A model generated the notes under the pieces. The model saw nothing but the letters and a program-made list of their open reading frames with translations. It had not been told where the DNA came from and did no database searches. The translations under genes and the position numbers were made by a program. Positions 1 through 32,000 of a DNA stretch of 32,000 nt are shown here, one piece after another (the stretch's first letter is position 1; every line of letters starts with the position of its first letter). The stretch covers positions 1,620,001 through 1,652,000 of the forward strand of contig OW818675.1 of assembly GCA_942493095.1 (NCBI GenBank), given 5' to 3'. This DNA comes from Candidatus Electronema halotolerans. GTDB taxonomy: Bacteria > Desulfobacterota > Desulfobulbia > Desulfobulbales > Desulfobulbaceae.

Positions 1-576
1 CAGTCCCAAAGTGCTCATGGTTGACCAGCGCAGCCGGGCAAAAAGGGTCATGGAGACAAAAAGAATGCCCAGCATCAGGGCGGTGCCCAAGTCCGGCTGA
101 ATCAAAATCAGAATAAAGGGCACTGCGGTCAGCGCGCCGGGCCGGATCAAGTCCTTGAGCTGATGCCCTTTCACCGGGCTTTCCCGGCGGGCGTAGCAGC
201 TCGCCAAAACCAAGACCAGCACCAATTTGGCCGGTTCCGAGGGCTGGAGGTTGAAAAAGCCAAGGTCAATCCAGCGCTGCGTCCCGGCCACAGTTTTGAC
301 AAACAGCTTGGTGTAGATCAGGAGCAGACAGACTGCGCCGTAGCCAAGATAGGCGAACAGCTCCAGCTCGCTGTAGTCAATATTGACGAGCAGGACTATG
401 AGGGCATAGCCGATGAGAAAAAAATAGAGCTGCTTGAAAAAGAGCGGCGAGGGCGAGGGGCTGCCGTTCCATGTGGCGCTGAACAGGCTGGCCAAGGACA
501 TGATGGAGACCAAGGTCAGGGCCAGCATCAGCACCCAGTCGAAATTGTGGATCAGACGGCGGTCAAAGTGCGGCAT
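1..576 (-). CDS. rodA: Rod shape-determining SEDS protein RodA, N-terminal part (the gene runs off the left edge)
   Basis: Hand translation of the minus strand from the ATG at 576..574 gives MPHFDRRLIHNFDWVLMLAL...FFNLQPSEPAKLVLVL...ILIQPDLGTALMLG. This is a polytopic protein with the FtsW/RodA/SpoVE QPSE-AK signature. It lies 22 nt downstream of mrdA, in the canonical mrdA-rodA order. It is missing from the ORF track because it is open at the window edge. Confidence 0.85.
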   Translation of the reverse strand, partial: MPHFDRRLIHNFDWVLMLALTLVSIMSLASLFSATWNGSPSPSPLFFKQLYFFLIGYALIVLLVNIDYSELELFAYLGYGAVCLLLIYTKLFVKTVAGTQRWIDLGFFNLQPSEPAKLVLVLVLASCYARRESPVKGHQLKDLIRPGALTAVPFILILIQPDLGTALMLGILFVSMTLFARLRWSTMSTLGL

Positions 577-597
577 GAAGCTCGACAAATCAAAATG

Positions 598-2484
598 TTA
601 ATCTTGGCCCGAGTCTGCGGTCCCGGCTGCTTGGTCATCTTCCTTGTCAGAGGGATCCAGCCGGTCGGCAAAATATTTTTTCAGAATTGCCTTGGCAATT
701 GGCGCGGCAGCCGAGCCGCCATGCAGACCGTGCTCGACCAGCACTGTGACTGCGATCTCCGGCTGTTCTGCGGGAGCAAAGCAGGTGAACCAGGCATGAT
801 CCCGGTACTTGTAGGGAATATCTTCTTCTTTCAGATGCTTGTACTGCTTGAGACGGACCACTTGCGCAGTGCCGGTCTTGCCGGCCACCGTGATGCCCTT
901 GAGCTGCGCCCGGCGGGCAGTGCCGTGCCGTCCGTTCACCGCCTCAATCAGCCCATCCTTGATGATTTTAAAGTTACGGTCCTGTCCTTCAAAATGATCC
1001 AGCATGACCGGCTGAAACCGTTCAATGACGTGTCCATCAGGATCGTGCACGGTTTCAATCATCCCAGGCTTGTACAGAATGCCGCCATTGGCCACTGCCG
1101 CTGTCATCATGGTGAGCTGGAGCGGGGTCACCAAGTTGAAGCCCTGGCCAATGGCCACGGACAGGGTCTCGCCGTCCTGCCACGGCTTGCCATACCGGGC
1201 CATCTTCCAATCCGAGGTGGGAATCAGGCCCGCCTTTTCGTGCTCCATCTCCACGCCGGTCTTGCGGCCCAGCCCCAGATGCCGGGCATACTTTGCCAGC
1301 CGGTTCACCCCCAGCCGCTGGCCGACATGATAAAAATAAACATCACAGGATTCAGACAGGGCGCGCTTCAAATTCACAGACCCGTGTCCGCCCCGTTTCC
1401 AGCAGCGGTAGCGGCGGTTGCCAAAGCGGTATGAGCCAGGGCAGTAAATAATGTTCTCTGGGGTGATGATGCCTTCGGCCAGGCCGGCCAGCGCCGTCAC
1501 AGTTTTGTAGGTGGAAGCCGGAGGATACTGCCCCTGCACGGTCTTGTTGATCAGCGGATGTTTGAGATTGTTGAGCATGGCCTGCCAGTTCTTCTGCGAG
1601 ATGCCGCCGAGGAACTGGCTCAGATCCAGCACCGGCGAGCTGGCCACCACCAGCAGGCGGCCTGTGTTGACCTCCACCGCCACCACAGCCCCGGCCTTGT
1701 CCTCTTCCTCCATAAGTTTTTCGGCGGTCTGCTGCAAATCCACGTCAAGCGTCAGCTGCAGGTCATTGCCAGGCAGCGGCTTCACCCCTTTCAGGTTGCG
1801 CTGCTCAAAGCCGAGCGCGTTGACCTCCATGTAATGCCGCCCCTTCTCGCCGCGCAGATCCTTTTCCCGCAGTTTTTCCAAGCCCATCTTGCCGATCAGG
1901 TCGCCGGCCCGATAGACACCCGGTTCCGCCGCATTCAGCTCCTCCCGGCTGATCTCGCCCAGATAGCCGATGACGTGCGAGGCCAGATTGCCGTAATGAT
2001 ACACCCGCTGCGGCACCACCTCAATCTTGATGCCTGGCAGGTTCATGCGGTTGTTTTCAATATAGGCGACCTTGTCCCAGCTCAGATTTTCCGCCAGCCG
2101 GATGGGAATATGCCCTGGAGTGTCGGCCATCTTGCGGATCCGGGCCAGCAGCTCGGCAATGTCCGCGTCCAAAATCACGGCCATCTTTTTGATCAGGTCC
2201 TCGTCAATGCGGTTGCCCTCCCGCACCCAGACCACATTGAAGGAAGGACGGTTGGTCACCACCGCCCGTCCTTTCCGGTCAAGAATATTGCCTCTGGGCG
2301 CGGCAATGTCCAAGGCGCGCACCCGGTTGTTCCGGGCCATGCGGGTGTACTCCCCGCCCTGCTGCACTTGGAGATACCAGAACCGGGCCGCCAGCACGGC
2401 GAAAAAAAAGAGCAGCACGGCTGAGGAATACATGGCCCGGCGGCGGTAGAAATCCAGTTCATCCTCATTGACCCTGCTGATCAC
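598..2484 (-). CDS. mrdA: Penicillin-binding protein 2 (elongasome transpeptidase)
   Basis: The 707-aa ORF 598..2721 contains a PBP dimerisation domain and a transpeptidase domain (PPASTYK = SxxK motif, SESCD = SxN-like, KTGTA = KTG motif). An N-terminal TM helix follows FYRRRAMYSSAVLLFFFAVLAARFWYLQ. I trimmed the start to the GTG at 2484, because the upstream 79 codons overlap mreD and look non-protein-like. The exact start is uncertain. Confidence 0.9.
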   Translation of the reverse strand: MISRVNEDELDFYRRRAMYSSAVLLFFFAVLAARFWYLQVQQGGEYTRMARNNRVRALDIAAPRGNILDRKGRAVVTNRPSFNVVWVREGNRIDEDLIKKMAVILDADIAELLARIRKMADTPGHIPIRLAENLSWDKVAYIENNRMNLPGIKIEVVPQRVYHYGNLASHVIGYLGEISREELNAAEPGVYRAGDLIGKMGLEKLREKDLRGEKGRHYMEVNALGFEQRNLKGVKPLPGNDLQLTLDVDLQQTAEKLMEEEDKAGAVVAVEVNTGRLLVVASSPVLDLSQFLGGISQKNWQAMLNNLKHPLINKTVQGQYPPASTYKTVTALAGLAEGIITPENIIYCPGSYRFGNRRYRCWKRGGHGSVNLKRALSESCDVYFYHVGQRLGVNRLAKYARHLGLGRKTGVEMEHEKAGLIPTSDWKMARYGKPWQDGETLSVAIGQGFNLVTPLQLTMMTAAVANGGILYKPGMIETVHDPDGHVIERFQPVMLDHFEGQDRNFKIIKDGLIEAVNGRHGTARRAQLKGITVAGKTGTAQVVRLKQYKHLKEEDIPYKYRDHAWFTCFAPAEQPEIAVTVLVEHGLHGGSAAAPIAKAILKKYFADRLDPSDKEDDQAAGTADSGQD

Positions 2485-2555
2485 CGGCCTGCCGCCGACA
2501 AGCCGCCCGGTCTCCTCCTGCGGGCGCGTGCGCACGCGCCGCCGATTGCCTGCGC

Positions 2556-3107
2556 TCACGGCAGTCCCCGCTCCTGCCGGAACTGGTTGCCCGCGTGGGC
2601 CTGTCTTGTTCTGCCGGGCAGCAGGCCGACGCTCAGGCGGCGGGAGACAAAGGCGAAACAGCGGAACAGAGGAAACGCGGCAAGATACACCAGACTGGCC
2701 CGGAAGAGCATGGGCGGCCATGACCAGACGATTTCAGCCTCAGGCAGCAGCAGCTTGAGCAGGAGCACTTCCAGCCAGGAGACAAAAAGATAGCTGACTG
2801 CGGTCAAGGGCAGCTGGTAGAGCGATTTGCGCACCGGCATCTTGACAGCCATGAATTTGAGAAAAAAATAGCCGCCGCAGCAGATGGCCGGATGCAGGCC
2901 GGTCACGGTGCCGGAATAGACATCCATGACGCAGCTCAGGGGCAGAAGAATGGCGATGCTCTGGCAGATGGGGAACTGATAGGCTGCGTAGGCCACCAGC
3001 ACATAGTATAAATCTGGAGCGGCCCGCCAGAGCGGACTGGGCATGAAGACCGTGGTCTGAGCAACAGCTAAGAGCAGGCCCATTATGATGAAGACAAGGG
3101 TCAGCAT
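2556..3107 (-). CDS. mreD: Rod shape-determining protein MreD
   Basis: A 183-aa very hydrophobic multi-TM ORF lying between mreC and mrdA. Size and position are typical of MreD. Confidence 0.8.
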   Translation of the reverse strand: MLTLVFIIMGLLLAVAQTTVFMPSPLWRAAPDLYYVLVAYAAYQFPICQSIAILLPLSCVMDVYSGTVTGLHPAICCGGYFFLKFMAVKMPVRKSLYQLPLTAVSYLFVSWLEVLLLKLLLPEAEIVWSWPPMLFRASLVYLAAFPLFRCFAFVSRRLSVGLLPGRTRQAHAGNQFRQERGLP

Positions 3108-3118
3108 TGCGGACCAGA

Positions 3119-4000
3119 TTAGGGCACCTCTGTCTCAGGTTGATGCTTGAATTCTTTTTTCTTCTGTTCAATCACCAGCAGATTTTCCAAGGTGCTGAAA
3201 TCCACTGCCGGCATCACCTCAATTTCCAAAAACATGCCGCGCCGGTTTTTCGTGACTTCAGAGACAATGCCCACTGGCAGGCCGGGCGGAAACAGGCCGC
3301 CATAGCCTGCGGTGACGACGTGGTCGCCTTTTTCCACCGCAACTGTCTTGAGGATGTATTCCAGCGTGAAGGTGCTGCCGCCCGTGCCTTTGAGGATGCC
3401 CCGGACCCGTGAATTTTGAAGCAGGACATCAATGGCGCTGGACGGGGCAATGGCCAGCAGCACTTTGGCGTAGTTAGACGAGGCGGCATAGACCTGACCG
3501 ACAATGCCCTCGCCAGTGACCACAGGCATGCCCTTATCGACTCCGTCGCTGAGACCCCGGTCAATAATGACGCTGCGGAACCAGAGCGAGGGGTCTTTGC
3601 CGACAATCCGGGCCGTCACGGTGGGCAGGCCGGAGGACTCCTTGAATTCCAGCAGCTTGCGCAGGCGGGCATTAAGAGCCACTGCCCCCCGGTTGGCATA
3701 GGCCGCAGTCCGGCATTTTTGCAGCTCCTGCCAGAGCCGTTCCTTTTCCTCGCGCACAGTGAGGAGGTCAAGGTACTGCTCTTTCATGGCTTGAAACGGG
3801 GCTTTGATTTGCGCGGCAACCTTTTGCAGCGGCCCGGCGGCATCAAGAAGCAGCTTGTACATGGGGCCGAAATCCTGGCTGCCAAAGAGAACCACCAGAA
3901 AAATCAGCACAATGGTCACGCCTGCGCCGCCAAGCAGCAGGGAACGGAAGCCGCCGCCCGCATCTTTCCGCCGCCTGCGGGGATTAGTGCGCTGCTGCAT
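3119..4000 (-). CDS. mreC: Rod shape-determining protein MreC
   Basis: 293 aa with a basic N-terminus, a single TM helix, a coiled-coil region (LTVREEKERLWQELQK) and then a beta-rich domain with the G-VVT-GY-G-FP-G-PVG pattern typical of MreC. It sits directly after mreB. Confidence 0.9.
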   Translation of the reverse strand: MQQRTNPRRRRKDAGGGFRSLLLGGAGVTIVLIFLVVLFGSQDFGPMYKLLLDAAGPLQKVAAQIKAPFQAMKEQYLDLLTVREEKERLWQELQKCRTAAYANRGAVALNARLRKLLEFKESSGLPTVTARIVGKDPSLWFRSVIIDRGLSDGVDKGMPVVTGEGIVGQVYAASSNYAKVLLAIAPSSAIDVLLQNSRVRGILKGTGGSTFTLEYILKTVAVEKGDHVVTAGYGGLFPPGLPVGIVSEVTKNRRGMFLEIEVMPAVDFSTLENLLVIEQKKKEFKHQPETEVP

Positions 4001-4035
4001 CTGCGCTGGACAAGCAAAGGCGAAGGCCGGAACAA

Positions 4036-5079
<1,044 letters not shown>

Positions 5080-5118
5080 TCACCTGTGAAAGAATTATTC
5101 GTTCTGTCAATGAATAAA

Positions 5119-5134
5119 GGCTCCCGCAGGAGCC
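5119..5134 (-). terminator. GC-rich hairpin with a T-rich tail in the mreB leader (possible read-through insulator or attenuator)
   Basis: ggctcc-cgca-ggagcc forms a perfect 6-bp stem with a 4-nt loop. On the minus strand it is followed by TTTATT. It lies 46 nt upstream of the mreB ATG. The stem is short and the U-tract is imperfect. Confidence 0.25.
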
Positions 5135-5649
5135 GCTGAGAGCAAAAGGAAATTGTCGTGCCGTCCTGCATCGGAAGCAGGGCACAGGTGCAGTTTACCA
5201 GCAGGAAGGCAAAGAGGCAATGCAAAACACAAGAACTTGCCGCTGAGGAAAAAGAACAGGATTTCAGTCTGCTGCCTTTGGACAGCACCGCCTTTTTCAG
5301 AAAAGACCGTGCTGTCCGTCTGAACTCCCAGTTCTCTTTTTCTTTTACAAAACAGCGTGTTGCTGAACGCCTCCGGCAGGAAGACGGAACAAGGCCTGTT
5401 CTTCAGCAGACGGCCCGGCAGGATTCATTTCACCAGCAATGGCAAAAAAATCGGGAAGATATTTCAAGGCCTGACAGCCCTGCCATCAGCACCCTTCCTT
5501 GCGCCTTCGCACGGCCCGTTCGTTTCGCTGTGAAGTCTGACTTTACAGTGGTGTTCTCAGAAGAAATATGCTATCCTGATGGGCACGTGTTATATACTGT
5601 ACTGTTATCTCTGGTTAAAGGTTGCACCCTGTTGAGGAGGGGCTATTTC

Positions 5650-5871
5650 ATGCAGTTCAACGCCATCATTGAGCATGACCAAGACGGCTGGTATGCGTAT
5701 GTCCCTTCCTTGCAAGGCTGCGTGAGCCAAGGCGACACGCTGGAAGAGGTGCTTGCCAATATCAAAGAGGCCGTCGAGCTGTACTTGGAAGACATGGACG
5801 AGCAGGAGAAGGAAAGCCTTTCCAAATGCAGCTATCTTATAGCTCCCATTCAGATTGCAGCGCATGTCTAA
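5650..5871 (+). CDS. hicB: HicB-family antitoxin (UPF0150-type)
   Basis: MQFNAIIEHDQDGWYAYVPSLQGCVSQGDTLEEVLANIKEAVELYLEDM matches the classic HicB N-terminal fold pattern (..GGY.A.VP.L.GC.SQG.T.EEA..N..EA...). A GAGGAGG Shine-Dalgarno sequence lies 9 nt upstream of the ATG at 5650. The longer track ORF from 5158 is an upstream read-in. Confidence 0.85.
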   Translation: MQFNAIIEHDQDGWYAYVPSLQGCVSQGDTLEEVLANIKEAVELYLEDMDEQEKESLSKCSYLIAPIQIAAHV

Positions 5872-6070
5872 GAAGTGGCCGCGTCTGACTGCGCAGGAGG
5901 CGGAAAAGCTGCTGCTGGACAAAGGATTCGAGTTGTCCCGGCAGAAAGGCAGTCACCGAGTGTACCGCAAGGACAGCTGCCGCATGGTCATTCCGCACCA
6001 TCAAGGAAAAACGCTGCATCCGAAAATCATCAGAGAGCTGTTCGATCTGCTGCTTGATGCCACAAAGTGA
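5864..6070 (+). CDS. hicA: HicA-family mRNA interferase toxin
   Basis: MSKKWPRLTAQEAEKLLLDKGFELSRQKGSHRVYRKD...VIPHHQGKTLHPKIIRELFDLL shows the HicA/YcfA pattern (GSH...vP.H.gK.l..g....I). The ATG at 5864 overlaps the hicB stop by 8 nt (ATGTCTAA). Confidence 0.85.
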   Translation: MSKKWPRLTAQEAEKLLLDKGFELSRQKGSHRVYRKDSCRMVIPHHQGKTLHPKIIRELFDLLLDATK

Positions 6071-6112
6071 GCAGGATTGACGTGATGCAGCACCTGCCCA
6101 TTCTGTGGCATT

Positions 6113-7279
6113 CTACCTCACCTTCCCCAGCCTCTCCCTCGACTCCTCATTCTTTGCCAGCCGGTTACGCAGCTCCTCCAGCTTGGCCCGCTCCTTCTCC
6201 ACCACATCCGCCGGGGCATTGGCAAGGAACTTCTCATTGCCGAGCTTGCCGCGCACCCGCTGCAAGTCCTGCTCCAGAGTCTTACGCTCGCGGGCCAGCT
6301 TGTCCAACTCCGCATCCACGTCAATCAGCTCCTTGAGCGGCACGACCACCTCCACCCCGCTGACCAAGCTGTGCGCCGCATCGTCCGGCACCGCGCCTGA
6401 TTCTGCAATCTCCAGCGTCTCAGCGCGGGTCATGGCGCAGACAGAGCCGCTGAACGACTGAAGCAGCTCGCGCTTGGCTGCGTCAGCACAGATCAGGCTG
6501 ACATGCAGCTTCGCGCTCGGATGCACGTTGGCCTCGCTGCGGATGGTGCGCACCGCTGTGATGATCTCCATAAGGAGCTGCATGGACTGCTCGGTCTCGG
6601 CATCCTGCCACGCCGGCTTGGCCTCTGGGAATGACTCAAGCATGATCGTGCCGCGTTCGCCCGGCAGTTGGCTCCAGATTTCCTCAGTAACGAACGGGCA
6701 GATCGGGTGGAGGAGCTTGAGAATGTGCTCCAGCACACAGAGGAGCACGCCCCGCGCCTCCTCGCGCTTGGCAGTGTCATCGCTGAACAAATCCGCCTTG
6801 ATCCACTCCACGTACCAGTCGCAGAACTCATGCCAAGTGAACTGGTAGATGGCCGAGGCGATCAGGTTGAAGTCATAGCCGTCCAATGCCTTGCGCACGT
6901 CGCGGATGGTGGCGTTGGTGCGGCTCAATATCCAGCGGTGCGGCAGGGCCAGCTTGCCCGGTTCGTCCGCCACCGCAACAATGTCCGGCTCGCTCTCCTT
7001 GATGTGCATCTGGGCGAAGCGGGCCGCGTTCCACAGCTTGTTGATGAAGCGGCGGTAGCCGTCGATGCGCTCCTCGTCCATCTTGATTTCACGCCCTTGC
7101 GCAGCGAAAGCGGTCAGGGTGAAGCGGAAAGCATCGGTGCCGTACTGGGCGATCATGTCGAGCGGGTCGATCACATTGCCCGTTGATTTGGACATCTTTT
7201 TGCCGTGCTTGTCGCGCACCAAGGCGTGCAAATACACGTCGCGGAACGGCACCTCGTCCATGAAGTGGAGGAGCATCAT
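6113..7279 (-). CDS. 5'-truncated valyl-tRNA synthetase paralogue (C-terminal 388 aa: KMSKS loop, anticodon-binding domain, C-terminal coiled coil). The ORF is intact; it may be a relic pseudogene.
   Basis: It aligns without gaps to residues about 523-911 of the full valS ORF at a constant offset of 6283 nt. I count about 33 aa substitutions in 388 by hand, and roughly 90% nt identity. The catalytic Rossmann and editing domains are absent. Its ATG overlaps the stop of the upstream TPR gene (TGATG). Confidence 0.7.
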   Translation of the reverse strand: MMLLHFMDEVPFRDVYLHALVRDKHGKKMSKSTGNVIDPLDMIAQYGTDAFRFTLTAFAAQGREIKMDEERIDGYRRFINKLWNAARFAQMHIKESEPDIVAVADEPGKLALPHRWILSRTNATIRDVRKALDGYDFNLIASAIYQFTWHEFCDWYVEWIKADLFSDDTAKREEARGVLLCVLEHILKLLHPICPFVTEEIWSQLPGERGTIMLESFPEAKPAWQDAETEQSMQLLMEIITAVRTIRSEANVHPSAKLHVSLICADAAKRELLQSFSGSVCAMTRAETLEIAESGAVPDDAAHSLVSGVEVVVPLKELIDVDAELDKLARERKTLEQDLQRVRGKLGNEKFLANAPADVVEKERAKLEELRNRLAKNEESRERLGKVR

Positions 7280-8241
7280 CAGAGGGATGATTCCTGCCGC
7301 TCTGCCCGCACTTCCTCCAATGCTTTGCGGTCATCCTTCAAATCAGGATGATCGACAGCCTCTTCAATATGCACGGCTTTGCTGATATATTCCTCCGCCT
7401 TGGCAATATCGTCTATATCGTAATATGTGAGGCCAATGTTCCAACAGCTTTCCGCTTCTCCAATCTTATCTCCAACTTCTTTGCGTGTTGCCAAGGCTCG
7501 TTTGTGATATTCTAACGCCTTGGTATAGTTGTTCAATGTACGGAATATTTCGCCGATATTGTTCAATGACGTACCCGCTCCAGCCTTATCGCTTTCTTGT
7601 AAGGTTATATCCAAGTTATAATACGTCAAAGCTGTCTCATAGTCACCTTGCTCATAATAAAGTCTGCCGATGTTGTTCAGAACTATTCCTTCTCCCTTTC
7701 GATCTCCTCCCTTCCGACATATCGTCAAGTCTTGCTCGTAATATTTCAAGGCCAGCTTATGGTTGCCCTGCTGCTGATATATCTCTGCGATGTTGTTTAA
7801 GGTCAATCCTTCACCTTGCCTATCCTCCAGCTCTCGGTCTATCTCAAGGCTTTGTTCATACCACATTAATGCTTTCTCGTGTTCACCGCGCCGCCCACAA
7901 ATGTAGCCGAGATTGTTCAGACACATGCTTTCATTTCTGCGGGCACCTTGCTGTCGGGCCGCATTCAAGTTCATCTCAACGACCGCCATATTTTCTGCCC
8001 AATACCCCTGCTGGTCTAAGTAGGTATTGATTGCTTCAGCTAAGTCATTTACCTCTTGCCACAGCCTGCTAGCCAAGCAGACCTCCAACAACCGCAGGCA
8101 TTGCACTCGCTCCTTATTCAGCCGAGCGTACCCCGCCGCACCACGAGCACTCTCCTTTTCTGCCAATGCAGTATAGTGCGCAGCAAGCCGTTGGTATACT
8201 TCGGTCAGTTCAGCACTTGAAGCAGTATGGTTAGACATCAT
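7279..8241 (-). CDS. TPR-repeat protein, NLR-type sensor arm paralogue B (helical linker plus five 40-aa TPR_12-like repeats)
   Basis: It contains repeats of the form LNNIG.IY..QG.Y..AL.YYEQ.L.I....GD..GEG. The N-terminal 45 aa are nearly identical to the 5' stub at 10747..10879. The start is the ATG at 8241 (or 8238), while the track ORF starts at the TTG at 8247. Confidence 0.85.
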   Translation of the reverse strand: MMSNHTASSAELTEVYQRLAAHYTALAEKESARGAAGYARLNKERVQCLRLLEVCLASRLWQEVNDLAEAINTYLDQQGYWAENMAVVEMNLNAARQQGARRNESMCLNNLGYICGRRGEHEKALMWYEQSLEIDRELEDRQGEGLTLNNIAEIYQQQGNHKLALKYYEQDLTICRKGGDRKGEGIVLNNIGRLYYEQGDYETALTYYNLDITLQESDKAGAGTSLNNIGEIFRTLNNYTKALEYHKRALATRKEVGDKIGEAESCWNIGLTYYDIDDIAKAEEYISKAVHIEEAVDHPDLKDDRKALEEVRAERQESSL

Positions 8242-8265
8242 TCTCAATGGTCTGACTTGAACTCA

Positions 8266-8396
8266 CACTATGGTGTGAAGAAGGGAGACACTACGGTATC
8301 TCCTGTCGAGACACCAAGGTAACTCTCGTGGAGTCACTATGGTAACTCGGAGGGAGACACTACGGTGTCTCTTTGGGAGATATCGTAGTGTCTCCC
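8266..8396. repeat. Three copies of a 20-22-nt palindromic hairpin unit (GGAGACAC-TACG-GTRTCTCC): two direct copies embedded in a 38-nt direct repeat, and one inverted copy
   Basis: Copy A is at 8266..8303 (cactatggtgtgaagaagggagacactacggtatctcc). Copy B is at 8335..8372 (cactatggtaactcggagggagacactacggtgtctc). Copy C, inverted, is at 8375..8396 (gggagatatcgtagtgtctccc). In copy B, gagacac/gtgtctc forms a perfect 7-bp stem with a tacg loop. All copies lie in the 163-nt gap between the two TPR genes. Confidence 0.8.
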
Positions 8397-8404
8397 ACGA
8401 AAGG

Positions 8405-9260
8405 CTATTTCTCTCCAGTCGGCCCCTGTGCCGCCAGCCGTTTTGCTCGCACCCGTTCCAATCCATCGCGGCTATCTACTATATTAGGGCTACCGATGGC
8501 TTCTTCAATCTGTACAGTACGGCTGATGTATTCTTCCGCCTTGGTAAGGTTGTCTATGTCTTCATAGGTGAGGCCGATGTTCCAGCATGTGACCGCTTCT
8601 CCTGCCTTGTCACCCAACTCCCGGCATATTGCCAAGTCTTGTTGATGATACTCCAATGCCTTAGCATGATCACCTTGCGCACGGTAGATCATGGCAATGT
8701 TGGTCAGGGTTGTTCCTGCCCCAATCTTATCGCCAATCTCTTTTACGATAGGCAAGCATTGCTCATAGTATGACAAGGCTTGCTCATTGTCACCTTGTAC
8801 CCTGTAAGTCATACCGATATTATTTATGATCTTACTTTCCCCCTCCCGGTCGCCGATCTCCTGACAGATGCTCAGACTTTGCTGGTATGTCTCCAAGGCC
8901 AGCTCGTACTTGCCCTGTTGATGATAAATCGTTGCAATGCCGGTTAAGGTTGCGCCTTCTGCCGGTCGATAACCAGCGAGGTAGGCGGCAGGCAGGCTTT
9001 GCTCATACCACGCTAATGCCTTATCAAGCTCCCCGCGCCGCCAGCAGGTGTAGCCTAATGTACACAGGCACCAGCTTTCATCCTTACGGTTGTTGCTTTT
9101 TCGGGCCGCAGTCAGACGCATATCAAAAGCGGCCAGCAGCTCTGTCAACCAGCCCTGCCGGTCAAGGTAGATATAAGTTGCACCGACTAAGTATTGCAAC
9201 TCCTGCCACAGCCTGCTTTCAAGGCAACTCTCCATCACCCGCATACACTGCACCCGCTCC
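8405..9260 (-). CDS. TPR-repeat sensor arm paralogue A, 3' portion of a gene split by the IS66-family insertion (5'-truncated, probably not expressed as such)
   Basis: Track ORF 8405..9253 begins VQCMRVMESCLESRLWQEL. This continues the 5' stub (..GYARLDKER) exactly as paralogue B reads (..GYARLNKERVQCLRLLEVCLASRLWQEV). Five TPR_12-like repeats follow. Confidence 0.85.
9253..9260. repeat. Target-site duplication, left copy (CCCGCTCC)
   Basis: The 8-bp sequence cccgctcc directly abuts IRL. An identical 8-mer abuts IRR at 10747..10754. Confidence 0.9.
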
Positions 9261-10746
9261 GTAACTGATCACAGGGTGTCTCTAAAAAACACTGGCGCTT
9301 GGCATCGCAACTGGATAAATTGTGAGCAGTAATTTTTTCCGCAGGAGAAAGCTGTGACCGCCCCGTTCCATCGTGAAAATTTTGAGATAAGCGAGGAAGA
9401 CCTTGCCGCTACACCTCCTGCGGTGCGGAAGCTGCTGTCTTTTTTGATCGCTGAGGTAACGCGGCTGAGAAAACGGGTCGAAGAGCTTGAGGCGAAACTC
9501 GGCGAAGATTCCTCGAACTCGAACAGGCCGCCTTCTTCCGACTCTCCGTTTACAGAAAAACGGCAGAGAGATCAGGCGGGGAAGCCCCGGAAAAAGCGGC
9601 GTGGATATCGTCAGGAGCTGATGCCGCCGACAGAAACGCAAAAAATGTATCCTTCCGCCTGCTCCTGCGGTTGCGGCAAATTCAAAAACATACGGTCATA
9701 TTATACGCATCAGCATATTGAACTGCCGGAAATCGTGATGCAGGTCAGGCATTTCCTTCTTTATAAAGGTGAATGCGCCGCCTGCGGCAAAACCGTCAGA
9801 GGCTGTGTTCCCGATGAATTCAGAACCGGTTTCGGGGCGCGGTTCACCGCGCTGGTTGCCGAACTGAGCGGCATGGACGGCAGCAGCCGGGGAACTGTGC
9901 GGAAGTTCATCCGTTCCGTGCTCGGCGTTCCTATCAGTGCCGGGGCGGTGCAGAAGATCATTGACCGGGCTTCGGCGGCTGTCGCGCCGCACTATGAGGC
10001 CGTCCGGGCTGCCGTCACAAGCGGGGATATCGGACATGTTGATGAAACAACGTGGAAAACTGGCGGCAGGCTGCGCTGGTTATGGGTTATGGCGAACCGG
10101 CAGGCCGCGTTCTTCATGATTCATCCGAAACGCTCTAAGGAAGCCTTTGAAGAACTGATCGGCGCTTGGAACGGTATTCTCATCAGCGACGGGTACAACG
10201 TGTACCAAAAATGGGTCGGCAAGCGGCAGACTTGCCTCGCGCATCTTATCCGCCGGGCAGACGGCCTTGCGGAGCGCGCTGACCCTGAACTGGCTGCCTG
10301 CGGCAAATGGGCCGCTGCGGAACTGCGGCGGCTCTGCCGCATGGCGAAAGACCCGCCGACCAAAGGTGAACAGTCCGCATTTTATGCCCGGCTCTGCCGA
10401 CTTATCCTGCGCTGGCGCGATTGCGACAGTGATGCGGGGAGGTTTGTCCGTCATATTGAGAAGGAAATGGCTGCGTTGTTCACTTTTCTGCTCGAAGAAG
10501 GCGTAGAACCGACAAATAATCCAGCGGAACGGATGCTCCGCTTCGGCGTGCTGTGGCGCAAACGGAGTCAGGGCACTGACAGCGACAAGGGAAACCGCTG
10601 GGTTGAACGAATCCTTTCCCTCCGGCAGACATGCCTGCTTCGGGGAAAATCCACTTTCGAGGTGCTCACCGAGGCCATGCGCTGCTATTTCAGAGGACAG
10701 ATGCCGGATTTAAGCTGGGTCTGAGCGGTACCCTGTGATCGCTTAC
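9261..10746 (+). mobile_element. IS66-family insertion sequence, single-ORF (ISBst12-like) type, 1486 bp, apparently intact
   Basis: The terminal inverted repeats are GTAACTGATCACAGGGT (9261..9277) and the reverse complement of 10730..10746, GTAAGCGATCACAGGGT (15/17 match, with the GTAA ends typical of IS66). The element is flanked by an 8-bp direct repeat and contains one complete transposase ORF. Confidence 0.92.
9354..10724 (+). CDS. IS66-family transposase (TnpC-type DDE)
   Basis: 456 aa. It has an N-terminal leucine-zipper-like helix (LIAEVTRLRKRVEELEAKL) followed by NSNRPPSSDSPF, a Cys cluster (CSCGCGKF...CAACGK), and then a DDE core (HVDETTW...ISDGY...NNPAERMLR). This is the hallmark IS66 TnpC layout. 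It uses a GTG start. Confidence 0.93.
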   Translation: MTAPFHRENFEISEEDLAATPPAVRKLLSFLIAEVTRLRKRVEELEAKLGEDSSNSNRPPSSDSPFTEKRQRDQAGKPRKKRRGYRQELMPPTETQKMYPSACSCGCGKFKNIRSYYTHQHIELPEIVMQVRHFLLYKGECAACGKTVRGCVPDEFRTGFGARFTALVAELSGMDGSSRGTVRKFIRSVLGVPISAGAVQKIIDRASAAVAPHYEAVRAAVTSGDIGHVDETTWKTGGRLRWLWVMANRQAAFFMIHPKRSKEAFEELIGAWNGILISDGYNVYQKWVGKRQTCLAHLIRRADGLAERADPELAACGKWAAAELRRLCRMAKDPPTKGEQSAFYARLCRLILRWRDCDSDAGRFVRHIEKEMAALFTFLLEEGVEPTNNPAERMLRFGVLWRKRSQGTDSDKGNRWVERILSLRQTCLLRGKSTFEVLTEAMRCYFRGQMPDLSWV

Positions 10747-10754
10747 CCCGCTCC
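10747..10754. repeat. Target-site duplication, right copy (CCCGCTCC)
   Basis: Identical to 9253..9260 and directly abuts IRR. Confidence 0.9.
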
Positions 10755-10879
10755 TTATCTAATCTGGCATATCCCGCCGCACCGCGAGCACTTTCCTTTT
10801 CTGCCAATGCAGTATAATGTGCAGCAAGCCGCTGGGATACTCCAGTCAATTCGTCACTTGACGCAGCATATTCAGGCAT
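10747..10879 (-). pseudogene. 5' stub of TPR sensor arm A (first about 44 codons), severed by the IS66-family element
   Basis: MPEYAASSDELTGVSQRLAAHYTALAEKESARGAAGYARLDKER then runs into IS sequence. The ATG at 10879 overlaps the NB-ARC stop by 8 nt (ATGCCTGA). Removing 9261..10754 restores one 336-codon ORF collinear with paralogue B. Confidence 0.88.
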
Positions 10880-11999
10880 TGACAGTGCCCTCCCACATGG
10901 TTTTGGCATGAACTGTCAGAAGCGCGTGCATCTGGAAGCGCACCTCGCCATCCTCCTGATACGGCTCCAGCAGCCCGCGCCTCTCCAGCTCGCGGATTGT
11001 TGAACGCGGATTCTCCACTCCCCATGCCGCTGCTATGGCAGCAAGATCAAAGGTTGCCGGTTTCGGCGCAAAGACTCCCAAAAAGGCAAACTGCTTCCGG
11101 GTCAGCACATCAAGACGGTCGGTGCTTTTCCGCAGGAGAGCCGCTACGGTAGGTGTAGTCTGGCCGGATAAATCAGTGCGGTCTGCCGGTGCAGATTCTT
11201 TCAGGAGGCGGGTGCCTTCAGCCAGCTCGTCCAGCAAGTCACTGACTCCCCAGCCCAGCGGAGCTTCAGCGGCAAGCAGGCTGCCGGCAACCTTCAGAGC
11301 CAAGGGCAGCCCTTCCAGTTCCTGCACCAACCGCCGCACTCCTTGCTCATCTTGCGCCACCGAATCAGGCGAAAGCTGGCGGATCAACTCGATGGAATCC
11401 TCTTCCGACAGCACCAGCAGCCGGTACACTGACTTGTCCGGCAAACCCAGCTTCCGCGCCACGTCAGGTTCGCGGGTGGTGAGCAGCGTCCGGCACGACT
11501 GCCCGCCGACAAGGAAGGGCTGCGCATCGGCAGCCTGCCACACGTCATCTATGATCAGCAGCATCCGGCGGTCGCGCAGCAGCCCGGCAAGTCGGTTCTG
11601 CCGTTCTTCAATGCGCTGATACCGCTGCGGATCATCACCAAATGCAAGCAGCCATTGCCCCAGTCCTGCCAAAGGATTCGGCGACATACCCAAGGCCGTC
11701 CACAGCACACCGTCCGGGAACGCCTTCTTCACTTCGGCATCATGGGCTATTGCCGCCGCCAGCGTGGTCTTGCCGATTCCGGGCCAGCCCCGCACGCTGG
11801 TAATCAAGGTTGCTGACGGCTTGCCAAAGAGACGCTGCCGTAGCTCGGCCATGTCATTGTCGCGTCCGATGAACAGGTTGGGTGCTGCTGGCAGCAGGCC
11901 GGGAAACGAAACGGTTGCTTTATTGGAAACCCTCTGATTGACGGTGCCCTGTTCTTCGACAATATTGACGATACTGTTGCTGATATTGGTGTCACTCAT
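10872..11999 (-). CDS. NB-ARC (STAND/NLR-type) P-loop NTPase core with no effector or repeat domain
   Basis: 375 aa carrying the full ordered NB-ARC motif set. These are the Walker A motif GWPGIGKTTLA (aa 71-81), Walker B LLIIDDVW, RNBS-B-like RTLLTTR, GLPL (LEGLPLALKVAGSLL), a winged-helix FAFLGVFAP, and an MHD-like QMHALL (Ala in place of Asp). Only about 45 aa precede the NTPase domain. Confidence 0.9.
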   Translation of the reverse strand: MSDTNISNSIVNIVEEQGTVNQRVSNKATVSFPGLLPAAPNLFIGRDNDMAELRQRLFGKPSATLITSVRGWPGIGKTTLAAAIAHDAEVKKAFPDGVLWTALGMSPNPLAGLGQWLLAFGDDPQRYQRIEERQNRLAGLLRDRRMLLIIDDVWQAADAQPFLVGGQSCRTLLTTREPDVARKLGLPDKSVYRLLVLSEEDSIELIRQLSPDSVAQDEQGVRRLVQELEGLPLALKVAGSLLAAEAPLGWGVSDLLDELAEGTRLLKESAPADRTDLSGQTTPTVAALLRKSTDRLDVLTRKQFAFLGVFAPKPATFDLAAIAAAWGVENPRSTIRELERRGLLEPYQEDGEVRFQMHALLTVHAKTMWEGTVNA

Positions 12000-12017
12000 A
12001 ATATGCCTCGTTCTGAC

Positions 12018-12371
12018 TTACAGGCCAAACAGTTTGGCGCAATAAATGGCCGCCTGTGACAGCATATTGCCAACCTTGACGACAGCAGCGACGGTCTTGG
12101 GCAACTGCGCAATAATCATTTCGGCATTCTTCAGACTGCTCAATGCCTTCACAGGCTCATTTTTGACCTGCTGCTCCGCTTCATCCAGCTCATCCCGCAC
12201 CTTCGTCTGCACATCTTCCGGCAGTGCCGCTGTTTCGGTTTTGATTGCCGCTATCAGATTCAGCAAATCCTCAAATGAAGGTTGTTGTGTGCTATTGATG
12301 ATCTGATTGATTACGTCGATCTTTTCAGCCACAGTAACCGTGCTGCCGGTGATGTTGAATGTGTTGTTCAT
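12018..12371 (-). CDS. Small (117 aa) hypothetical protein: N-terminal N/T/I/V-rich motif, acidic helical middle, hydrophobic/amphipathic C-terminal tail; candidate effector or adaptor of the NB-ARC cassette
   Basis: A strong AAGGAG Shine-Dalgarno sequence lies 7 nt upstream of the ATG. The gene starts 24 nt after the valS stop and ends 18 nt before the NB-ARC start. I recognise no family. The N-terminus resembles the NB-ARC N-terminus (see findings). Confidence 0.7.
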   Translation of the reverse strand: MNNTFNITGSTVTVAEKIDVINQIINSTQQPSFEDLLNLIAAIKTETAALPEDVQTKVRDELDEAEQQVKNEPVKALSSLKNAEMIIAQLPKTVAAVVKVGNMLSQAAIYCAKLFGL

Positions 12372-12395
12372 GGTGCTTGCTCCTTTAGAAAGAAC

Positions 12396-13562
12396 TTATT
12401 TCACCGTCCCCAACCTCCCCCTCGACTCTTCGTTCTTGGCCAGCTTGGTCTCCAGCTCCTCCAGCTTGGCCCGCTCCTTCTCCACCACATCCGCCGGGGC
12501 ATTGGCAAGGAACTTCTCATTGCCGAGCTTGCCGCGCACCCGCTGCAAGTCCTGCTCCAGCACCTTGCGCTCGCGGGCCAGCTTGTCCAGCTCCGCGTCC
12601 ACATCAATCAGCTCCTTGAGCGGCACGACCACCTCAATCCCGCTGACCAAGCTATGCGCCGCATCGTCCGGCACTGCGCCGGACTCGACAATGTCTAAGC
12701 TTTCAGCGCGGGTCATGGCGCAGATCGAGCCGCTGAACAACTGAAGCAGCTCCCGCTTGGCCGGATCAGGGCAGATCAGGCTGACATGCAGCTTCGCGCT
12801 CGGATGCACATTCGCCTCACTGCGGATAGTGCGCACAGCCGTGATGATCTCCATGAGGAGCTGCATGGCCTGCTCGGTCTCGGCATCCTGCCACGTCGGC
12901 TTGGCCTCCGGGAAGGACTCCAGCATGATCGTGCCGCGCTGGCCCGGCAGTTGACTCCAGATTTCCTCAGTAACGAACGGGCAGATCGGGTGGAGCATCT
13001 TCAGGATATTCTCCAGCACACAGAGAAGCACGCCCCGCGCCTGCTCGCGTTTGGCAGTATCATCGCTGAACAAATCGGCCTTGATCCACTCCACGTACCA
13101 GTCGCAGAACTCATGCCAGGTGAACTGGTAGATGGCCGAGGCGATCAGGTTGAAATCATAGCCATCCAATGCCTTGCGCACGTCACGGACAGCGGCATCA
13201 GTGCGGCTGAGTATCCAGCGGTGCGGCAGAGCCAAGGCCGCCGGATTGTCTGTGACCGCCGTGATGCCCGGCTCGCTCTCCTTGATGTGCATCTGGGTGA
13301 AGCGGGCTGCGTTCCACAGCTTGTTGATGAAGCGGCGGTAGCCGTCGATACGCTCCTCGTCCATCTTGATTTCCCGGCCCTGGGCGGCAAAGGCGGTCAG
13401 GGTGAAGCGGAAAGCGTCGGTGCCGTACTGGGCGATCATGTCAAGCGGATCAATGACGTTGCCGGTGGACTTGGACATCTTCTTGCCGTGCTTGTCGCGC
13501 ACCAAGGCGTGCAGATACACATCGTGAAAGGGCACCTCGTCCATGAAGTGCAGGCCCATCAT
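12396..13562. repeat. Direct-repeat copy 2 of the valS 3' end (its partner is 6113..7279)
   Basis: The alignment is gapless at a constant offset of 6283 nt at both ends. Homology stops within a few nt of the stop codon on one side and at the ATGATG run on the other. Confidence 0.9.
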
Positions 13563-15086
13563 CATCATCCGCGCCACCCAGAAGAAGAGGATGTCAAAGC
13601 TGGTGATCAGCACCGAGGTGGGATAGAAGGTGGCCAGTTCTTTGGTCTGGTCCGGCCAGCCAAGGGTGGAGAAGGGCCAGAGCGCGGAAGAAAACCACGT
13701 GTCGAGCACGTCATGCTCCTGCTCAATCTGGCTGCTGCCGCACTTGCCGCAGACGGTCGGGTCAAGCGAGACCACGGTCATCTCACCGCAGTCAGCACAA
13801 GTCCAAGCCGGGATGCGGTGGCCCCACCATATCTGCCGCGAAATGCACCAGTCGCGGATGTTGTCCATCCAGGCGTAGAAGGTATTGTACCACGTGTCCG
13901 GGTAGAGCTTGATCCGGCCCTCGCGCACTGCGGCAACCGCCTTGTCTGCCAGCGGGCGCACTGAGACAAACCACTGCTTGGAGGTGGTTGGCTCCACGAC
14001 CGTGGCGCAGCGGTAGCACTTGCCGACCGCGTGCTCATAGTCCTCGATCTTGTCGAGGAAGCCAAGTTCGGCCAAGTCCTTGACAATCTGCTCTCGGCAG
14101 GCGAAGCGGTCCATGCCAGCGTACTTTCCGGCGTTCTCGTTCATGATGCCGTGCTCGTCCATGATCTTGATCCGCTCCAGATTATGGCGCAGGCCGATCT
14201 CGTAGTCGTCGCGGTCGTGCGCAGGCGTGACCTTGAGCGCGCCCGTGCCGAAATCACGCTGGACATGGTGATCAAGCACCACCGGAATGATGCGGTCAAC
14301 AATGGGCAGGCGGATGCCGATTTTGTCCAGCCCGGCATAGCGTTCATCATCAGGATGCACGGCCACCGCCGTGTCGCCGAGCATGGTCTCAGGCCGGGTG
14401 GTGGCGATCACCACCGAGCCGGAGCCGTCCGAGTATGGATAGCGGAGATGATAGAGCTTGCCGTGGGTCGGGTCGTGCTCCACCTCGTCGTCAGACAAAG
14501 CGGTCTTGCAGCGCGGGCACCAGTTGACGATGTAGTCGCCCTTGTAGATCAGGCCCTCGTTGTAGAGGCGGACAAAGACCTCGCGCACCGCCTTGGACAG
14601 ACCCTCGTCCATCGTGAACCGCTCGCGGTCCCAGTCGCAGGACGCGCCCATCCGCTTGAGCTGCTTGATGATCGTGCCGCCCTTGTCGGTGCGCCATTGC
14701 CAGACCCGCTCAATGAACTTGTCCCGGCCCAGCTCGTGGCGGTTGGTCTTCTCAGCAGCAAGCTGCCGCTCCACCACGTTCTGGGTGGCAATGCCCGCGT
14801 GGTCAGTGCCCGGCACCCAGAGGGTGTTGTCGCCTTTCATCCGGTGATAGCGGGTCAGCAAATCCTGAAGCGTGTTGTTGAGGGCGTGGCCGATATGGAG
14901 CACACCGGTCACGTTCGGCGGCGGAATGACAATGGAAAAGGCAGGGCGGCCCGGCTCCATTTGTGCGCTGAAGGTCTTGCCCTCAAGCCAGTATTGATAC
15001 CAGCGTTCTTCAACCTCCTCGAATTCATAGGCTTTGGGCAGGTCGTATTTGGCGGCGCACTGCGGCGTGGTCGTCTCGTTGCTCAT
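12396..15086 (-). CDS. valS: Valine--tRNA ligase (full length)
   Basis: It has the class I HIGH motif (PNVTGVLHIGHALN), a KMSKS motif, an editing (CP1) insertion, an anticodon-binding domain and a C-terminal coiled coil. I trimmed the start to MSNETTTPQ.. (ATG at 15086); the track ORF extends 15 codons further to 15131. Confidence 0.97.
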   Translation of the reverse strand: MSNETTTPQCAAKYDLPKAYEFEEVEERWYQYWLEGKTFSAQMEPGRPAFSIVIPPPNVTGVLHIGHALNNTLQDLLTRYHRMKGDNTLWVPGTDHAGIATQNVVERQLAAEKTNRHELGRDKFIERVWQWRTDKGGTIIKQLKRMGASCDWDRERFTMDEGLSKAVREVFVRLYNEGLIYKGDYIVNWCPRCKTALSDDEVEHDPTHGKLYHLRYPYSDGSGSVVIATTRPETMLGDTAVAVHPDDERYAGLDKIGIRLPIVDRIIPVVLDHHVQRDFGTGALKVTPAHDRDDYEIGLRHNLERIKIMDEHGIMNENAGKYAGMDRFACREQIVKDLAELGFLDKIEDYEHAVGKCYRCATVVEPTTSKQWFVSVRPLADKAVAAVREGRIKLYPDTWYNTFYAWMDNIRDWCISRQIWWGHRIPAWTCADCGEMTVVSLDPTVCGKCGSSQIEQEHDVLDTWFSSALWPFSTLGWPDQTKELATFYPTSVLITSFDILFFWVARMMMMGLHFMDEVPFHDVYLHALVRDKHGKKMSKSTGNVIDPLDMIAQYGTDAFRFTLTAFAAQGREIKMDEERIDGYRRFINKLWNAARFTQMHIKESEPGITAVTDNPAALALPHRWILSRTDAAVRDVRKALDGYDFNLIASAIYQFTWHEFCDWYVEWIKADLFSDDTAKREQARGVLLCVLENILKMLHPICPFVTEEIWSQLPGQRGTIMLESFPEAKPTWQDAETEQAMQLLMEIITAVRTIRSEANVHPSAKLHVSLICPDPAKRELLQLFSGSICAMTRAESLDIVESGAVPDDAAHSLVSGIEVVVPLKELIDVDAELDKLARERKVLEQDLQRVRGKLGNEKFLANAPADVVEKERAKLEELETKLAKNEESRGRLGTVK

Positions 15087-15274
15087 GGTCTGGCGGAAGA
15101 AAATAGAAAAAAAGTGCAGTAACGGCTTCACGCAGCGTCTGCTTAACCGCAGAAAGATGCATGAAGCCGACTGCTGGACAGATTGTCAAGTAAACAAACA
15201 GAGTTCCTGTAGATTCACAGGCAGAAAGATAACGACACGGCTGCGCTGATGCAGCTGCAATGGCTGTGTCCGCC

Positions 15275-16486
15275 TCAGTCCTCCAAAGCGGCCAAAGCTG
15301 TTTTAATCCGGGCCATGCCCTCCTCAATCACTGCCATTGAGGTGGCAAAGGAGAAGCGGACAAAGGCATCCGCGCCAAAGGCCGCGCCCGGCACTGAGGC
15401 GACTTTGGCCTCTTCCAAGAAATAGTCGGCCATGTCAACAGAATTGCTGATCGTTTTGCCCTTGAAGGTTTTGCCGTAATAGGCAGAGAAGTTAGGGAAG
15501 ACATAAAACGCGCCGCTGGGATTGACGCAGGTCACGCCGTCAATGGATTCCAAGTCGCGGACAAAAAAGTCGCGGCGGGGCAGGAAGGCTTTTTTCATCT
15601 CACCGGGGAAATCCTGCGGCCCGATCAGAGCGGCCAAGGCGGCGTATTGGGCCGGAGTACAGGGGTTGGAAGTTGATTGGCTCTGCACCTTGTTCATGGC
15701 CTTGATCAGATGCAGCGGCCCCGCGCACCAGCCAATCCGCCAGCCGGTCATGGCAAAGGACTTGGAGACCCCGTTCAGCACCACGGTCTGCTCTTTCAGG
15801 CGCGGTTCCACGTCGAGAATGTGGGGCAGCTTGCCATCCAAATAGGTGATGGTCTCGTAGATGTCATCGCTGACCACCAGCCAGCCGTGCTCAAGGGCCA
15901 TGTCAGCCACAGCCCGCAGCGCCTGTTCTGAGAAAATCGAGCCAGCCGGATTGGACGGGCTGTTGAGGAAGATGGCGCGGGTTCTGGCAGTCGCCTTGGC
16001 GGCCAGCGTGGCTGGATTGAGGTCAAAATTTGCTGCCTCATCCAAGGGCACCTCAACCGGAATGCCGCCTGCAAGCTGGACTATGGGCGGATACGAAACC
16101 CAGTACGGAGCTGGAATCAGCACCTCGTCGCCGGAATTGAGCAGGGCTTGGAAGATGTTGTACAGGCCGTGCTTGCCGCCGCAGCAGACTTGAATCTGCT
16201 CCGGGGTGTAGTCCCAGCCGTGATCCGCCTTGCAGCGCATGACCACGGCCTCGCGCAGCTCCGGGATGCCCGGCACGGCGGTATAGCGGGTCTGGCCATC
16301 GTCAATTGCTTTTTTCCCTGCCTCGCGGACGTGTTCCGGGGTGTCAAAATCCGGCTCGCCAACACTGAAATTAAGAATGTCCTCGCCAGCGGCCTTGAGG
16401 GCTTTGGCCTTGGCATTGACGGCCAGCGTGGGAGAGGGAGGGACTTGCAGCACCCGGTCGGCAAGACGAATCGGTTCCTGAGCCAT
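15275..16486 (-). CDS. aspC: Aspartate/aromatic aminotransferase, class I PLP-dependent
   Basis: 403 aa. It shows NFSVGEPDF, and NGVSKSFAMTGWRIGW containing the PLP-lysine motif SKSFAMTGWR, which is typical of the AspAT Ib subgroup. Confidence 0.88.
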   Translation of the reverse strand: MAQEPIRLADRVLQVPPSPTLAVNAKAKALKAAGEDILNFSVGEPDFDTPEHVREAGKKAIDDGQTRYTAVPGIPELREAVVMRCKADHGWDYTPEQIQVCCGGKHGLYNIFQALLNSGDEVLIPAPYWVSYPPIVQLAGGIPVEVPLDEAANFDLNPATLAAKATARTRAIFLNSPSNPAGSIFSEQALRAVADMALEHGWLVVSDDIYETITYLDGKLPHILDVEPRLKEQTVVLNGVSKSFAMTGWRIGWCAGPLHLIKAMNKVQSQSTSNPCTPAQYAALAALIGPQDFPGEMKKAFLPRRDFFVRDLESIDGVTCVNPSGAFYVFPNFSAYYGKTFKGKTISNSVDMADYFLEEAKVASVPGAAFGADAFVRFSFATSMAVIEEGMARIKTALAALED

Positions 16487-16574
16487 GATCTGTTCCTATT
16501 GGGAAGGGTTGTCAGTAAAAGAACGTGCCCCCCTCTGTATCAGGTTCAGCCATTTTTCGCAACTGGAAAGCGGC

Positions 16575-18383
16575 TTATTTCGGCAGAACCAAGAGCACCT
16601 CAGTGCCGCCGCTCTCCCGTCTGCGGATGCGCATGGTGCCGCCGTGATCATGAACCACGCGGGTCACTAAGGCCAAGCCCACGCCAGTGCCTGCGGTTTT
16701 GGTGGTGTAGAAGGGATCAGCAGCCCGCTGGAGGTCAGTGTCAGCAATGCCGATGCCGCTGTCCCGGACAGCAATGCGCATCTGCTCCGCATCCGCCGCG
16801 ACCTCGACCTTGAGCTGGCCGCCCTGCTCCATTGCCTCGACCGCGTTGCGGATCAGATGAATCAATACTCGTTTCATCTGGCAGGGATCAACACAGCAGG
16901 TGAACTTGCGGTCCGGCATGATCACCTCATATTCCACGCCCTGCTTCTGCATGACGCTGTAGAAAAGCATCAGCGATTTGATGATCATGGGATAGAGCGA
17001 GACATTTTCTTTGACTGGCGGCGATTTGTCAACAAAGTTGAGCAGATCCTCCAAAGCCTGCTCGATCTTCTCCACCCCGCTGACCATCATGCTGAGAAAG
17101 TTGAGCTGCTGGGGATCACTGCTCTTGCGGGCCAGCAGCCGGGCCGTGCCGCCAATGGCTGTGACCGGATTGCGGATGTTGTGGGCCAGCTGGGCCGCCA
17201 TCTGGCCGACAGCGGCGTAGCGTTCCGCCTCGACCAGGAGGTCCTTGTTTTTTTCCAGCTCCTCAGTGACCTCCTCCAGCTCGTTGATTTTATGCTCCAT
17301 GCTCATGTAGAGCCGCCAGTGCTCAATGGCCAGGCTGGCTTGGCTGGCAAAACTCTCCAAAGCATGAACTTGGGCCTCATCAATCGGTTTGCCGGTGACA
17401 AAATGGTCAGCAATGATCACGCCCAGCGAACTGCTTTGGGAAAAAAGCGGTGCAACCACAAAACAGTCAACTTCCAGCAAGCCCATCAACTCCACTGACA
17501 CCGGGCACTCGCAGTTGCCGTTTTTAACATTGATGCTCCGCCGCTCCAGAGCGGCCCGAATCAGCAGATGCTCCTTGTCTGACGCATCAACCCGCAAAGC
17601 GCGGACGATCCGGTTGACCGCATCGTTCTCCTGAAAGGCATGCTCCCGGATTGATTCAATCAGATCATGAAAATGCAGATCCTGCCTGCTGATCTCCTGC
17701 CAGATTCGCCCTGCCTCCTCCTGGCTGCTTGGACCAATGGCGAGTCGGCCTTGCAGCTCCTTGTCTGATTCGTCAAACAGGGCGAGAAAGGCCCGGTTGA
17801 AGCTCAGGCCCTCCTCAGCCGTGATGCCGATGAGAATGGCCCGCAGGATTTCATCAAGGGCATTCATGCTCAAATAGGCGCTGTTCATCTTCACGGCCAG
17901 CTCGTGGATGAGCTGGAGCCGGAAATGGGCCTGTTCAACCTGTTTCTGATAGCGGCGGTTGCTGATCTTGAGCCGCCGCTTCTCCAGCACCTTGCGCACC
18001 GTTTCCCAGAAGGGGTCAAACTGGACTGGCTTGGTCAGATAGTCGTCCGCGCCGTGCCGGATGCACTTGAGCGCGGTCTGGAGATCGGTCACACCGGAGA
18101 GCATGATGATGGCCGTGTCCGGGTCAGCCTCCTTGATCTCCGGGATCAGGTCAACGCCGCAGCCGTCCGGCAGATTGATGTCCAGCAGAACCAGAGCGAC
18201 CCGCTCCTGCCGCAGCATTTGCCGGAACTCCGCCACTGAGGCGGCGGTTTTGGTCTTCAGAGACCGATGCTGAAGATAGGCTTGGAGGATGTCGGCGATC
18301 TGGACAAAGTCGTCCACAGCTAAAACAATTTCATCATCTTCAAGATAGGCTGTGGAGACAGGAGAGTCGGAAGAGGCGCTCAT
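16575..18383 (-). CDS. Hybrid sensor: N-terminal receiver (REC), GAF, HisKA and HATPase_c histidine kinase
   Basis: The REC domain is shown by VLAVDDF...LVLLDINLPDG...LSG...TKP. A GAF-like middle region follows. The H-box is AAQLAHNIRNPVTAI, the N-box is LIRNAVEAM, G1 is VRDSGIGI and G2 is GTGVGLAL. I trimmed the start to MSASSDSP (ATG at 18383), because the longer ORF would overlap the divergent helicase gene. Confidence 0.85.
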   Translation of the reverse strand: MSASSDSPVSTAYLEDDEIVLAVDDFVQIADILQAYLQHRSLKTKTAASVAEFRQMLRQERVALVLLDINLPDGCGVDLIPEIKEADPDTAIIMLSGVTDLQTALKCIRHGADDYLTKPVQFDPFWETVRKVLEKRRLKISNRRYQKQVEQAHFRLQLIHELAVKMNSAYLSMNALDEILRAILIGITAEEGLSFNRAFLALFDESDKELQGRLAIGPSSQEEAGRIWQEISRQDLHFHDLIESIREHAFQENDAVNRIVRALRVDASDKEHLLIRAALERRSINVKNGNCECPVSVELMGLLEVDCFVVAPLFSQSSSLGVIIADHFVTGKPIDEAQVHALESFASQASLAIEHWRLYMSMEHKINELEEVTEELEKNKDLLVEAERYAAVGQMAAQLAHNIRNPVTAIGGTARLLARKSSDPQQLNFLSMMVSGVEKIEQALEDLLNFVDKSPPVKENVSLYPMIIKSLMLFYSVMQKQGVEYEVIMPDRKFTCCVDPCQMKRVLIHLIRNAVEAMEQGGQLKVEVAADAEQMRIAVRDSGIGIADTDLQRAADPFYTTKTAGTGVGLALVTRVVHDHGGTMRIRRRESGGTEVLLVLPK

Positions 18384-18498
18384 GGGCTGTCGGCAGGCTT
18401 GAAATTCCGTGAAAAAAATAGAAAATAAGAACCACGCTGCAAGGGAAGCCAGTAATACCGCATAACTTTGCAGTTGACAACTGAAAAACGCTGCGGCT

Positions 18499-20511
18499 AT
18501 GCTGAGAGCCTCAACCCTTCCCATGAAATCAGAACAGATGAGGCAGATGAAGACTATCTTTGGGCGGACAGGCCTGCTTGCCCGGTCCATGCCCCAGCAT
18601 GAGCTGCGGCCCGGTCAGCTGCGGATGGCTGAAGCTACAGCCAAGCTCCTGGCCCGCCAAGATGGCCCGCCTGCCTCTTGTTTGATCGTGGAGGCGGAGA
18701 CAGGGCTGGGCAAGACCTTGGCCTATCTGATTCCGGCAGTTCTCAGCGGCAACAAGACAGTGGTTTCGACCAGCACCCGCAACCTGCAAGATCAGATACT
18801 GAGCAGCGAAATACCTTTCATCCGGCAGCATCTGGCTCCTGCTCTGACGGCGATGTGTGTCAAGGGCCGCCAGAACTATCTTTGCCTGCATCGCTGGCAG
18901 CAGCTCATTGCCGGCAGCCGCCAGCAGGAGCTGTTCGCCGCCGGCAGAGCAAATATTTCCGGCATTGCCGCAGTCCGGGCCTGGCTGCGGCGGACAGTCT
19001 TTGCCGACCGGGCCGAGCTGCCTGAATTGGCGGACAGTTCCCTTCTCTGGCAGAAAATCTGCTGCCAGTCGCATTCCTGTCTTGGCCCGGACTGCCCGGA
19101 GCACAGCCGCTGTTATCTGAACCGTGTCCGGCGCGAGGCGGCCTCTTGTCAGCTCTTGGTGGTCAATCACCATCTTTTCTTTTCTGATCTGGCTCTGCGG
19201 CGGCACGGCTGCGGAGAAGTGCTGCCCCGCTGCGAAACAGTCATTTTCGACGAGGCCCATCATCTGGAGGATATTGCCGCCCAATTTTTTGGCCTCTCCT
19301 TTTCGCGCCGCCAGTTCCTGGAGCTGATCAACGATCTGGAAAAAGCGGCCCAGGACAGCGGCAGCAAGCGGCAGCAGAAAAAAATCTTCACTGCCTTGGA
19401 AAGCCTTGCCGGGCCGGGCGGACACTTTTTCAGTCTTTTTCCCGCAGTCAGAGGCCGTGCGCCGCTGATTGAACTGTTTGCTGACCAGCCGCAGCTTGCA
19501 GTGGCCACTGATGTGCTCCGGGCACTGCTTGGCCATCTTGCCAAACTGCTGGCAAAGGAAGCGGAAAAGGAGCGGCTTTGGAAGCAGTATCAGCTCCGCT
19601 GCGAGGCAATGGCTGAAAATTTTGGCGAAATCACTGCCCAAGCCGCTGCGGCGCAGGACAGCCATGTCCGCTGGTTTGAGCGGAATGAAAAGAATCTCAC
19701 CCTTGCCGCCACGCCTGTTGATGTTGCTGATGACCTCCAAAAGACGCTTTTTTCCCAAGCGCAGCATTGCCTGTTCACCTCTGCCACCCTGAGCGCAGGG
19801 GCTGGATTCGAGTATTTCAGCAGCCGTCTCGGCATTCCTGGGCAGAGCCGCACCTGCTCTTTTCCCTCGCCTTTTGATTACAAAAAGCAGATGCTTCTCT
19901 ATGTCCCGGACAACAGCTTTCCTGAACCGAACGCGCCTGAGCACCGGGAACGGCTTCACCAAGAGATCAAAGCGCTGATCCAATGCTCGCAGGGCCGCGC
20001 CTTGGTGCTGTTCACCTCGTTTCAGGCAATGGAGCTTGCCTGGCAAAGCCTGCGGGATGAGGTGGACTATCCGCTGCTCCGGCAGGGCGAAGCCTCGCGC
20101 CAGCTTCTGCTGACCCGCTTTGCCCAGCAGACCGAGTCGGTGCTTTTTGCCGTGGCCAGTTTCTGGGAGGGAGTTGATGTGCCCGGTGAATCCCTGAGCT
20201 TGGTCATCATTGACAGGCTGCCGTTTGAAGTGCCCACTGATCCGCTGCTGCTGGCCCGCATTGAGCGGATTAAGGCTGCTGGCGGCAATCCTTTTCTTGA
20301 TTTGCAGGTGCCAAGGGCAGTGCTCTCCTTGCGGCAGGGAGTGGGCCGCCTCATGCGCCGGGCAGGAGACCGGGGTACGGCAGCCATTCTTGACGTGCGC
20401 CTGTTCCGCAAAGCCTATGGCTGCAAATTTCTTGCCAGTCTGCCGCCCGCGCCCCTGACGCGGCAGCTGCGGGATGTCGAACGGTTTTTCACGTCATGCT
20501 GTTGCACCTGA
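18499..20511 (+). CDS. dinG: DinG/Rad3-family ATP-dependent DNA helicase (Fe-S cluster type)
   Basis: It has the Walker A motif EAETGLGKTLAYL, the DEAH box VIFDEAHHLED, four Cys between motifs I and II (C..CLHRW; CCQSHSCLGPDCPEHSRC), and the C-terminal motifs FTSATL and WEGVD. The true start may be one of the in-frame ATGs at 18523, 18538 or 18547. Confidence 0.85.
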   Translation: MLRASTLPMKSEQMRQMKTIFGRTGLLARSMPQHELRPGQLRMAEATAKLLARQDGPPASCLIVEAETGLGKTLAYLIPAVLSGNKTVVSTSTRNLQDQILSSEIPFIRQHLAPALTAMCVKGRQNYLCLHRWQQLIAGSRQQELFAAGRANISGIAAVRAWLRRTVFADRAELPELADSSLLWQKICCQSHSCLGPDCPEHSRCYLNRVRREAASCQLLVVNHHLFFSDLALRRHGCGEVLPRCETVIFDEAHHLEDIAAQFFGLSFSRRQFLELINDLEKAAQDSGSKRQQKKIFTALESLAGPGGHFFSLFPAVRGRAPLIELFADQPQLAVATDVLRALLGHLAKLLAKEAEKERLWKQYQLRCEAMAENFGEITAQAAAAQDSHVRWFERNEKNLTLAATPVDVADDLQKTLFSQAQHCLFTSATLSAGAGFEYFSSRLGIPGQSRTCSFPSPFDYKKQMLLYVPDNSFPEPNAPEHRERLHQEIKALIQCSQGRALVLFTSFQAMELAWQSLRDEVDYPLLRQGEASRQLLLTRFAQQTESVLFAVASFWEGVDVPGESLSLVIIDRLPFEVPTDPLLLARIERIKAAGGNPFLDLQVPRAVLSLRQGVGRLMRRAGDRGTAAILDVRLFRKAYGCKFLASLPPAPLTRQLRDVERFFTSCCCT

Positions 20512-20541
20512 AGTTCCATTTCAGCAAAGGAAAAAACACCA

Positions 20542-21555
20542 ATGAAATCCTCTCCAGCAGAACATGCTGATTTTTTTGCGCTGATTGCCGCAAACACCGT
20601 CCAGGCCGAGGAAGTCATGCGTGCTGATCTGGCCGCCGCCTTGGCTGACAGCGATCCGCTGCTGCATGAGGTGCTGGAATATGCCCTGCTCGGCAGCGGC
20701 AAGCGGCTGCGCTCCTTTCTAACCACCATCTGCGCCCGGCTCTGCGGCGGCGGAGAAAAGAATATCAGTCTGTTGGCAGCAGCCTTTGAATACCTGCACA
20801 CTGCCACCCTGATTCATGACGATGTCATCGACCATGCGGCCAGCCGACGTGGCAAAGCCTCGGTGGTGCGCCGCTATGGCATGACTGCCGCCATTCTTGC
20901 CGGAGACTGGCTTCATGCCCGGTCCATGCGCCTGATCGGTTTTTTGGCCGGGGCGCAGGCATTGGAGGTCTTCTGCACAGCCACTGCTGACATGGTTGAC
21001 GGCGAATTCCTCCAGATGCGCCATGCGGAAGACCTTGCCATGACAGAAGAGCAGTATTTTTCTGTGATCAAAAAGAAGACTGCCGGACTGATCAAGGCGG
21101 CCTGCGCGGTCGGCACCCTGCATGGTCAGGGCAGCCCGGAGCAGGTCGCGGCCTTGGCGTTGTACGGAGAAAAAATCGGCCTCGCCTTTCAGATTGCCGA
21201 TGATCTGCTCGATTATCTGGGCGAGGAAGAGCAGACCGGCAAAGAGACAGGCAATGATTTTGCCGAAGGCAAGATGACCCTGCCGCTGATTCATGCGCTC
21301 CGCCAGGCGACGGTCCAAGACCAAGAACTTCTGCGCCGCAGTCTGGCTGATGACCAGCGCAGGCAGAGCGGTGCCTTTGCCGCTGTCCGCTCCATTTTGG
21401 CGGAAAACGGCAGCGTTGTCTATTGCCGGAGCCGGGCTGAGGAGGAAATGCGGGCCGGACTGGCCGCGCTGGCCTGCTTCACACGGCAGGAACAGCAGGA
21501 GGACATTGCCGCCCTGCGCAGTCTGGCTGACTATATTCTCAACCGGGAACGCTGA
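20542..21555 (+). CDS. ispB: Polyprenyl diphosphate synthase (long-chain trans-IPPS, IspB-like)
   Basis: The first Asp-rich motif is LIHDDVIDHAASRRG and the second is FQIADDLLDY. 337 aa. Confidence 0.85.
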   Translation: MKSSPAEHADFFALIAANTVQAEEVMRADLAAALADSDPLLHEVLEYALLGSGKRLRSFLTTICARLCGGGEKNISLLAAAFEYLHTATLIHDDVIDHAASRRGKASVVRRYGMTAAILAGDWLHARSMRLIGFLAGAQALEVFCTATADMVDGEFLQMRHAEDLAMTEEQYFSVIKKKTAGLIKAACAVGTLHGQGSPEQVAALALYGEKIGLAFQIADDLLDYLGEEEQTGKETGNDFAEGKMTLPLIHALRQATVQDQELLRRSLADDQRRQSGAFAAVRSILAENGSVVYCRSRAEEEMRAGLAALACFTRQEQQEDIAALRSLADYILNRER

Positions 21556-21564
21556 GGCGGCAGC

Positions 21565-22461
21565 ATGAAAACAACAGGAACCCTCTGGCCCATCCACGCC
21601 CTGATGCTGCTGACCGCCCTGCTGATCGCCACCTCGTTCACAGTCAGCAAAGCAATTGCCAGCGGCCTTGATCCGGCAGTGCTCACCCTGCTCCGCTTTG
21701 CCTTGGCCGCCCTGCTCTTTCTGCCGCTGACCGCGTGGCGGCACGGCCTGCATCTGCCCGGCAAACGGCAGCTTTTGGGCTATGCCAGCATCAGCTTTGT
21801 TCTGACCGGTTTTTTCTGGCTCATGTATCTGTCCCTGCGCACAACCACGGCCCTCAACACTGGCGTGATCTTCACCTTAGTGCCCAGCATCTCCGGCCTC
21901 TACAGCGCAGTCCTGCTGGGCGAACGGCTGGGCCGGAACCGCCTCGCCGCCATGCTTCCCGCCACAGTCGGAGCAGTCTGGGTGCTCTTTCACGGCAGCT
22001 GGGAGCGGCTGGCCGCCTTTGCCCTGCTCTATCCCGGCGACCTGCTCTTTTTTGCCAGCTGCCTGCTCATGGCCTTTTACACGCCCTTGGTCAAATTTTT
22101 TCATCGCGATGAGCCGATGATGGTCATGACCCTGTGGATACTGCTCACCGGCTGCGGCTGGCTCCTCCTTTTTGCCGGGCCGCATTTGCTGACGGTCTCC
22201 TGGCGGGAAACTGCGCCAATCGTCTGGGCCGGGACCGCCTATTTAGCCGTGTTCTCCACCATCATCACCTTTTTCCTCAGTCAGTTCTGCACCATCCGGC
22301 TCGGCCCGACCAGAGTCATGGCCTACAGCTACCTCTATCCGCCCTTTATTTTGCTGTTTGAATGGCTTTGCGGCCACCCGCTGCCCTCGCCCCGGATTCT
22401 GCCCGGCGTGCTGCTGATTGCAGCAGCCATGCTGATCGTCCAGAGCGGGGCGGAGAGGTGA
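21565..22461 (+). CDS. EamA/DMT-family transporter
   Basis: 298 aa with about 10 TM helices in two EamA-like halves. A GAGG sequence lies 7 nt upstream of the ATG. Confidence 0.75.
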   Translation: MKTTGTLWPIHALMLLTALLIATSFTVSKAIASGLDPAVLTLLRFALAALLFLPLTAWRHGLHLPGKRQLLGYASISFVLTGFFWLMYLSLRTTTALNTGVIFTLVPSISGLYSAVLLGERLGRNRLAAMLPATVGAVWVLFHGSWERLAAFALLYPGDLLFFASCLLMAFYTPLVKFFHRDEPMMVMTLWILLTGCGWLLLFAGPHLLTVSWRETAPIVWAGTAYLAVFSTIITFFLSQFCTIRLGPTRVMAYSYLYPPFILLFEWLCGHPLPSPRILPGVLLIAAAMLIVQSGAER

Positions 22462-22499
22462 AACTCGCGTTCGTCCCCAAGCTCTGCCACCGGCTTTTG

Positions 22500-22528
22500 T
22501 TGACAGGGCAGCGATAATCTTCTATAAA
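22500..22528 (+). promoter_or_regulatory. Near-consensus sigma-70 promoter (TTGACA-17 nt-TATAAA)
   Basis: ttgaca is at 22500..22505, followed by a 17-nt spacer and tataaa at 22523..22528. It lies about 80 nt upstream of the 22607 start codon. Confidence 0.6.
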
Positions 22529-22544
22529 GGAAATCTGGACAATC

Positions 22545-22573
22545 ATGCGGCGGCAGGCGATGCTCCGCCGCAT
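22545..22573 (+). promoter_or_regulatory. 5'-UTR hairpin (9-bp stem atgcggcgg/ccgccgcat, 11-nt loop)
   Basis: A perfect inverted repeat lies between the predicted promoter and the AAGGAG Shine-Dalgarno sequence (22591..22596). There is no U-tract, so it is not a classical terminator. Confidence 0.5.
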
Positions 22574-22606
22574 CAGGATTGAATTCACTCAAGGAGACAT
22601 GCTTCC

Positions 22607-23368
22607 ATGAAGATGCGAAATATTGCCGCAGCCCTGCTGCTGGCCCTGCTGCTCACTGGCCCGGCTCTTGCTGAAGACACGAACAAGGATGCCCCTGCGG
22701 CTGCTCCGGCGCAGCAGGCTGTGCAGGGCAAGGTGCTGGAAAGTCTGTCCGGCGCGGGCTACACCTATCTGCTGATTGAGAACGGGCAGGACAAGACATG
22801 GGCGGCCATCCCAGAGAGCAAAGTTGAAGTCGGCCAGCAGGTTGCCCTGCAGCCGGGCATGGTCATGCAGTCGTTTGAATCCAAAGCCTTGGGCAAGACC
22901 TTTGACCAGATCATTTTCTCGCCTGGTCTGGCTGATGCTGCGGCAGCGGCGCAGGGCCGGGAAACGGACGCGCCTGTGGATGATGAGACGCTGGCCTTGC
23001 TGTCCGGCGGCTCTTCGCGGGCAGTGGTGCCTGCCAATGATGAGCTGAAGGTCGAGAAAGCTGAGGGTGAGAATGGCCGCACTGTGGAGCAGTGCTTTGC
23101 TGAGGCCGGGCAGCTCAACGGCAAGACCGTGCGGGTGCGGGGCAAAGTGGTGAAATTTTCGCCGGAGATCATGGGCAAGAACTGGATTCATCTTCAGGAC
23201 GGCAGCGGCGACCCGATGAAGAACACCCATGATTTGGTCGTCACCACTGCCGAGACCGTTGACAAAGATGCGGTGATTGTTGTTGAAGGAGTTCTCAGCA
23301 AGGACAAGGACTTTGGCGCAGGCTACCGCTACGACGCAATCATCGAGGATGCCAAGATCAGCAAGTGA
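22607..23368 (+). CDS. Secreted protein of unknown function (Sec signal peptide, two beta-rich OB-like halves)
   Basis: MKMRNIAAALLLALLLTGPALA-EDT is a signal peptide with an ALA cleavage site. AAGGAG lies 10 nt upstream. I do not recognise a family. Confidence 0.7.
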   Translation: MKMRNIAAALLLALLLTGPALAEDTNKDAPAAAPAQQAVQGKVLESLSGAGYTYLLIENGQDKTWAAIPESKVEVGQQVALQPGMVMQSFESKALGKTFDQIIFSPGLADAAAAAQGRETDAPVDDETLALLSGGSSRAVVPANDELKVEKAEGENGRTVEQCFAEAGQLNGKTVRVRGKVVKFSPEIMGKNWIHLQDGSGDPMKNTHDLVVTTAETVDKDAVIVVEGVLSKDKDFGAGYRYDAIIEDAKISK

Positions 23369-23992
23369 TTGCCTGTGAAGCAAGGAATTGATCCGGCCCG
23401 GCTCGGTTTTGATTTTGACGGAGTGATCGCGGACACGGCGGAAGCCTTTCTCCGCCTTGCCTGCGAGGAGCACGACCTCTGCAGCTTCCGCTTGGAGGAC
23501 ATCATCCGTTTCGAGGTCGAGTGCTGCTTGGACATGCCAGCCGAGACTGCTGCAGGCATTTTCGGCAGGATTCTGACTGATTCCCTCGGCTGCGGCCTGC
23601 GGCCCATGCCCGGTGCGCTGGAAGTGCTCACCGAGCTGGCCGATGCAGCCGAGATTGTCACCGTGGTCACGGCCCGGCCTTTGCTCCAGCCGGTGCTGGA
23701 CTGGTTTGCCTGTCATCTGCCGGAGCCGACCCTGCAAGCGGTGCGGGTGCTGGCAATGGGCGATCATGACGACAAACCCCGTCATATCTTGGCGCAAGGG
23801 CTGCGCTGGTTTGTTGATGACCGGGCCGAGACCTGCGCCCAGCTTCATGCGGCTGGCATTCAGCCGCTTGTCTTCCGCCAGCCGTGGAATCAGGGCTGCC
23901 GTGATTTTCCGGCAGTCAGTTCGTGGCAGGAAATCAGGGTGCTTTGTTTTGAGGGAAGAATGAGCGATGCAATCCAGCCTCTGCGGTCATGA
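23369..23992 (+). CDS. HAD-superfamily hydrolase, 5'(3')-nucleotidase-like
   Basis: HAD motif I is FDFDGVIAD, motif II is VVTAR, and FVDDR is motif-IV-like. The start is ambiguous (TTG at 23369 or GTG at 23375). Confidence 0.65.
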   Translation: MPVKQGIDPARLGFDFDGVIADTAEAFLRLACEEHDLCSFRLEDIIRFEVECCLDMPAETAAGIFGRILTDSLGCGLRPMPGALEVLTELADAAEIVTVVTARPLLQPVLDWFACHLPEPTLQAVRVLAMGDHDDKPRHILAQGLRWFVDDRAETCAQLHAAGIQPLVFRQPWNQGCRDFPAVSSWQEIRVLCFEGRMSDAIQPLRS

Positions 23993-24062
23993 GATCAGCA
24001 GGCACGCTTGGAAGGTGACTGCACCTGATAATTAATAATTGGCCAAAAATAGGATAATTGAA

Positions 24063-25133
24063 ATGGCATTCTATCTAAGAAAATCTGTAAAGATAGGACC
24101 AGTAAGATTTAACTTGTCTAAAAGTGGTATTGGCACATCAGTCGGTATTAAGGGTTTTAGAGTAGGTGTTCGTCCAAACGGAAGAAGTTATTTACATGCC
24201 GGCGGGTATGGGATTTATTATCGGCAAGAATTAGGAAGTGGCGGTCGTGCTCGCACAAATGATGTGCCTCCCCCAAGAGAAACAGAAATTGTTCATTCCT
24301 CTCATCCTGATGCCGTCCAGTATAATTCTGCAAGTTCACAGGAACTAACATCAAAATCAAGAAAAGAACTCATCTCAACTCTTAATGACTCATATAAAGG
24401 ATTCAGATTAGATTATTTGTGTGGCTGCTTATTCATTATCCTCTCAATTATTTTTTTTAAGAATAACAATATCGCTGGAATAACTGTAGCAATTATAGGA
24501 GTGTTAGCTACAGCCGCCGTAGCTGTATGGGAGTCTAAGAGACGCACAGTCACAATCACATATGAATTCGAGGATGGAAAAGGAGAGCCTTTCAAGAAAC
24601 TTATATCTGCTTTCAACAAGTTAGCCTCAAATAGCAATGTCTGGGCCTTGATAGATTCTCGAAATATTCATGGCTCTCATGAGTCAAAATTGAATGCAGG
24701 TGCAAGTAATATTATCAGCAGATCAGATGTTCAAATTGGTGAAGGAAAACCACCTTGGGTTAACACAAATATTGATGTGCCTGTAATGAAAGCAAGACAG
24801 CAAACATTATATATGTTGCCAGATGGAATTCTTGTCTACGACAGTAAAGGAGTTGGATTTGTTGAGTATGACACTGTTTCTATATATGACAACACCACAA
24901 GGTTTATTGAAGAGCGTCCACCGCGTGACGCGAAAGTCGTCGACCGTACATGGAAACATCCAAATAAAAAAGGTGGTCCTGATCGAAGATTCAAAGATAA
25001 TTACGAAATTCCAATTTGTTTGTATGGAGAGCTAAAAATTCAATCAGATTCAGGGCTGTTCTTTTTATTAATGACATCGAAACATGATTCTCCATTGGGC
25101 TTTAAAAGAGAGTTCTCTGAAGTATTAAAATAA
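24063..25133 (+). CDS. DUF4236-like N-terminal domain, 2 TM helices, and an unknown C-terminal domain of about 190 aa (AT-rich orphan)
   Basis: MAFYLRKSVKIGPVRFNLSKSGIGTSVGIKGFRVGVRPNGRSY matches the DUF4236 signature as I remember it (F.FRKS.K.GP.r.NlSksG.s.S.G..G). AGGA lies 8 nt upstream of the ATG at 24063. The hydrophobic stretch is LCGCLFIILSIIFF...GITVAIIGVLATAAVAVW. Sampled lines give 30-37% G+C. Confidence 0.7.
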   Translation: MAFYLRKSVKIGPVRFNLSKSGIGTSVGIKGFRVGVRPNGRSYLHAGGYGIYYRQELGSGGRARTNDVPPPRETEIVHSSHPDAVQYNSASSQELTSKSRKELISTLNDSYKGFRLDYLCGCLFIILSIIFFKNNNIAGITVAIIGVLATAAVAVWESKRRTVTITYEFEDGKGEPFKKLISAFNKLASNSNVWALIDSRNIHGSHESKLNAGASNIISRSDVQIGEGKPPWVNTNIDVPVMKARQQTLYMLPDGILVYDSKGVGFVEYDTVSIYDNTTRFIEERPPRDAKVVDRTWKHPNKKGGPDRRFKDNYEIPICLYGELKIQSDSGLFFLLMTSKHDSPLGFKREFSEVLK

Positions 25134-25169
25134 AATTTCCATACGTTGCAAAAATAGTGAAAGAAACTC

Positions 25170-25565
25170 ATGCCGACATATCGAAACCCTGTTCCCACTG
25201 TTGACATCATAATTGAGCTGGAACAGGGCATTGTCCTGATTGAGCGCAAGAATCCGCCGCCCGGCTGGGCCTTGCCCGGCGGTTTTGTTGATTACGGCGA
25301 GAGCTTTGAGCAGGCCGCCGTGCGCGAGGCCAAAGAGGAAACCGGCTTGGATGTCACGCTGATCCGCCAGTTTCATACCTATTCCAACCCGGAACGCGAC
25401 AAACGTCTGCATACTGCTTCCACAGTTTTCATCGCCAAGGCAGAAGGCGAGCCACGCGGCTTGGATGATGCCTTGCAGGCGAAGATATTCAAGCAGGATG
25501 CCCTGCCGCCCTTGGCCTTTGATCACGCCCAGATTCTGGCCGACTATTTCAGCGGCAGGTATTGA
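25170..25565 (+). CDS. NUDIX hydrolase
   Basis: It has the Nudix box [24 protein letters not shown] (G-x5-E-x7-REUxEExGU). Confidence 0.9.
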
Positions 25566-26548
25566 TGCGCAAGAGGGCTGTTCTGCTGCTGGCTGCCGTG
25601 CTCTTGGCCATGCTGCTGCCCGGCTGCGGCAGGCAGGAAAAATCAGAGTCAAAGCCGCCGCTGCTGATCTTGGACACCGACCTTGCTTCTGATGCGGATG
25701 ATGTCGGGGCAGTGGCGGTTCTTCACCATTTAGCAGACCAAGGCCGGGTCAGGATTCTGGCCATGATGGTCTCCTCTGCCAATCCGTGGAGCGCGGCCTG
25801 CCTGCAATCCCTTAATGCGTGGTTTGGGCGGCCAGAGATTCCTGTCGGCAAAGCGGCTGCCGGAGCGGTGGAGGATGAATCAGCCTACACCCATGCCATT
25901 GCCGAGGAATTTCCCTGTCCAGCGGCAGAACCGCAGGAGGCGGTCACACTCTACCGGCGGCTGCTGGCGGAACAGGCCGACCAGAGCGTGCTGCTTGTCA
26001 CAACTGGCTATCTGACCAATTTGGACAGGCTGCTCCGCTCCAAGCCGGATGCGCTCTCGCCATTAACCGGCCTTGAGCTGGTGCGCCGGAAAGTGCGGCA
26101 CTTAGTCTGCATGGGCGGCCAGTATCCATCAGGCCAAGAGTGGAATTTTCACCAAGATGCGGCAGCAGCAGCCTATGTGGTCAGCCATTGGCCCCGGCCC
26201 ATATTCTTTGTCGGTTTTGAACTTGGCAAAGATATTCTGACCGGCGCGGGCCTGCGCAGGCTGCCTGCAAAGAATCCAATCCGCCGCAGCTACGAGCTGC
26301 ACAACAAGCTGGCAGGCCGTCCGAGCTGGGATCAGATCGCCGTCTATTATGCGGTCATGGCATCGAATGACGGACAGTCTGCTTTCTGGTCAACAATCTC
26401 TGGCAGAAATCTGGTTCAAGCAGACGGCAGCAACCGCTGGCTGGCTGAGACTGAACAGAATGCTGCTCATGCCTATCTTGTGCAGCGCGCTGAGTCCGGG
26501 CAGATTGCCAGCCAATTGGAACAGCTCATGCTGACTGCCGCACCATAG
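25565..26548 (+). CDS. Lipoprotein with an inosine-uridine nucleoside-hydrolase-like fold
   Basis: The signal and lipobox are [38 protein letters not shown] resembles the DxDxxxDD Ca-binding motif of IU nucleoside hydrolases. Its ATG overlaps the NUDIX stop (TGATG). Confidence 0.6.
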   Translation: MRKRAVLLLAAVLLAMLLPGCGRQEKSESKPPLLILDTDLASDADDVGAVAVLHHLADQGRVRILAMMVSSANPWSAACLQSLNAWFGRPEIPVGKAAAGAVEDESAYTHAIAEEFPCPAAEPQEAVTLYRRLLAEQADQSVLLVTTGYLTNLDRLLRSKPDALSPLTGLELVRRKVRHLVCMGGQYPSGQEWNFHQDAAAAAYVVSHWPRPIFFVGFELGKDILTGAGLRRLPAKNPIRRSYELHNKLAGRPSWDQIAVYYAVMASNDGQSAFWSTISGRNLVQADGSNRWLAETEQNAAHAYLVQRAESGQIASQLEQLMLTAAP

Positions 26549-26557
26549 AGTTTTATT

Positions 26558-28630
26558 TTGCCATTCCCATCTTTTCTGCACAGGCTGCTGCCGTCCGCCT
26601 GCATCTTCCTTTGCTTCCTCTTCTATTTTGTCTTCAGCACTGGCTGGCTGGAACCGGCCAAGCTGGTGCTGCGCGGCCAAGCTCTGACTGCCGACCATTC
26701 TCCGCAGCTCACGGTGCGCTGGGACAGCGGTCACGGCTTCAACAACTATGAACAGCGGCTTTTTCAGCCCGACATTGTGCCACAGAACGGACAGGTCAAA
26801 ATCCGTTTCGGCGCAGCAGGCCGCTGTTATCCGGCCTCTCAGAGCAAACAAGTGGTCTGCGCGGCAGTGCGGGTTGATAGCAAAAAAATAGATTTCCACG
26901 ATCTTGCCAAACAGTTTCTGAAAGCTGACAGCGAGCTGCATTTTGGCAAGCATGGCGTTCTTGCCCTCACTGTGCAGTCGCAGTCGCATATTGCCTTCAA
27001 ATTCCGCACCGACACCAGCTCCGGTGTTGCCTTTGTCGAGGTGAACGGAAAACGAACAGAATACGATCTCTACATGGCCAATGTTGAGGCCACATTCAAG
27101 CAGCTTGATTTCTGGCTGCTCCAGCCGGACGGCTCCTTCCAAGTGGAGACAGACCTGCCGCGCTATCCCATCCGCAAGCTGGAGATTGTCAACAGCGGAA
27201 CGGGCGGGCAGCTCCGCCTGACTGCCGCCGAACTGCATGGCAAAGGCAAGGTTGTTGATCTGCTGCACGGCCAGCCAGCAGCGTTGGGCAGGTTCAGCAT
27301 TGACCAGCCCTTGCAGGGGATGCGCTCCTTTTTTCAGCCGCTGCAATTTGTCCAGCAGATTATTTTTGCCCTGCTTTCAACATGGCTGCTCATTGCTCTG
27401 ACACACCGCTGCAAAGCGGCTGGCAGTCTGCGCAGTCTGTTCTGTGCTGAGAAACGGCACTGGTTCTGGCTGATGCTGACAGGTAGCCTGACCATCTTCA
27501 GCCTCTGGCTGGCCGCCTTCTGGCCTGGCGTGCTGTCTGTTGATTCGATGAAAATCTGGCGGGCCGCCGTCCTGCCGGATGTCTATCTGAACGATCATCC
27601 GCTGCTCAATGTTTTTCTCTATAAGTATCTCTATCATCTCTGGCACGATCCTGCTGTCGTGCCTGTCGTCCATGTCCTGCTGACCAGCCTGCTGGCAGCT
27701 TGGTTCGGCTTCTGGCTGCACAGGCAGGGCGCAGCACTGCCAATGGTGCTGCTCTGGCTGCTGTTCCTGCTCTGCTCAGTGCCGGTTGGGGTGTATAATG
27801 TCATGCTCTGGAAGGATGTTCCTTTTGCCCTGCTGACCGTGTTCTGGGCCTGCATCTTAGTCAAGCTGCGGCAGGAGAAGCAGCAGCGGCTGCGCTGGAC
27901 TGGCCAGCGAATCTGCGCCCTCCTGCTTGCAGGCATTTCTTTGGGACTTATCCGCCATAACGGACTGGTCTATCTGGCAGTGCTGCCTGCGCTGCTCCTG
28001 CTGCTCAGGCTGGTGCTGCTGAAAAAGGCCTTGCTTGGCCTGATTGTCCTGCTGACAGTCGCAGGGCTTGGCTTTGCTGTCTTGCAGCAGGCGGGAAAAA
28101 CAAAATTCCTGGATGAAAAATTGCACCAATACACAAAACCTCTTTCGCTGCAAGGGCTTGCCCAAGATGCTGTCCGCACGGCGCAGGACTATATGACCGT
28201 GCTCAACATCAATCAGCCGTATCAAAAATGGGATAAATTTCACCATTATTTTCAAGACCGGCAGGCGTGGTGGTTTCTCCGCCTTTCCGGCTGGCAGGAT
28301 GTGTATCCGTATCAAAAAACAGAGCCGCCGTTTCCAGCACTGAACAGCGCTGCTCTGCATGTTTATGAGAAAAGCTATGACCAGCCTTGGGTCTGGCTGA
28401 CATGGAATCCAGTCTGGCTGCTGGCCCTGCTGCCGCTGCTGACCCTGCTTTGCCGCTGGCTGCCCAACACGGCAGTGCTGGGAGCCGTGCTGCTGGCAGG
28501 CGCGCTGCCCTTGGTCTATCTGCGCATTTTCAACTGGCGTTATTATTATTTTCTCTATTTCGGCCTGCTTTTTCTGCCCGCCTTCATCCTGCTTGACTGC
28601 ACCTGCCGTGAATTCAAACGGCAAAGGTGA
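26558..28630 (+). CDS. Large polytopic membrane protein (N-terminal domain of about 250 aa plus about 10-12 TM helices), unknown family; possibly GT-C-like
   Basis: 690-aa ORF with a TTG start. After an N-terminal TM helix comes a beta-rich soluble region, then many long hydrophobic helices rich in W/L. There is no diagnostic motif that I can name. Confidence 0.55.
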   Translation: MPFPSFLHRLLPSACIFLCFLFYFVFSTGWLEPAKLVLRGQALTADHSPQLTVRWDSGHGFNNYEQRLFQPDIVPQNGQVKIRFGAAGRCYPASQSKQVVCAAVRVDSKKIDFHDLAKQFLKADSELHFGKHGVLALTVQSQSHIAFKFRTDTSSGVAFVEVNGKRTEYDLYMANVEATFKQLDFWLLQPDGSFQVETDLPRYPIRKLEIVNSGTGGQLRLTAAELHGKGKVVDLLHGQPAALGRFSIDQPLQGMRSFFQPLQFVQQIIFALLSTWLLIALTHRCKAAGSLRSLFCAEKRHWFWLMLTGSLTIFSLWLAAFWPGVLSVDSMKIWRAAVLPDVYLNDHPLLNVFLYKYLYHLWHDPAVVPVVHVLLTSLLAAWFGFWLHRQGAALPMVLLWLLFLLCSVPVGVYNVMLWKDVPFALLTVFWACILVKLRQEKQQRLRWTGQRICALLLAGISLGLIRHNGLVYLAVLPALLLLLRLVLLKKALLGLIVLLTVAGLGFAVLQQAGKTKFLDEKLHQYTKPLSLQGLAQDAVRTAQDYMTVLNINQPYQKWDKFHHYFQDRQAWWFLRLSGWQDVYPYQKTEPPFPALNSAALHVYEKSYDQPWVWLTWNPVWLLALLPLLTLLCRWLPNTAVLGAVLLAGALPLVYLRIFNWRYYYFLYFGLLFLPAFILLDCTCREFKRQR

Positions 28631-28751
28631 CTTTGCTGATTTTTCTGCCGCACTGCCGCATTTCTTTCTTTGGCGCAGACAGGAAAAGGTGGTATCCTTG
28701 CCCCATCCCTTGCTTTACAGCAATCTGACGTAACTTCAACAGGACTGTGTC

Positions 28752-31625
28752 ATGAACCTGCGACAGACATCTTTGATTTTCTCGGCCTTGATTTTTTTCC
28801 TGTCAGCTCTGCTGCTGCCCGGCAGCTTGACCAGCGTTGCCGCCAAAGAGAGTGGGCCGCAACGCGAAGAAGCCTGCCTCTCCAAGGGCTGGCCGCATGA
28901 GCAGAGCGATCTCCAGCCAGACCCGGCCCTGACCTTTGGCACCTTGGACAACGGCCTGCGCTATGTGATCATGATCAATCATGAGCCAAAAGGCCGGGTG
29001 GCCCTGCATCTTGATGTCCAGACCGGCTCGCTGCATGAAACGGATGAGCAGCGCGGCATCGCCCATTATCTGGAGCACATGATGTTCAACGGCACAAGCC
29101 ATTATCCGCCCGACAAGCTGATCGAGTATTTTCAATCCATTGGCATGGCTTTTGGCCCGGACACCAATGCCCACACCAGCTATGATGAGACAGTCTATAA
29201 CCTGCTGCTGCCAAGCGGTGAGGAGAAAACACTCGACGAGGGGCTGCAAGTGCTGGCTGATTATGCTGGAGGCGCGCTTCTGCTGCCCAAAGAAGTGGAT
29301 AAGGAGCGGGGCGTGATTCTGGCTGAGAAACGGGAGCGGAATTCGGCAATGCGGCGGGTTTTTGTCAAGGACATTGAACAGGCCTTTGCTGGCACGCTCC
29401 TTGCACGGCGGGATGTGATCGGCACAGACGAGGTGCTCAACAAGGCGGATGCGGCCCTGCTCCGGCAGTATTATGAACGTTGGTACCGTCCTGACAACAT
29501 GATCGTGGTCGCAGTCGGCGACACAGACAGCAAGCTGCTGGCCGGGCTGATCAAAAAACAGTTCAGTCAGCTCAAGGCCAAGAGCAAGGCGCAGCCTGAC
29601 TGCCTGCCGTTCGGCAACGTGGCGGAAAACGGCACAGAAGCCTTTTACCAGTCTGAACAGGACCTTGGCTCTACTGAAGTCAGCATCGGCTCGGTTTGGA
29701 ACACAGAGCCGGAGAGCTTCACCAAGGCTGTGGCTCTGCGCCAGCTCAGGGAAATTCTGGCAGCAAAAATGATGAACAATCGTCTTGAATCTTTAGTCAA
29801 CCGCAAGGACAGTCCGCTGACCAAGGCTTATTTTTACTCGGAGATCAAGTTCGGCAAGGCAGGATATGCCAGCTTGCAGGCCAAAACGGCGGCGGACAAA
29901 TGGCAGGAGAGCTTGGATTTGCTCAACACTGGGCTGCGTCAAGTCATGCGGGATGGTTTCACGGCTGAGGAGCTGGATCGGGCCAAGAAGGAACTCATGA
30001 CTCAGCTGAACACGCAGGTGCAGGCCGCTGGCAGCAGAACCAGCACCGAGCTGGCTGACAGCATCATCGACAGTCTGAATGATGCGGAAGTGCCGCTCTC
30101 GCCGCAGCAGGAGCTGGACTTGTACGGCCCGGCAGTGGAGAAGACGGCCTTGACTGAGATCAACGAAACCTTCCGCAGCCTCTGGCATGAGCGGCGGCTG
30201 GTCAAAGTGGCAGGCACGGCTGATCTGACCGGCAAGGAGCAGAAGCCGGAGGAAATCGTCCTGGCTGCGCAGCAGGCTGCTGAAGCTGCGGAACTCAAGC
30301 CGTGGCAGCCGCCTGCGCAAGGCACTTTTCCCTATCTGCCGGAGCCGGAGACAGCAGCGACTGTAACGAAGCACATTGCCTATGACAAGATCAAGGCAGA
30401 CCGGTACGTGTTCAGCAACGGCCTGATCCTGAATCTGAAGAAGACCGACTTTGAACCCAATGAGCTGCGGGCAGCCGTGGTCTTTGGCAAAGGCGAGCTG
30501 ACTGAACCAAAACCCGGCCTTTCCCTGCTTGCTCCGATGCTGGTCGAGGAAAGCGGGGTCGGCGGCTTGGAGAAGGAGCAGCTCAAGGCTGCTTTGGCCG
30601 CGTATTCCAGCTCAGTCTATTTTGATGTTGATGAGGACAGTTTCCAGTTCCAAGGCAAAGGATTGAAGGAGGAGACCGAACTGCTCTTTCAGCTCCTCAG
30701 CACCCGCCTGCACGACCCAGCCTTTCGGGCTGATGCCTTGAAGCGGACGCGGCAGAAAATTGAACAGCTCTACGCGCAGATGGGGGCTGCTGTGGAAGGG
30801 GTGATGCAGCTCAAAGGCGCACGTTTTCTGGCAGGCGGCAATTCCCGTTATGGCCTGCCGCCACTGAAGGAGTTGCAGAAGCTGACTTTGGCTGATGTGG
30901 AGAACTGGCTGGCTCCGCTTTTCCGCAACGAGCCGCTGGAAATCTCTGTGGTCGGCGATTTTGACCCGGAGCAGGTGATCAAGCTGGCAGGCAAATACTT
31001 TGGCGAGCCGCGCACAGGCGGTCAGCAGGCTGAGGGAGAGAAAATCCTCTTTCCTTCCAGCCAGAAGCTCACGCTCAAGGTGACGACCGCCAGTGACAAG
31101 GCCATGCTGGCCGTGGCCTGGCCCACAGATGATTTCTGGGACATCTCCCGCACCCGCCGCCTCAGCGTGCTGGCCGCAGTGCTTGATGACCGCCTGCGCA
31201 AGCAGATTCGCGAGGACATGGGCGCGGCCTATTCGCCCTATGTCTATAACCAGTCCAGCACGGTTGATCCCGGTTATGGTGTGCTGCGCAGCATGATGCT
31301 GGTTGAGCCGGACAAGGCCGCTCTGCTGACCGCGAAGCTGAAGCAGGTCGGGGCGCAGCTCGCAAAAGGAACAATTACCGCTGAGGAGCTGGAGCGTGCC
31401 CTGGAGCCGACCCTGACCTCCATCAAGGACATGGTGCGCACCAACCGCTACTGGCTCGAATCTGTGCTGATCAATTCAGCCCGGCAGCCGCAGCGGCTCG
31501 ACTGGCCGACCACAATTCAGAGCGACTTTGCCGCCATCAAGACAAAGGAAATTGCTACCTTGGCCAAACGCTATCTACAGCCGGAAAAAGCGGCGGAGAT
31601 CATCATCCTGCCGAAGAAAAACTAA
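28752..31625 (+). CDS. Secreted M16-family (pitrilysin/insulinase-like) zinc peptidase, duplicated M16 architecture
   Basis: It has a signal peptide (ALIFFLSALLLPGSLTSVAA), the inverted zinc motif HYLEHMMFNG (HxxEH), and downstream Glu residues. At 957 aa it equals two active/inactive M16 pairs. Confidence 0.88.
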   Translation: MNLRQTSLIFSALIFFLSALLLPGSLTSVAAKESGPQREEACLSKGWPHEQSDLQPDPALTFGTLDNGLRYVIMINHEPKGRVALHLDVQTGSLHETDEQRGIAHYLEHMMFNGTSHYPPDKLIEYFQSIGMAFGPDTNAHTSYDETVYNLLLPSGEEKTLDEGLQVLADYAGGALLLPKEVDKERGVILAEKRERNSAMRRVFVKDIEQAFAGTLLARRDVIGTDEVLNKADAALLRQYYERWYRPDNMIVVAVGDTDSKLLAGLIKKQFSQLKAKSKAQPDCLPFGNVAENGTEAFYQSEQDLGSTEVSIGSVWNTEPESFTKAVALRQLREILAAKMMNNRLESLVNRKDSPLTKAYFYSEIKFGKAGYASLQAKTAADKWQESLDLLNTGLRQVMRDGFTAEELDRAKKELMTQLNTQVQAAGSRTSTELADSIIDSLNDAEVPLSPQQELDLYGPAVEKTALTEINETFRSLWHERRLVKVAGTADLTGKEQKPEEIVLAAQQAAEAAELKPWQPPAQGTFPYLPEPETAATVTKHIAYDKIKADRYVFSNGLILNLKKTDFEPNELRAAVVFGKGELTEPKPGLSLLAPMLVEESGVGGLEKEQLKAALAAYSSSVYFDVDEDSFQFQGKGLKEETELLFQLLSTRLHDPAFRADALKRTRQKIEQLYAQMGAAVEGVMQLKGARFLAGGNSRYGLPPLKELQKLTLADVENWLAPLFRNEPLEISVVGDFDPEQVIKLAGKYFGEPRTGGQQAEGEKILFPSSQKLTLKVTTASDKAMLAVAWPTDDFWDISRTRRLSVLAAVLDDRLRKQIREDMGAAYSPYVYNQSSTVDPGYGVLRSMMLVEPDKAALLTAKLKQVGAQLAKGTITAEELERALEPTLTSIKDMVRTNRYWLESVLINSARQPQRLDWPTTIQSDFAAIKTKEIATLAKRYLQPEKAAEIIILPKKN

Positions 31626-31649
31626 CGGTTTTCGCAAGCTGCAAGAGAA

Positions 31650-31680
31650 ATGCGCGGTCGGACAAACCGTTGCCGCGCAT
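31650..31680. terminator. Hairpin between convergent genes (possible bidirectional terminator)
   Basis: atgcgcgg (31650..31657) pairs with ccgcgcat (31673..31680), with an inner cgg/ccg pairing. The flanking T-runs are weak. Confidence 0.35.
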
Positions 31681-31784
31681 CCTTGTTCCAGTGGTTCCGC
31701 TTCATTGATTCAAGGCGGTTGAGCGAAGCCGAAGGATGCGTTTGCAAATTATGCTTCAGCTATCTTAGCGCATTGAAAAGAGTT

Positions 31785-32000
31785 CTATCCTTTTGCAGGC
31801 ATCCTGCTGATCAGCTTGCGGCAGCCAGAGGAAAAAGCGTAACTGTCCAGCTCCTCGCGGCTCACCCAGCAAAACTGATCAGCGGCGTGGAGCACTGGCT
31901 GTGGCTGCTGCCCAGCGGCCAGTTGGCAGGCAAAGGCATGGAGCTTGACCCGGTATTTGGTATAGCTGTGACTGACGCTGGCAAAGGGGCGCAGCTCCGC
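31785..32000 (-). CDS. C-terminal 71 aa of a MutY/NUDIX-like protein (the gene enters from the right edge)
   Basis: Hand translation gives AELRPFASVSHSYTKYRVKLHAFACQL...QFCWVSREELDSYAFSSGCRKLISRMPAKG*. The H.YT...v.LH.F ... W......L pattern resembles the NUDIX-like C-terminal domain of MutY/MutT-type proteins. The assignment is tentative. Confidence 0.45.
   Translation of the reverse strand, partial: AELRPFASVSHSYTKYRVKLHAFACQLAAGQQPQPVLHAADQFCWVSREELDSYAFSSGCRKLISRMPAKG

Follow-up and report, generated by a model that had tools for sequence, protein, structure and literature searches.

Receptors of the NLR/STAND type, whether from bacteria, fungi, plants or animals, are commonly regarded as single polypeptides whose sensor keeps the NTPase auto-inhibited in cis. 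A 32,000-nt stretch of the Candidatus Electronema halotolerans genome (the window) raises the question of whether such a receptor can also be encoded in pieces, as the first-pass annotation of this DNA had read it as an effector-less NB-ARC core followed by two separate, paralogous TPR arms. The gene order, coordinates and minus-strand orientation given there held for every element, and the locus is laid out as follows.

Layout of the cassette and the state of its arms

12396..15131, minus strand: valS, intact; one copy of a direct repeat is formed by its final 1,167 nt (12396..13562)
12018..12371, minus strand: ORF of the small partner protein, 117 aa
10872..11999, minus strand: NB-ARC core, 375 aa (Pfam NB-ARC, E=1.4e-26)
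10747..10879, minus strand: 5′ segment of TPR-A, head residues 1-44, ATG at 10879
9261..10746, plus strand: IS66-family insertion sequence inside TPR-A (inverted repeats, target duplication, transposase match)
8405..9260, minus strand: 3′ segment of TPR-A, stop at 8405; the rejoined protein has 326 aa
8242..8404, minus strand: REP-like array, about six palindromic hairpin units of 23 nt in tandem
7279..8241, minus strand: TPR-B, 320 aa, intact, an HD2-like head plus TPR_12 repeats (E=6.9e-36)
6113..7279, minus strand: duplicated valS 3′ fragment, 388 codons, intact ORF, repeat of 12396..13562

A HicAB toxin-antitoxin module adjoins this locus, and RelE, HipA and AbiEii are found as neighbours at related loci.

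The four motifs of the NB-ARC protein can be read directly from the sequence (GWPGIGKTT, LLIIDDVW, GLPLAL and FQMHALL), giving the Walker A, Walker B, GLPL-type and MHD-type motifs of a STAND NTPase in an NBD-HD1-WHD module. A short N-terminal motif precedes this module and the protein terminates 4 residues past the winged-helix match, with the TPRs encoded by separate ORFs instead of by the same polypeptide. Foldseek matched it to Apaf-1, NRC and ZAR1-type NB-ARC structures and to the STAND-TPR entry 6MFV. Among NCBIfam models it most resembles the NOD module of AfsR and is also similar to that of FxSxx_TPR, though all NCBIfam scores in this comparison with single-chain STANDs were far under their cut-offs. 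The first-pass annotation had called for profile and defence-system searches; the former recovered NB-ARC, and TPR_12 in both TPR-B and the rejoined TPR-A, but PADLOC recognised no defence system at the locus and no Avs match for the four proteins. The split architecture also differs from that of Avs, where effector, STAND and sensor share a single polypeptide.

TPR-A is currently inactivated by the insertion sequence and is not an intact ORF. The element is 1,486 bp long and interrupts the gene between 10879..10747 and 9260..8405, with inverted repeats of the form GTAAsyGATCACAGGGT and a perfect 8-bp target duplication, GGAGCGGG, at 9253-9260 and 10747-10754. It encodes a single transposase of 456 aa (9354..10724) that matches DDE_Tnp_IS66 (PF03050, E=1.1e-34) and NF033517 (E=9.5e-72, 242 bits, cut-off 180), and thus has the DDE transposase, GTAA-type terminal inverted repeats and 8-bp duplication of the IS66 family. 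Removing the element and one duplication copy restores a TPR-A ORF of 326 aa (TPR_12, E=2.4e-38). With TPR-A recently knocked out in this way, TPR-B is the only intact arm here.

Of the genes described as one tight array, the small-protein gene is separated from the NB-ARC ATG at 11999 by an 18-nt gap containing GAGG, and the TPR-A ATG (10879) overlaps the NB-ARC TGA by 8 nt as ATGCCTGA. TPR-B, however, lies beyond the 163-nt spacer that follows the TPR-A stop (8405). This spacer is strongly structured, as proposed (MFE −74.8 kcal/mol, z = −10 against shuffles), and is built of tandem 23-nt palindromes of the GAGACAC-CGTA-GTGTCTC type. The same hairpin arrays are found 3′ of the arm in four relatives (L001, L002, L011 and L016), where the REP-like array marks the operon 3′ end. 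One such array also occurs in a polysaccharide-export intergenic region at an unrelated locus (L151). The array has no Rfam match and no T-tract terminator, and read-through is possible since its hairpin units lack a U-tract. Expression of TPR-B is uncertain, as it lies past this array and no promoter was predicted for it. Nor is TPR-B simply the next gene of the operon, as its stop codon runs straight into a duplicated valS fragment at a TGATGATG microhomology. The valS 3′ duplication forms a 1.17 kb direct repeat that brackets the cassette, its copies (the fragment and 12396..13562) differing by a dS of 0.42 and a dN of 0.05 (omega 0.12). The cassette occupies a site at the valS 3′ end that is a hot spot for insertions in cable-bacteria-like genomes.

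It is conceivable, though we consider it unlikely, that the family is functional and this copy a decaying remnant, with TPR-A dead, TPR-B stranded by the recombination that also duplicated valS, and the two-arm layout here of no functional meaning. The insertion with its perfect target duplication would fit this, as would the position of TPR-B past an array that closes the operon of four relatives, its fusion to valS at microhomology, the lack of a predicted promoter and the single arm of the closest relatives. The small-protein, NB-ARC and TPR-B ORFs are nevertheless intact, with catalytic motifs present, the omega between the two arms (0.22) shows long-term constraint on both, and elsewhere in cable bacteria such loci have runs of 3 to 5-6 arms; the possible read-through also speaks against stranding.

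The arms as candidate sensors

TPR-A and TPR-B share 58% of their residues overall, with identity at 82% in the first 45 residues and 55% in the TPR body, and the head is the most constrained part of the arm (dN 0.096 vs 0.36). The two are old paralogues under purifying selection (omega 0.22). As had been claimed, they begin with the helical segment found after the winged helix in relatives of the rarer, fused kind, and TPR-B, like second and later arms elsewhere, starts independently at the equivalent position; for TPR-B the annotated ATG is at 8241, while alignment with other arms prefers that at 8238. A single-chain AF2 model of NB-ARC plus TPR-B reached a pLDDT of 86.7 and a pTM of 0.78, the only weak stretches being the disordered N-terminus, a short internal loop at 272-275 and the natural junction at residues 373-377, though this docking model is not independent of the fused homologues that its alignment contained. 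In Foldseek the concatenated model aligned with 6MFV over 692 columns and with Apaf-1 over 465-520 columns, past residue 375 into the head.

The TPR bodies have diverged much further than the heads while staying under purifying selection, which is the pattern expected of specificity determinants, although in other phyla heads are only slightly more conserved than bodies within a locus. That the arms are alternative sensors is plausible, and the recurrence of one NB-ARC gene followed by several arms fits the idea. Alternatively, the extra arms may serve as inhibitory or antitoxin-like subunits, take part in a mixed hetero-oligomer or provide a reservoir for recombination between the conserved heads, which we judge improbable to much the same degree as decay of this copy. 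Cis-linked STANDs such as 6MFV, the top Foldseek match, use the sensor domain to auto-inhibit the NOD, the 131-nt stretches that the heads have in common (81% identity) could recombine, and arm number differs between close relatives, with broken arms common. The purifying selection on bodies so much more diverged than their heads speaks, indirectly, for the sensor reading.

A small protein probably coupled to the switch

Describing the core as effector-less proved misleading, as the upstream small protein has a motif that co-varies with the NB-ARC N-terminus. Residues ~1-30 of this protein form a disordered, N/Q/T/V/I-rich motif and residues 33-115 a four-helix bundle whose C-terminal hydrophobic helix is conserved (AF2 pLDDT <50 at 1-19 and >90 at 33-115). 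Its motif aligns with the NB-ARC N-terminus with a Smith-Waterman score of 51, which 0 of 2000 shuffles reached (maximum 46). Pairing and co-variation were seen in four classes (window/L001, L011, the HetE-N loci L012/L014, and L177), and cross-comparison of the first three was block-diagonal. The observed score was reached by 0/2000 or 0/500 shuffles except in L001 (5/2000), and pairing in L002 is weak (224/2000). Homologues of the small protein were found only among cable-bacteria-like sequences; it has no Pfam match above cut-off, no HetE-N match and no significant structural relative. From the motif pairing, it is likely a coupled effector.

Motif-based amyloid signalling between adjacent genes has experimental support in the Bab/Agp antiphage pair (Ibarlosa et al. 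2024, bioRxiv 10.1101/2024.11.07.622273) and in BASS motifs (Dyrka et al. 2020, bioRxiv 10.1101/2020.01.06.895854). Like Bell/BASS-NLR and Bab/Agp, the window pairs a small helical protein with a collinear, adjacent NLR gene through a common N/Q/G/V/I-rich motif of ~25 residues, N-terminal on the NB-ARC protein. Sister loci at the same valS site (L012, L014 and L015) carry canonical HetE-N proteins with the matching motif at the C-terminus, as in Bell systems. The window protein, in contrast, has its motif at the N-terminus and its hydrophobic helix at the C-terminus, an inverted polarity, and its NLR partner lacks repeats of its own. The motif, a putative amyloid element that would template its partner, has the composition given above and is predicted to be disordered (pLDDT <50). 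In the EAD/bDLD adaptor-coupled conflict systems of Kaur et al. (2020, PMC7159879; 2021, PMC8195603), a small module present on both partners likewise links a core NTPase to a stand-alone effector, and AP-ATPases with TPRs in the same polypeptide are described there. Close homologues of the window NB-ARC bear EAD7 or bDLD1, and the family, like these systems of multicellular prokaryotes, is enriched in filamentous lineages; here, however, the coupling element is a short disordered motif and not a globular EAD.

With moderate confidence, we propose from sequence and models that the cassette encodes a three-part, multi-subunit NLR/STAND of NB-ARC switch, free-standing arms and motif-coupled executioner protein. 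The switch (NBD-HD1-WHD) would bear only its N-terminal signalling motif of ~30 residues, and the HD2-like head of each arm, followed by a divergent TPR_12 solenoid, would dock on it in trans, mirroring the cis contact of this segment in fused relatives. The arm would keep the NB-ARC closed and sense a ligand, probably a phage or non-self protein, whose binding would lead to nucleotide exchange and oligomerisation. Clustered NB-ARC motifs could then template the identical small-protein motif through amyloid or other homotypic signalling, and the helical bundle, as downstream executioner, would kill or arrest the cell. Additional arm genes would broaden recognition by one switch-and-effector pair.

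A role other than antiviral defence, such as kin or non-self recognition, developmental cell death in filaments or MalT/AfsR-like regulation, seems to us less likely than either alternative above. The AfsR similarity, the concentration of the family in filamentous or multicellular lineages and the action of fungal counterparts in allorecognition (bioRxiv 10.1101/2020.01.06.895854) would all suit such a role. The locus, however, lacks a DNA-binding domain, the N-termini of homologues (TIR, HNH, trypsin-like, NERD, bDLD1 and EAD7) are typical of conflict systems, toxin-antitoxin modules adjoin this locus and several others, and an amyloid-signalling pair related to this one acts against phage (bioRxiv 10.1101/2024.11.07.622273).

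How general the split is, and what it would mean

The first-pass annotation took the split to be a built-in feature and pointed to related genomes as a check. A survey of these found the split gene in 77 of 79 species-level genome loci. The best NB-ARC homologues all lack TPRs (120/120), and in 141 of the 150 best representatives, drawn from 1.84 billion proteins, the C-terminus lies at most 12 residues from the winged-helix match. The accompanying statement that such proteins are normally single polypeptides fails here, since 94-97% of this clade is of the split form; fused NB-ARC-TPR relatives exist at ~50% identity and are rarer. Among the 65 loci with enough downstream sequence, 41 have an arm in tandem downstream and 24 have none in tandem, while 14 have no arm at all inside the flanks. 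At least two arms are found in tandem at 11 of these loci and anywhere within the ±10 kb flanks at 18, with up to 5-7 arms per NB-ARC. Spacing is tight, the NB-ARC-to-arm junction falling within −8 to +15 nt in 37 of 48 cases, and the 8-nt overlap is kept in eight cable-bacterial loci (L001, L002, L011, L012/13, L014/15 and L016). A recent frameshift or sequencing error in a single NB-ARC-TPR gene is hardly credible: although the NB-ARC/TPR-A overlap is out of frame, such that a 1-nt indel would fuse both, and fused relatives are known, this is effectively refuted by the conserved overlap, the TPR-less homologues that are the rule across phyla and the independent starts of the arms. The locus is a real multi-gene variant of a bacterial NOD-like immune receptor.

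Compared with single-chain STANDs (PH0952-type PDB 6MFV, AfsR, the FxSxx-system TPR protein and Avs), the order of NBD-HD1-WHD, HD2-like segment and TPR solenoid is the same, but the polypeptide is interrupted after the WHD, ahead of the HD2-like head, and 1-7 head-plus-TPR units are separate genes. Several interchangeable recognition modules also serve one signalling or catalytic module in plant sensor/helper NLR networks and in Type I restriction HsdS. The arrangement here is not homologous to these, and the sensors of plant networks are complete NLRs whereas those of the window would be bare repeat arms. Although the split layout is widespread, we found no description of it in the literature. 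More tentatively, at somewhat less than even confidence, this large, phylum-spanning NLR clade may be a trans-assembled receptor with an effector coupled through a short templating motif and an expandable array of interchangeable, separately encoded HD2-TPR sensor subunits, its cable-bacterial cassettes exchanged at the valS-3′ hot spot.

If this is true, surveys that require NB-ARC/NACHT and repeats in one protein would undercount these receptors, for example in cable bacteria and many Chloroflexota, and motif-templated (amyloid-like) coupling would come to include a new effector polarity and filamentous bacteria of the Desulfobulbaceae type. If the sensor is commonly a separate, multi-copy subunit, auto-inhibition and activation would become dissectable in trans, and sensor specificity could be swapped without altering the switch. 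The family would then be a bacterial counterpart of those receptor networks where many sensors feed into one signalling module, a multi-specificity innate receptor built from a single NTPase.

Cassette layout and the interrupted arm

The cassette is a minus-strand array that follows an intact valS gene, with these features:

15131..12396, minus strand: valS, intact, first in the minus-strand gene order
12371..12018, minus strand: ORF of the 117-aa small protein
11999..10872, minus strand: NB-ARC protein of 375 aa, after an 18-nt gap from the small protein
ATG at 10879, minus strand: TPR-A, whose start overlaps the NB-ARC stop as ATGCCTGA
9261..10746, transposase on the plus strand: IS66-family element of 1,486 bp, interrupting TPR-A
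8404..8242, minus strand: spacer of 163 nt between TPR-A and TPR-B
8241..7279, minus strand: TPR-B, the intact arm after the spacer
7279..6113, minus strand: second valS copy, a 388-codon 3′ fragment directly abutting the TPR-B stop

The gene order, 18-nt gap, NB-ARC/TPR-A overlap and structured spacer described in the first-pass annotation agree with the ORF coordinates and the predicted folding of the spacer (MFE −74.8 kcal/mol, z = −10), and HMM searches strongly support its domain assignments, with a Pfam match to NB-ARC at E=1.4e-26 and TPR_12 matches at E=2.4e-38 (TPR-A) and 6.9e-36 (TPR-B). The Walker A, Walker B, GLPL-type and MHD-type motifs of the NB-ARC protein are complete. Cable bacteria (Candidatus Electronema, Electrothrix) are the closest named relatives. 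Housekeeping genes mrdA, mreC and mreB and then HicBA lie on one flank, and aminotransferase, hybrid kinase and helicase genes on the other. The HicB/HicA toxin-antitoxin pair occupies 5158-6070, next to the valS fragment on its downstream side; its HicB ORF as listed (237 aa) is over-extended, with the HicB-like match covering residues 169-220 only. Elsewhere in the window, G+C falls sharply to 0.39 (vs about 0.58) at 24001-25133, coinciding with a 364-aa DUF4236 protein (24039..25133) whose gene is probably a separate horizontal acquisition.

The IS66-family element encodes one 456-aa transposase, has GTAA-type inverted repeats and is flanked by a perfect 8-bp target duplication, GGAGCGGG; once it is removed, a TPR-A ORF of 326 aa is regained. 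The insertion point is directly past the conserved 44-residue head of TPR-A, and a 74-aa head-only ORF remains (10909..10685) that is in principle still translatable. TPR-B is the sole intact arm in this genome; a scan for promoters and terminators predicted no promoter for it, and its expression here is uncertain.

A conserved split and its arm arrays

A frameshift or pseudogene origin of the split is rejected by comparison with homologues: all 120 best NB-ARC homologues (48-100% identity; 265-612 aa long) lack a TPR domain. When phmmer was run exhaustively against 1.84 billion representatives it gave 1,332 matches (E<=1e-30); among the best 150 of these, 141 end within 12 residues of the winged-helix match and only 9 have a C-terminal TPR extension. 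Scanning one genome per species gave 79 loci, mainly from Anaerolineae and Chloroflexia, with other hosts in Acidobacteriota, Planctomycetota, KSB1, Verrucomicrobia, Actinomycetota, a cyanobacterium, Brocadia and Ca. Electronema, and the NB-ARC is split in 77 of them. Every cable-bacterial relative keeps the 8-nt NB-ARC/TPR-A overlap. The view that the split is built in is therefore upheld, and the single polypeptide that the first-pass annotation took to be the normal layout is not the norm in this clade. When NB-ARC and TPR-B were concatenated into one query, the fused proteins retrieved matched it at only 29-51% identity. Programmed frameshifting or read-through as a general route to a fused protein was also rejected for this clade, as the two genes overlap in different reading frames with no obvious slippery site; stop-codon read-through may occur at in-frame junctions in other clades.

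Of 48 NB-ARC-to-arm junctions, 37 fall within −8..+15 nt. Across phyla (loci L016-L094) the NB-ARC terminates in ...HAKSLLTEE* and the arm opens with MPSLREAxLRHA; all three stop codons occur at these junctions. In a separate count of 37 junctions whose gap is 0-30 nt, 24 preserve the reading frame (binomial p about 9e-5, uncorrected for shared ancestry). Because most such junctions are in frame and fused relatives retain an internal Met (..TEDGPGMPTLREA..), one sense/stop change may suffice for fission or fusion.

In every arm, whether it stands first or further along an array, residue 1 is the start of the stretch found after "MHALL..HA.SLL" in fused relatives (RHAxHY...LY.QGG...LFD.E..NI..GQ.WA), so the earlier claim that both arms open with the post-winged-helix linker extends to all arms. 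An AF2 model of NB-ARC and TPR-B joined in one chain, from an alignment that included fused homologues, reached pLDDT 86.7 and pTM 0.78, with low confidence at the N-terminal 32 residues, loop 272-275 and residues 373-377, the last being the exact natural NB-ARC/arm break. Foldseek aligned this model with the STAND-TPR protein 6MFV (692 columns) and with Apaf-1 over 465-520 columns, beyond NB-ARC and into the head, which is why the head is predicted to be HD2-like. In the cable-bacteria clade the first 45 arm residues are 53-87% identical to TPR-A (69-87% minus one arm) and the TPR bodies 45-58%. TPR-A and TPR-B are old paralogues, with saturated dS, and both are under purifying selection (omega 0.22); constraint is strongest in the head (dN 0.096 vs 0.36 in the body). 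Head and body conservation differ only weakly in multi-arm loci of other phyla.

Arms were counted in the 65 split loci whose downstream sequence runs to 1.5 kb or more. A tandem downstream arm is present in 41 of them and a tandem series of two to five arms in 11; when the whole of the ±10 kb flanks is considered, 18 loci contain two or more arms, with a maximum of seven. The close relatives L012 and L014 carry three and five or six arms, respectively, and L007, which is more distant, carries four on the downstream side and three on the upstream side. At the Anaerolineae locus L003/L017 (6001-9900), a DUF4062 gene overlaps a split NB-ARC and is followed by a 908-aa EAD10-HATPase-NB-ARC, also without TPRs, and then by arm genes; the two switches appear to share one arm set.

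The small protein and its shared motif

The NB-ARC protein had been called effector-less, a description that does not really hold. Its N-terminus, TNISNSIVNIVEEQGTVNQRVSN, resembles that of the small protein, TFNITGSTVTVAEKIDVINQIINS (Smith-Waterman score 51, reached by 0/2000 shuffles), and the shared motif co-varies across loci. In the cable-bacteria-like locus L011 the small-protein homologue has another motif in common with its NB-ARC, ..HGD.[FY][ED]S.GG.Q....KD.A..IN. (score 82, 0/2000 shuffles), and in L012/L014 the C-terminal motif of a HetE-N (Bell-like) protein equals the N-terminal motif of its NB-ARC, SGSGA..QNGG...G......GNV.G.I.M (scores 114-116). The cross-comparison matrix is block-diagonal for the window/L001, L011 and HetE-N motif classes. 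In other cable-bacterial genomes (L012/L013, L014, L015) the NB-ARC core remains 81-83% identical although it is paired with a different effector module. At these loci the HetE-N protein, with a canonical C-terminal BASS-type amyloid-signalling motif, replaces the small four-helix-bundle protein, at L015 in the same position downstream of valS.

Two further comparison loci were examined. At L177 (1930-3789), a 619-aa pentapeptide-repeat protein with a long multi-TM region has a C-terminal motif matching the downstream NB-ARC N-terminus (score 56, 0/500 shuffles), making it a candidate for a different membrane effector coupled by the same principle; at L178, comparing the upstream gene with the NB-ARC N-terminus found no motif match. 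N-termini of other clade members carry EAD7, bDLD1, TIR, HNH, trypsin-like, NERD or HTH domains. The motif-pairing logic is that of amyloid-signalling pairs (bioRxiv 10.1101/2020.01.06.895854), although the effector polarity in the window is inverted; Bab/Agp is an antiphage pair of this kind (bioRxiv 10.1101/2024.11.07.622273).

AF2 predicts residues 1-30 of the small protein to be disordered and 33-115 to form a confident four-helix bundle. Foldseek against PDB returned generic four-helix bundles only (best E 0.55) and no specific structural relative, Pfam, PADLOC and NCBIfam gave sub-threshold matches only (bpX0, PDC-M14B), and a homologue search found only four close relatives.

Genomic context and a proposed trans-assembled NLR

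About six 23-nt palindromic units, GAGACAC-NNNN-GTGTCTC, make up the spacer, and such units occur in arrays of 3-9 copies (window 8242-8404; L001 7946-8100; L011 4083-4295; L016 5684-5885; L151 ~1300-1420). The units match no Rfam family and lack a U-tract, and an Rfam search of window 5-16 kb gave nothing relevant. A metagenome scan returned 82 stretches, almost all single chance matches, with a true array only at L151, an unrelated metagenomic locus where it lies between convergent genes of a polysaccharide-export cluster. Because that region is intergenic and unrelated, the element resembles a dispersed repeat of REP type more than a signal specific to the cassette, and it is probably a REP/BIME-like element carried by cable-bacteria-type genomes. 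In L001, L002, L011 and L016 a single arm is followed by the array (3-9 units) and then a short valS 3′ remnant, which puts TPR-B beyond the ancestral end of the operon.

The cassette is flanked by a direct repeat consisting of the final 1,167 nt of valS (6113-7279 and 12396-13562; about 89% nt identity), and the TPR-B/valS′ junction has TGATGATG microhomology. Both copies lie at about the same distance (82-86%) from the valS genes of relatives, which marks neither as the native one; their dS of 0.42, dN of 0.05 and omega of 0.12 indicate that they diverged while both were working genes, one being xenologous. The repeat, with the remnants at the four relative loci, points to a valS-linked insertion/exchange hot spot, at which effector module (small protein or HetE-N) and arm number vary between strains. 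In the simplest reading, we infer, a segment comprising a valS 3′ end and the cassette integrated Campbell-type or was swapped in by recombination. In the metagenomic relative L001 (3872-5437), only a 3′ fragment of valS (521 aa) stands upstream of the cassette, with unrelated nucleotidyltransferase and acetyltransferase genes before it, and for this reason the valS-3′-plus-cassette unit may have moved as a block.

The literature searched held neither a description of split NB-ARC/TPR arm arrays nor a paper on the NLRs of cable bacteria, though such absence is no proof. Repeats in the same polypeptide are stated or assumed in Kaur et al. 2020 (PMC7159879) and 2021 (PMC8195603), Dyrka et al. 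2020 (bioRxiv 10.1101/2020.01.06.895854), Ibarlosa et al. 2024 (bioRxiv 10.1101/2024.11.07.622273) and a 2026 Nature STAND survey. None of these was found to describe separately encoded TPR arm arrays with NB-ARC cores or to deal with cable-bacterial NLRs.

We propose a trans-assembled NLR, in which an arm would dock through its HD2-like head and hold the NB-ARC closed until a ligand bound by the TPR body allows it to oligomerise. Once clustered, the NB-ARC N-terminal motifs would serve as a template for the matching motif on the small protein, whose helical bundle may execute cell death or arrest, and several arms would widen the recognition range of one switch. These functional steps are proposals; the split NB-ARC/arm layout itself is common and conceptually useful.

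Follow-up and report, generated by a model that had tools for sequence, protein, structure and literature searches.

An NLR-like cassette between an intact valS and a xenologous, 5′-truncated valS copy in Candidatus Electronema halotolerans, read as the product of integrase-free, valS-anchored recombination

Anatomy of the valS locus

The window analysed here (32,000 nt of the forward strand of contig OW818675.1) carries a full-length valine–tRNA ligase gene, valS, and, 5 kb downstream of it, a second copy of approximately its final 43%, with an NLR-like cassette lying between the two. We refer to the 3′ end of the full gene as copy B and to the truncated gene as copy A; the features of the region are as follows (window coordinates).

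12396..15086, minus strand: full-length valS, with an 896-aa product starting at the ATG at 15086 (mechanical ORF extending to a GTG at 15131)
12396..13562, minus strand: repeat copy B, formed by the terminal 1167 nt of functional valS (388 codons and the stop)
12018..12371, minus strand: ORF117, a small helical protein, starting 24 nt past the valS stop
10872..11999, minus strand: NB-ARC STAND NTPase, 375 aa (Pfam NB-ARC, E 1.4e-26)
10755..10879, minus strand: TPR1, 5′ part, from reconstruction, with an 8-nt overlap between its ATG at 10879 and the NB-ARC stop
9261..10746, plus strand: IS66-family insertion sequence, 1486 bp (Pfam DDE_Tnp_IS66 and repeats)
8405..9260, minus strand: TPR1, 3′ part, from domain search and reconstruction
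8266..8396, no strand: hairpin array, five to six 23-nt units of the type GAGACAC-NNNN-GTGTCTC
7279..8247, minus strand: TPR2, a second TPR gene, without an NTPase of its own
6113..7279, minus strand: repeat copy A, 5′-truncated valS, residues 523–911 of the mechanical 911-aa ORF
6170..6277, minus strand: 108-nt tract of 100% A/B identity (partner 12453–12560), from sequence comparison
5651..6070, plus strand: hicB (5651–5871) and hicA (5864–6070), convergent with copy A

The full-length product matches Pfam tRNA-synt_1, Anticodon_1 and Val_tRNA-synt_C and is identical to the Valine--tRNA ligase of Ca. Electronema halotolerans at NCBI (P0121). Copy A is an intact ORF of 388 aa that retains the last 67 positions of tRNA-synt_1 together with Anticodon_1 and Val_tRNA-synt_C, and is annotated by NCBI as a separate 388-aa valine--tRNA ligase (P0001). 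The two copies align ungapped along 1167 nt, constantly offset by 6283, and are 89.03% identical; 84 of the 128 nucleotide differences fall at third codon positions, and the differing codons divide into 70 synonymous and 33 non-synonymous (33/388 residues). These values agree closely with the original prediction, which had described gapless repeats of about 90% identity with some 33 substitutions; the shared peptide in which it had counted at least eight nucleotide differences (KKMSKSTGNVIDPLDMI, repeat nt 79–129) contains nine, all of them silent. Its abrupt homology ends are likewise borne out, with identity dropping to 13–50% in 30-nt windows beyond 6113–7279. Homology begins at TGATGATG, which in copy A shares nucleotides with the TGA that ends the upstream TPR2 ORF (TPR2 stop and first copy A ATG forming TGATG), and ends at the stop codons; the borders have no identical core beyond 8 nt of the ATG run. 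Within the repeats, the 108-nt identical tract has a chance probability of about 2e-4 (all other Electronema copy pairs match at 91–101 of the 108 positions), and represents either gene conversion or the heteroduplex tract of a crossover.

Between A and B lie solely ORF117, NB-ARC, TPR1 with its IS, the hairpin array and TPR2, in keeping with the claim that the repeats enclose only an NLR-like cassette and an IS. This cargo measures 5116 nt (7280–12395), or 3622 nt after subtraction of the IS with one of the two target-duplication copies; the 6.3 kb first given for the island is the repeat period rather than the cargo. The window contains no tRNA gene, and the IS66-family transposase is its sole recombinase, such that the predicted lack of a recombinase, tRNA gene or att-like repeat holds for everything but the IS. 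The right-hand chromosomal flank runs from hicB/hicA (hicA stop 42 nt from the copy A stop) into mreB, mreC and mrdA.

The cassette resembles STAND/NLR-like (Avs-like) conflict systems in placing TPR sensor-type repeats after an NB-ARC NTPase, a likeness that concerns the cargo only; it differs from them in being split into separate ORFs, in its second TPR gene, in having no recognised effector domain, in matching no Avs or NLR model in PADLOC, and in that TPR1 is inactivated by the IS. ORF117 gave weak matches to bpX0 and PDC-M14B and nothing else, and its N-terminal 37 residues resemble the N-terminus of the NB-ARC protein (35% identity, E 0.001), making it a candidate effector or adaptor of the system. 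The IS has a single transposase ORF (9354–10724), 17-nt terminal inverted repeats and an 8-bp target duplication, CCCGCTCC, at 9253–9260 and 10747–10754; its removal in silico, with one target copy, restores an intact 326-aa TPR1 ORF. The first 131 nt of TPR2 are 81% identical to the start of TPR1, and its 3′ end is homologous to that of the NLR in assembly L085 right up to the joint with copy A. The hairpin array (6 pattern matches against 0.03 expected; no Rfam family matched) is a 3′ appendage of the NLR cassette, with equivalents after the TPR gene in assemblies PJ, VV and L085. Distant homologues occur in filamentous cyanobacteria and actinomycetes.

The source genome is a circular MAG assembled from a Nanopore metagenome. 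Short-read contigs from two runs contain the junction from mreB through hicBA to the 3′ end of A (L091 and L092, 100% match) and the stretch from the 3′ end of B through ORF117, NB-ARC and TPR1 to the IS edge (L001 and L002, 99.6–99.8% match). An apparent A-left/B-right chimera in L001 was rejected as a product of bubble popping and tip clipping in the k=31 assembly.

Copies A and B as xenologous alleles

The original prediction held that the copies had diverged under ValRS-type purifying selection in different lineages, and proposed dN/dS (omega) as the measure; omega between A and B is 0.12 (dS 0.42), inside the range of 0.11–0.15 seen for orthologues. Polarised changes amount to 24 synonymous and 15 non-synonymous on the A branch (omega 0.18) and to 36 and 20 on the B branch, relative to a neutral expectation of about 1 : 3.4 (262 synonymous and 902 non-synonymous sites). 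Codons 5–68 of copy A, a partial Rossmann-fold remnant, collected 10 synonymous and no non-synonymous changes on the A branch; this piece cannot act alone yet is constrained, which fits evolution inside a full-length enzyme. Both branches therefore look purified, even in the orphan piece of catalytic fold carried by A, and since both copies diverged under this selection they originated in different lineages, as predicted. A and B are thus xenologous alleles whose two source lineages both belong to the halotolerans branch of Ca. Electronema. They are also mutual nearest relatives (91.5% aa identity, any other sequence reaching at most 88.9%), which places the partner lineage as a close, unsampled relative.

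Partial valS copies across Electronema

Seven other Electronema assemblies (VV, V4, PJ, L085, L086, L088 and L090) contain partial valS copies, all within 10 kb of the full valS or its cassette and 82–92% identical to the resident gene, never about 100%; Electrothrix aestuarii and about 75 further Desulfobulbales loci showed no such copy. There are 5′ fragments as well as 3′ ones, the accompanying cargo varies by genome (TA pairs, caspases, NLRs, metabolic genes), and break points fall at valS residues 361, 523, about 545, 606, 711 and about 805. Break points this varied speak against a site-specific recombinase and favour recombination anchored in valS. The truncated copy of VV, PJ and L090 is a clean 1200-nt deletion within a once-complete second HEPN-NTase–valS unit, retaining the native upstream neighbours of valS (HEPN-NTase) and having an intact counterpart in L088. 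PJ and VV have the same truncation joint, and their flanks are 95–100% identical while the interior of the truncated valS is just 75–95% identical (omega 0.12); sequence does pass between truncated copies and diverged alleles.

The order valS 3′ end, NB-ARC, TPR recurs in PJ, VV, a JGI Electronema contig and the outgroup contig L093, and the originally suggested search for the cassette beside valS fragments in other genomes proved positive. PLSDB yielded no plasmid relative. The NB-ARC protein is 85% identical (aa) to its PJ homologue, and the gene 87.9% (nt) to that of VV and 81% (nt) to that of L093, all three homologues lying downstream of a valS 3′ end; the interval between valS and NB-ARC is occupied by unrelated genes in PJ, VV, L085 and L093. 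As the valS–NLR linkage is common to other lineages, it predates the event seen here, and either copy, A or B, may be the native one; A may have been imported next to a cassette that was already resident, reversing the simple picture. A duplicated structure in relatives, which the original prediction took as contrary evidence, is present insofar as NLR cassettes there are flanked by valS remnants, but the joints differ. The empty site it envisaged (valS directly beside hicA) was seen in none of the sampled relatives, among which synteny around valS is unconserved on both sides.

Routes to the present arrangement

Beyond the observed anatomy, xenology, absence of an integrase and recurrence across the genus, we infer the route of the event and, with it, the possible identity of the native copy. 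We favour, at a probability of roughly 0.6, a reading in which A and B were brought onto one chromosome by integrase-free RecA-type recombination anchored in valS, with an illegitimate joint or a later deletion. Homologous recombination of this kind, using the conserved and essential valS as its anchor, would join a valS 3′ end and its linked cassette (ORF117, NB-ARC, TPR1, hairpin array and TPR2) to a valS-bearing chromosome, without participation of a site-specific recombinase; at the far end an illegitimate joint or later deletion would connect the TPR2 stop codon to valS nucleotide 1568, leaving A redundant, promoter-less and headless. At least one 108-nt tract would afterwards have been exchanged between A and B, and the IS66-family element would have disrupted TPR1. 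The route may have been linear and one-sided (homology-facilitated illegitimate recombination), a double crossover involving an island that valS already bracketed, Campbell integration of a circle, or the later trimming of a complete second valS.

Campbell insertion-duplication, the principle behind suicide vectors, leaves an intact gene and a truncated copy as direct repeats around an insert, and the valS locus has exactly this structure, its repeats being 11% diverged. A strict version, with a non-replicating circle (5′-truncated valS plus cassette) entering by a single crossover in the 1167-nt homology and leaving A and B as reciprocal chimeras, would accommodate the 108-nt tract as repaired heteroduplex at the crossover, and the direct repeats would permit excision and re-integration of a circle. 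We nevertheless consider it unlikely: no evidence of a circle or other natural vehicle was found (PLSDB included), derived changes in A and B reveal no switch of affinity either side of the identical tract, and the same product would result from one-sided recombination or from two crossovers of a linear molecule. The single crossover originally proposed is one of three recombination routes with a common end product, and the data set it apart neither from one-sided (illegitimate) recombination nor from subsequent deletion within a complete second copy. One truncated copy in relatives (that of VV, PJ and L090) arose by deletion, which leaves no Campbell footprint.

We are similarly doubtful of displacement in situ, whereby an entire foreign valS, together with its cassette, entered on the upstream side of the resident gene to give two complete genes in tandem, and the 5′ 1567 nt of the redundant downstream gene were later deleted up to the end of TPR2. 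The clean deletion in VV, PJ and L090 relative to the intact L088 unit offers a precedent, and the hairpin array that precedes the valS remnant in PJ, VV and L085 is missing after TPR2 here, as a deletion predicts. Two complete valS genes were encountered in no sampled genome, however, a TPR gene rather than the native valS upstream region precedes the joint, and the deletion would need to end exactly at the TPR2 stop codon.

Copy A could instead be a selected gene, its anticodon-binding domain and coiled-coil arm binding tRNA as a partner to, or decoy for, the NLR-like system, maybe translationally coupled to TPR2 through TGATG. The intact 388-aa ORF and its branch omega, the overlap of TPR2 stop and copy A start, the intact truncated ORFs of VV and PJ (low mutual omega despite a common truncation joint) and the valS pieces flanking NLR cassettes in four genomes all agree with such a role. 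We regard it as very unlikely given that the remnants in L085, L086, L090 and V4 are frameshifted or internally deleted, those downstream of the NLR in PJ and VV are stubs of 60–140 nt, and break points and neighbouring cargo vary; the orphan Rossmann remnant is equally constrained, which a tRNA-binding protein acting alone would not lead one to expect, TGA arises in one frame from the ATGATGATG run by itself, and neither PADLOC nor any other family lends support.

Elements such as e14 and phage 21 at icd bring an integrase, use a fixed att core and exchange only a short piece of the gene's 3′ end, none of which applies to the valS locus. An integrase-borne relic that targeted valS with a replacement 3′ end and later lost its integrase would likewise leave the gene intact and the displaced native 3′ end downstream, and a 3′ end displaced between a fixed point and the stop codon is its classic footprint; the IS insertion marks the island as already decaying, and V4 has a Phage_integrase fragment about 6.6 kb downstream of its truncated valS copy. 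This history is highly improbable in view of the lack of any recombinase gene, the IS transposase aside, in or near the island, the at least six break points over eight assemblies (5′ and 3′ fragments alike), the mere 8 nt of ATG run identical at the borders, and repeats of 1.1–1.6 kb, far longer than att-linked replacements. Misassembly of two strains into one metagenomic chromosome can practically be dismissed, for although the TPR2–A joint is known from the Nanopore-based assembly alone, it has no shared repeat that might have misled the assembly, short-read contigs recover two of the three junction types at 99.6–100%, A and B are both annotated in the NCBI record, and similar structures occur in seven independent assemblies.

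Recombination anchored in valS without an integrase is supported by the absence of an integrase, tRNA gene and att core, by the failure to find a PLSDB relative, and by the post-event conversion tract. Against it stand the old valS–NLR linkage in PJ, VV, L085 and L093, the single-assembly origin of the TPR2–A joint, and the low-omega intact truncated ORFs of HAL, VV and PJ, which could mean that the fragment itself is selected. The original view of integrase-free cassette transfer on the end of valS is supported as regards the valS anchor and the lack of an integrase, but the NLR cassette is no newcomer to valS.

The closest parallel is with Rhs, CdiA and T6SS effector–immunity loci, where, in the account given by Kirchberger et al, 2017 (PMC5361080; citing Jackson et al, 2009; Poole et al, 2011), C-terminal (3′-end) displacement creates a mosaic locus as horizontally gained 3′ ends push old ones downstream without an integrase, the proposed mechanism combining homologous recombination in the conserved part with homology-facilitated illegitimate recombination. 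The latter needs one homologous anchor, one illegitimate joint and no element enzyme (de Vries & Wackernagel, 2002; Prudhomme et al, 2002; Meier & Wackernagel, 2003, via PMC5361080; PMC3240628), with experimental proof, to the extent that these two sources describe it, solely in species with natural competence and during conjugation in E. coli; the valS locus matches this pattern in being homologous on its left side while its TPR2–valS joint is sharp and non-homologous. As far as those loci are described there, they and valS alike present a full gene followed by same-orientation orphan 3′ fragments keeping some conserved region. The valS locus departs from them in that its anchor is an essential housekeeping enzyme rather than a polymorphic toxin, the displaced part is no variable payload (both 3′ ends have the same function and are purified), the payload consists of separate genes (NLR-like, TA, caspase, metabolic), and 5′ fragments occur too. 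In Electronema, valS thus has the look of a homologous anchor through which recombination brings in genes.

Two diverged valS 3′ ends and the genes between them

The interval is bracketed by direct repeats of the 3′ end of valS, one (copy B) being the last 1167 nt of the full-length gene and the other (copy A) a 5′-truncated version. The two align without gaps over 1167 nt at a constant offset of 6283 nt with 89.0% identity (128 nucleotide differences, of which 84 fall on third positions of codons; 33 of 388 residues changed), just as the original prediction described; the bracketed island that it proposed is also borne out in structure though not in its 6.3-kb size, the cargo proper between the repeats amounting to 5116 nt. 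On the coding (minus) strand the homology starts at TGATGATG and ends with the stop codons, and identity just beyond these borders is 13–50% (30-nt windows).

Features of the interval, in minus-strand order
12396–15086, minus strand: full-length valS, complete gene, with copy B (12396–13562) as its end
12371–12018, minus strand: ORF117, 24 nt past the valS stop, weak hits only
11999–10872, minus strand: NB-ARC NTPase
Overlapping the NB-ARC gene by 8 nt (10872–10879, ATGCCTGA), minus strand: TPR1, interrupted by an IS66-family element
9261–10746: the IS66-family element, 1486 bp, with 17-nt inverted repeats and an 8-bp target duplication, CCCGCTCC
8396–8266, minus strand: hairpin array of 23-nt units, between TPR1 and TPR2
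8247–7279, minus strand: TPR2, whose TGA overlaps the first ATG of copy A
6113–7279, minus strand: copy A, an intact 388-codon ORF starting inside the catalytic domain
Flank of copy A: 42 nt, a convergent hicBA pair, then mreB, mreC and mrdA

The Pfam matches of copy A comprise only the last 67 positions of tRNA-synt_1, then Anticodon_1 and the C-terminal tRNA-binding arm; its product and the full ValRS are each identical to a protein annotated in the closed Candidatus Electronema halotolerans genome. At 7262–7279, adjoining the joint at which the TPR2 stop codon meets valS nt 1568, all relatives have MMGLHF but copy A has MMLLHF; the difference involves three nucleotides in a stretch of six and may be a scar left when the joint formed.

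The cargo encodes a STAND NTPase and a C-terminal repeat sensor (Pfam; NB-ARC E 1.4e-26, TPR_12 E 2e-38); as NB-ARC and TPR1 are separate ORFs with an 8-nt overlap, the NLR-like protein is split. Removal of the IS66-family element, which is compact and has a single ORF with DUF6444 and zf-IS66 domains, restores a 326-aa TPR1 ORF; the element is probably multicopy in the genome, since short-read contigs stop 28 nt inside it. TPR2 is a second TPR gene without an NTPase of its own. The cargo has no recognisable effector domain in Pfam and no curated defence match (no Avs or NLR PADLOC model). The N-termini of ORF117 (12371–12261) and NB-ARC (11999–11892) share a similar motif of ~37 residues (M-x-x-T-x-N-I-x-x-S-x-V...VNQ; 35% identity, E 0.001), a common start that resembles the paired effector-associated adaptor domains of STAND conflict systems. 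What lies between valS and NB-ARC is unrelated from one genome to the next.

Hairpin arrays (5–8 units of 23 nt, each a 6–7-bp hairpin) lie directly 3′ of the NLR TPR gene in four genomes: at 8266–8396 of the window, 5680–5880 of locus L005, about 14100–14230 of L083 and about 15215–15400 of L085, where the unit sequence is different. The array matches no Rfam family and does not recur in the window; candidate identities are a stack of terminators, a REP-like element and a spacer prone to recombination. On the far flank, hicB probably starts at 5651, but the mechanical ORF around it stays open for 164 codons more in the upstream direction; this extension (5158–5650) has no family match and is probably not coding.

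The source genome, from brackish sediment, is a circular MAG assembled from Nanopore reads and polished with Illumina data (Sereika et al. 2023, PMC10030654). In short-read contigs of two runs the mreB–hicBA–A(3′) arrangement recurs at 100% and that from B(3′) through ORF117, NB-ARC and TPR1 to the IS edge at 99.6–99.8%; these contigs break inside a 108-nt tract common to A and B, as expected with both copies present. Exact-protein look-ups of copy A and TPR2 in the contig index gave no match, leaving the TPR2/A joint without independent confirmation; no repeat capable of causing a false join is present there. One short-read contig (L001, Logan) reads from A-type alleles through the identical tract into a B-type end and ORF117, as an excised-circle junction would, and we draw no inference from it: its differences amount to one k=31 bubble and are explained by assembly simplification, and the A-side contig of the same run ends 71 nt short of the tract, making it a clippable tip.

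Separate histories of copies A and B

Copies A and B differ with dS 0.42, dN 0.050 and omega 0.12 (Nei–Gojobori), the same omega as in orthologue comparisons (0.11–0.15). When two Electronema outgroups are used for polarisation, 24 synonymous and 15 non-synonymous changes fall on the A branch and 36 and 20 on the B branch, whereas neutrality at 262 synonymous and 902 non-synonymous sites would give ~1 : 3.4. Purifying selection has therefore acted on copy A during almost the whole of its independent evolution (omega on the truncated branch 0.18), and a rough mixture estimate would put the neutral share of that branch at about 6% or less. Across codons 5–68 of A, which encode a Rossmann-fold piece wholly dependent for function on the missing N-terminal half, the A branch carries 10 synonymous changes and 0 non-synonymous ones; the divergence thus built up inside a full-length gene. 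A duplication born and diverged in place is excluded by this level of synonymous divergence, by the constraint along the truncated branch and by the identity of in-genome pairs, which is nowhere above 92% in eight assemblies. The two copies are xenologues, as originally predicted from their synonymous differences, and because they are each other's closest sequences (91.5% amino acid identity, versus ≤88.9% to any other) the partner lineage was a close, unsampled relative.

The tract common to both copies (6170–6277 and 12453–12560) is identical at all 108 positions, a run with a probability of about 2e-4; the same positions match at 91–101 sites in every other Electronema copy pair. It is a product of later conversion or a crossover heteroduplex. 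It could mark a crossover; against the distant reference genomes available, a switch of affinity is seen on neither side.

Identity and dS, taken segment by segment for A, B and the 5′ portion of valS against ten relatives, do not point consistently to either copy as the native one and support no direction of transfer: A is nearer than B to nearly all relatives, by 1–3%, yet A and B are sisters. In all 15 Electronema pairs synonymous divergence is higher in the 3′ part of valS than in the 5′ part, but we dropped this as evidence of hitch-hiking with a polymorphic island since other Desulfobulbales pairs without a duplication show the same bias.

Partial valS copies across Electronema

We compared valS loci in a set of 80 from a scan of one genome per species, enlarged by closest-protein look-ups; a metagenome scan with the NB-ARC protein gave one more. 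Partial valS copies occur in all eight Electronema assemblies examined, the window included, and in neither Electrothrix aestuarii nor ~75 other Desulfobulbales loci (flank up to 10 kb).

Arrangement at other Electronema valS loci
VV: full valS, 7 kb of cargo, copy from residue 361, NB-ARC–TPR, hairpin array, 86-nt valS stub
PJ: truncated copy and cassette as in VV
V4: 3′ copy with in-frame deletions; 5′ fragment upstream
L085: valS, HetE-N, NACHT/TPR NLR, hairpin array, decayed remnant, argG
L086: valS, PIN toxin–antitoxin pair, frameshifted copy from residue 606
L088: 5′ fragment, cargo, HEPN-NTase, full gene
L090: three valS pieces

Co-oriented orphan 3′ fragments follow full-length valS in the window, VV, V4, L085, L086 and L090, and copies within a genome are 82–92% identical (5′ fragments 88–93%), never near 100%. 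Fragments of the 5′ part also lie upstream of the full gene with cargo between, in L084 (1496–2266), L088 (524–1888) and L090 (3974–5260), spanning residues 1–437, 1–428 or 143–390; identity to halotolerans valS is 90.1% for the L088 fragment but 86.2% for the full copy of L088. Break points fall by genome at residues 361, 523, about 545, 606, 711 and about 805, and an integrase is absent from all Electronema valS islands examined. Because break points and cargo vary, fragments of both ends occur and no integrase is found, a site-specific mechanism is very unlikely.

In PJ, in VV and in the outgroup contig L093, with a valS of only 77% identity, NB-ARC homologues (81–88% nucleotide identity) stand behind the valS 3′ end, so the linkage of valS and NLR is old and the cassette can no longer simply be taken for a newcomer, as in the original prediction. 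The cassette was found beside valS fragments elsewhere, as proposed (in VV and PJ); the anticipated empty site was not, valS standing beside hicA or mreB in no relative, and neither valS flank is syntenic in any relative or Electronema locus examined.

In VV, PJ and L090 the truncated copy retains the native upstream neighbours of valS (HEPN-NTase), and all that separates it from the intact L088 unit is a single clean deletion of 1200 nt; at least this copy was thus once a complete second gene. PJ and VV have the joint in common and flanks 95–100% identical, while the interior of the truncated gene is only 75–95% identical (omega 0.12); this excess of divergence indicates that truncated copies go on exchanging with diverged functional alleles, and such exchange preserves their reading frames and mimics purifying selection even when the fragment as such is not selected. 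The decayed valS remnants of L085, L086, L090, V4, PJ and VV represent the usual fate of truncated copies.

A HEPN-nucleotidyltransferase toxin–antitoxin pair recurs upstream of Electronema valS units (L083, L005, L086, L088, L090); it is 95–100% identical between PJ and VV where the adjacent valS is about 88%, which suggests recent transfer. We rejected the MAG of Desulfobulbus sp. CA_2019_NHSR_67 (L006, L008) as a demonstrable duplication, its full valS lying on a 366-kb contig and the fragment, with a weak TPR hit downstream, ending a 4.6-kb contig; the two loci may reflect a mixture of strains or be another instance beyond Electronema.

Possible routes into valS and their significance

Integrase-free recombination anchored in valS is the best-supported explanation, and to this extent the original prediction holds. 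Recombination within valS would have brought in a second 3′-end allele together with the cassette, the far end being closed by an illegitimate joint or a later deletion. Homology of the TPR2 3′ end to the NLR end of L085 extends as far as ...CTCTG, where the sequence changes abruptly to valS nt 1568; TPR2 also lacks the hairpin array seen behind the TPR gene in other genomes.

Four routes give the same product. Two are linear: a one-sided event, known as homology-facilitated illegitimate recombination, and a double crossover in which the island already has both valS repeats. The others are a Campbell circle and a full tandem copy followed by deletion. The one-sided event, like the present case, combines a homologous anchor (valS, left) with a non-homologous joint (TPR2/valS) opposite; it would also be expected to leave a microhomology of about 3–10 nt at that joint. 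Integrase-free recombination of the kind favoured here has been proposed for 3′-end displacement at Rhs, CdiA and T6SS effector loci (PMC5361080), the closest described pattern, in which, as here, a full-length gene is followed by co-oriented orphan 3′ fragments keeping conserved sequence. Unlike those loci, this one has an essential housekeeping gene for its anchor and several separate genes for its payload; their variable 3′ end is a polymorphic toxin with its immunity gene, whereas both 3′ ends here encode the same ValRS domains.

The single crossover of a circle favoured by the original prediction accounts for an insert lying between direct repeats of a target-gene fragment, one copy intact and one truncated. 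A crossover inside the repeat would make the two copies reciprocal chimeras of donor and recipient, with the 108-nt tract as its possible mark. The specifics of this route fare less well, since the other routes give this product too and no related plasmid that might serve as a circular vehicle with a valS fragment turned up in PLSDB. Integrase-mediated genomic islands have a tyrosine or serine recombinase, a common att core and a fixed insertion point; here Pfam, applied to all island ORFs and the rest of the window, finds no recombinase except the DDE transposase of the IS66-family element, which has a target duplication of its own. Sharing of TGATGATG is confined to one border, with no core common to both, and the break points vary. 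The window contains no tRNA gene and no Rfam family.

A more speculative reading, which we consider unlikely, is that valS-bracketed islands form a self-contained, enzyme-free mobile unit in cable bacteria. Cargo between direct repeats of a conserved essential gene could then, as a linear or circular copy, insert itself into a naive valS with nothing more than homologous recombination and regardless of the synteny around it. Headless copies would then be kept intact through continuing exchange with functional alleles and act as landing pads and allele stores, and with each further round more cargo and more pieces of valS would accumulate, as the three pieces of L090 illustrate.

The movement of defence islands is mostly ascribed to integrases, transposases or exchange between two conserved flanks. 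Here a single essential gene appears to have served as the sole homology anchor, and the footprint is a diverged partial copy, still intact; most noteworthy are the genus-wide recurrence of such copies and the persistence of intact headless ones. If this is general, diverged partial duplicates of housekeeping genes would be a searchable signature of integrase-free gene gain, and truncated aaRS genes annotated as ordinary ligases, as here, would need re-reading. We know of no gene-transfer route in cable bacteria, and these loci indicate active DNA exchange between lineages of these uncultured, multicellular organisms.
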